Source of the DNA: an uncultured bacterium
GTDB lineage: Bacteria; Bacillota_I; Bacilli_A; RFN20; CAG-826
NCBI GenBank assembly: GCA_949297055.1
Contig: CASFRI010000035.1
Span: 16,348 to 80,347 of the forward strand
DNA: 64,000 nt
Direction: 5' to 3'
Made by a program: the position numbers and the translations under genes
In this document: piece by piece, positions 1 to 64,000 of the stretch
Layout: each line of letters begins with the position of its first letter
Position numbering within the stretch: the first letter of the stretch is position 1
The notes under the pieces: model-generated
Databases searched by the model: none
The model's input: only the letters and a program-made list of their open reading frames with translations
Told to the model about the DNA's origin: nothing

Positions 1-2
1 CT

Positions 3-482
3 ATGGCAAACAATTCAACGCATAAAAAAATCATCGTTAATAACAGAAAAGCTCGTCATGATTACTTCCTCGACGATTTTTTAGAAGTGGGTTTAGCCTT
101 AACGGGGACGGAAATTAAATCAATTAGACTTTCTAATGTTTCTTTAGATGACAGTTACGTCGTCTTTCGCAATAATGAAGCATATATTTTAAATATGTAT
201 ATCGCTCCTTACGAAAAAGGTAACATTTTTAATCATGAACCAAGAAGGACGAGAAAGCTTTTGATGCATAAAAGAGAAATTTATCGTTATGCACAAAAAG
301 TAAAAGAAAAAAGATTAACTTTAGTGCCTCTTGAGCTTTATTTAATTAAAGGTAGAGCTAAATTATGTCTTGCATTAGGCAAAGGAAAAAAACTTTATGA
401 CAAGCGAGAAGCTTTAAAAGAAAAAGATAATAAACGTAATTTAGATAAAGCCATGAAGAGCCATATCAAAGATATTAAATAA
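3..482 (+). CDS. smpB: SsrA-binding protein SmpB
   Basis: 159 aa. KARHDYF, EVGLALTGTEIKSIR and YIAPYE match the SmpB family signature. Confidence 0.9.
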   Translation: MANNSTHKKIIVNNRKARHDYFLDDFLEVGLALTGTEIKSIRLSNVSLDDSYVVFRNNEAYILNMYIAPYEKGNIFNHEPRRTRKLLMHKREIYRYAQKVKEKRLTLVPLELYLIKGRAKLCLALGKGKKLYDKREALKEKDNKRNLDKAMKSHIKDIK

Positions 483-501
483 TATCTTTAGAGGTAATCA
501 T

Positions 502-1722
502 ATGCATATAAATTCCTATCTAGAATTAGAAAATATTTTAAAAGAGCACGACCATCGTGAATTATACGACAACGAAAATCTTTTGCGATATGTTAAAAAA
601 CATCCTATTCATTTAAATTTTCCTATCATTCATATTACAGGTACGAATGGAAAAGGGTCAACTTTGCATTATCTTGAAATGATTTATGAAAAAATGGGTT
701 ACGTTGTTGGAAGTTACGTTTCTCCTTCCCATTATCGATATTTAGAAATGATAAGAGTGAATGAAAAAAGTATCGATGAAGATATTTTTATAAAATTGTT
801 CAATGAGCGTATCGATGAATTCATTCAATATGAACTAACTGCATTTGAAATGATTACTTTAGTAATGTTTGCTTATTTTGCTTCTATAAAATTAGATGTT
901 TTACTTCTAGAAGTTGGAATGGGTGGAGAAATTGATGCGACAAATATAATTGATACGAATGAATTAGCCATCATCACTAGCGTTTCCCTTGAACATACTT
1001 CATATCTAGGAAAAACAATTTCAGAGATTGCATATAATAAAGCTGGTATTTTAAAAGATAACAAGCCATATCTTATTGGTGAAGAAGTAAGTGAAGAAGC
1101 AAGAGACGCGATTAGGATAAGAGCGAAGAAATTAGACGCTGAAGAGTATAATATTTCTTCTTACAAGCAAAGCGATGAAGATGCAACGCATCATTCTTTA
1201 TCTTATGGAGGTCATACTTATAAATATTTAGGTCCTAAATATGGTTATCATAATCTTTTAATTGCTTTAGAAGCTAGCCACATTTTAAATCATATTTTGC
1301 CTGTCGATTTTGATGAACTTTCAGCCTTTACCTTCAAAGCTTTAGATCGCAGGATGGAAGTGTTAAACAAGTCTCCTCTTATTATTTTTGATGGTGCTCA
1401 CACTCCTGAAGCTGTCGCTAGTTTAAATGAGTCGATCGCTTTATTTGATAAGCCTGTTCACATCATTTTTGCTTGTTTAGAAGATAAAAATTTACCTTTG
1501 CTATTAGAAGAATTTGAAAAGATTTCTCACGATATCGTTTTGACGACTTTTAATAATAAGAGAGCAAGGGGCGAATTCGATTATTTCTTATATTTAGAAG
1601 ATTTCCCTTTTAGTGAAGATTATTGTTCTGTTTTACATCGTTTTAAAGAAAATTATCCAGATGACATTATCCTCATTTCTGGTTCGATTGCGTTCATTGA
1701 TGAAGTGAGAACGAAGTTATGA
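502..1722 (+). CDS. folC: Folylpolyglutamate synthase/dihydrofolate synthase (Mur ligase family)
   Basis: P-loop ITGTNGKGST, EVGMGG and DGAHTP motifs of the FolC/Mur ligase family. 406 aa. Confidence 0.85.
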   Translation: MHINSYLELENILKEHDHRELYDNENLLRYVKKHPIHLNFPIIHITGTNGKGSTLHYLEMIYEKMGYVVGSYVSPSHYRYLEMIRVNEKSIDEDIFIKLFNERIDEFIQYELTAFEMITLVMFAYFASIKLDVLLLEVGMGGEIDATNIIDTNELAIITSVSLEHTSYLGKTISEIAYNKAGILKDNKPYLIGEEVSEEARDAIRIRAKKLDAEEYNISSYKQSDEDATHHSLSYGGHTYKYLGPKYGYHNLLIALEASHILNHILPVDFDELSAFTFKALDRRMEVLNKSPLIIFDGAHTPEAVASLNESIALFDKPVHIIFACLEDKNLPLLLEEFEKISHDIVLTTFNNKRARGEFDYFLYLEDFPFSEDYCSVLHRFKENYPDDIILISGSIAFIDEVRTKL

Positions 1723-2495
1723 ATATTTTTAAATTAAGTCAAGTTCAAAAGATTTGTTTATCAGGTATTTTGCTTGCCTTAATTATCGTTTTTACAAAAG
1801 TTTTATCGATACAAAATTTGCCGGCTCTACCTTTCGTAAGAATTTCTATCGGTCCGGCTTTAATTATTTTTACAAGTATCATTCTAGGCCCAATTTATGG
1901 AGGAATTGTTGGTGGTTTAAGTGATTTACTTGGCTATTTTATCGTCGATTTTACTGGTTTACCACCATATTATTTATTCACTTTACAATATTTCTTATTA
2001 GGCTTTTTTGCTTACTTTATTGTGAAATTATTTTTATTTATTAAAAAGCAATATATAAGTCTTATTATTAATATTATTCTTTCTAGTTTAATTTACGTTG
2101 GCTTACTCATTTATTTAACATATACGAATAGCTTAGAATTTTCTTCCACAAGTTTCGTTTTTGAAAATTGGTTGAAAATCACTCTTGCGGTCGTTGCTTT
2201 TCTTCTTTTTGCCTTACTTTATGTCGCGTTATATTTTATCCATCGTTATTTTAAAAAGAAAAACAACCACCTACCTATATTTTCATTTTTAAACGCTATT
2301 ACAGTTTTAGAAATTTGTTTTGCTTTATTTCTAGGAAGCGGACTTAAAACTTATTATTTTGAAGTGCCATTCTTACTTATTTTTATGGCTCAAGCTATGG
2401 TCTTTTTTATCGACGTTCCGCTTTATTTATTTATCCTCTTACTTTTGCTTCGTCTCGTAAAAAGTTATTATAAAATAAAGGAAAGTGAAAAATGA
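1719..2495 (+). CDS. Polytopic membrane protein, possibly an ECF-type substrate-specific (S) component
   Basis: 258 aa with about 6-7 hydrophobic helices. Translationally coupled to folC (ATGA overlap). The folate link is inferred from context only. Confidence 0.4.
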   Translation: MNIFKLSQVQKICLSGILLALIIVFTKVLSIQNLPALPFVRISIGPALIIFTSIILGPIYGGIVGGLSDLLGYFIVDFTGLPPYYLFTLQYFLLGFFAYFIVKLFLFIKKQYISLIINIILSSLIYVGLLIYLTYTNSLEFSSTSFVFENWLKITLAVVAFLLFALLYVALYFIHRYFKKKNNHLPIFSFLNAITVLEICFALFLGSGLKTYYFEVPFLLIFMAQAMVFFIDVPLYLFILLLLLRLVKSYYKIKESEK

Positions 2496-2728
2496 TGAAT
2501 AAAGATGATGAAATAAATGTAATTTTAGAAGATACTTCGCCTAAAAAAGGTGAAGATGATTATCGTCCAACGAAGCAATTAAAGGCTGATTATTCTTATC
2601 TTAAAGATAAGACCGTTAGCGGGAGGAAATCTATTCCTTGGCTCGCTATTTCAATCATTGGCGGACTTCTTCTTATCATTGTCGTTTTAGTTATCGTTCT
2701 TGCTTATTACTTTGGAGGTGGTAAATAA
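2492..2728 (+). CDS. Small single-pass membrane protein (C-terminal YYFGGGK)
   Basis: 78 aa. Charged N-terminus, one TM helix, YYFG tail. A paralog of the 50-aa ORF at 5213. Confidence 0.4.
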   Translation: MMNKDDEINVILEDTSPKKGEDDYRPTKQLKADYSYLKDKTVSGRKSIPWLAISIIGGLLLIIVVLVIVLAYYFGGGK

Positions 2729-2729
2729 T

Positions 2730-3695
2730 ATGCCAGCCTTATACACTCATTACTTATTCGCTTTAGATTTAATAAAAGAAGATGAAAAACATCCTTCCTT
2801 ATACCTTTTAGCGGCGCAAGGGCCAGATGCCTTTTTCTTCTATGGCTATTCCTTTAAAATTCGAAAAAATAAAGGAGCGAGGCAAGGTTTTGGCCGCATG
2901 CTTCATAAGATTGATATCGCTAAGACCTATGAAGCAATGCTAAAGTATGCAAATAAAAAAGAAGGTGAAGAAAAAGAAATCCTTCTTTCATTTATTCGTG
3001 GTTTTATGTTCCATTATTGTCTAGATCATATTGCTCATCCTTACGTCTTTTATCGAACTGGCTTTGTCATCGAAGGAAAAAAAGATCAAAAAGATCATAA
3101 ATTTTATTCTTTAGCCCATACAGCTTTTGAAACTAATTTAGATGTTCTTTTAAAAGAAGAAAAAGCATTTTTTAAACAACCTAAAGAATTAGTGAAAATC
3201 AAACGTAAAGAAGGAAAAATTGTTTCAAGAATGTTCTTTAATGTGGCAAAAGATATTTTTGATATTGATTTAGGTAAAAATACATATTATCAAGCTTATA
3301 AAGATTTAAGATTTGTCGAAAAATTTTTGAATTCTAAAAAGGGTGGCAAAAAAAGATATTTTTCTAAGCATATGCACAATTCAATTATGAATGCTTTATC
3401 TTATCCAGTTGGTCTTACGAACGATGATATTTATGATTATTTAAATTTAAAACACGTTGAGTGGCGTTATCCTTCAAGCGGGGAAAAATCTCATAAATCG
3501 TTCTTAGATTTATTTGAAGAAGCCAAAGTAAAAGCTAAACAAGTTGATGAAATTATTATACGTTCAAATGTTGGACAAGATGTTTTAGATGATTTGATGA
3601 AATTCACTAACGGAATTAATCATGATGGAGTGAAAGTAGGGGAGAAGATGCAATATATGCACTTCTTATGTGAAGATGGAAACTTATTCTATTAA
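2730..3695 (+). CDS. Hypothetical metal-dependent hydrolase-like protein
   Basis: GGAGGTG RBS sits before ATG 2730. His/Asp-rich segments (HYLFALD, HYCLDHIAHPYVFY) are reminiscent of Zn-dependent phospholipase C / HD-like metal sites. The assignment is tentative. Confidence 0.35.
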   Translation: MPALYTHYLFALDLIKEDEKHPSLYLLAAQGPDAFFFYGYSFKIRKNKGARQGFGRMLHKIDIAKTYEAMLKYANKKEGEEKEILLSFIRGFMFHYCLDHIAHPYVFYRTGFVIEGKKDQKDHKFYSLAHTAFETNLDVLLKEEKAFFKQPKELVKIKRKEGKIVSRMFFNVAKDIFDIDLGKNTYYQAYKDLRFVEKFLNSKKGGKKRYFSKHMHNSIMNALSYPVGLTNDDIYDYLNLKHVEWRYPSSGEKSHKSFLDLFEEAKVKAKQVDEIIIRSNVGQDVLDDLMKFTNGINHDGVKVGEKMQYMHFLCEDGNLFY

Positions 3696-4296
3696 AAAAA
3701 GAACATATCTTATTTTATCGCCTATAGAAAGCGATTATGAAATTGATGAATCTTATCTTGTATCTAGAGATAATAAGAAATATGTTTTAACGTTTGTAAA
3801 AGATGATTTTGATTACGATTTAAGTGGAACGAAACGTTTTAAACTTATAAGAAGAGACATTAAAGATTTAACTCATTCTTCGATCGAAGTACCAAAACTT
3901 ATCGACATCGATAAAAGAAATAACGTTTACGTTAAAGAATATGTGGAAGGAAAAACAATTTTAGATGAAATAATTGAAAAAGATTTAGATGAAAAAATAA
4001 TCGAAACAATTTTTGATTATTCATTCTATGCAAGAATGTTTAATAAATCTTTAGATTTTCATCCGAAAAATTTTGTCATTTTAGAGAATGGAAAAATAAA
4101 ATATAAATATTATCGAGTAAGAAATTATGATGCGAAGAAAAATTTTGAATTTACTTACTTACGTTACTATTTATATAGCGATGAACTTGTAAACTATTTA
4201 AAGAAAAATAATTTACCTTACGATATGAAAAGAAAAAAAGAAGAAAGGCGAGTCAATAAAGAAACTTTGTTGTTGGCTTGTAAATACCATCGATGA
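3670..4296 (+). CDS. Hypothetical protein with a possible small kinase-like fold
   Basis: 208 aa. VKEYVEG (hinge-like), LDFHPKNFVILENGKI (resembles the HGDLHPGN catalytic loop) and FEFTY (DFE-like). Confidence 0.3.
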   Translation: MKMETYSIKKRTYLILSPIESDYEIDESYLVSRDNKKYVLTFVKDDFDYDLSGTKRFKLIRRDIKDLTHSSIEVPKLIDIDKRNNVYVKEYVEGKTILDEIIEKDLDEKIIETIFDYSFYARMFNKSLDFHPKNFVILENGKIKYKYYRVRNYDAKKNFEFTYLRYYLYSDELVNYLKKNNLPYDMKRKKEERRVNKETLLLACKYHR

Positions 4297-5216
4297 ATAA
4301 TAACTTACCTTTGATCATCCATTTATCAGCTTCAAAAAAATTAGCGTTAAAAATCGCTAAAGAGACAGGCTATCCACTAGGGGAAGCGGAAAGTTATACT
4401 TTTTATGATGGCGAAGAAATGGTAAAGCCAATAAGCGAAGTAAAAAATAAAGATATCATCTTAGTGCAATCAACTTCTTTTCCAGCTTCTAAACATTTGA
4501 TGGAAGTCTTAATATTCGTCGATGCTTTAAGAAAAAATCAAGCAAGAAAAATTACCTTAGTGACACCTTATTTTGGCTATGCAAGACAAGATAGACAAAT
4601 TCACCATAATGACCCCATAACCGCTTCTTTAGTGGCAAGATTAATTGAATCTTGCGGGGTTAATGATGTTATTTTTTGTGATATTCACACTCTTAACACA
4701 CCTAAATTCTTTCATATTCCGACTTACAATATTGAGATGACTTCACTTTTTAAAGAAGCATTTTTAAAAGAAATTGAAGACAACAATTATTCTTTAAATG
4801 ACGTTATGATTTTTTCTCCAGATCATGGCTCAGAATTTCGCGGTTTAGAACTCGCTAAATCTTTAGGTGTGAGTTTTGGTGAAATTTATAAAATTCGACC
4901 GAAAGTAGATGAGACTAGAATTAAAGATATTGAAGGCTCTCCTAAAGATAAAATTGTTTTCATCGTCGATGATATCGTCGATACAGGTTCAACTCTCATC
5001 GAAGCAGTAGAGGCTTTGAAAGATTTAGGTGCGAAAGCAATTTATGTTGGTTTTACACATGCTGTAATGAAAGAGCGTAATTATCAACGATTATTAAAAA
5101 ATAATATTAAAAAGATTTATTTCACTGATACGATAGAACTTTCTTTTCATCATGATGAAACAAGTGTATTATCAGTAGCGTCGCTCATTGCAAGAAAGAT
5201 AAAGGAAATAAAATGA
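4293..5216 (+). CDS. prs: Ribose-phosphate pyrophosphokinase (PRPP synthetase)
   Basis: YFGYARQDRQ and the VDDIVDTGSTL PRPP-binding loop. 307 aa. The stop codon is TGA. Confidence 0.9.
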   Translation: MNNNLPLIIHLSASKKLALKIAKETGYPLGEAESYTFYDGEEMVKPISEVKNKDIILVQSTSFPASKHLMEVLIFVDALRKNQARKITLVTPYFGYARQDRQIHHNDPITASLVARLIESCGVNDVIFCDIHTLNTPKFFHIPTYNIEMTSLFKEAFLKEIEDNNYSLNDVMIFSPDHGSEFRGLELAKSLGVSFGEIYKIRPKVDETRIKDIEGSPKDKIVFIVDDIVDTGSTLIEAVEALKDLGAKAIYVGFTHAVMKERNYQRLLKNNIKKIYFTDTIELSFHHDETSVLSVASLIARKIKEIK

Positions 5217-5365
5217 AAGAAAAAAAAGATTCATTAAGATCACCAAAAGAAGAAAAGCCAAGTATGAAGTGGCGTATATTGAACGCTTTAATTTTTACAC
5301 TTGTGTTTTGCGTTCTTGTCGTTGGAGTTGCTCTTTTACTTTATTATTTTGGGCCGAAAGGATAA
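5213..5365 (+). CDS. Small single-pass membrane protein (50 aa)
   Basis: Not in the ORF track. ATG overlaps the prs stop (ATGA). MKEKKDSLRSPKEEKPSMKWRILNALIFTLVFCVLVVGVALLLYYFGPKG. The C-terminal YYFG matches the ORF at 2492. Confidence 0.35.
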   Translation: MKEKKDSLRSPKEEKPSMKWRILNALIFTLVFCVLVVGVALLLYYFGPKG

Positions 5366-5369
5366 AAAA

Positions 5370-5861
5370 ATGAATGTTCGCGCCATCACTACGAATGCAC
5401 TTTTAGCTGCGCTTTATATCGTTATAACAATAATTACTACTCCATTTAGTTATGGTGGGGTACAATTTCGTATCGCGGAAGCACTTTTAATATTCATTTT
5501 CTTTAGAAAACAATATGTTATCGGTATTACGATTGGTTGTTTCATCGCGAATATTATCGGTCCGATGGGCTGGGTTGATGCAGTTTTTGGCACCTTAGCC
5601 ACTTTATTAAGTTCGATTGCTTTAATGTTTAGTCCTTATCTTCTTTTAGCCTTGCTAGCGCCTGTCATTATGAATGGCTTCATCGTTGGTGCGGAGCTTT
5701 ATTTTGTTTTACAACTTGATTTTTGGATCAATGTTGGGCTTGTCATGATAGGAGAATTTGTAGTCTTAATTGCTACTTATGCTTTAGCGATGGCATTTAA
5801 GAAACGTAAAGGTCTATTAAAAGTTATTGGTGCGAATCAAAATTTAGATTTTAAATGGTAA
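5370..5861 (+). CDS. queT: Queuosine-precursor transporter QueT-like ECF S component
   Basis: MNVRAITTNALLAALYIV... with about 5 TM helices. GAAAGGAT RBS before ATG 5370. Immediately upstream of tgt-queA-queH. Confidence 0.6.
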   Translation: MNVRAITTNALLAALYIVITIITTPFSYGGVQFRIAEALLIFIFFRKQYVIGITIGCFIANIIGPMGWVDAVFGTLATLLSSIALMFSPYLLLALLAPVIMNGFIVGAELYFVLQLDFWINVGLVMIGEFVVLIATYALAMAFKKRKGLLKVIGANQNLDFKW

Positions 5862-5864
5862 TGA

Positions 5865-6992
<1,128 letters not shown>

Positions 6993-6994
6993 TT

Positions 6995-8023
6995 ATGGAT
7001 GTAAAAGAATTTGATTATCCATTAGACGAATCTTTAATTGCTCAATTTCCTTTGAAAGAAAGAAGTTCATGCCGTTTAATGCTTGTTAATAAGGCAAACG
7101 GGCGAATTGAAGATAAACATTTTTATGATATTGTTGACTATTTAAAACCTGGAGATGTTTTAGTAAGAAATGATACGAGAGTTATTCCCGCAAGGTTATT
7201 TGGGCTAAAAGAAAAGACTGGAGCACATGTTGAAGTTTTAATTTTAAAACAGTTAGAAGATGATACTTACGAATGCTTATGTGGGAACGCAAAAACAATT
7301 AAAGTTGGAACAAATATTATTTTTAAAGAAAATGTTTTAAGTGCGACTTGTCTTAAAGTTTTAGACGAAGGCATTAGACATTTAAAATTTCATTACCAAG
7401 GAATTTTCTTAGAAGTTTTAGAAGAAGTAGGGGAAACACCCTTACCTCCTTATATCCACCAAAAAGAACAAGAAGAAAATGCTTATCAAACAGTCTATGC
7501 AAGACATAGCGGTAGCAGTGCCGCTCCGACTGCAGGCTTTCATTTCGATGACGAACTTTTTAAAAAATGTGAAGAAAAAGGCGTTATTATCGTCGACGTA
7601 ACTTTACATATTGGTTTAGGTACTTTTAGGCCAGTAAAAGTTTCAAAAGTCGAAGAACATAAAATGCATAGTGAGCAATATGAAATTAGTGAAATTGCCG
7701 CAAATACCCTAAATTTAGCGTTAAAAGAGCATCGTCGTATCATTCCTATTGGCACGACGAGCATGCGTACATTAGAAGCGAATTTTAAAAAATATGGACG
7801 TTTTGTTCCAACTAAAGAATCTACTGATATTTTTATTACTCCAGGATATGAACCTTTCGTTTCAAGTACATTGATTACGAATTTTCATCTTCCTAAATCT
7901 ACTTTATTGATGCTTGTATCGGCATTCTCTTCTTTGGAGTTGATGAAGAAAGCTTACGAACACGCTACTGAAGAAAAATATCGTTTCTTTTCTTTTGGAG
8001 ATGCAATGTTTATCTATGACTAA
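6995..8023 (+). CDS. queA: S-adenosylmethionine:tRNA ribosyltransferase-isomerase
   Basis: MDVKEFDYPLDESLIAQ, VRNDTRVIPARL and TTSMRTLE motifs. 342 aa. Confidence 0.92.
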   Translation: MDVKEFDYPLDESLIAQFPLKERSSCRLMLVNKANGRIEDKHFYDIVDYLKPGDVLVRNDTRVIPARLFGLKEKTGAHVEVLILKQLEDDTYECLCGNAKTIKVGTNIIFKENVLSATCLKVLDEGIRHLKFHYQGIFLEVLEEVGETPLPPYIHQKEQEENAYQTVYARHSGSSAAPTAGFHFDDELFKKCEEKGVIIVDVTLHIGLGTFRPVKVSKVEEHKMHSEQYEISEIAANTLNLALKEHRRIIPIGTTSMRTLEANFKKYGRFVPTKESTDIFITPGYEPFVSSTLITNFHLPKSTLLMLVSAFSSLELMKKAYEHATEEKYRFFSFGDAMFIYD

Positions 8024-8666
8024 AAAAAGAAAATTTATCGACGATTATCATGAGATGTTAGATATCTTAAAAAATTTATCTAGCGAAGATAAAAAACCTA
8101 CTTTGCTATTGCATGCTTGTTGCGGACCTTGTGCGACTTATCCTTTATTTTTCTTACATCGTTATTTTGATATTACAATTGCTTACTCTAATTCGAATAT
8201 TTACCCCATGAGTGAATATGAAAAAAGAAAAGCGACAATCTTAAAAATGCTAGATTTATTTAACGAAGAATATCATACTTCGATCAAAATTATTTTCTTT
8301 CCTTACGAATACGATTCTTACATTAGTGATCTTTTACCTTACAAAGATGAAAAGGAAGGTGGGGAAAGATGTAAACTATGCTACGAAAAAAGGATGGATG
8401 AAGTTTTTAAATATGCTAATGATCATCATTTCGATTATTTTACCACTGTCATGTCTGTCTCACGTTATAAACCGACAAAAACGTTAAATAAAATTGGCGA
8501 AAAGTTAGATGAAAAATACGATTATACAAAATATTTATTAAGCGATTTTAAGCGTGGTGGTGGAATTATGATCGATAAAGAAATGAGTAAACGTTATGGC
8601 CTTTATGAACAAAATTATTGTGGGTGCGAATATTCATTAAATAATCGCGAAAAGTTCTCTCACTAA
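8016..8666 (+). CDS. queH: Epoxyqueuosine reductase QueH (DUF208)
   Basis: LLLHACCGPCATYP and CGCEYS cysteine motifs of QueH. ATG 8016 overlaps the queA end. Confidence 0.8.
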   Translation: MTKKRKFIDDYHEMLDILKNLSSEDKKPTLLLHACCGPCATYPLFFLHRYFDITIAYSNSNIYPMSEYEKRKATILKMLDLFNEEYHTSIKIIFFPYEYDSYISDLLPYKDEKEGGERCKLCYEKRMDEVFKYANDHHFDYFTTVMSVSRYKPTKTLNKIGEKLDEKYDYTKYLLSDFKRGGGIMIDKEMSKRYGLYEQNYCGCEYSLNNREKFSH

Positions 8667-8760
8667 GGAAATTTTATAAATAAATTTAATATAAATTACG
8701 TGTTTTTAATTATTTTTTAAAATAAATATATTAGTCTAGTTCTAAGTTTTTTAATTTCTT

Positions 8761-8789
8761 TTTGACACGCGTATGTATATGAGGTAATA
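8761..8789 (+). promoter_or_regulatory. Sigma-A-type promoter of the S10 operon (TTGACA-17-TAATAT)
   Basis: ttgaca at 8761-8766, taatat at 8784-8789. Confidence 0.45.
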
Positions 8790-8921
8790 TTTCACACGGC
8801 TGCAGCGTGGACTCACGAGGTTGCTGATACACCCACAGGCGTTGTCATGAATGGGCATCAGGTAATTCGTAGATGAGCTAGCAGTTAAAAAGCCTGCAAA
8901 AACATAAGGAGGAAAAAATTC
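8790..8921 (+). promoter_or_regulatory. Structured, GC-enriched 5' leader of the S10 operon (candidate autoregulatory leader)
   Basis: About 130 nt, far more GC-rich than its surroundings (ggctgcagcgtggactcacgaggttgctg...gcctgc), between the promoter and the rpsJ RBS. Confidence 0.3.
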
Positions 8922-9236
8922 ATGGCTAAAGCAAACAAAAAAATCCGTGTTCGCCTCCAAGCTTACGAGCATGATATCTTAGACTTCTCAGCCGCTAAGA
9001 TCGTCGCTCTTGCGAAAAGGACGAAAGCCGGTGTCGTTGGACCTGTCCCTCTCCCGACGGAAAAACAAGTCTACACGATCTTACGTTCCGTGCACGTCAA
9101 CAAAGATTCACGCGAACAATTCGAAATAAGAACGCATAAGCGTCTCATCGATATCACTAATCCTACTAAGGAAACGATCGACCAATTACGCCGTCTCGAT
9201 TTACCTGCTGGAGTGGATATCGATATCAAATTATAA
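8922..9236 (+). CDS. rpsJ: 30S ribosomal protein S10
   Basis: Sequence family match. GGAGG RBS. Confidence 0.95.
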
Positions 9237-9253
9237 GAAGGAGGTAAAACGAG

Positions 9254-9976
9254 ATGAAAGCAATCATCGGACAAAAAGTTGGCATGACGCAAGTCTATAC
9301 CGAAGATGGTGCGATGTATCCAGTGACTGTCGTCTATTGTGATCCTAATGTCGTCACCCAAGTTAAGACCTCTGAAACTGATGGCTACAATGCCTTACAA
9401 ATTGGTTACGAAGATAAGAAAGAATCGAAAGCCAACAAATGCGAAAAAGGTATCTTTAAGAAAGTTGGTATTACTCCAAAAAGACATCTTATCGAACTTA
9501 AGGGCGATGAACTTATGGATAAGAAAGTAGGGGAAACCTTAAGCGTCGAGATGTTCAAAGCCGGCGACATCGTCGATGTCATTGGAACGAGCAAAGGTAA
9601 AGGTTATACCGGTACGATTAAAGCTTACCATCACGCAATTGGTCCAAAAGGACATGGTTCTGGTTACCATCGTGGTTCTGGTTCCTTTGCGAACAATGGT
9701 CGTACGAATAACCGTGTCATCCCTGGTAAAAAGATGCCAGGAAGAAGAGGTAATCACTCTGTTACTATTCAAAACTTACTTATCGTTGAAGTGGATGCTT
9801 CAAAGAACGTCATTCTTGTGAAAGGCGCAATTCCAGGTCCAAAGAAATCACTTGTGACGATAAGAAGTGCGATTAAGACACAAAGTGGGAGTCCTGTTGA
9901 AATTAAACCATTATTAGACCGTCGTCCTAAAGTGGAAGAAAAAGCCGCTGAAACGACTACGGAAGAAAATGCCTAA
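9254..9976 (+). CDS. rplC: 50S ribosomal protein L3
   Basis: MKAIIGQKVGMTQVY. Acidic C-terminal extension. Confidence 0.95.
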   Translation: MKAIIGQKVGMTQVYTEDGAMYPVTVVYCDPNVVTQVKTSETDGYNALQIGYEDKKESKANKCEKGIFKKVGITPKRHLIELKGDELMDKKVGETLSVEMFKAGDIVDVIGTSKGKGYTGTIKAYHHAIGPKGHGSGYHRGSGSFANNGRTNNRVIPGKKMPGRRGNHSVTIQNLLIVEVDASKNVILVKGAIPGPKKSLVTIRSAIKTQSGSPVEIKPLLDRRPKVEEKAAETTTEENA

Positions 9977-9984
9977 GGAGGAAA

Positions 9985-10638
9985 ATGAGCATGGCTACAG
10001 CAAAATCAATTAAAGTCGATGTCTATAACATGCAAGGCGAAGTCTTAGAGACGAAGCTTACTCTCAAAGGCGAAGTGTTCAACATCGATCCACACAAACA
10101 AGCAATGTATAACGCTGTGCGTGTCCAACAAAGCAATGCAAGACAAGCGACAGCTAAAACGAAGAAACGTGACGAAGTATCTGGCGGTGGTAAAAAACCA
10201 TGGCGTCAAAAAGGTACGGGCCGCGCAAGAGCCGGTTCCACTCGTTCACCGCTCTGGACTGGTGGCGGTACCGTCTTTGGTCCAACTGGCGAACAAAATT
10301 ACAAGATTAAGCAAAATAAGAAAGAACATGATTTAGCGTTAAGAAGTGCTCTCTCTTACGTCGCTCACGAAAAAGATCGCCTTCGCGTCTTAGATGAATT
10401 AACTCTTAAAGAAGCAAAGACGAAAGAATTAGTAAATGTCTTAAAGGCTCTTAAATCTAGCGATAAAGTCTTAATCGTCTATAAGGAAGAAGATGAAAAT
10501 GTTCTTCTAAGCGCGCGTAACATATCTAATTTAAAGACATTAAACGCACGCGACATCAATGTGTATGACCTACTTAATGCAAAGACAGTCATCTTAGTAA
10601 AAGACGCTGTCAAGGTCATCGAGGAGGCGTTAGCGTAA
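9985..10638 (+). CDS. rplD: 50S ribosomal protein L4
   Basis: Family match. Confidence 0.93.
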   Translation: MSMATAKSIKVDVYNMQGEVLETKLTLKGEVFNIDPHKQAMYNAVRVQQSNARQATAKTKKRDEVSGGGKKPWRQKGTGRARAGSTRSPLWTGGGTVFGPTGEQNYKIKQNKKEHDLALRSALSYVAHEKDRLRVLDELTLKEAKTKELVNVLKALKSSDKVLIVYKEEDENVLLSARNISNLKTLNARDINVYDLLNAKTVILVKDAVKVIEEALA

Positions 10639-11015
10639 TGGCAGAAGAAGTAAAAGCTACTAAGAAAACTAGACGTAGCAAAAAAGAAACAAAAGCCGTC
10701 GAAAATAAACGTTTCAAAGAACCAACTTTAAAACAATTCGACGTCATCATCGCTCCAATCATTACTGAAAAGTCGATGGCAGCGATGCAAAATCTTAACA
10801 AAGTGAGTGTGAAGGTTCTTCCTACTTCGACGAAAGTGGAAATTAAGAAAGCCTTCGAATCACTCTTCCAAGTGGAAGTTAAGAGCGTAAGAATTATCAA
10901 CGTTTCAAGCAAAGAAAAATCACGTGGCGGACGTTATAAAGGTAGCGTCCCAGGTTATAAGAAAGCCATCGTCACCTTAGCGAAGAATGAAGCGTTAGAC
11001 TTATTCAAAGAATAA
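10638..11015 (+). CDS. rplW: 50S ribosomal protein L23
   Basis: Family match, with an N-terminal basic extension of about 30 aa. Confidence 0.9.
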   Translation: MAEEVKATKKTRRSKKETKAVENKRFKEPTLKQFDVIIAPIITEKSMAAMQNLNKVSVKVLPTSTKVEIKKAFESLFQVEVKSVRIINVSSKEKSRGGRYKGSVPGYKKAIVTLAKNEALDLFKE

Positions 11016-11048
11016 GATCAATAACTAAATTATAGGAGACTGATAAAA

Positions 11049-11876
11049 ATGGGAACTAGAAGTTATAAACCGACGTCACCGTCACGTCGTAACATGATTA
11101 GTTTGACCAATGAAGAAATTAGTAAAGTCGCTCCTGAGAAAAGCTTGCTCGTCGGATTAAGAAAAACCGGCGGACGTAATAATCAAGGGGTCATCACTAC
11201 CCGTCATATCGGTGGTGGTCATAAGCGCAAATACCGTCTCATTGACTTCAAACGTAACAAAGATGGCATTCCCGCCATCGTCAAGACGATCGAATATGAT
11301 CCAAACCGTAATGCTAACATCTGCTTAGTGGCTTACTTAGATGGTGAAAAGCGTTACATCTTAGCTCCAAAAGGTATCAAAATTGGAGATAGAATTGTCT
11401 CTGGCGTCGCCGTCGATATCAAAGTCGGTAACGCGATGGAACTTAAATCCATCCCAGAAGGTACGCTCGTCCACAACGTCGAACTTGCTCCTGGCAAGGG
11501 CGGTCAAATGGCGAGAGCCGCTGGTGCCAGTGCACAAATTCTTGGTAAAGAAAATCGTGCTGTCATCTTAAGATTACAATCTGGTGAAGTAAGAAAAGTC
11601 TTAGAGAATTGTCGTGCGACGATCGGTGAAGTAGGTAATGAAGATTATAGCTTGATCAATCTTGGTAAAGCAGGCAAAACTAGATGGTTAGGTGTCCGTC
11701 CGACAGTGCGAGGTTCCGTCATGAACCCAACCGACCACCCACACGGTGGTGGTGAAGGTAAATCGCCAGTTGGTCGTGATGCACCAAGAACGCCATGGGG
11801 CAAACGTGCCTTAGGCGTCAAGACGAGAAATACGAAGAAAGCTTCTAATCGTATGATCGTCAGAAGAAGAAAATAA
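11049..11876 (+). CDS. rplB: 50S ribosomal protein L2
   Basis: HPHGGGEGK motif. Confidence 0.95.
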
Positions 11877-11888
11877 GGAGGTTGAAGT

Positions 11889-12191
11889 ATGGCACGTAGT
11901 TTAAAAAAGGGTCCATTCTGTGATCCATATCTACTTCGACGCGTGGAAGAATTAAATAAGAGTGGCAAACGTGAAATCATCAAAACATGGTCTCGTCGTT
12001 CGACCATTTTCCCCGCCTTCGTCGAACATACCTTTGCTGTTTATAACGGTAAAGAACACATCTCCGTCTTCATCACGGAAGATATGGTCGGTCATAAATT
12101 AGGTGAATTTGTGCCGACGAGAACTTATAAAGGGCATACCGGTCACACCGCTGAAGATAAAGCAGCCGCGGCCGCAGCCACGAAGAAATAA
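11889..12191 (+). CDS. rpsS: 30S ribosomal protein S19
   Basis: Family match. Ala-rich C-terminal tail. Confidence 0.93.
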
Positions 12192-12203
12192 GGAGGATAG
12201 GCT

Positions 12204-12656
12204 ATGGCACGTAGTAAGAAAAGTGAAGATGTCGTCTTAAAAGAAAAAGCCGATATCAAACGTGGCAAAAAAGAGAAAAAAGCGAAAGCCGAAGTCAAGG
12301 CCGCTCCTCAAAAACCACAAGTAAGTGAAGCCAGAGCTATCGCTTACAATGTAAGAGTTACTCCTCGTAAAGTTAGACTCGTCATCGATCTTGTTCGCGG
12401 AAAAGACGTCAAAGTTGCCCTAGGCATCTTAGCTAATGTTAATAAAGCCGCGGTCGCCCCAGTGAGCAAAGTTATTAAATCTGCAGCGGCAAATGCAACG
12501 AATAACTTCATGATGGATGAAAATAAACTCTACATCAAAGAAATTTATGCAAATGATGGCATGAGGATGAAAAGATACATTCCACGAGCGAAAGGTAGTG
12601 CCTCTGGCTTAGTGAAAAGAATGTCTCACATCACTTGTGTCGTCAAAGAAAGGTAA
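12204..12656 (+). CDS. rplV: 50S ribosomal protein L22
   Basis: Family match. Lys-rich N-terminal extension of about 40 aa. Confidence 0.92.
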   Translation: MARSKKSEDVVLKEKADIKRGKKEKKAKAEVKAAPQKPQVSEARAIAYNVRVTPRKVRLVIDLVRGKDVKVALGILANVNKAAVAPVSKVIKSAAANATNNFMMDENKLYIKEIYANDGMRMKRYIPRAKGSASGLVKRMSHITCVVKER

Positions 12657-12667
12657 GGTAGTGGTAT

Positions 12668-13351
12668 ATGGGTCACAAAGTAAATCCAGTTGGTATGCGT
12701 ATCGGCGTGAACCGTGGGTGGAATTCCCGTTGGTTTGCTGAAGGCAAAGAATACGCTGTCTTATTAAATGAGGATCGTCGCATTCGTGAATATATCGAAA
12801 AGCATCTTGATCCTGAAGCCTTACTTTCTCACATCGACATCGAAAGAGTGAAGACGGAAAAAGAAGGATACGATGTAAAAATCGCTATTCATGTTGCTTC
12901 TCCTGGTGCCGCGATTGGCTCTAATGGAGACCGTCTTAATAAAATTCGTAAAGACTTAGCAAGCCTAGTCAATGCGAGCAAAATTAAAGTTGATGTCATT
13001 CCAGTGCAAGTTCCATATCTTGATGCGCAAATCGTCGCGACGACAATCGCTCGTCAACTCGAAGCAAGAGCTTCATTTAGAACAGCACAAAAGAAAGCTA
13101 TCCAACAAGTTCGTAAAGCTGGCGCGAAAGGTTGTAGAACCTTAGTGAGCGGTCGTCTTGGTGGGGCTGATATTGCCCGTGGCGAAGGTTATAAAGAAGG
13201 TAGCGTTCCGCTACACACACTCAAATATGATATCGATTTCGCGATGGCGGAAGCTAAAACGACCTATGGTCGTCTCGGTGTCAAAGTGTGGATTTTCAAA
13301 GGCTTAGCCAAAAAAGAAAAACTTAATGAAGATGAAGGAGGGGAACAATAA
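12668..13351 (+). CDS. rpsC: 30S ribosomal protein S3
   Basis: KH-domain S3 family. Confidence 0.95.
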
Positions 13352-13767
13352 TGTTACAACCAAAGAGAACAAAATATCGTCGTCCTCATTCAACTAAATA
13401 CGAAGGTAAATCTAAAGCTGGAAACGAAGTAAGTTTCGGCGATTATGGTTTACAAGCACAAAGCGGTGATTACATTACGGCGCAACAAATTGAAGCCGCA
13501 CGTATCGTTTTATCCCGTTTTACAAAAAGAAGTGGTAAGGTGTGGATTCGTATTTTCCCACAACTTGCTAAAACGAAAAAGCCTGCCGAAGTCCGTATGG
13601 GTTCTGGTAAAGGTAGCCCAGAAAGTTGGGTGGCAGTGGTCAAGCCAGGCCGTGTGATGTTTGAAATCGGTGGAGTCGGAGATGAAATGGCGAAAGAAGC
13701 CCTCCGCTTAGCCGCTTATAAACTCCCAGTCAAAACCAAGATTATTGAAAGGGTCAAAGGTGAGTAA
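13351..13767 (+). CDS. rplP: 50S ribosomal protein L16
   Basis: Family match. Confidence 0.95.
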
Positions 13768-13769
13768 AG

Positions 13770-13985
13770 ATGAGAGTTAACGAAATTAGAAGTCTTAGTC
13801 AGACCGAATTGAACGAGAAGATTTACTCGCTTAAAGAAGAATTATGGAATCTTCGTCGTAAAAAAGCCGTCGGACAATTAGAACATGGTGAAGATGTCAA
13901 ACGTGTCCGTAAGGATATTGCTAGATGTCTCATGGTTCAACGCGAAAGAGAATTAAATATTGGAGGAAATAACGATGGAAAGTAG
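13770..13985 (+). CDS. rpmC: 50S ribosomal protein L29
   Basis: Family match. Confidence 0.9.
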   Translation: MRVNEIRSLSQTELNEKIYSLKEELWNLRRKKAVGQLEHGEDVKRVRKDIARCLMVQRERELNIGGNNDGK

Positions 13986-14289
13986 AAATAGACGTGCGAC
14001 GTTCCAAGGTGTCGTCATCAAAAACAAAATGGATAAAACGATCGTCATCGCTATCGAAACCCATAAGAAACACCCGAAGTATTTAAAACGTCGTCAATTT
14101 ACGACAAAGCTCGTCGCTCATGACGAAGAAAATGTTGCTAAAGTGGGTGATGTCGTCACCGTCATGAAGACTAGACCACTTTCCAAAACGAAAAGATTCC
14201 GCTTAGTGTCCGTCGATAAGAAAGCACTCGAATCAGTCAAGGAAGCGGAAAAAGAAATTAAAGAAGAATTAGCGGAGGAGGAAAAATAG
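13975..14289 (+). CDS. rpsQ: 30S ribosomal protein S17
   Basis: MESRNRRATFQGVV. GGAGG RBS before ATG 13975. Acidic C-terminal extension. Confidence 0.9.
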   Translation: MESRNRRATFQGVVIKNKMDKTIVIAIETHKKHPKYLKRRQFTTKLVAHDEENVAKVGDVVTVMKTRPLSKTKRFRLVSVDKKALESVKEAEKEIKEELAEEEK

Positions 14290-14667
14290 ATGGTACAAAA
14301 CGAAACAAATCTCGTCGTCGCTGATAACAGTGGGGCAAGAAGCGTAAGAGTCTTCCGTCTCTACGGTGGTTCCTTCCGCAAATCATCGTCTATTGGTGAC
14401 ATTGTCCAATGTGCGGTGAAAGACGCCATTCCAAATGGTAAAGTGAAAAAGTCTGATATCGTTAAAGGTGTCATCGTTCGTGTCAAAAAACCTTACGTTC
14501 GCAAAGATGGAACGACGATTCGCTTCGACGATAACGCGATCGTCTTAATTGATGATAATAAAATGCCTATTGGCACGCGTGTATTCGGACCTGTAGCACG
14601 TGAATTACGTGAACATGGTGAAGAAGGATTCATGAAAATTGTTTCCCTCGCGACCGAGGTTCTCTAA
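14290..14667 (+). CDS. rplN: 50S ribosomal protein L14
   Basis: Family match. Confidence 0.95.
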
Positions 14668-14678
14668 AGGAGGTCATT

Positions 14679-14990
14679 ATGCGTATTAAGAAAGGTGATA
14701 AAGTCATCGTCATCGCTGGTGATGACAAGGGTAAAACTGGTGTCGTACAAGCAGTTTATCCAAAACTTAATCGTCTCGTCGTCGAAGGCGTGAACGTGCA
14801 TAAGAAACATAAAAAACCTTCCCAAGCTACTCCAGAAGGTTCCATTCAAGAAATTTATGCTCCAATCGATGCTTCTAACGTCGCTTTGATCGATCCAAAA
14901 TCGAAGAAAGCTACGCGTATCCGCGTCGATTACGATAAGAAAAATAAAGTCAAAGTGCGTCTCGCCGCCAAAAGTGGCGAAAGGATATAA
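14679..14990 (+). CDS. rplX: 50S ribosomal protein L24
   Basis: KOW motif GDKVIVIAG. Confidence 0.93.
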   Translation: MRIKKGDKVIVIAGDDKGKTGVVQAVYPKLNRLVVEGVNVHKKHKKPSQATPEGSIQEIYAPIDASNVALIDPKSKKATRIRVDYDKKNKVKVRLAAKSGERI

Positions 14991-15004
14991 GGAGGTAAAC
15001 TTAT

Positions 15005-15721
15005 ATGCCAGAAGAAAAGAAAGTTACGGCTAAGAAAACTACGACGACTAAAAAGACCACGACGAAGAAAGTCGCTGCTTCAAAAGAAGTAGAAAAAGTC
15101 GAAAAAGTCGAAGAAGTTAAAGAAACTAAAGTAGCTCCTAAGGCCAAAAAAGCTAGCGGCGAACATAAAGTAGCAAAAGAAAGATCTAGATTACAAGATC
15201 GTTACGAAAAAGAAGCTGTTCCAGCTTTGATCGAAAAATTTAAATATACGTCGACTATGCAAGTACCAAAGCTTGTGAAAATCGTCGTCAATATCGGTGT
15301 CGGTGACGCAACCGTCAATGCAAAATATATTGATGAAGCTGTGAGTGAACTTACCGATATCAGTGGTCAAAAGCCAATTATTACAAAAGCGAGAAAATCG
15401 ATCGCTACGTTCAAATTAAGAGAAGGTCAATCCATCGGAACGAAAGTGACTTTGAGAGGCGTAAGAATGTATTACTTCCTCGATAAGTTAATCACTATTG
15501 CTCTCCCACGTGTGCGTGACTTCCGTGGCGTTTCTAAGACGGCTTTCGATGGTCGCGGAAACTATACCTTAGGTATTAAAGAACAATCGATTTTCCCAGA
15601 AATTGAATATGTGAAAATCGCTCGTGTGCGCGGTATGGACATCGTCATCGTCACCAGCGCAAAGAGCGACGAAGAAGGGCGCGAGTTACTTCGTTTACTC
15701 GGTATGCCTTTCCAAAGATAG
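15005..15721 (+). CDS. rplE: 50S ribosomal protein L5 with a 55-aa lysine/threonine-rich N-terminal extension
   Basis: L5 core from RLQDRYEKE onward, preceded by [46 protein letters not shown]. Confidence 0.9.
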
Positions 15722-15736
15722 GAGGAGATACGAATT

Positions 15737-15922
15737 ATGGCAAAAACTAGCTTGAAAGTTAGACATTCTCGTCCACAAAAGTTCAAAGTTCGTGAATATA
15801 CACGTTGCGAACGTTGTGGCCGTCCACACGCTGTCTATTCAAAATTTAAACTCTGTCGTATCTGCTTACGTGAATTAGCCTACAAAGGCGAAATTCCAGG
15901 CTTGAAGAAATCTAGTTGGTAA
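15737..15922 (+). CDS. rpsN: 30S ribosomal protein S14 type Z (zinc-binding)
   Basis: 61 aa. CERCGRPH...CRIC. Confidence 0.93.
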
Positions 15923-15937
15923 GGAGGAGAAAGTATC

Positions 15938-16330
15938 ATGTTAACAGATCCAATCGCGGATATGCTCACACGCATCCGTAACGCTAATGCATTAAAACAC
16001 GAAGCACTTTCGATGCCTTCTAGCAAGATGAAAGTCGAAATTGCCCGCATCCTTAAGGATGAAGGTTTCATCACCGATTACGTCGTCACAGGAGATGTGA
16101 AAAAGACCTTACATATCACACTTAAATATAGTGAAAATGGTGTTCGTTTAATCTCTGGTTTAAAACGTATCTCTAAACCAGGTTTACGCGTGAACGTCGG
16201 CGTGGAAAAACTTCCACGTGTCTTAAGTGGTTTAGGTATCGCTATCATCTCCACTTCTAAAGGTATCGTGACCGATAAGGAAGCACGTCATCTTGGCGTC
16301 GGTGGCGAAGTATTATGTTATGTCTGGTAA
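15938..16330 (+). CDS. rpsH: 30S ribosomal protein S8
   Basis: [16 protein letters not shown]. Confidence 0.95.
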
Positions 16331-16348
16331 GGGAAGGAGAAGTAAATT

Positions 16349-16891
16349 ATGTCAAGAATTGGTAATAAACTAATCCACGTTCCCGCAGGAGTAAGCCTTA
16401 CGATCGAAGGTAATAAAATCGTCGTCAAAGGTCCAAAAGGAACCTTAGATGTTCCAGTCTTAGCTCATATCGATACGCATATCGATGGCGAAAATGTTAG
16501 TTTTACCCGTCATGATGAAACTAGCGCCGCTAAGACGAATCATGGCACCCAAAGAGCCCTCGTAGCAAATGCTGTCATCGGTGTTTCTGAAGGCTTTAAG
16601 AAACAACTCGAAATCGTCGGTATCGGTTACCGTGCGATGATGAGAGGCGATAACTTAGTGTTAAACGTCGGTTATTCTCACGAAGTTGTCATCATTCCTG
16701 AACCAGGTGTCAAAATTTCTTGCCCATCACAAACTGAAGTGCACGTCGAAGGTATCGATAAACGTGCGGTCGGCGAAACAGCGGCGAGAATTAAACTCAC
16801 TAGACCACCCGAACCATATAATGGTAAAGGTATTAAATTCAAAGGCGAACATATCATCCGTAAGGAAGGTAAACGCGCCGGTAAGAAGTAA
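16349..16891 (+). CDS. rplF: 50S ribosomal protein L6
   Basis: Family match. Confidence 0.95.
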   Translation: MSRIGNKLIHVPAGVSLTIEGNKIVVKGPKGTLDVPVLAHIDTHIDGENVSFTRHDETSAAKTNHGTQRALVANAVIGVSEGFKKQLEIVGIGYRAMMRGDNLVLNVGYSHEVVIIPEPGVKISCPSQTEVHVEGIDKRAVGETAARIKLTRPPEPYNGKGIKFKGEHIIRKEGKRAGKK

Positions 16892-16906
16892 GGAGGCTAG
16901 GAATAT

Positions 16907-17263
16907 ATGATTAATATGACTTCACGTAATGAAATGCGTAAGCGTAGACACGCTCGTGTGCGTAACAAAATTAGCGGTACGAGCGAGATGCCACGTCTTT
17001 GTGTCTTTAGATCAAATAAGCACATCGAAGCACAAGTAATCGATGATACGAAAGGTCTTACTCTCGCTAGCGCATCCTCTACTTCACTCAAATTAGAAAA
17101 TGGCTCGAACGTCGCTGCTGCGACGACGGTCGGAGAAGCCTTAGCTAAAGCTTGTTTAGCCAAAGGTATTACTAAAGTCGTCTTCGATCGTGGTGGCTAT
17201 CTCTACCATGGGCGCGTCCAAGCTCTCGCGGAAGCGTGCCGTAAAGCTGGACTTGTCTTCTAG
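16907..17263 (+). CDS. rplR: 50S ribosomal protein L18
   Basis: Family match. Confidence 0.93.
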
Positions 17264-17275
17264 GAGGAAATAGCG

Positions 17276-17935
17276 ATGGAAGAAAAAGTTATGAATAACA
17301 CTCAAGAAGTGGAAACAAAAGTTAATGAAGAACATGGACCGGAAGTCGTCCAAAAAGCTGCTCGTCCTTCCCAAGGTGAAAGACGTCCACGCTTAGAAAG
17401 ACCTAACGTCCGTGGTGATCGTCATGGCGGAGCACGCCGCCGCGGCGAAAATGACCGTCAAAAAGAGTTTGAAGAAAGAGTCGTTTCTATCAAACGTGTC
17501 GCCAAAGTCGTCAAAGGTGGTAAACGTATGCGTTTCACTGCACTTGTCGTCATCGGTGATGGCAAAGGTCATTATGGCTTCGCTAGTGGTAAAGCTGGCG
17601 AAGTACCAGATGCTATTAAGAAAGCATTAGAACACGCTCGTCACAATTTACACCGTATTCCCATCAATAAGAAAGGAACGATTCCTCACGAAGTGATGGC
17701 AAGTTATGGTGCATGTAGTGTCTTCATCAAACCTGCTCAAGAAGGTACAGGTATCATCGCTGGTGGTCCAGTCCGTGCTATCTTAGAACTTGCTGGTGTA
17801 AGAAACGTCGTCTCTAAAGTTTACGGTTCAAGAGCACCAATTAATATTATCCGTGCTCTATCTAGTGGCTTAGATTCACTTAAAACACGTGGCGAAGTGA
17901 AAGCCTTACGTCAAGTAAAGGAGGAAAATAAATAA
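17276..17935 (+). CDS. rpsE: 30S ribosomal protein S5 with an Arg/Glu-rich N-terminal extension of about 55 aa
   Basis: S5 core from [16 protein letters not shown] onward, preceded by an extension. Confidence 0.92.
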
Positions 17936-18375
17936 TGGAACTCCATAATTTGAGCGCTACCAAAGGTAGCATGACAAAATCTTATCGTAAAGGCCGTGGG
18001 ATCGGCTCTGGCAATGGTAAGACAGCTGGTAAAGGTCATAAAGGGCAAAATGCCCGTAGTGGTGGCCACACAAGACTTGGTTTCGAAGGTGGTCAATTAC
18101 CTTTATATCGTCGTATTCCTAAGAGAGGTTTTACCCACATTCAAAAAGTGCGTTATGCCGAAGTGGATGTGACTGCTTTAAATGTCTTCAAAGATGGTGA
18201 AGAAGTCACTCCGACAAAATTATTTGAAAAAGGTCTTATCAAAAAGGACCTAGATGGTGTTAAAATACTAGGTAATGGTGAACTTAAAGTTGCTTTGACT
18301 GTCAAAGCTCATAAATTCACCAAAGCTGCGCAAGCAAGCATTGAAAAAGCGAAAGGTCAAGCATTGGTAATTTAA
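17935..18375 (+). CDS. rplO: 50S ribosomal protein L15
   Basis: Family match. Directly follows rpsE with no rpmD (L30) gene between them. Confidence 0.93.
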
Positions 18376-18376
18376 G

Positions 18377-19756
18377 ATGAAAACGCTCATTTCCGTCTTC
18401 AAGAACAAAGAAATCATGTCGCGTATCTTTTTTACGCTCATGATATTATTCATTTTCCGCCTTGGAGCGGCAATTACCATCCCTGGCGTCTCATTATCGG
18501 ACGATTTGGCGAACGAGATGAATACGACTTCTGCCTTATCGCTCATCAACTTATTAGGCGGGGGAGCCTTGACGAATGTTTCCATTTTCGCTTTAGGTGT
18601 CTCTCCTTACATTACATCTAGCATCATCATCCAACTTCTTTCTAGCGATGTTTTACCAGCTTTAAGTGAACTTAAAAGACAAGGTGAAACTGGTCGAAAG
18701 AAAATGGAGATGGCGACGAGATATTTAACTTTACTTCTCGGCGCAGTGCAAGCCTATGGCATCATCATGATGATGTCTAATCAAGGTTTAATTACGATCG
18801 AAGATACGTCCTTCTGGAACTATGTCTACATCGTCGCAATCATGTTAGCGGGTGGAATGATCGTCATGTATCTTGGTGACCAAATTACATCTAAAGGTAT
18901 CGGCAATGGTATTTCCGTCATCATCTTTGCCGGTATCGTGGTGAGCTTCCCACAACAAATTCAATTAGCGTTCCAACAATGGATCGGTTCATGGTTTGGT
19001 AATACGGAAGCAAGCAATTACATTTTACAAGGTGTATTCCAATTTAGCGTCTACATCTTAGCGTTCTTACTCATCATCGCTTTCGTCGTTTTCATCGAAT
19101 TAGCGAAACGTAAAATTCCTGTTCAAAATGCTGGTAAGGGTGGTGGTCATAATCCACGCATGTCACAAGCAAGTTTCTTACCAATTAAAGTCAATGCCTC
19201 CGGTGTTATTCCTGTCATCTTTGCAAGTGCAATTTTGATGGTTCCTTCCATCATTGCTTCCTTCATGGGTGTGACGGAAGAAAATGCTTCATGGCTTACC
19301 ATATTTAATATTTCAGCCTGGAATCCAATGCCAGGTGTGAATGGCACAACTTGGTACATGTGTTGGGGCTTAATCCTTTACATCATCCTCATCTTCTTGT
19401 TCTCCTTCTTCTATGCGAACATGCAAATTAATCCGGCTCAACTCGCCGAAAACTTCCAGAAGAATGGATCTTATATTCCAGGTATTAGACCCGGAAATGA
19501 AACGGAAAGATACGTGAAGAAAGTCGTCAATCGCGTCACTTGTATCGGTGCGTTTGCTCTCGCTTTCATCGCTGCTTTACCTAACGTTTTAACCTTGACT
19601 GGCGTGTTCGGTGAAAATTCATCGCTCGCCATCGGCGGAACTGGTTTAATTATCGTCGTCGGTGTCGCTCTTGAAATCTCTAACCAAATCAGCGGTCTAT
19701 TAGCCGGTAAGAGTTACGAAGAAGTCGTCGCCAGTGCCGGTAGAAGGGGATTTTAG
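18377..19756 (+). CDS. secY: Preprotein translocase subunit SecY
   Basis: 459 aa, 10 TM helices, SecY family. Confidence 0.95.
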   Translation: MKTLISVFKNKEIMSRIFFTLMILFIFRLGAAITIPGVSLSDDLANEMNTTSALSLINLLGGGALTNVSIFALGVSPYITSSIIIQLLSSDVLPALSELKRQGETGRKKMEMATRYLTLLLGAVQAYGIIMMMSNQGLITIEDTSFWNYVYIVAIMLAGGMIVMYLGDQITSKGIGNGISVIIFAGIVVSFPQQIQLAFQQWIGSWFGNTEASNYILQGVFQFSVYILAFLLIIAFVVFIELAKRKIPVQNAGKGGGHNPRMSQASFLPIKVNASGVIPVIFASAILMVPSIIASFMGVTEENASWLTIFNISAWNPMPGVNGTTWYMCWGLILYIILIFLFSFFYANMQINPAQLAENFQKNGSYIPGIRPGNETERYVKKVVNRVTCIGAFALAFIAALPNVLTLTGVFGENSSLAIGGTGLIIVVGVALEISNQISGLLAGKSYEEVVASAGRRGF

Positions 19757-19759
19757 AAG

Positions 19760-20416
19760 ATGAAAACAAATATTATTTTGATGGGCCCACCTGGAGCAGG
19801 TAAGGGTACCCAAGCTAAATTAATTATTCAAGAATTCAATTTGCCACATATCTCGACTGGCGATATGTTCCGCGAAGCGATGAAAAATGCAACTCCTCTT
19901 GGTTTAAAAGCCAAATCATATATTGATCAAGGTCATCTCGTGCCTGATGATGTCACTATCGGCATCGTCGAAGAAAGATTAGCGCAAGATGATTGTAAAG
20001 GAGGATTCCTACTCGATGGCTTCCCCCGCACGATTCCCCAAGCGGAAGCGTTAGATAAGATGATGGCAAAGATGCATCGCAAGATCGATCTTGTCATCGA
20101 TGTCGAAACGCCGAAAGAAGAACTTATCCGTAGGATTTCTGGCCGCCGCGTCTGCAAATCTTGTGGCGCGCCATACCACGTCGATACGATGAAACCCAAA
20201 GTAGATGGTGTTTGTGACATCTGCGGCGGTCCATTGATGCAACGTAAAGACGATAATGTGGAAGTTTTAGAAGTTAGACTAAATCACTACGAACATGAAA
20301 CTAAACCACTTCTTGATTATTATAAAGAAGCTGGTAACTTAGTGACTTTAGATGGCTCAAAAGGTAAAGATTTGCTCTTCGTTGAGGTTAAGGAACTCAT
20401 CCGAGGTGAAAGATAA
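19760..20416 (+). CDS. adk: Adenylate kinase (Zn-binding lid)
   Basis: GPPGAGKGTQ, and the lid CKSCG...CDICGG. Confidence 0.95.
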   Translation: MKTNIILMGPPGAGKGTQAKLIIQEFNLPHISTGDMFREAMKNATPLGLKAKSYIDQGHLVPDDVTIGIVEERLAQDDCKGGFLLDGFPRTIPQAEALDKMMAKMHRKIDLVIDVETPKEELIRRISGRRVCKSCGAPYHVDTMKPKVDGVCDICGGPLMQRKDDNVEVLEVRLNHYEHETKPLLDYYKEAGNLVTLDGSKGKDLLFVEVKELIRGER

Positions 20417-20418
20417 GA

Positions 20419-21172
20419 ATGATCATCATCAAATCTCCCCGCGAAGTGGAACTTATTCACGAAGCAGGTTTGATCGCTCATAAAGTATTCAAAGGTTTAG
20501 AGACATTCATCAAGCCGGGTATCTCGACTTACGATATTTCTAAATTTTGTGAAGAGATCATTCGCTCTAATGATGCTTACCCCACTTGCTTAAATTACGA
20601 AGGATTTCCTGGCGCGGTATGCGTAAGCGTGAACGATACTTTGATTCATGGTATTCCTTCACGCAAGGAAATTCTTAAATCTGGTGACGTGGTAAGCGTC
20701 GATTTAGGGGTGACGAAGAAAGGCTATATCGCGGACGCGGCTAGAACTTATCTAGTCGGTGAAGTGAAAGAAGAAATTAAGCGTTTAGTGGAAGTCACTA
20801 AAGAAGCATTCTTTCAAGGTTTAGCTAAAGTCAAACCCGGTAATCACGTCGGTGATATCTCTCACGCTATCGAAACTTATTATAAAAAGTTTGGTTATTC
20901 TTCGCCGAAAGATTTTACGGGCCATGGGGTAGGCCTTTCATTCCATGAAGATCCTTACATTCCAAATCAAGGAGTGGAGGGTACTGGAATTAAATTACGC
21001 GAAGGAATGACTTTAGCTATCGAACCGATGATTTGTTTAGGCTCAAGCGAATACAAAGTCTTAGGCGATGGCTGGACGATTAAGATGAGAGATAAATTAG
21101 CCACAGCCCACTACGAAAATACGGTCGTAGTGACCGCGGATGGCGCAAAGATTCTTACTATGGAGGACGAAC

Positions 21173-21186
<14 letters not shown>
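20419..21186 (+). CDS. map: Methionine aminopeptidase type I
   Basis: Family match. Confidence 0.93.
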
Positions 21187-21530
<344 letters not shown>

Positions 21531-21543
21531 GAGGAAAAAGAAT

Positions 21544-21918
21544 ATGGCACGTATCGTTGGTGTTGATATTCCAGATGAAAAAAGAGTCGTCGTTTCTCTT
21601 ACTTATATCTACGGTATCGGAAATACGACAGCGAAAAAGATTTTAAAAGACGCGAACGTCAGCGAAGATAAACGCGTCAAAGATTTAACTGACGATGAAT
21701 TCGTCCGCATTCGTCAAGAAATTGCCAAATATAAAGTGGAAGGTGATTTACGTCGTGACGTGGCGCTCAACATCAAAACTTTACAAGAAATTGGCTGTTA
21801 CCGCGGTATGAGACATCGTCGTGGCTTACCAGTGCGTGGTCAAAGGACACGTACGAACGCTCGTACACGTAAAGGTAAGAAGAAAACGATCGCTAATAAG
21901 AAGAAAGCGACCGCATAG
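21544..21918 (+). CDS. rpsM: 30S ribosomal protein S13
   Basis: Family match. Confidence 0.95.
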
Positions 21919-21933
21919 TGAGGTGTTAATTTT

Positions 21934-22320
21934 ATGGCTACAAAAGTAACTCGTAAGAAAAAAATTAAACGCACATTTACTAAGGGCGTCGCTCATATTC
22001 ATGCGACCTTCAATAACACTATCGTCGCTATCAGTGACGAACAAGGTAACGTCTTAACTTGGTCTAGCGCTGGTGTGCTCGGCTTCAAAGGAACAAGAAA
22101 ATCGACTCCTTATGCTGCTCAACTCGCTAGCGAAGCGGCGGCGAAGAAAGCTTATGACCAAGGTATTAGAACAGTCGATGTCGACGTCAAGGGTCCAGGA
22201 CCAGGTCGTGAAAGTGCTGTGCGTTCTTTAGCAAATGCTGGTCTTGAAATCTTATCTATTCAAGATTCGACACCCATCCCACATAATGGTTGCCGTCCAC
22301 CCAAGAAGCCAAAAGGCTAG
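21934..22320 (+). CDS. rpsK: 30S ribosomal protein S11
   Basis: Family match. Confidence 0.95.
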
Positions 22321-22341
22321 AGATAAGAAAGGAGTAATGAG

Positions 22342-23337
22342 ATGGAACACAAATTAGTTAATCCTTTTGAAAAGATGGCCTTCAAAGTGGCCAAGATTGA
22401 TGAAAATGATCATTATGGTCGCTTCGTCTTTGAACCTTTAGAAAGAGGCTTTGCGACGACGATCGGTAATGCACTTAGAAGAGTGCTATTATCCGCTTTA
22501 CCAGGTGCAAGCATCTTCGCTATCGAAATCGAAGGTGCGAAACATGAATTCTCTTCTTTACCTGGCATCGTCGAAGACGTCACCGAAATTATTCTCAATT
22601 TGAAAAAGCTCGTCATCGACATCGCTGATATTAATGATTCGAGCCAACGTAAACTTACTTTAGAAATTTCTTCTAAAAATGGTGCGACTGTCACTGCCGG
22701 TGACATTAAATGTCCTGCGGATGTGACGATTATTAACCCAGAACTTGAAATTTGTCATCTTGCGGCAGAAGGTAGCATCAATATGACGATGTATGCAAGA
22801 AATTATCGTGGTTACGTCACAAGCGACAATAATATTGCTGGTCCAAACGATCCAAAACATATTGGCTTAATTGCCACTGATTCGAATTATTCTCCAATTG
22901 AAAAAGTTAATTGGACGAGTGAACAAACACGTGTCGGCAATTCTTCTAAATTTGAAAAATTAGTGTTAGAAGTATGGACGAATGGTTCAATTGAACCAGA
23001 GAACGCAGTCGCTTTAGCGGCACAAATCTTAATTACTCACTTAGAACATTTCGCTCATCTTAGTGATATCGCCCAAGATATGAACATGTATAAAGAAGAA
23101 ACACCGGTGGAAGAAAATAAATTTGAAGACACGCCTGTCGAAGATTTAGATCTTTCCGTCCGTTCCTTCAACTGTTTAAAACGTGCTGGTATCACGACCG
23201 TTGGTGAACTTATTCAAAAGACGGAAGATGAAATGATGAAAGTGCGTAACTTAGGCAAAAAATCACTTAAAGAAGTGAAAGATAAACTTGAAGAAAGAGG
23301 TCTTAGTTTCTTAGAACATGGACCGAATATTGATTAA
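22342..23337 (+). CDS. rpoA: DNA-directed RNA polymerase subunit alpha
   Basis: Family match, 331 aa. Confidence 0.95.
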
Positions 23338-23351
23338 GGAGGTTAATACAT

Positions 23352-31812: not shown

Positions 31813-32457
31813 ATGGGCTTATTTGCTAGTCAAAAAGAAAAGAATTTAAAAGCTGGTCGCAGCAAAGAACAAAAACAAGTCATCGACTATTTCTTAGGAA
31901 AGCGTGGCTGTTTAGGTGTTGGAAAACTTAACGACAAAAAATATGATGAACTTGTCAATAGAGTAGTTCATGCGATCGACCATAAGAGCGAAGGATTAAG
32001 AAAGATTGGTCTTGATCCAACACAAGTAAGTAAAGTAAAAGCTATTTCTTTTGAAGGTTACAATTTTAGCGATAGAAATATTTTTACAAAACTTGGTAAA
32101 GATTTATTATGGCGTTCTTCTTCTTATCAAGTGACTTGGGTTTTCTTCACGGATGAAGAATTATTCCTTTATCAATGGACGACGAATCTTGATGAAGATG
32201 GAAAGAGCGTTAGAACAGCAGAATTCTTCTACAAAGATATCGTTAGCATCTACACTGAAACTGGTTCAGAAGAACGCGAAGTTCTCAAGAGACGTGGTTT
32301 GACGACGAATACTTATCAAAGAATTCTCATGGATTACAATCAATTTATGATCGTTGTTCCAGGTGATAAATTATCAATTTCTGTCACTAATCCAGAAGCT
32401 TCAGAAAGATCGATTCAAGGTCTTAAAGCTTTAGTGAGAGAAAGAAAAGCTAAATAA
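31813..32457 (+). CDS. Hypothetical protein, possibly with a bacterial PH-like domain
   Basis: 214 aa, soluble. YQVTWVFFTDEELFLYQWT is suggestive of a bPH-like domain. Confidence 0.35.
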   Translation: MGLFASQKEKNLKAGRSKEQKQVIDYFLGKRGCLGVGKLNDKKYDELVNRVVHAIDHKSEGLRKIGLDPTQVSKVKAISFEGYNFSDRNIFTKLGKDLLWRSSSYQVTWVFFTDEELFLYQWTTNLDEDGKSVRTAEFFYKDIVSIYTETGSEEREVLKRRGLTTNTYQRILMDYNQFMIVVPGDKLSISVTNPEASERSIQGLKALVRERKAK

Positions 32458-32463
32458 TAATTT

Positions 32464-32937
32464 ATGATGTTTGATAAGCAAGAACATGATTTTGTCTTCA
32501 ATTATGTTTTAAATCATCCTCTAAGTAGACCTAACACTACGCTTACTAAATGTATTTGTTATATTATCTTGTTCTTGCTTTTCATAACCTTGTTAGGGGT
32601 GGGATTTTATTTCTTGTTAAAAAGTAGTGATTTCTTAAGTCCCGCCCTTAATGATTTATTAAATGAAAATATTGGTTTAAGCATTTTTATTATCATTCTT
32701 ATTATCGGTAGTTATACTTTCTTAATTTTATCTCCGTCTATCATCACGGGGCTCGTCCATCTTTATCAGCATTACGCTAAAACTGATAGACGAAGAAAAT
32801 GTAATTTTAAGCCAACTTGTTCGGAATATGCTTTATTAGCGATAAAAAAATATGGCGTTATTCTCGCTTTAATAAAAATTATTCATCGCGTCTATTTCCG
32901 TTGTCGTGGTTCGATTTGTCATATCGATTATCCTTAG
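32464..32937 (+). CDS. YidD-like (membrane protein insertion efficiency factor family) domain fused to N-terminal TM segments
   Basis: C-terminal CNFKPTCSEYALLAIKKYG…RCRGSICHIDYP resembles the YidD CxxHPxCSxY…DPVP motif. Two N-terminal TM helices. Confidence 0.45.
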   Translation: MMFDKQEHDFVFNYVLNHPLSRPNTTLTKCICYIILFLLFITLLGVGFYFLLKSSDFLSPALNDLLNENIGLSIFIIILIIGSYTFLILSPSIITGLVHLYQHYAKTDRRRKCNFKPTCSEYALLAIKKYGVILALIKIIHRVYFRCRGSICHIDYP

Positions 32938-32956
32938 AAAGGAAGGAAAATAAGTT

Positions 32957-34012
32957 ATGTCTTTATTTAAACGTAGCGAAGTGAAAAAAACTTGGACTGA
33001 AGTCATTAAAAATGATTCTTCGCCTGATTTTTTAATTTATAAGTATCCAAGTGAAGATTTCAATACGAATTCAACATTGATTGTTCAACCAGGTGAAGAA
33101 GCTATCTTCATCGATGGAGGTATAATTAAGCAAGTATTCAGCAATGGCACTTATAAATTATCGACGAAAAATTATCCTTTTATCACTAGTCTAAGAAACT
33201 TATTTTCTGGTGGTGTTTCCATTTTTAATTGCCGTGTCTACTTCGTTAGAACCACACACAGTGTAGAAATTAAATGGGGAACGGATTCACCAATTCAAGT
33301 AAGAGATAAATTGTTAGGCATCGCAACGAAAATCAAATGCCGTGGAGCGTATAAAGTTCAAATTAAAAATCCTCAATTGTTTTTGGAAAAATTAATTGGC
33401 AACAACATGGATTTTGAGTCTGAAGTTGGTCTAAATAAATATTTTATTAGTCAATTTCAATCAAAAATTAAATCAGTTATCGCTAGAGCCTTATTAGAAT
33501 CGAATATGGAACTTTTAGGAATCGATGCAAGACTCGATGAATTTAGTGAAATTATCGAACCTTACATGGATGAGATTTTAAAAGAATATGGTTTAACTTG
33601 CGTGCGTTTCGTCGTCTCGGCTTTAGATATTGAAGATGATGAACTTAGAAGAAAATATGATGAAGTGGGTATTGAAACGATCGCTAAGTTAAGACACGCT
33701 CAAGCTGATAAAGCGGTTTTTGAAACGTTAGGCGATAATTGGCAAAGACAAAGACAAGCTGAAATTTTAAAAGCGGCCGCGGAAAATGAAGGTAGTGGTG
33801 GCGGAGCCGGTATCGGAGTGGGTTTAGGTGCAGGCTTAGGCATGTTCAATGCGATGCAAAATAACAATCCAAATAGCATGGGATTAGATAAACCTAAAGG
33901 CAATGACGATGTCGCATCTAAACTTCAAACATTAAAAACTTTATTTGACCAAGGTTTGATTGATAAAGAAGAATACGATATGAAAAGAAAGGAATTATTA
34001 GCAAAATTATGA
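32957..34012 (+). CDS. SPFH/Band-7-like domain protein with a Gly-rich linker and C-terminal SHOCT domain
   Basis: N-terminal FLIYKYPSEDFNTNSTLIVQPGEEAIFIDGG (SPFH/virion-core-like). GSGGGAGIGVGLGAGLG linker. C-terminal KLQTLKTLFDQGLIDKEEYDMKRKELLAKL (SHOCT). Confidence 0.55.
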   Translation: MSLFKRSEVKKTWTEVIKNDSSPDFLIYKYPSEDFNTNSTLIVQPGEEAIFIDGGIIKQVFSNGTYKLSTKNYPFITSLRNLFSGGVSIFNCRVYFVRTTHSVEIKWGTDSPIQVRDKLLGIATKIKCRGAYKVQIKNPQLFLEKLIGNNMDFESEVGLNKYFISQFQSKIKSVIARALLESNMELLGIDARLDEFSEIIEPYMDEILKEYGLTCVRFVVSALDIEDDELRRKYDEVGIETIAKLRHAQADKAVFETLGDNWQRQRQAEILKAAAENEGSGGGAGIGVGLGAGLGMFNAMQNNNPNSMGLDKPKGNDDVASKLQTLKTLFDQGLIDKEEYDMKRKELLAKL

Positions 34013-34698
34013 AATTAAAAAATAAGATTTTAATTGCTACAATCATATTAGATTTAGTGTTTATTGTTGTTTTTAATCTTTGTTTCTTTTTAATTGCAGG
34101 AACAATCCACACAGAGTCTACTTGGGTAGCGTATGCTTTTATTCACGTTTCATATCTATCTTTGATTTTAATTCCATTACTTAAGACGAATACGATGGGA
34201 AATCATATTTATCAAATGACTCATTATCTAGTAAGTGTTTTCTACTTCTTATCGTCTTTTGTCGCAAATGTTGTATTTTTATGCTTGGAATTAATTGATA
34301 TTGTTCCTTCCATTGCCACGAACGCGGTATTGCTAGGCTTATATATAATTATTTTCTTAACACTTTACATCGTTAATCAAAAAAGTGCTGAACAAGAAAG
34401 AATTGATCATAAAGAAGCTAGAGTCATCAAAAACTACGCTGGTCGTATCGCTAGGCTTATCGAAGTAGTGGAAGATAGAAATGTAAGAAGACAACTACAA
34501 AATATTCATGATGAAATTCACTCCTTACCGAGCATGGAAGCTTTAGGCACGAAAACTTACGATAGTAAGATTGATGCTTCTATCGATGAATTAATGCTCG
34601 CTGTTAGTGAGCAAAATAATGATGAAATAGTTAAACTTTGTAAGAAAATTCATCTTCTTCTAGCAGAAAGAGATGCTTATAGGAAGGAAGAATATTAA
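34009..34698 (+). CDS. Membrane protein (4 TM) with a C-terminal helical cytoplasmic domain
   Basis: Hydropathy pattern. Start overlaps the upstream stop. Confidence 0.45.
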   Translation: MKLKNKILIATIILDLVFIVVFNLCFFLIAGTIHTESTWVAYAFIHVSYLSLILIPLLKTNTMGNHIYQMTHYLVSVFYFLSSFVANVVFLCLELIDIVPSIATNAVLLGLYIIIFLTLYIVNQKSAEQERIDHKEARVIKNYAGRIARLIEVVEDRNVRRQLQNIHDEIHSLPSMEALGTKTYDSKIDASIDELMLAVSEQNNDEIVKLCKKIHLLLAERDAYRKEEY

Positions 34699-34700
34699 GT

Positions 34701-35216
34701 ATGATATCAGGACTTATCGGATCTATTTTGGAAAATAGAAAATTAAAGATTATAATTGGTTACTCACTCATCTCATTAATTCTATATTTTATTTGGCCAG
34801 CCATCATTAATCTAATGGGTGGATCTGTGAATCCATTTGTGATGTTCGCTATTGTAGCCTTTTTTTTCGCATCTATTGGGACTTCTGTTGGTTATTTACT
34901 ACGCTCTGGGGAAAATAACCTCTGGGCTTTATATTTCATCGCTTACGGTATAATATCTTTAAATTCAGCGCTTATAGGCACGCTGTTCTTTTATACGATA
35001 CCTAATTTTTCTAATATGTACGTGCCTTTAATTTATCTTGCTGGGTACGTTATTAATTTAATACTTTATTTTGTGTTTAATATGGCTATTGATAGAGATC
35101 CTATTGGACCAGCCATCGTCGTATTTATGGGCTTTATTGTCATTTCGGCAATTGCAACATTTGTCGCTTTGTTTATTTTTAATTATCCAGGTATTCCACT
35201 TCTATCTGTAGAATAA
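34701..35216 (+). CDS. Polytopic membrane protein
   Basis: 171 aa, about 5 TM helices. Confidence 0.45.
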   Translation: MISGLIGSILENRKLKIIIGYSLISLILYFIWPAIINLMGGSVNPFVMFAIVAFFFASIGTSVGYLLRSGENNLWALYFIAYGIISLNSALIGTLFFYTIPNFSNMYVPLIYLAGYVINLILYFVFNMAIDRDPIGPAIVVFMGFIVISAIATFVALFIFNYPGIPLLSVE

Positions 35217-35321
35217 TCTCTCTTTATTTACTAATAATAGTAGCGGTTAATTCCTCTACTATTTTTTATTATTTTTTGATGCATGTTAAAATATATTTAA
35301 AGAATAAGTGAGGATTTACTT

Positions 35322-36656
35322 ATGGAAGAAAATATTTGTAAGAAGTGCGGAACGTATAATGTTTTAGATGCCAAATTTTGTAAAAATTGTGGACGAAGAT
35401 TAGATGGTAAAAAAGTATGCGTGCACTGTGGAAAGTTAATTGATGATGATGCGATTTATTGTTCTTATTGTGGCGGAAATATTAACGCGACAAAAGAAGA
35501 ATTTAAGAAGATAGAAGTTATTAAAAAGAAAGCTTCTATCAATTATAAGCCAGCATTAAAATTATCTTCTTTTATTTTAGGTTGCGTAGCGGCAGCTTTA
35601 ATTTTCCTCATGACTTTTCTTATTGGTTTTACGAATAAAAGTAGCCAATCAACCGTTTCTTCTAACTTCTTCCTTTATTATTTTTTAGGTGATGTTTATG
35701 CGTCCGGTTTTGCTGGCACGAGCATTTATACAATAGTAGGTCCGATTTTAGGAACGATAACAGTCGTTTTAATCTTTGTTGGAATAATTATTGGTGTAGC
35801 CTTCTTCATCAAAGATTTAGTGAACTATTCTAAAGGGAAAGTTGATTCTATCACTAAATCAGTGTTAGTCATCTATTTAATTTATATCGCTGGTATTTCT
35901 TTATTACATCTATTAGTTGCCTCTAATATGATTTTAACTTCTCAAACGGAAAATATTGTGGAAGGTCGTTATTTGAACGCTCCGACGATGTTAGGCATTA
36001 TTTTAGGTGCATTATTAATTATTGCTTCCTTAGTGTTAGATGCGATTAGAACGTTCCAACTTAATAATTTAATAGGATATTTAAAACGTGCGATTCCTAG
36101 TTTAATTATCATCATCTTAGGTATTGTTTCCTTCTCTATCATCTCACAAAACTTAATGCAATTAAGTGAATACTACACTAGTGGGTCTTATAATTCAGTT
36201 AGTATGGATTATGGTATCCTCATGTTCATTACTTATATGGCCAATTATATGTTCGCAACCGTGCCAGGCGGGGGTGAAGTAACTTCCGCTGAAGCGACGA
36301 CGATGTTCAATTATAGTTTAGGCGTTGCCTTTAGTTGTTTAATTTTCTTATGTTTGATCTTATTTGCTCTATTCTTTATATTAGGTGTAAAAGAAGTGGC
36401 TACTAAATTTGGTCAAAAGAGCACGAAGGCTTCTAGATATCTTATCGCTAGCAGCGCATTTATCATCGCTATCGCGACATTTGAATTTGCGCTTAATGCG
36501 ACTGCGGGTGTCTATTTCTTCAATACGACAATCAACCCTAATGGTCCGATATTTATTTTAATTGTTGGCTTGTTCGCTCTCGCATGTGCGATTGTTTATT
36601 CTATATTTAACAAAAGCGAGGATAAGGAACAATTAGTAGCGGCTGAAAAGCAATAA
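35322..36656 (+). CDS. Double zinc-ribbon N-terminal domain fused to a membrane protein of about 8 TM
   Basis: CKKCG…CKNCG and CVHCG…CSYCGG ribbons, followed by a long hydrophobic domain. Confidence 0.5.
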   Translation: MEENICKKCGTYNVLDAKFCKNCGRRLDGKKVCVHCGKLIDDDAIYCSYCGGNINATKEEFKKIEVIKKKASINYKPALKLSSFILGCVAAALIFLMTFLIGFTNKSSQSTVSSNFFLYYFLGDVYASGFAGTSIYTIVGPILGTITVVLIFVGIIIGVAFFIKDLVNYSKGKVDSITKSVLVIYLIYIAGISLLHLLVASNMILTSQTENIVEGRYLNAPTMLGIILGALLIIASLVLDAIRTFQLNNLIGYLKRAIPSLIIIILGIVSFSIISQNLMQLSEYYTSGSYNSVSMDYGILMFITYMANYMFATVPGGGEVTSAEATTMFNYSLGVAFSCLIFLCLILFALFFILGVKEVATKFGQKSTKASRYLIASSAFIIAIATFEFALNATAGVYFFNTTINPNGPIFILIVGLFALACAIVYSIFNKSEDKEQLVAAEKQ

Positions 36657-36788
36657 TTTTGGTAAATTGCCGTTATTTTTAAACGAATATTAATATAATA
36701 GTCTATTTTTCTACGACGAGTTTGAGGCTTAATGGTTAAAATTATATCTATTTAAACGATATAAAGTTTCAAATGATATGTTATAGCT

Positions 36789-37295
36789 GTGTTAAAAGAA
36801 GATCATGATTATGCGAATTCGGATGTGCGTAGTTTCTTAAACGTTGAAATGTTTAACTCATTATTCAATAGTTTTGATAAGGATAGAGTTATGTTAAATA
36901 AAACCGATAATGGGAGCGATACGACGAGAAGTTGTTATACGGGAACTAATCCTAATCCTAACGCTCCTACAGCAGGTGACCCTGATGAATTTAGCGATGA
37001 TCATGTCTATTTGCTTTCGTATCGTAATTTCGATGGAACCTATGGTTATGAAGATTTAAATAGCCCATCAAATAGAGCAACTGTTGCAACAGATTATTCT
37101 CATAGTAACGGCTATTATCATCACGATAAAAATAGTTATTGGACGCGTTCACCAAGCAATAATGAAAATGGCGGCACTTACGTTAGCTACATTGCATCAG
37201 GAACAACAAGCTCTCTTTATGCTGGAGAGGAAGTTACTACTGTTCTAGGCTTAAGAGTAGGTATTACATTTAGCCTTAGTAATTCATCAAACTAA
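36789..37295 (+). CDS. DUF1566/Lcl-C-terminal-like domain ORF, possibly a remnant of a surface protein (GTG start, no signal peptide)
   Basis: DDHVYLLSYRNF … SYWTRSP … LGLRVGI resembles the tail of the Lcl C-terminal-like domain. No upstream continuation in any frame. Confidence 0.3.
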   Translation: MLKEDHDYANSDVRSFLNVEMFNSLFNSFDKDRVMLNKTDNGSDTTRSCYTGTNPNPNAPTAGDPDEFSDDHVYLLSYRNFDGTYGYEDLNSPSNRATVATDYSHSNGYYHHDKNSYWTRSPSNNENGGTYVSYIASGTTSSLYAGEEVTTVLGLRVGITFSLSNSSN

Positions 37296-37366
37296 GCATA
37301 TTTAAGTTTTAATTAAATAAACTTATCTTTTATGGCATAATATCTATTACAAGGAGAACTATTTCC

Positions 37367-38596
37367 ATGAAAGATTATTTGAAAGAAGCGGAAGAGGCTT
37401 ACACCCCTCTTTTAGCCATCGAAGAAGCAAGTAGGTGCTTATTATGCCATGACGCCCCATGCTCTAAGAATTGTCCTGCTGGTACAGATCCGGCAAGATT
37501 TATTCGTGCCTTACGTTTTTTAAATGAAAAAGGTGCGGCGGAAATTGTTAGAGAAAATAATGCTTTGGGAGCGATATGCGCAAGGGTGTGTCCACAAGAA
37601 AAATATTGTAAATTAGGTTGTTCAAGAAGTGGTATTGATAAACCAATTGAAATTGGTAAAATTCAACGTTACATCACTGATTTTGAAGCTAATTTAAAGA
37701 TGGAAATTTTAAGGAAGCCAGAAGTAGAATTAAAACAAAAGGTTGCCATCATTGGTTCTGGTCCTGGTGGTTTAGAACTTGCGGCTTTATTGCGTATGAA
37801 AGGTTATCAAGTGACAATCTTTGAAAAAGATGAAAAACTTGGTGGTTATCTAAGATATGGCATTCCTTCATATCGTTTACCAAATGATGTCTTAGATTTA
37901 GAAATTAAGCGTATCTTAGATTTAGGGGTTAAAAATTTAGTGAATCATCCAGTGGACGATGATGAATTTAAAAAATTAAAGGAAGAATATGACGCGGTCG
38001 TCGTTGGAACTGGTTACGAATTAGCAAAAACATTACCAATGTTTGAAGATGACCCACATGTCGAACTTGCGACCCAATTTTTAAGAAGAGCGAAAAATGA
38101 AGGTGGCGATATCGATGTCTATAGCGATACATTAGTCATCGGTGGTGGGGACGTGGCGATGGATGTCGTTACTACTTTAAAGCGCATTGGAACACCGCGT
38201 GTCATCGATGTTGTTTATGAAGAATTTAATGAATTTAGAGCCAGTCAAAAAGAATTAGATGAAGCAAGAGCGTTGAATGTTTCTATCATCGATGGTTACG
38301 TTCCTATGAGTTACGATGGAAAAGTTGTTACTTTTAAACATCGTCATTTACCAAGCGTTATTTCTATTGAACCTAAACATATCATCTTAGCGGTCGGTCA
38401 AGTTGTAAGACCTCAATTTGATTTAGATTACAATCTAGGTGAAGTTGTGGCCAATAATTACCGTGTCGGAGATTCTAATGTGTTTGTCGTCGGTGATATC
38501 GCTAAAGGCGATAAAACAGTCGTTGGAGCAGTTAAAACTGCAAAAGAGGCGGCTTACTTTATCGATTCATATTTAACGAAAGCGAGGACAAAATAA
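37367..38596 (+). CDS. preT: NAD-dependent dihydropyrimidine dehydrogenase subunit PreT (GltD-like)
   Basis: [37 protein letters not shown]…[20 protein letters not shown] is near-identical in pattern to E. coli PreT/YeiT. FAD/NAD Rossmann segment GSGPGG. Confidence 0.85.
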
Positions 38597-39843
38597 TGAT
38601 TAAAAAAGATTTGAGTATCGAATTCCTCGGTGTGAAATTTAAAAACCCTTTCATGCTTTCTTCTTCGCCTGTCGGTAATTGTTACGATATGTGCGCGAAA
38701 GCATTTAGATCAGGTTGGGGTGGAATCGTCTATAAAACTTTAATCAAAGATCCATGTGATGAATGTTCGCCACGTTACGATATGTTGACCAAGGAAGCTA
38801 CTCCTTTTGTCGGCTTTAAAAATATGGAACAACTTACTGAACATCCTTTAGAAGATGATTTAAGAGATATTACACGCCTTAAGAAAGAATTCCCTGATTG
38901 TGTTTTAGTCGCTTCTATCATGGCTGGAAGCGATGAAGATTGGAAGACTTTAGCGAAGCAAGTTGAAGATGCTGGTGCGGATATGATTGAACTTAATTTC
39001 TCTTGTCCTCAAATGACCGATACACATCTTGGTTCGGCAATTGGACAAAATCCAGATTTATGTCGTCAATACTGCAAAGCAGTAAAAAGCGCAACTAAGC
39101 TTCCTGTTATCGCTAAGATGACTCCTAATATCACCGATATGTGTGAAGTGGCTTTAGCAAGCAAAGAAGGTGGAGCGGACGCTATTTCTGCTATTAACAC
39201 GATTAAATCGATTTTAAATGTCGATTTAAATATGGAAGTGGGTCTACCTATCGTCAATGGTAAATCTTCGATTTCAGGTTATTCTGGTAAAGCGGTTAAA
39301 CCAGTAGCGTTAAGATTTATTCAACAATTAAGAGATAATCCTAAGACGAGAGATATTCCTATCTCTGGTATTGGTGGAATCGAAACTTGGCGTGATGCGG
39401 CTGAATTTATTTTACTTGGTGCTTCCACTTTACAAGTCACGACCGCGATTATGCAATATGGTTATCGTATCATCGATGATTTATGTAATGGTTTAATGCA
39501 CTATATGGAAGAAAAAGGTGTAGATCATCTTTCCGACTTAGTAGGAAAAGCAAATAAGAATGTTATTCCCGCGGAAGAACTTGACCGTGACTTTAAGATT
39601 TATCCTAAGATCGATAATGATAAGTGCGTCGGCTGCGGAAGATGTTACATCTCATGTTACGATGGATCTCATCAAGCTATGGAATGGGATAAGAAGACGA
39701 GAAGACCAACTTGTAACACTGATAAGTGTGTTGGTTGTTTGCTTTGTTCTTTAGTGTGTCCTGTCGGGGCAATTTCTAAAGGTGAAGTTGTCTTTAAGAA
39801 TGGACGCGGTAAAGGAAGAAAAACGAAAGATATTATCGTTTAA
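38596..39843 (+). CDS. preA: NAD-dependent dihydropyrimidine dehydrogenase subunit PreA (DHODH-like plus 2x[4Fe-4S] ferredoxin)
   Basis: DHOD-like TIM barrel plus C-terminal [11 protein letters not shown]…[16 protein letters not shown]. Confidence 0.85.
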
Positions 39844-39866
39844 TTAATTTAATTACATTCATTTAA

Positions 39867-39897
39867 GAAGTCATCCCTCGTGGGTGACTTTTTTTGT
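39867..39897 (+). terminator. Rho-independent terminator after preA
   Basis: aagtcatccc-tcgt-gggtgactt followed by ttttttt. Confidence 0.55.
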
Positions 39898-40092
39898 GTC
39901 AATAGGAATAATGAGAATAAAACCGAGCAGCCATTTATAGAATTTTGAAATATTAAATCGCAAATTTAGCATATACTTCATTTTGTTCAAATTATTAAAG
40001 ATTCTTTTTCATTAATAAGCCAACAAATAAAAAAACATTCAAATAAAAAAGTGTTATAATATAACCGTAAGTTAAAAAATTCAGGAGATTTT

Positions 40093-41787
40093 ATGGTAGA
40101 AATTTTTAATGCTCTTGCAGCTCTTTTTTCTTTAGTTGGTGTTGGCGCGCCACAGAATTTTGTTTTTGAAGATAGTTTAAAAATAGATGCTATCGTAGAA
40201 GTCGCAAATTCTTCTTTAGTTGAAATACCATCTAATTATAAAGAATTACTATGTGAAAAACCAATTTATAATTTTTTAGGGGCAGACAGATATAGATTAA
40301 TTAAATTTCAAAGTAATTATGGAATTTATGACATTCAAGAAGAAATGTTAATAAAAATCTTATCATACGAACAATTTGAATGTCTAAATATTGACTCCGT
40401 TATTTTTTTCTTTCCTAATGATAAGTGTAGTTTTATATATTTTGATGAATTATCCAACTGTTTTTACGATTGTATGTCGGGTGCAAAAATTGATAATTTA
40501 AATCCTCTAGGCAATTCTGATTCAATTAATCGAGGTGAATATTATCTTAGAATTCCAATTGCGGAGGATGCCACTAAAATAGATAATTATTATTTTGAAG
40601 AACTTGGCTCTGCTCATGGTTATAATGTCGATGGCACTTGTGCCATCGTATCATCTCAAATTTTGCTAAATTATTATGATTCATTTTATGATGATAGATT
40701 GGTTGATGAACAACTTGATGTAAATTTTAAAACATTCGAAAGTAATTCCTCAATTTCTGAGTTTTATGTAGATTATAATACCGATTTTGCAGCATACGAT
40801 TATTTTCATGATTATTTATGTGATTTTATTGTAGAAAACACAGGTGAATCAAATCCACACGATGGGGTTGGCGTCAATTATCAAATTGAAATGATTAAAA
40901 AATATTATGAATCAAAAGGCATAGAATATACTTCTACAGTCTCTGAAGGTAACTGGGCTGATTTGATTACAGCTCGACAAGTTGGTGTTATTAAAGATGC
41001 TATTGACAATAATAGACCAGTTATAGCTGGTGGGAACAACGCAGTTGGACCACACTCTGTAGTTGCGTACGCTTACAATGATGAATATGTTTGGGTTCAT
41101 ACAGGCTGGGGTTATGTCGCTGCTGTATCTTGGGATATGTTCACAAGCCATATATTTGATTTTTCAAAGTATGGGTATGCTGGTGCTATTGATATTTATC
41201 CGTCTGGCGAACATTTTCATTCAGATAATTTTTACGTTGAGTCTGACGAAGAATATTTATGTACATGTGGTTCAACATTTAAAAAACAAAAAATATCACC
41301 AGAGGATTATGGCTTTGAGGATGCTTACCCATCCACTAATACTTATAAACTAGTAGGTTTATCTAATGGCTTTGAATTTGAAACAAATAGATTAAGGGCT
41401 GGATATATTCAAAGTCAAGTTGTGAATTTATCACCTAGAAGAGAAGGCGCTGGAACAGCATATTTGGAATATAATTTTCCTAGTTCTGTTGCACGTATTA
41501 ATGTAGATTTGTCATATTGGAGTTCTCAAGAATTAGTGGAATCACCTAACTTTACTTGTTGTTTTGAGTATTTTGATAGAACATCTGCTATTAATCCAGT
41601 TAAATTGATTGATTTGGTCAATGATGTTGAGTTAAGTACTGATAGATACAATCAGGATAATTTTGCATTTCACTTTTCTAAAAACAATTTAACAAAGTTC
41701 AGATTTTATTCAACATCTGATGCTTTAGGTGATAGAAATAAAGGAAGACTTTCAATAGGGGATATGGTGATATTCTATGAAACATAA
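40093..41787 (+). CDS. Hypothetical protein with a papain-like (C39-like) cysteine peptidase signature
   Basis: 564 aa. N-terminal hydrophobic segment ALAALFSLVGVGA. Candidate catalytic Cys in DGTCAIVSSQILLNYY and His in GPHSVVAYAYNDEYVWVHTGWGY. Very AT-rich, with Asn/Tyr-rich composition. Confidence 0.4.
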   Translation: MVEIFNALAALFSLVGVGAPQNFVFEDSLKIDAIVEVANSSLVEIPSNYKELLCEKPIYNFLGADRYRLIKFQSNYGIYDIQEEMLIKILSYEQFECLNIDSVIFFFPNDKCSFIYFDELSNCFYDCMSGAKIDNLNPLGNSDSINRGEYYLRIPIAEDATKIDNYYFEELGSAHGYNVDGTCAIVSSQILLNYYDSFYDDRLVDEQLDVNFKTFESNSSISEFYVDYNTDFAAYDYFHDYLCDFIVENTGESNPHDGVGVNYQIEMIKKYYESKGIEYTSTVSEGNWADLITARQVGVIKDAIDNNRPVIAGGNNAVGPHSVVAYAYNDEYVWVHTGWGYVAAVSWDMFTSHIFDFSKYGYAGAIDIYPSGEHFHSDNFYVESDEEYLCTCGSTFKKQKISPEDYGFEDAYPSTNTYKLVGLSNGFEFETNRLRAGYIQSQVVNLSPRREGAGTAYLEYNFPSSVARINVDLSYWSSQELVESPNFTCCFEYFDRTSAINPVKLIDLVNDVELSTDRYNQDNFAFHFSKNNLTKFRFYSTSDALGDRNKGRLSIGDMVIFYET

Positions 41788-42373
41788 ATTGATATTATTT
41801 TTACCAACTATATTATTTACTGTAAGTTGTGCGCCTGGACCTTTATATGTGAAAACTAATAGTTACGAGAATTATGTTTCTTTTACCTCTAATTATTATG
41901 AATATTTTGTCACTAGCGCTAACTACGATTACTTTTTATTCAATCTAGATAATGTATCTTTAAAAAATTATCAAAAGAGATATTTGATCGAAGGTGTTAC
42001 TAGTAAAAATGTATGTGATACAAGTTTAATTCATTGCAATGAATTATTTGAAGTTTTAAGTACGTCTTTATCATTTTACGATGAAGAAGATACTTTAAAA
42101 TTAAGAATCTATTACCAGGAAGATAAACATTTTAATTGCGATAATATCACTTGGTTTATCGATTTCTATAAATTCCCTTTAAATCAATCAAATTATGATA
42201 TATTAATTGAAGAGGAAGGTTATTCTGCACCTTTAATATTGTTAGATAGCGTTAGTGAAGATAAGTTAGTGACTATTGAAAGATATAACTTCGATAATTG
42301 TTTTTCTAACTTTGAAGAACTTGAAACATTTTTAAATCAAATTGAAGTTGCTGCTAGGAATGCTTTAATTTAA
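41777..42373 (+). CDS. Small lipoprotein encoded overlapping the end of the peptidase gene
   Basis: MKHKLILFLPTILFTVSCAPGP lipobox. 198 aa. 11-nt overlap with the upstream gene. Confidence 0.55.
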   Translation: MKHKLILFLPTILFTVSCAPGPLYVKTNSYENYVSFTSNYYEYFVTSANYDYFLFNLDNVSLKNYQKRYLIEGVTSKNVCDTSLIHCNELFEVLSTSLSFYDEEDTLKLRIYYQEDKHFNCDNITWFIDFYKFPLNQSNYDILIEEEGYSAPLILLDSVSEDKLVTIERYNFDNCFSNFEELETFLNQIEVAARNALI

Positions 42374-42435
42374 TTTCTAATTAAAATTGATAAATATTTA
42401 GTGATTTTTTCTTCGCTCTATTACATAATTAAGCC

Positions 42436-43659
42436 ATGGCTAAAATCAATAATCCGATAGAGGAAAATAATTTTAAAGAAGAACTATTAGAATTATCTAA
42501 GATTCAAGAGGAAGCAAAAAGATGTCTCAATTGTAAAGCACCTCGTTGTTCTTTAATGTGTCCAATGGATTGTGAGCCACATCGTTTCATCGCTTTACTT
42601 AATAAAGGAGATGTTGAAGAAGCGGCAAAATTTGTTTATACAAAAAATCCTTTAAGTTACATCTGTGGCTACATTTGCCCGAGCGAAAGATATTGCGAAA
42701 AAAATTGTTTAAGAGGAAGAATTGATAGTGTTATTAAAGTAAGAGAAATACATCGTTTTCTTGGTTCGCTTAATTCTAGATTTGAAGAAGAATTTAAACC
42801 GTTGAAGAATAAATCTATCTTGATCGTCGGTGGTGGTCCTATAGGCTTAATAATCGCTAATAAGATGGCAAAACATGGGTTAAAATCCACTATTTTAGAG
42901 AAAAGCTCATATTTAGGAGGAGCTTTAAGAAATCAAATTCCAGCTTTTAGATTGCCTGCTAGTGTCATCGATCATGATTTAAATCCATTGTTAAACGAAC
43001 GCATCGAAATTAAATTGAAGATGACTTTTGGAAAAGATGCCACTTACGATGATGTCAAGGACAAATACGATGCAATTATCTTTACGACCGGTTTAGATAA
43101 ACCTAGAACTTACGATTTTATGTTGGATCATCCAAAAGTTATTTTAGCGCAGGATTTTTTAAGGATGTGTCGCCACGATTTAGAAATTGAGACTTACGAT
43201 AAAATAGTTGTCATCGGTGGGAGTGATACAGCGATGGATTGTCTCGCGAGTGCGAAAAAAATCGCAAAAGAAGTCGTAGGAGTATATCGAAGAGAAAAAG
43301 AAAGATTAAGAGCAAATAAAGAATCTTTGGAGATGGGATTTAAGGCTGCGGATGATTTCATCTTTAATCGTACACCTTTAAGATTTGATGAAGTAGGGAA
43401 TATGGTCTTTAAAAACTATTATGGTGAAGATGAAGAAACTATTCCTGCGAGTTTATACGTTTTAGCTATTGGTGTTCTTATCGATGATAGTTATTTAAAA
43501 GATTTCTTTGAATTTGAAGAAGACTCTATAAAGTGTAAGAAAATACCTAATGCTTTTTATGCAGGCGATATGTCATCTAGTGATAAAACATTAGTAAGCG
43601 CACTTTCGACAGTGGAAGAAGTCGTTAAAGAAATTTTCGAATATTTGAAGTTAGATTGA
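42436..43659 (+). CDS. PreT/GltD-like NAD(P)H-dependent FAD/Fe-S oxidoreductase subunit (lone paralog)
   Basis: CLNCKAPRCSLMCPMDCEPHRFIALL…AAKFVYTKNPLSYICGYICP, plus IVGGGPIGL Rossmann and GGSDTAMD. Confidence 0.7.
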   Translation: MAKINNPIEENNFKEELLELSKIQEEAKRCLNCKAPRCSLMCPMDCEPHRFIALLNKGDVEEAAKFVYTKNPLSYICGYICPSERYCEKNCLRGRIDSVIKVREIHRFLGSLNSRFEEEFKPLKNKSILIVGGGPIGLIIANKMAKHGLKSTILEKSSYLGGALRNQIPAFRLPASVIDHDLNPLLNERIEIKLKMTFGKDATYDDVKDKYDAIIFTTGLDKPRTYDFMLDHPKVILAQDFLRMCRHDLEIETYDKIVVIGGSDTAMDCLASAKKIAKEVVGVYRREKERLRANKESLEMGFKAADDFIFNRTPLRFDEVGNMVFKNYYGEDEETIPASLYVLAIGVLIDDSYLKDFFEFEEDSIKCKKIPNAFYAGDMSSSDKTLVSALSTVEEVVKEIFEYLKLD

Positions 43660-43758
43660 CCTTAATATTTAATAAATTTTTCTATTAGTAAATCATTTAT
43701 AAATACTTTATAATACTTTTGTTTAAGAACTAATTTGTTTCTAGGAGGAAATAAGTAC

Positions 43759-44250
43759 ATGGCTTCTTTATCAGCCGGGGCGAAAAAACGCATTTTAGAA
43801 ATATGTGCGGAATATAAAAATGAACCGACCCCATTAATTATGATTTTAAGTGAAGTACAAAATGAATTTGGTTACGTACCACTTGAAGTGCAAGAAATTA
43901 TTGCATCCGAATTAGACATTCCAGTTTCTGATGTTTATGGCGTTGTTACTTTTTATGCATTCTTTTCATTGAAACCAAAAGGAAAATATGTCATTGGTGT
44001 CTGTCTTGGTACAGCCTGTTACGTCAAAGGTTCGCAACAAGTAATAGATAAGTTTGCTGAACTTTTGAATACGAAACCAGGCGGAACTTCTGATGATGGT
44101 TTATTCTCCCTTGATGCTTTACGTTGTATTGGTGCATGCGGTATTGCGCCAGCAGTAAACGTCAATGGAAAAGTTTATCCGAAGGTGACAGTGGACCAAG
44201 TACCTCATATTATCGAGGAATATCGTAAATTAGAAGGAGAAAATTTATGA
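43759..44250 (+). CDS. hydC: [FeFe]-hydrogenase NuoE-like [2Fe-2S] subunit HydC
   Basis: Thioredoxin-like ferredoxin GVCLGTACYVKG…CIGACGIAPAV. GGAGG RBS before ATG 43759. Confidence 0.8.
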   Translation: MASLSAGAKKRILEICAEYKNEPTPLIMILSEVQNEFGYVPLEVQEIIASELDIPVSDVYGVVTFYAFFSLKPKGKYVIGVCLGTACYVKGSQQVIDKFAELLNTKPGGTSDDGLFSLDALRCIGACGIAPAVNVNGKVYPKVTVDQVPHIIEEYRKLEGENL

Positions 44251-46112
44251 TTGATTCAACGAAATCATTAAATGAGAAAATCGCTCATTGCTCGCAATGT
44301 TTAAAAAATAAAGTCGAAGGATTAGATGGAAAGCGTGCGGTCGTCGTCTGCGGTGGGACAGGATGTATGGCTTCACATTCGGAAGAAATTCTTGAAGAGT
44401 TTAAGAAATTAATTGAAGAATACGACTTAGCGGATAAAGTTAGTGTTAATCATGTCGGTTGCTTTGGTTTTTGCTCTCAAGGACCATTCGTCAAAATTTT
44501 TCCAGAAGATACTTTATATCACGCTGTGAAAGTTGAAGATGTAAGAAAGATTGTCGAAGAAGATTTACTTAATAATCATGTCGTCACTGAATTATTTTAC
44601 GAAGATCCAGCGACGCATCAAAAAGTGCAAAGGCAAGATGATATTAATTTCTATAAGAAACAAGTACGCTTAGCGTTACATGGATGCGGCCATATCAATC
44701 CTGAAAATATCGATGAAGCTTTAGGCTATGGGGCTTTTAAAGGCTTAGAAAAAGCTTTATCTATGAAACCACAAGAAGTCATCGATTTAATTTTAAAAAG
44801 TGGTTTAAGAGGCCGCGGCGGAGCGGGCTTCCCAACTGGCCGTAAATGGCAATTTGCTTACGATCAAAAAAATGATACAAAATATGTCGTCTGTAATGGC
44901 GATGAAGGTGATCCAGGTGCGTTCATGGATCGTTCCATTTTAGAAGGTAATCCATTAAACGTCATCGAAGGGATGATGATTGCAGGTTACGCAATTGGAG
45001 CGAAGAATGGTTATTTTTACGTTCGTGCGGAATATCCAATCGCTGTTAAACGTTTAAGAATTGCTATTAAAGAAGCTGAAGAATTAGGTCTTGTTGGTGA
45101 TCATATCTTAGGTACAGATTTCTCGTTCCATGTTCATATTAGATTAGGAGCAGGGGCGTTCGTCTGTGGCGAAGAAACTGCTTTACTTAATTCTATCGAA
45201 GGTAAAAGAGGTATGCCTCGTCCTCGTCCACCATTCCCAGCTATTAGTGGTTTATGGGGTAAACCTACCATTATTAATAACGTCGAAACTTTAGCTTGCG
45301 TTCCTTACATCTTAAGAGAAGGTTTAGAAAACTTTACCAAATATGGAACTGAAAAGTCTAAAGGAACGAAGGTTTTTGCCTTAGGTGGAAAAATTAATAA
45401 TGTCGGCTTGGTGGAAGTTCCAATGGGCACGACTCTAAGAGAATTAATTTATGATATCGGTGGCGGTATTCCTAATGGGAAGAAATTTAAAGCTATCCAA
45501 ACAGGTGGTCCATCTGGTGGTTGTTTAACTGAAAAAGATTTAGATACCCCAATCGATTTCGATAACTTAGTGGCAAAGGGTTCGATGATGGGTTCTGGTG
45601 GCGCGATCGTCATGGACGAAGATAACTGTATGGTTGACGTTGCTAAATTCTATATGGAATTTATTTGTGATGAATCATGCGGTAAATGTTCACCTTGTCG
45701 TATCGGTACGAAACGTATCTTAGAAATTTTAAATAAGATTGTTAGAGGTAATGGTACGAGACAAGATTTAGAAGATTTATTGCATCTTTCTAAGACGATT
45801 AAAGTTGGTTCATTATGCGGCTTAGGTCAAACAGCGGCGAACCCAATCTTATCGACAACTTCTAATTTCATGGAAGAATATTTAGAACATATTGACGACA
45901 AGAAATGTCGCGCGCATGTTTGTAAACATCTTATGCGTTATGTCATCGATGCGGAAAAATGTAAGAAATGTTCTTTATGTGCAAGAAATTGTCCTGTTAA
46001 CGCTATTAGTGGTGTGGTTGGAAAAGAACCATTTGTCATCGATCAAAATAAATGTATCAAGTGTGGTATGTGCTTCAGCGCTTGCCGTTTCAAGGCTATC
46101 AATAAGGAATAA
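44247..46112 (+). CDS. hydB: [FeFe]-hydrogenase NuoF-like flavoprotein subunit HydB (NADH/FMN, Fe-S)
   Basis: GRGGAGFPTG, CGKCSPCRIGT, two C-terminal 4Fe-4S motifs CKKCSLCARNCP and CIKCGMCFSACR, and an N-terminal thioredoxin-like 2Fe-2S domain. Confidence 0.85.
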   Translation: MIDSTKSLNEKIAHCSQCLKNKVEGLDGKRAVVVCGGTGCMASHSEEILEEFKKLIEEYDLADKVSVNHVGCFGFCSQGPFVKIFPEDTLYHAVKVEDVRKIVEEDLLNNHVVTELFYEDPATHQKVQRQDDINFYKKQVRLALHGCGHINPENIDEALGYGAFKGLEKALSMKPQEVIDLILKSGLRGRGGAGFPTGRKWQFAYDQKNDTKYVVCNGDEGDPGAFMDRSILEGNPLNVIEGMMIAGYAIGAKNGYFYVRAEYPIAVKRLRIAIKEAEELGLVGDHILGTDFSFHVHIRLGAGAFVCGEETALLNSIEGKRGMPRPRPPFPAISGLWGKPTIINNVETLACVPYILREGLENFTKYGTEKSKGTKVFALGGKINNVGLVEVPMGTTLRELIYDIGGGIPNGKKFKAIQTGGPSGGCLTEKDLDTPIDFDNLVAKGSMMGSGGAIVMDEDNCMVDVAKFYMEFICDESCGKCSPCRIGTKRILEILNKIVRGNGTRQDLEDLLHLSKTIKVGSLCGLGQTAANPILSTTSNFMEEYLEHIDDKKCRAHVCKHLMRYVIDAEKCKKCSLCARNCPVNAISGVVGKEPFVIDQNKCIKCGMCFSACRFKAINKE

Positions 46113-46132
46113 GGTAGGAGGAATTAGTCGTT

Positions 46133-47914
46133 ATGGCTTTAGTAAATATTAAAATTGAAGGTCGTCCTTATCAAGTTGAAGAAGGGCTTACAATCTTAGA
46201 AGCTTGCCGTTCTGTTGGCTATCGTATTCCTTCATTATGTACTTTTAATAAAGGACAATGTTCAAAAGCTTCTTGTCGAGTTTGTCTTGTCTCCGTTAAA
46301 GGAGCGAGAGGTTTAGTAGCTTCTTGCGTCTATCCAGTGAATGAAGGTATGGAAATTTCTATTTCTAATATCGACGCAGTGGAAGCAAGAAGAGCGAACG
46401 TCGAATTACTTTTATCCAATCACAACATGAACTGTCAACAATGCGATAAAAATGGTCATTGTGAACTTTTAGAAGTGGCTAAAATTGTTGGAGCAAGAGA
46501 AGGGATGTATCAAGGAGAAAAGACTCCGACAACATTTGATAATCTTGCACCTTCATTAGTGAGAGATACATCCAAATGTATTTTATGTGGAAGATGTATC
46601 GAAAGATGTAAAGACGCACAAGGTATTGGTATCCTCGGTTTTGAAAATCGTGGTTTCAATACGATCGTCGCTCCAAGCGGCAATAGAAGTTTTGCTAGTT
46701 CTCCTTGTATCCAATGCGGTCAGTGTGTGAACGTTTGCCCAACTGGTGCCTTGATGGAAAATAGCGAAATTCATCTCATCGATAAAGCATTTAAAGAAGG
46801 TAAGAAAGTTTTCGTTCAAACCGCTCCCGCAGTTAGAGCTGCTATCGCAGAAGAATTTGGTGCTAAGATTGGTAGCGTTGGTACAGGTAAAATGGTGGCT
46901 GCCCTTCATCGTCTTGGTTTCTACCGCGTCTTCGATACGAACTTCGGGGCAGATTTAACGATTATGGAAGAAGCTTACGAATTATTAGGTAGAATTAAAA
47001 ATGGTGGTGTTTTACCACAAATTACATCTTGTTCGCCGGGCTGGGTTAACTATTTAGAATATTATTATCCTGAAGTTATTCCACATGTTTCTTCATGTAA
47101 ATCTCCACATGAAATGCTCGGAGCAATCATTAAGTCTTATTATGCTAAAAAGCACGATTTAGATCCAAAAGATATTTTCGTCGTAAGTGTCATGCCTTGC
47201 GTCGCTAAAAAATATGAAAAAGATCGTCCCGCGAATCGAGCGGTCGATGGTTTAAAAGATGTTGATGCTGTCATCACGACAAGAGAACTTGCGAAGATGA
47301 TTAAGCGTGCTGGTATCGATTGGTCATATTTACCAGAAGAACAATTCGATGATGATTTACTAGGTGAATATACTGGTGCAGGTGTTATCTTTGGCGTGAC
47401 TGGTGGGGTGATGGAAGCCGCTCTTAGAACTGCTTATTTCGCTCTTACTGGTAAAGAATATCCCGCCATCGAATTTAAGGAAGTAAGAAATGTTTCTTTG
47501 TTTAAAGAAGCAAGCATCGATATTGATGGTAAAGTGATTAAGATTGCAGCTGTTTCAGGTATGAAAAATGCAAAACCATTATTAGAAGATGTTAAAAATG
47601 GTAAATCACCATATCACTTCATCGAAATTATGGGTTGTCCTGGTGGTTGTATCAATGGTGGCGGTCAACCTTACGTCCACCCAAATCTTCTTATGAACGA
47701 AGAGGCTAATATTTTAGATACTTACATTCAAAAACGTGCCTCCGTTCTTTATAGTGAAGATGAAAGACAAGTTTTAAGACAATCGCATAATAATTCTGAC
47801 ATCAAAAAACTTTACAAAGATTATCTTGGTGAACCATGTTCCCATTTAGCGCATGAATTACTCCATACGCATTACGATGCACATCGTGAAAAATATCCGC
47901 AGGTGAAAAAATAA
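46133..47914 (+). CDS. hydA: [FeFe]-hydrogenase catalytic subunit HydA (CpI-like M3 architecture)
   Basis: N-terminal 2Fe-2S, then HNMNCQQCDKNGHC, then two 4Fe-4S sites. H-cluster motifs L2 MPCVAKKYE and L3 EIMGCPGGCINGGGQP are canonical. L1 reads TSCSPGW instead of TSCCPxW. Confidence 0.85.
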   Translation: MALVNIKIEGRPYQVEEGLTILEACRSVGYRIPSLCTFNKGQCSKASCRVCLVSVKGARGLVASCVYPVNEGMEISISNIDAVEARRANVELLLSNHNMNCQQCDKNGHCELLEVAKIVGAREGMYQGEKTPTTFDNLAPSLVRDTSKCILCGRCIERCKDAQGIGILGFENRGFNTIVAPSGNRSFASSPCIQCGQCVNVCPTGALMENSEIHLIDKAFKEGKKVFVQTAPAVRAAIAEEFGAKIGSVGTGKMVAALHRLGFYRVFDTNFGADLTIMEEAYELLGRIKNGGVLPQITSCSPGWVNYLEYYYPEVIPHVSSCKSPHEMLGAIIKSYYAKKHDLDPKDIFVVSVMPCVAKKYEKDRPANRAVDGLKDVDAVITTRELAKMIKRAGIDWSYLPEEQFDDDLLGEYTGAGVIFGVTGGVMEAALRTAYFALTGKEYPAIEFKEVRNVSLFKEASIDIDGKVIKIAAVSGMKNAKPLLEDVKNGKSPYHFIEIMGCPGGCINGGGQPYVHPNLLMNEEANILDTYIQKRASVLYSEDERQVLRQSHNNSDIKKLYKDYLGEPCSHLAHELLHTHYDAHREKYPQVKK

Positions 47915-47916
47915 TT

Positions 47917-48609
47917 ATGATTAAACACGTCATCTTCGATTTAGATGGCACGCTTCTTGATACGATGAGCGATATGCTCTTAGCCCTAAATCTTACGACT
48001 AAGAAAATATTTCCAAAAAGAAGAATGCATCATTTTAAAAAAACTGATGGCGTGTTTTTATACGGTAATGGGCAAAATGTTTTAGTTAGTAGGGCTTTAA
48101 AAATTCTTGGTGTCGAAGATGCACAAATTAAAGAAGAATTTAAAAATACTTTTTATCAAATTTATGAAGAAAAATCTAATACTTTATCTAAGCCTTATCC
48201 TTACGTCATCGATACATTATTAGAACTTAAAAGAAGGGGTATTAATTGCTATATTCTTTCTAATAAGCCTATTAAAATTTTATCTAGAGCGGTGAATAAA
48301 TATTTCACAAGTGCTTTAATTATAGATTTTCTTGGTTACACTGGCGAAGTACATAAAAAGCCTGATCCATTTTGCTTTTTGCCATTAAAAGAAAAATATT
48401 CTTTAAAAGAAGAAGAATGTCTTTACGTCGGTGATTCACTAGTGGATTATCAGTTTGCAAAAAATACGAACATGCATTTATGTATGGTGATGTATGGTTA
48501 TGAAAGTAAACAAAATTTAGATGCTTTAGATAATGCTTTTTTCATTCGCAAAATGAATAAGTTACCGCAGGTGATCGATTATATCGATTCTTACGTTAAG
48601 ATAAAATAA
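47917..48609 (+). CDS. HAD-superfamily hydrolase (phosphatase)
   Basis: FDLDGTLLDT motif I. GDS…D motif IV. Confidence 0.7.
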   Translation: MIKHVIFDLDGTLLDTMSDMLLALNLTTKKIFPKRRMHHFKKTDGVFLYGNGQNVLVSRALKILGVEDAQIKEEFKNTFYQIYEEKSNTLSKPYPYVIDTLLELKRRGINCYILSNKPIKILSRAVNKYFTSALIIDFLGYTGEVHKKPDPFCFLPLKEKYSLKEEECLYVGDSLVDYQFAKNTNMHLCMVMYGYESKQNLDALDNAFFIRKMNKLPQVIDYIDSYVKIK

Positions 48610-48647
48610 ATTACAATTCAAAATAATTTCGTTAGAATATAGATATT

Positions 48648-49997
48648 ATGAAAGATATTTATTTATATAATTCCATCAGCAATAATAAAGAAAAATTTAT
48701 TCCTATAAAGGAAGGAAAAGTTTCTATCTACGTCTGTGGTCCAACAGTGTATAACGAACCGCATATCGGTAATTTAAGACCACCTATCGTCTTCGACGTC
48801 CTTTATCGTTTTTTAATGTATTTAGGCTATGAAGTTACTTACGTTTCAAATTACACAGATGTGGATGATAAGATTATTAATCGAGCGAAGGAATTAAATG
48901 TTGAACCTTTAAAACTTTCTTCTTTTTACATCGAAGAATTTAAAAAGATGCGTGAAAAGATGAATATCTTATCACCAACTTACACGCCTAAGGTGAGTGA
49001 ACATATTAGCGATATTATTTCTTACATCGAAAAATTAATTGAAAAAGGCTATGCCTACGTTAGTGAGGGAGATGTTTATTTTTCCGTCGATAAAATTGAT
49101 GATTATCTTTTGCTTTCTAAGATGAAAAAAGAAGATTTAATAGCGGGAGCAAGAATCGAAGTAAACGAGAAGAAAAAATCACCTTTAGATTTCGCTTTAT
49201 GGAAGAAGACTGATGAAGATTTTAATTGGACTTCACCTTGGTCGAAAGGTAGGCCTGGTTGGCATACGGAATGCGTCGTCTTCATCGATAAAATATTTGA
49301 GGACCAAAATGGTTTAATTGATATTCACGGTGGTGGATTCGATCTAAAATTTCCTCATCACGATAATGAGGTGGCGCAGGCTTTTGCGATGCATTCTCAC
49401 CACTTAGCGAATTATTGGATGCATAATGGTTTTATTACCTTTGGTAATGATGAAAAGATGTCTAAGTCATTAGGTAATGTCATTACCATTTCTGATGCTT
49501 TAAAGCAATGCGAGCCTAATGTTTTAAGAACTTTCATTCTTTCTAGTTCTTATCGTGCACCTATAAGTTACAATGAAATTAATTTAACTAACGCGAAAAA
49601 CAATTTTGAAAAAATTGATAATACTTATCATGCTTTATCTCTCCGCTTATTATTTTTAGACGATGATTTAAATTATCAAAAAAGTGAAGATATCGATTCT
49701 TTCATCGATGCTTTGAAAGATGATTTAAATACCTCTAATGCTTATAAAGCCTTATTTGATTTAACCAAGGAAATAAACACTTATCTTCATCGTGGTATAG
49801 ACGAACTTAATATTTTAAAAACCTACTTTGAAAAATTTAAGACGATGTTAGACATTTTAGGTTATAAGATGAATACTCCTATTGTTTCCAATGAAGATAA
49901 ATTACTATATAATAATTATATAACGGCAAAAAAGAATAAAGATTTTGCTAAAAGTGATGCTTTAAGGACCATACTTATAAAGAAAGGTCTTTATTAA
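48648..49997 (+). CDS. cysS: Cysteinyl-tRNA synthetase
   Basis: HIGN and KMSKSLGN class-I motifs. Zn-binding Cys/His residues. Confidence 0.92.
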   Translation: MKDIYLYNSISNNKEKFIPIKEGKVSIYVCGPTVYNEPHIGNLRPPIVFDVLYRFLMYLGYEVTYVSNYTDVDDKIINRAKELNVEPLKLSSFYIEEFKKMREKMNILSPTYTPKVSEHISDIISYIEKLIEKGYAYVSEGDVYFSVDKIDDYLLLSKMKKEDLIAGARIEVNEKKKSPLDFALWKKTDEDFNWTSPWSKGRPGWHTECVVFIDKIFEDQNGLIDIHGGGFDLKFPHHDNEVAQAFAMHSHHLANYWMHNGFITFGNDEKMSKSLGNVITISDALKQCEPNVLRTFILSSSYRAPISYNEINLTNAKNNFEKIDNTYHALSLRLLFLDDDLNYQKSEDIDSFIDALKDDLNTSNAYKALFDLTKEINTYLHRGIDELNILKTYFEKFKTMLDILGYKMNTPIVSNEDKLLYNNYITAKKNKDFAKSDALRTILIKKGLY

Positions 49998-50013
49998 CGA
50001 AGAGGCAAAAGAT

Positions 50014-50775
50014 ATGAGCATTGATACAGTTGATAACATAATCGTCCAATGGTTCAATACTAGCTTTAATACCGGCGCGCCTGAGTGGATCGGTAATTTA
50101 GTGTTATGTTTTCTTTGTATTTTGATGACGATTATTCTTTCTGGTCTCATCGGTTTTGAAAGAGAATATAACGGCCACGCAGCAGGGCTAAGAACGCACA
50201 TTCTTGTTTCTCTTGGTTCCTGTATCATCATGATCGTTTCAATTTATGGATTTAATGTTATGCCTGGAAATGAAGCTTTCGCAAATCGTGACCCCGCTAG
50301 ACTTGCTGCACAAGTTATTACCGGTATCGGTTTCTTAGGGGCTGGTACAATCATTCAAACTGGCATTAGTGTCAAAGGTTTAACGACCGCGACTACTTTA
50401 TGGTTATCGATGGCGGTGGGGCTCGCTTGTGGAAGCGGCAATCTAGTTATAGCTACCTTAGCTACCATTATTGCTTTAAGTGTTCTTACGATGTTACGTA
50501 AATTTGAAAAATTTGCGGCTAGAAAAAATCCTATTATCACTTTAGTGGTCAATGCTGGTACGCCTTTTATTAAAGAACTTATTTCTATCGGTTCAAGATT
50601 TGGCGTTAATATTCGCGATGTCGATTCACAAATTGTCCAAATTGATGGACAAGAAGCTTTAAGAGTTAATATTCGTTGTTCAAAAGTTTCTAAAGCTTCG
50701 ATGACAGCGTTCGTCGACGAATTAAGACAAGCAATTAAACCACTTGAATTACATATTTCTACTGGCTTGATGTAA
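50014..50775 (+). CDS. mgtC: MgtC/SapB family membrane protein
   Basis: GFEREYNGHAAGLRTH signature. 4-5 TM helices plus a C-terminal soluble domain. Confidence 0.75.
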   Translation: MSIDTVDNIIVQWFNTSFNTGAPEWIGNLVLCFLCILMTIILSGLIGFEREYNGHAAGLRTHILVSLGSCIIMIVSIYGFNVMPGNEAFANRDPARLAAQVITGIGFLGAGTIIQTGISVKGLTTATTLWLSMAVGLACGSGNLVIATLATIIALSVLTMLRKFEKFAARKNPIITLVVNAGTPFIKELISIGSRFGVNIRDVDSQIVQIDGQEALRVNIRCSKVSKASMTAFVDELRQAIKPLELHISTGLM

Positions 50776-50808
50776 AAATAAAATTTGAGACCAAAAGGAC
50801 TTGATTTT

Positions 50809-51522
50809 ATGTCAATATATATCTATGGGAAAAAAGCTTGTGAAGAAGCTTTAAAAAAAGAGGATCAAATCCTCGAAGTTTTTCTTAACAAACGTGTTCT
50901 TAAATTATATGAATCTCAACTTGGTCATCTAAAACGTCGTCTCGTCGATGATAAAGAACTTGATAAGCTTAGCCAAAACCACGTGCATCAAGGTATCGTT
51001 ATCAAACTAAAAGAATATAATTTCTATCCTTTAGAAAAAAGATTAGAAGAACTTAAAGAAGAAAAGAATTCAATCATTCTTATCTTGGATGGTATTTTAG
51101 ATCCTTATAATCTTGGCGCTATCTTTCGTAGTGCGGCAGCATTTAATGTCTCTTTAGTTATTTTAAGAGAAGATAGGCAAGCGCCTATCACTAATGTTGT
51201 CTATAAAGTTAGTGCTGGGGCGATGGAACATCTTTTTATAAGCCAAGTTAAAAATATTAATCAAACGATAGATATATTGAAAGAAGAAGGTTTTTGGGTT
51301 TTTGCTTCTAGCGACCATGGAGCGAAATCAATGTATGAAATTGATTATCCAAATAAAGTTGCTTTAATCGTTGGAAATGAAGGTAAAGGTATCGCGCATC
51401 TTACGATGCAAAAAGCCGATTTTAGCGTCAAAATCCCATTAAATGGACCTCTTCCTTGTTTAAACGTCGCCAGTGCGACAAGCGTCTTATTATCTTATAT
51501 TTCACACTTTCTTTCCCATTAG
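50809..51522 (+). CDS. rlmB: 23S rRNA (guanosine-2'-O)-methyltransferase RlmB (SpoU/TrmH family)
   Basis: LILDGILDPYNLGAIFRSAAAF and LIVGNEGKGI motifs. ATG 50809 has an AAAGGA RBS. The ORF-track start at 50785 is TTG. Confidence 0.85.
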   Translation: MSIYIYGKKACEEALKKEDQILEVFLNKRVLKLYESQLGHLKRRLVDDKELDKLSQNHVHQGIVIKLKEYNFYPLEKRLEELKEEKNSIILILDGILDPYNLGAIFRSAAAFNVSLVILREDRQAPITNVVYKVSAGAMEHLFISQVKNINQTIDILKEEGFWVFASSDHGAKSMYEIDYPNKVALIVGNEGKGIAHLTMQKADFSVKIPLNGPLPCLNVASATSVLLSYISHFLSH

Positions 51523-51533
51523 AAAGAGGTTTC

Positions 51534-52142
51534 ATGTTTTTAAATGATGAATATTTGCTCTTCCTTTTAAGGCGGCAAAAAAGTGATGCTTTTCAAGTAC
51601 TTTATTTACGTTACATTCCTTATGGCTATAGTTATTTAAGACAGAATTTTAATGATTTAAATAATTTATTAACTAATGACGAACTATCCTCTATTTTAAG
51701 ACAAGCATTTTTCGTCGCTATATCGCGATTCGACTTCAATAGTGGTTATTTTTATCCTTATTATGTCAAAGTTTTAAAAAGTCATTTTTTCAATGCACTT
51801 AGAGCTAAGAAAAGTTCAAAAAGTGTCGAGCATAGTTACGTTATGCTTTCTTTAGATCAAAAATTATTTGAGGACCATGAAACTAAAACTTTTCATGATT
51901 TAATTTACGTGGATGATGAATTTATCGACCATTTCAATAGCGTGAATTTGTTATCTATTACTTTGAATGAAAAAGGGATATTTTCACGTTTAGAAAAAGA
52001 AGTATTAATGTATTACCTAGATGGATATAAAAGTAAAGAAATCGCTGAAGCGTTGAAGATGAATGTAAAGAAAGTAAGATCTGTTATTAACAAGTTAAAA
52101 GAACAATATAAAAAGCTAGAAGATATCGTTCAAATTGCTTAA
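51534..52142 (+). CDS. sigH: Sigma-H-like alternative sigma factor
   Basis: Region 2 (…ILRQAFFVAISRFDF…) and region 4 HTH (SKEIAEALKMNVKKVRSVINK). Conserved position between rlmB and rpmG-secE-nusG, as in Bacillus. Confidence 0.65.
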   Translation: MFLNDEYLLFLLRRQKSDAFQVLYLRYIPYGYSYLRQNFNDLNNLLTNDELSSILRQAFFVAISRFDFNSGYFYPYYVKVLKSHFFNALRAKKSSKSVEHSYVMLSLDQKLFEDHETKTFHDLIYVDDEFIDHFNSVNLLSITLNEKGIFSRLEKEVLMYYLDGYKSKEIAEALKMNVKKVRSVINKLKEQYKKLEDIVQIA

Positions 52143-52209
52143 GTTTTTATCTTCTAAAAAATGGAATGAATTCATTCATTTAAAAGTAGTCAGTTTCAAT
52201 TTATAAATT

Positions 52210-52246
52210 GACAATTAATTTTTGCTTGTGTTATATTCTTGTAGCG
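52210..52246 (+). promoter_or_regulatory. Promoter (TTGACA-17-TG-n-TATATT) for rpmG-secE-nusG
   Basis: ttgacaattaatttttgcttgtgttatatt. Confidence 0.45.
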
Positions 52247-52258
52247 AGTAAATTTTTT

Positions 52259-52405
52259 ATGCGTGGAAAAGTAATGATGATCTGTGAAGAATGTGGAAGT
52301 AGAAATTACTCCGTTCACAAATCCCAAAACGTAAAAGATAGACTCACATTGAAAAAGTATTGTTCCCATTGTAATAAGATGACGATACATAAAGAAAGTC
52401 GATAG
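52259..52405 (+). CDS. rpmG: 50S ribosomal protein L33
   Basis: MRGKVMMICEECGSRNYSVHKSQNVKDRLTLKKYCSHCNKMTIHKESR (Zn ribbon). Confidence 0.9.
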   Translation: MRGKVMMICEECGSRNYSVHKSQNVKDRLTLKKYCSHCNKMTIHKESR

Positions 52406-52416
52406 GAGTGAGAAAT

Positions 52417-64000: not shown

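What the first reader, a model, noticed from the sequence alone, without database searches (positions are those of the whole stretch)
47012..47041. HydA H-cluster motif L1 reads TSCSPGW: the second Cys of the conserved TSCCP motif is Ser
Seen in sequence: codons caa att aca tct tgt tcg ccg ggc tgg give QITSCSPGW. The protein is otherwise highly CpI-like. L2 (MPCVAKKYE) and L3 (EIMGCPGGCINGGGQP) are canonical.

Established knowledge: in TSCCPxW the first Cys is the proton-relay residue, and the second is one of the four Cys ligands anchoring the [4Fe-4S] subcluster of the H-cluster. TCG to TGY needs two nucleotide changes, so this is not a trivial single-base error.

Inference: the protein is either a natural Ser-ligated H-cluster variant (unusual, and likely to alter redox properties), an inactivated hydrogenase, or an assembly error.
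Basis: partly seen in the sequence, partly recalled or inferred. Interest (0 to 1): 0.6.

Follow-up and report, generated by a model that had tools for sequence, protein, structure and literature searches.

The report
Known serine-type [FeFe]-hydrogenase active-site variant
The serine that replaces a cluster-binding cysteine in this hydrogenase is real, but it is a conserved natural variant already described in the active, structurally solved Acetobacterium woodii enzyme, so it is neither an error nor a dead gene.

Summary
The ORF at 46133..47914 (+) reads QITSCSPGW at nt 47018-47044, and Ser301 is codon TCG at 47033-47035. L2 and L3 are canonical.

The Ser is not an error and the gene is not inactivated:
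- All 120 closest protein clusters and all 80 genome loci (55-97% identity, several phyla) carry TSCSPGW.
- Five different Ser codons are used at the site.
- dN/dS against the nearest relatives is 0.04-0.05.

The gene is the last of a hydC-hydB-hydA operon. Each of the three products has A. woodii HydABC (PDB 7q4v) as its best solved-structure match. That HydA1 carries the same Ser301. Katsyv et al. 2023 describe it as replacing a Cys ligand of the H-cluster [4Fe-4S], with no apparent effect on the infrared signature and with activity similar to the Cys-type enzyme.

Kertess et al. 2017, citing Winkler et al. 2013, state that Ser occupies this position in about 20% of putative [FeFe]-hydrogenases. 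I found 16 Ser against 99 Cys among intact 50%-identity representatives.

The feature is therefore already known, and this protein is one more member of the Ser-type HydABC group. One question stays open: why nature tolerates Ser here when the engineered C115S change in the algal enzyme abolishes cluster binding. That question is already in the literature.

The parts
43735..44250 (+). hydC: NuoE-like thioredoxin-type [2Fe-2S] subunit
   Evidence: Pfam PF01257, E 9e-49. Best solved-structure hit is A. woodii HydC 7q4v_C, E 1e-51. The TTG start is uncertain; an in-frame ATG lies 8 codons downstream.
44247..46112 (+). hydB: NuoF-like FMN/NAD subunit with an N-terminal [2Fe-2S] domain and two C-terminal [4Fe-4S] motifs (bifurcating type)
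   Evidence: Pfam Complex1_51K, NADH_4Fe-4S, SLBB, 2Fe-2S_thioredx (res 28-105) and Fer4 x2 (res 565-618). Best solved-structure hit is A. woodii HydB 7q4v_B, E 1e-244. GGPSG motif at residue 420, the signature of bifurcating beta subunits per Losey 2020.
46133..47914 (+). hydA: [FeFe]-hydrogenase catalytic subunit, 593 aa, with an F-domain ([2Fe-2S] plus three [4Fe-4S] motifs) and an H-domain
   Evidence: Pfam Fe_hyd_lg_C 1.5e-96, Fe_hyd_SSU 2.5e-23, Fer2_4, NADH-G_4Fe-4S_3 and Fer4. NCBIfam NF040763 scores 812.6, above its cut-off of 765. Best solved-structure hit is A. woodii HydA1 7q4v_A, E 4e-180.
47018..47044 (+). L1 motif QITSCSPGW: Cys300 is the proton-relay Cys, and Ser301 (TCG, 47033-47035) stands in place of the [4Fe-4S]H ligand Cys
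   Evidence: Aligned to Ser301 of A. woodii HydA1 and to Cys299 of T. kivui HydA1.
46964..46993 (+). MEEAYELLGR segment holding the conserved Glu/Glu/Arg residues of the proton-transfer pathway. By my recollection of CpI numbering these are E279, E282 and R286.
   Evidence: The Glu, Glu and Arg are identical in the aligned A. woodii and T. kivui sequences. Coordinates. The CpI numbering is from memory and was not tested here.
47192..47218 (+). L2 motif MPCVAKKYE (Cys356, [4Fe-4S]H ligand)
47624..47671 (+). L3 motif EIMGCPGGCINGGGQP (Cys502 ligand; Cys506 is the L3 Cys that I take, from CpI Cys503 as I recall it, to bridge to the [2Fe] subsite)
   Evidence: The bridging assignment is from memory; Katsyv 2023 as quoted instead names Cys356Aw/Cys354Tk (the L2 position) as the Cys that also binds the di-iron core.

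Best explanation
hydA encodes a functional catalytic subunit of a HydABC-type, NuoE/NuoF-coupled and probably electron-bifurcating [FeFe]-hydrogenase. It belongs to a large natural sub-group in which the L1 ligand of the H-cluster [4Fe-4S] is Ser instead of Cys. By homology with A. woodii HydA1, Ser301 takes the position of the fourth cluster ligand. The neighbouring Cys300 keeps its proton-relay role, and Cys356, Cys502 and Cys506 supply the other three ligands, one of which bridges to the [2Fe] subsite. The enzyme would exchange H2 with NAD(P)H and ferredoxin through HydB and HydC. Shown here: the sequence, its conservation, purifying selection, operon structure and homology. Shown in the literature for the homologue: Ser at the ligand position, a normal FTIR signature and activity. 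Inferred: that this particular protein is assembled and active, that Ser O-gamma actually binds iron, and that the complex bifurcates.
For: The Ser is real and aligns to the ligand position. TSCSPGW is present in 120/120 nearest 90%-identity clusters. It is also present in 80/80 genome loci at 55-97% identity from Bacilli, Clostridia, Coriobacteriia and Ca. Pelethenecus, including cultured Butyrivibrio crossotus and Beduini massiliensis. Ser codons at the site are TCA 29, TCT 17, TCG 17, TCC 15 and AGT 2. So 32 loci sit one transversion from a Cys codon, yet none has Cys. dN/dS is 0.040 and 0.049 against the two closest relatives, at dS of about 0.55-0.60. The other four key Cys residues are intact. 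hydB lies directly upstream in 79/80 loci and hydC in 59. All three subunits have A. woodii HydABC as their best solved-structure hit. HydB carries the GGPSG bifurcating signature and the extra FeS domains. [quoted passage not shown] Kertess 2017, citing Winkler 2013, reports Ser at this position in about 20% of sequences.
Against: No biochemical data exist for this protein or its close relatives. Identity to the characterised A. woodii enzyme is only 49%. No HydE/F/G maturase genes were found among the window ORFs I scanned, and the rest of the genome is not available. In C. reinhardtii HydA1 the equivalent engineered change (C115S) gave low [4Fe-4S] occupancy and no activity, so Ser is not tolerated in every context. 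Whether Ser O-gamma truly binds iron rests on a cryo-EM model; I could not inspect the map, and the paper's supplement is not held.
Confidence: 0.85

Rival explanations
1. The Ser codon is a sequencing or assembly error, and the true residue is Cys.
For: None beyond the departure from the textbook TSCCP consensus.
Against: All 200 independent relatives from different assemblies and sources carry Ser at the aligned position, using five different Ser codons. The closest relatives at 96-97% identity have TCT and TCG. The same Ser is in three PDB entries of a purified enzyme.
Confidence: 0.01
2. The protein is an inactivated or non-catalytic hydrogenase-like protein, for example a redox module or a sensor that no longer turns over H2.
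For: Degenerate relatives do exist. P0124 and P0208 have lost several H-cluster ligands (patterns NSTMF and YSRAF). Di Rienzi 2013 notes TSCSPGW together with a lost L3 Cys in two Melainabacteria genes. C115S kills the algal enzyme. No maturase genes were seen in the window.
Against: Here L2, L3, the proton-relay Cys and the aligned proton-pathway residues are all intact. dN/dS is 0.04-0.05. The conserved operon matches an active enzyme that has the same Ser.
Confidence: 0.04
3. The enzyme is active, but Ser301 is not an iron ligand. The [4Fe-4S]H cluster is held by three Cys plus something else, such as water or hydroxide, the neighbouring Cys300, or in some relatives an extra Cys next to the first L3 Cys.
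For: Kertess 2017 suggests the neighbouring Cys114 could substitute as a ligand in C115A. 50 of the 120 close homologues have an extra Cys at position 501 (E[IV]MCCPGGC). The published Ser ligation rests on cryo-EM.
Against: The window protein has Gly, not Cys, at position 501. Using Cys300 as a ligand would remove the proton relay, yet the A. woodii enzyme has normal activity and H-cluster states. Strict conservation of Ser with codon turnover, rather than Ala, Gly or Thr, argues that the hydroxyl matters. Only one Ala and one Thr occur at this site among 130 representatives.
Confidence: 0.1

Closest known systems
Acetobacterium woodii HydA1 of the electron-bifurcating HydABC(D) complex (PDB 7q4v, 7q4w, 8a5e; Katsyv et al. 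2023, PMC10021017)
   Same: Same L1 sequence ITSCSPGW with Ser301 at the ligand position. Same domain architecture. The same three subunit types are encoded, and each subunit here has its best solved-structure hit in this complex.
   Different: Only 49% identical over 584 aa. Residue 501 is Gly here and Ala in A. woodii. No separate hydD-like gene was identified here (not specifically searched). The organism is an uncultured low-GC (36%) Bacilli-type bacterium rather than an acetogen.
Thermoanaerobacter kivui HydA1 (PDB 8a6t) and Clostridium pasteurianum CpI (e.g. 4xdc): canonical Cys-type group A enzymes
   Same: Full-length homology (E 4e-168 and 2e-143). Identical L2 and L3 logic, with the proton-relay Cys conserved.
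   Different: They have TSCCP (Cys ligand) preceded by Phe. The window has TSCSP preceded by Ile. CpI is monomeric and ferredoxin-dependent (my own knowledge).
Engineered C115S variant of Chlamydomonas reinhardtii HydA1 (Kertess et al. 2017, PMC5855289)
   Same: The same position is changed from Cys to Ser. C115 is adjacent to C114, the proton-relay Cys of TSCCP.
   Different: The engineered variant lost most of its [4Fe-4S] cluster, took up no [2Fe] subsite and was inactive. The natural Ser-type lineage is conserved under strong purifying selection, and its characterised member is active.
TSCSPGW hydrogenases noted in Melainabacteria ACD20 (Di Rienzi et al. 2013, PMC3787301)
   Same: Same L1 variant in trimeric 'confurcating' FeFe hydrogenase operons. 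A Ca. Pelethenecus locus (L039) is among my Ser-type relatives.
   Different: Those two ACD20 genes also replace an L3 Cys with Ile. The window protein keeps both L3 Cys residues.

Membership tests
[FeFe]-hydrogenase, group A (H-domain) | L1 motif TSC[C/S]PxW, holding the proton-relay Cys and a [4Fe-4S]H ligand | tested here: met
   TSCSPGW at residues 298-304. The strict textbook form TSCCPxW is not met, but the Ser form is that of the active, solved A. woodii HydA1.
[FeFe]-hydrogenase, group A (H-domain) | L2 motif MPCxxKxxE | tested here: met
   MPCVAKKYE, residues 354-362.
[FeFe]-hydrogenase, group A (H-domain) | L3 motif ExMxCxxGCxxGGGxP | tested here: met
   EIMGCPGGCINGGGQP, residues 498-513.
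[FeFe]-hydrogenase, group A (H-domain) | Profile membership above curated cut-offs | tested here: met
   PF02906 323 bits and PF02256 82 bits. TIGR02512 511 bits against a cut-off of 406, and NF040763 812.6 against 765.
[FeFe]-hydrogenase, group A (H-domain) | An assembled H-cluster and H2 turnover; HydE/F/G maturases in the genome | not testable with these tools
   No maturase was found among 20 window ORFs scanned.
HydABC-type electron-bifurcating hydrogenase (group A3) | Co-encoded NuoE-like HydC and NuoF-like HydB next to HydA | tested here: met
   hydC 43735-44250, hydB 44247-46112 and hydA 46133-47914 are on one strand and overlap or lie 20 nt apart. The arrangement is conserved in 79/80 related loci.
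HydABC-type electron-bifurcating hydrogenase (group A3) | HydB carries an N-terminal [2Fe-2S] domain and a C-terminal 2x[4Fe-4S] domain in addition to the FMN/NAD core | tested here: met
   Pfam hits at residues 28-105 and 565-618. Full-length alignment to A. woodii, T. kivui and T. maritima HydB.
HydABC-type electron-bifurcating hydrogenase (group A3) | GGPSG motif in the SLBB region of HydB, found in bifurcating and absent from NADH-only enzymes (Losey 2020) | tested here: met
   GGPSG at HydB residue 420. The criterion is quoted. The other Losey positions (Tm 232, 234, 367) were not tested.
HydABC-type electron-bifurcating hydrogenase (group A3) | H2-dependent, coupled reduction of NAD(P)+ and ferredoxin | not testable with these tools
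   This needs an enzyme assay. NCBIfam names the best model 'NADH-dependent [FeFe] hydrogenase, group A6', which does not settle bifurcating versus non-bifurcating.
Ser-type L1 sub-group (A. woodii HydA1-like) | Ser aligned to Ser301Aw, with the other three ligand Cys and the proton-relay Cys retained | tested here: met
   Pattern C-S-C-C-C. Pairwise alignment places ITSCSPGW opposite ITSCSPGW.

The most novel reading that the evidence does not exclude
The Ser ligand is not a neutral curiosity but an epistatically locked feature of one old HydABC lineage that dominates in gut and rumen Bacillota. On this reading, co-evolved second-shell residues make an oxygen ligand workable and tune the [4Fe-4S]H potential or catalytic bias for the bifurcating reaction. 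The candidate residues are Ile instead of Phe at -4, Gly at +2, Ile499, and Gly or Cys at 501. This would explain why the same swap destroys the algal enzyme. My data do not exclude it: Ser is invariant across 200 relatives although 32 of the 80 genome loci are one base from a Cys codon, and the listed positions differ in frequency between Ser and Cys types. The covariation could equally be shared ancestry.
Probability: 0.3. Interest if true: 0.4.

Novelty: new member of a known kind. Interest (0 to 1): 0.18.

Why it matters
It matters little as a discovery. The Cys-to-Ser change at this H-cluster ligand position is already recorded in sequence surveys (about 20% of putative [FeFe]-hydrogenases). 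It has also been seen in the cryo-EM structure of the active A. woodii HydABC. Its practical value is for annotation: TSCSPGW should not be used to call a HydA gene defective or mis-assembled, and motif-based hydrogenase classifiers should accept Ser here. The remaining scientific interest is biochemical. A natural oxygen ligand on the H-cluster cubane is tolerated in one lineage but destructive when engineered into the algal enzyme. No S-to-C back-mutation or cluster potential measurement for a Ser-type enzyme turned up in the literature I could search.

Tried and rejected
1. Monophyly of the Ser type. An NJ tree of 130 H-domains from 50%-identity representatives was star-like and scattered the 16 Ser-type sequences, so I do not claim a single origin. 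Nearest-neighbour analysis shows 12 of 16 Ser types have a Ser-type nearest neighbour although Ser types make up only about 14% of the set. Four do not (P0126, P0129, P0130, P0219), so recurrence or reversion cannot be excluded.
2. Compensating Cys. I looked for a residue that could replace the lost thiolate. Position 501 is Cys in 50 of 120 close homologues but Gly in the window, so it cannot explain this protein.
3. Perfectly covarying positions. There are none besides 301 itself, and the best correlates reach only about 0.6 total-variation distance.
4. Maturases in the window. None were found among the ORFs scanned.
5. The supplement of Katsyv 2023 (Fig. S4i, Ser-Fe geometry) is not held.
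6. The in-frame 'stops' flagged in L020 and L023 by my dN/dS script were just the natural stop codons of 588-aa proteins.
7. Structure prediction was not run. The tool returns no coordinates, so it could not test Ser-Fe geometry.
8. I did not obtain a printed alignment to CpI (one search showed other chains), so the CpI residue numbers I quote are from memory.

Full report
**Observation**

The bases at 47018-47044 read caa att aca tct tgt tcg ccg ggc tgg. They lie in frame in a 593-aa ORF at 46133..47914 on the + strand and give QITSCSPGW, residues 296-304. The serine is residue 301, codon TCG at 47033-47035. HMMER alignments to solved structures place Ser301 opposite the second Cys of TSCCP in T. 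kivui HydA1, T. kivui HDCR HydA2 and the D. desulfuricans enzyme.

**What the gene is**

- HydA carries Fe_hyd_lg_C, Fe_hyd_SSU, an N-terminal [2Fe-2S] domain, the NuoG-type [4Fe-4S] motif and a 2x[4Fe-4S] ferredoxin domain.
- It passes the curated cut-offs of TIGR02512 and NF040763.
- It is the last gene of a tight three-gene unit: a NuoE-like gene at 43735-44250, a NuoF-like gene at 44247-46112, then hydA.
- The NuoF-like protein has the extra N-terminal [2Fe-2S] and C-terminal 2x[4Fe-4S] domains. It also has GGPSG at residue 420, which Losey et al. 2020 give as a signature of bifurcating beta subunits.
- Each of the three proteins has its best solved-structure match in the electron-bifurcating HydABC of Acetobacterium woodii: 7q4v chain A at 4e-180, chain B at 1e-244 and chain C at 1e-51.
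- The same hydB-hydA adjacency occurs in 79 of 80 related genome loci, and hydC was also found in 59 of them.

**The decisive point**

A. woodii HydA1 itself reads ITSCSPGW at the aligned position. Katsyv et al. 2023 (PMC10021017) write that in the A. woodii complex one Cys ligand of the H-cluster [4Fe-4S] (Cys299 in T. kivui) is replaced by Ser301. [quoted passage not shown]

Two earlier papers also record the variant:
- Kertess et al. 2017 (PMC5855289), citing Winkler, Esselborn and Happe 2013, state that serine is present at this position in about 20% of analysed putative hydrogenase sequences.
- Di Rienzi et al. 2013 (PMC3787301) noted TSCSPGW in Melainabacteria hydrogenases.

**Is it an error or a decaying gene?**

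It is neither.
- All 120 nearest 90%-identity clusters (74-92% identical) have TSCSPGW.
- All 80 genome loci recovered with peptide patterns that did not include L1 have it too. They are 55-97% identical and come from Bacilli, Clostridia, Coriobacteriia and Ca. Pelethenecus. They include cultured Butyrivibrio crossotus, Beduini massiliensis, Ruminococcaceae YRB3002 and Coriobacteriales OH1046.
- The Ser codon varies: TCA 29, TCT 17, TCG 17, TCC 15 and AGT 2. So 32 loci sit one transversion from a Cys codon, yet none has Cys. This points to long-standing selection for Ser, or to epistatic lock-in.
- Nei-Gojobori dN/dS against the two closest relatives is 0.040 and 0.049, at dS of about 0.55-0.60.
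- The proton-relay Cys and the other three ligand Cys residues are intact.

**How common is the Ser type?**

An exhaustive search of 1.84 billion 50%-identity representatives listed the best 150 relatives. Of 130 with a full H-domain, 99 have the pattern C-C-C-C-C and 16 have C-S-C-C-C, counting the window and A. woodii. That is about 14% of intact sequences, in line with the published figure of about 20%.

Ser types cluster at the top of the ranking, and 12 of 16 have a Ser-type nearest neighbour. However, an NJ tree of these very divergent representatives is star-like and does not resolve one origin from several.

No other column covaries perfectly with position 301. The partial correlates are:
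- Ile rather than Phe four residues upstream (position 297);
- Gly at 303;
- Ile at 499;
- Gly, Ala or Cys at 501, where Cys types have Ala;
- Ile or Leu at 308.

These may be second-shell adaptations or simply clade markers.

**Mechanism**

By homology, Ser301 occupies the fourth ligand position of [4Fe-4S]H. Cys300 remains the proton relay to the bridging amine. Cys356, Cys502 and Cys506 are the remaining ligands. I take Cys506 to be the one bridging to the [2Fe] subsite, by analogy with CpI Cys503 as I recall it. Katsyv et al., as quoted, instead name the L2-position Cys (Cys356Aw) as the one that also binds the di-iron core, and I could not resolve this discrepancy here. Electrons pass through the F-domain clusters to HydB (FMN, NAD(P)) and onward to ferredoxin, as in the A. 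woodii and T. kivui structures.

Activity, real Fe-O ligation and bifurcation are all inferred for this protein. The main caveat is that the engineered equivalent in the algal enzyme, C115S, gave poor cluster occupancy and no activity. Tolerance of Ser therefore depends on protein context. A minor rival is that Ser is not a true ligand. The strict conservation of Ser, with only one Ala and one Thr at this site in 130 representatives, and the normal behaviour of the A. woodii enzyme argue against that rival.

**Verdict**

Of its three readings, 'natural variant' is right, while 'assembly error' and 'inactivated' are excluded or very unlikely. The variant is not rare and is already documented, including in a solved, active enzyme. 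This protein is a further, uncharacterised member from an uncultured low-GC Bacilli-type organism. Window GC is 36%, and the nearest genomes are labelled uncultured Bacilli.

Interest is low. The open question is what the oxygen ligand does to the cubane, and why it works here but not in the algal enzyme. That question is genuine but already posed in the literature. I found no S-to-C study of a natural Ser-type enzyme in the searchable library.

Noticed in passing
window 42436-43659 (+), and 37367-39843 (+): A GltD/PreT-like NAD(P)-binding FeS flavoprotein gene ends 76 nt upstream of hydC. It is conserved at 82-85% identity in the same place in the two closest genomes, L001 and L002. A second GltD-like gene plus a PreA (dihydropyrimidine dehydrogenase) gene lie at 37367-39843. 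Whether the upstream gene is a fourth partner of the hydrogenase, for example an NADPH link, or just a neighbour is unknown.
   Followed up: partly
P0001-P0120 (close homologues), aligned to window residue 501 (nt 47633-47635): 50 of the 120 closest Ser-type homologues have an extra Cys directly before the first L3 Cys (E[IV]MCCPGGC). The window has Gly there, and 82 of 99 Cys-type enzymes have Ala. An additional thiol next to a cluster that has lost a Cys ligand is suggestive, but it does not apply to the window protein.
   Followed up: partly
P0124 and P0208 (50%-identity representatives): These are full-length HydA relatives (48% and 38% identical) that keep Ser at the L1 position but have lost the proton-relay Cys and the L2/L3 ligand Cys residues (patterns N-S-T-M-F and Y-S-R-A-F). 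They are probably H-cluster-less hydrogenase-like proteins derived from the Ser-type group, reminiscent of the ACD20 genes.
   Followed up: no
P0121 (representative library): A 4122-aa predicted protein with seven HydA H-domain stretches. MPCTVKKTE repeats six times at an exact 444-residue period, and there are no regex matches to L1 or L3. It may be a tandem array, an assembly artefact or a eukaryotic gene model.
   Followed up: no
window 40093-41787 (+) and 27296-28675 (+): Two large ORFs of 564 and 459 aa have no Pfam match. The first has only a sub-threshold NCBIfam hit to a Mycoplasma-type putative cysteine peptidase (32 bits against a cut-off of 45).
   Followed up: no
window 1-64000: No Rfam family reached its gathering score anywhere in the 64-kb window.
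   Followed up: no
L015:13701-13727: About 6 kb downstream of the Ser-type hydA in this Clostridiales MAG, a second reading frame carries AKTSSCPFW. This is an L1-like motif with the first (proton-relay) Cys replaced by Ser instead.
   Followed up: no
window 47917-48609 (+): A HAD-family hydrolase gene starts 3 nt after the hydA stop. A homologue follows hydA in 10 of the related loci, mostly Bacilli.
   Followed up: partly
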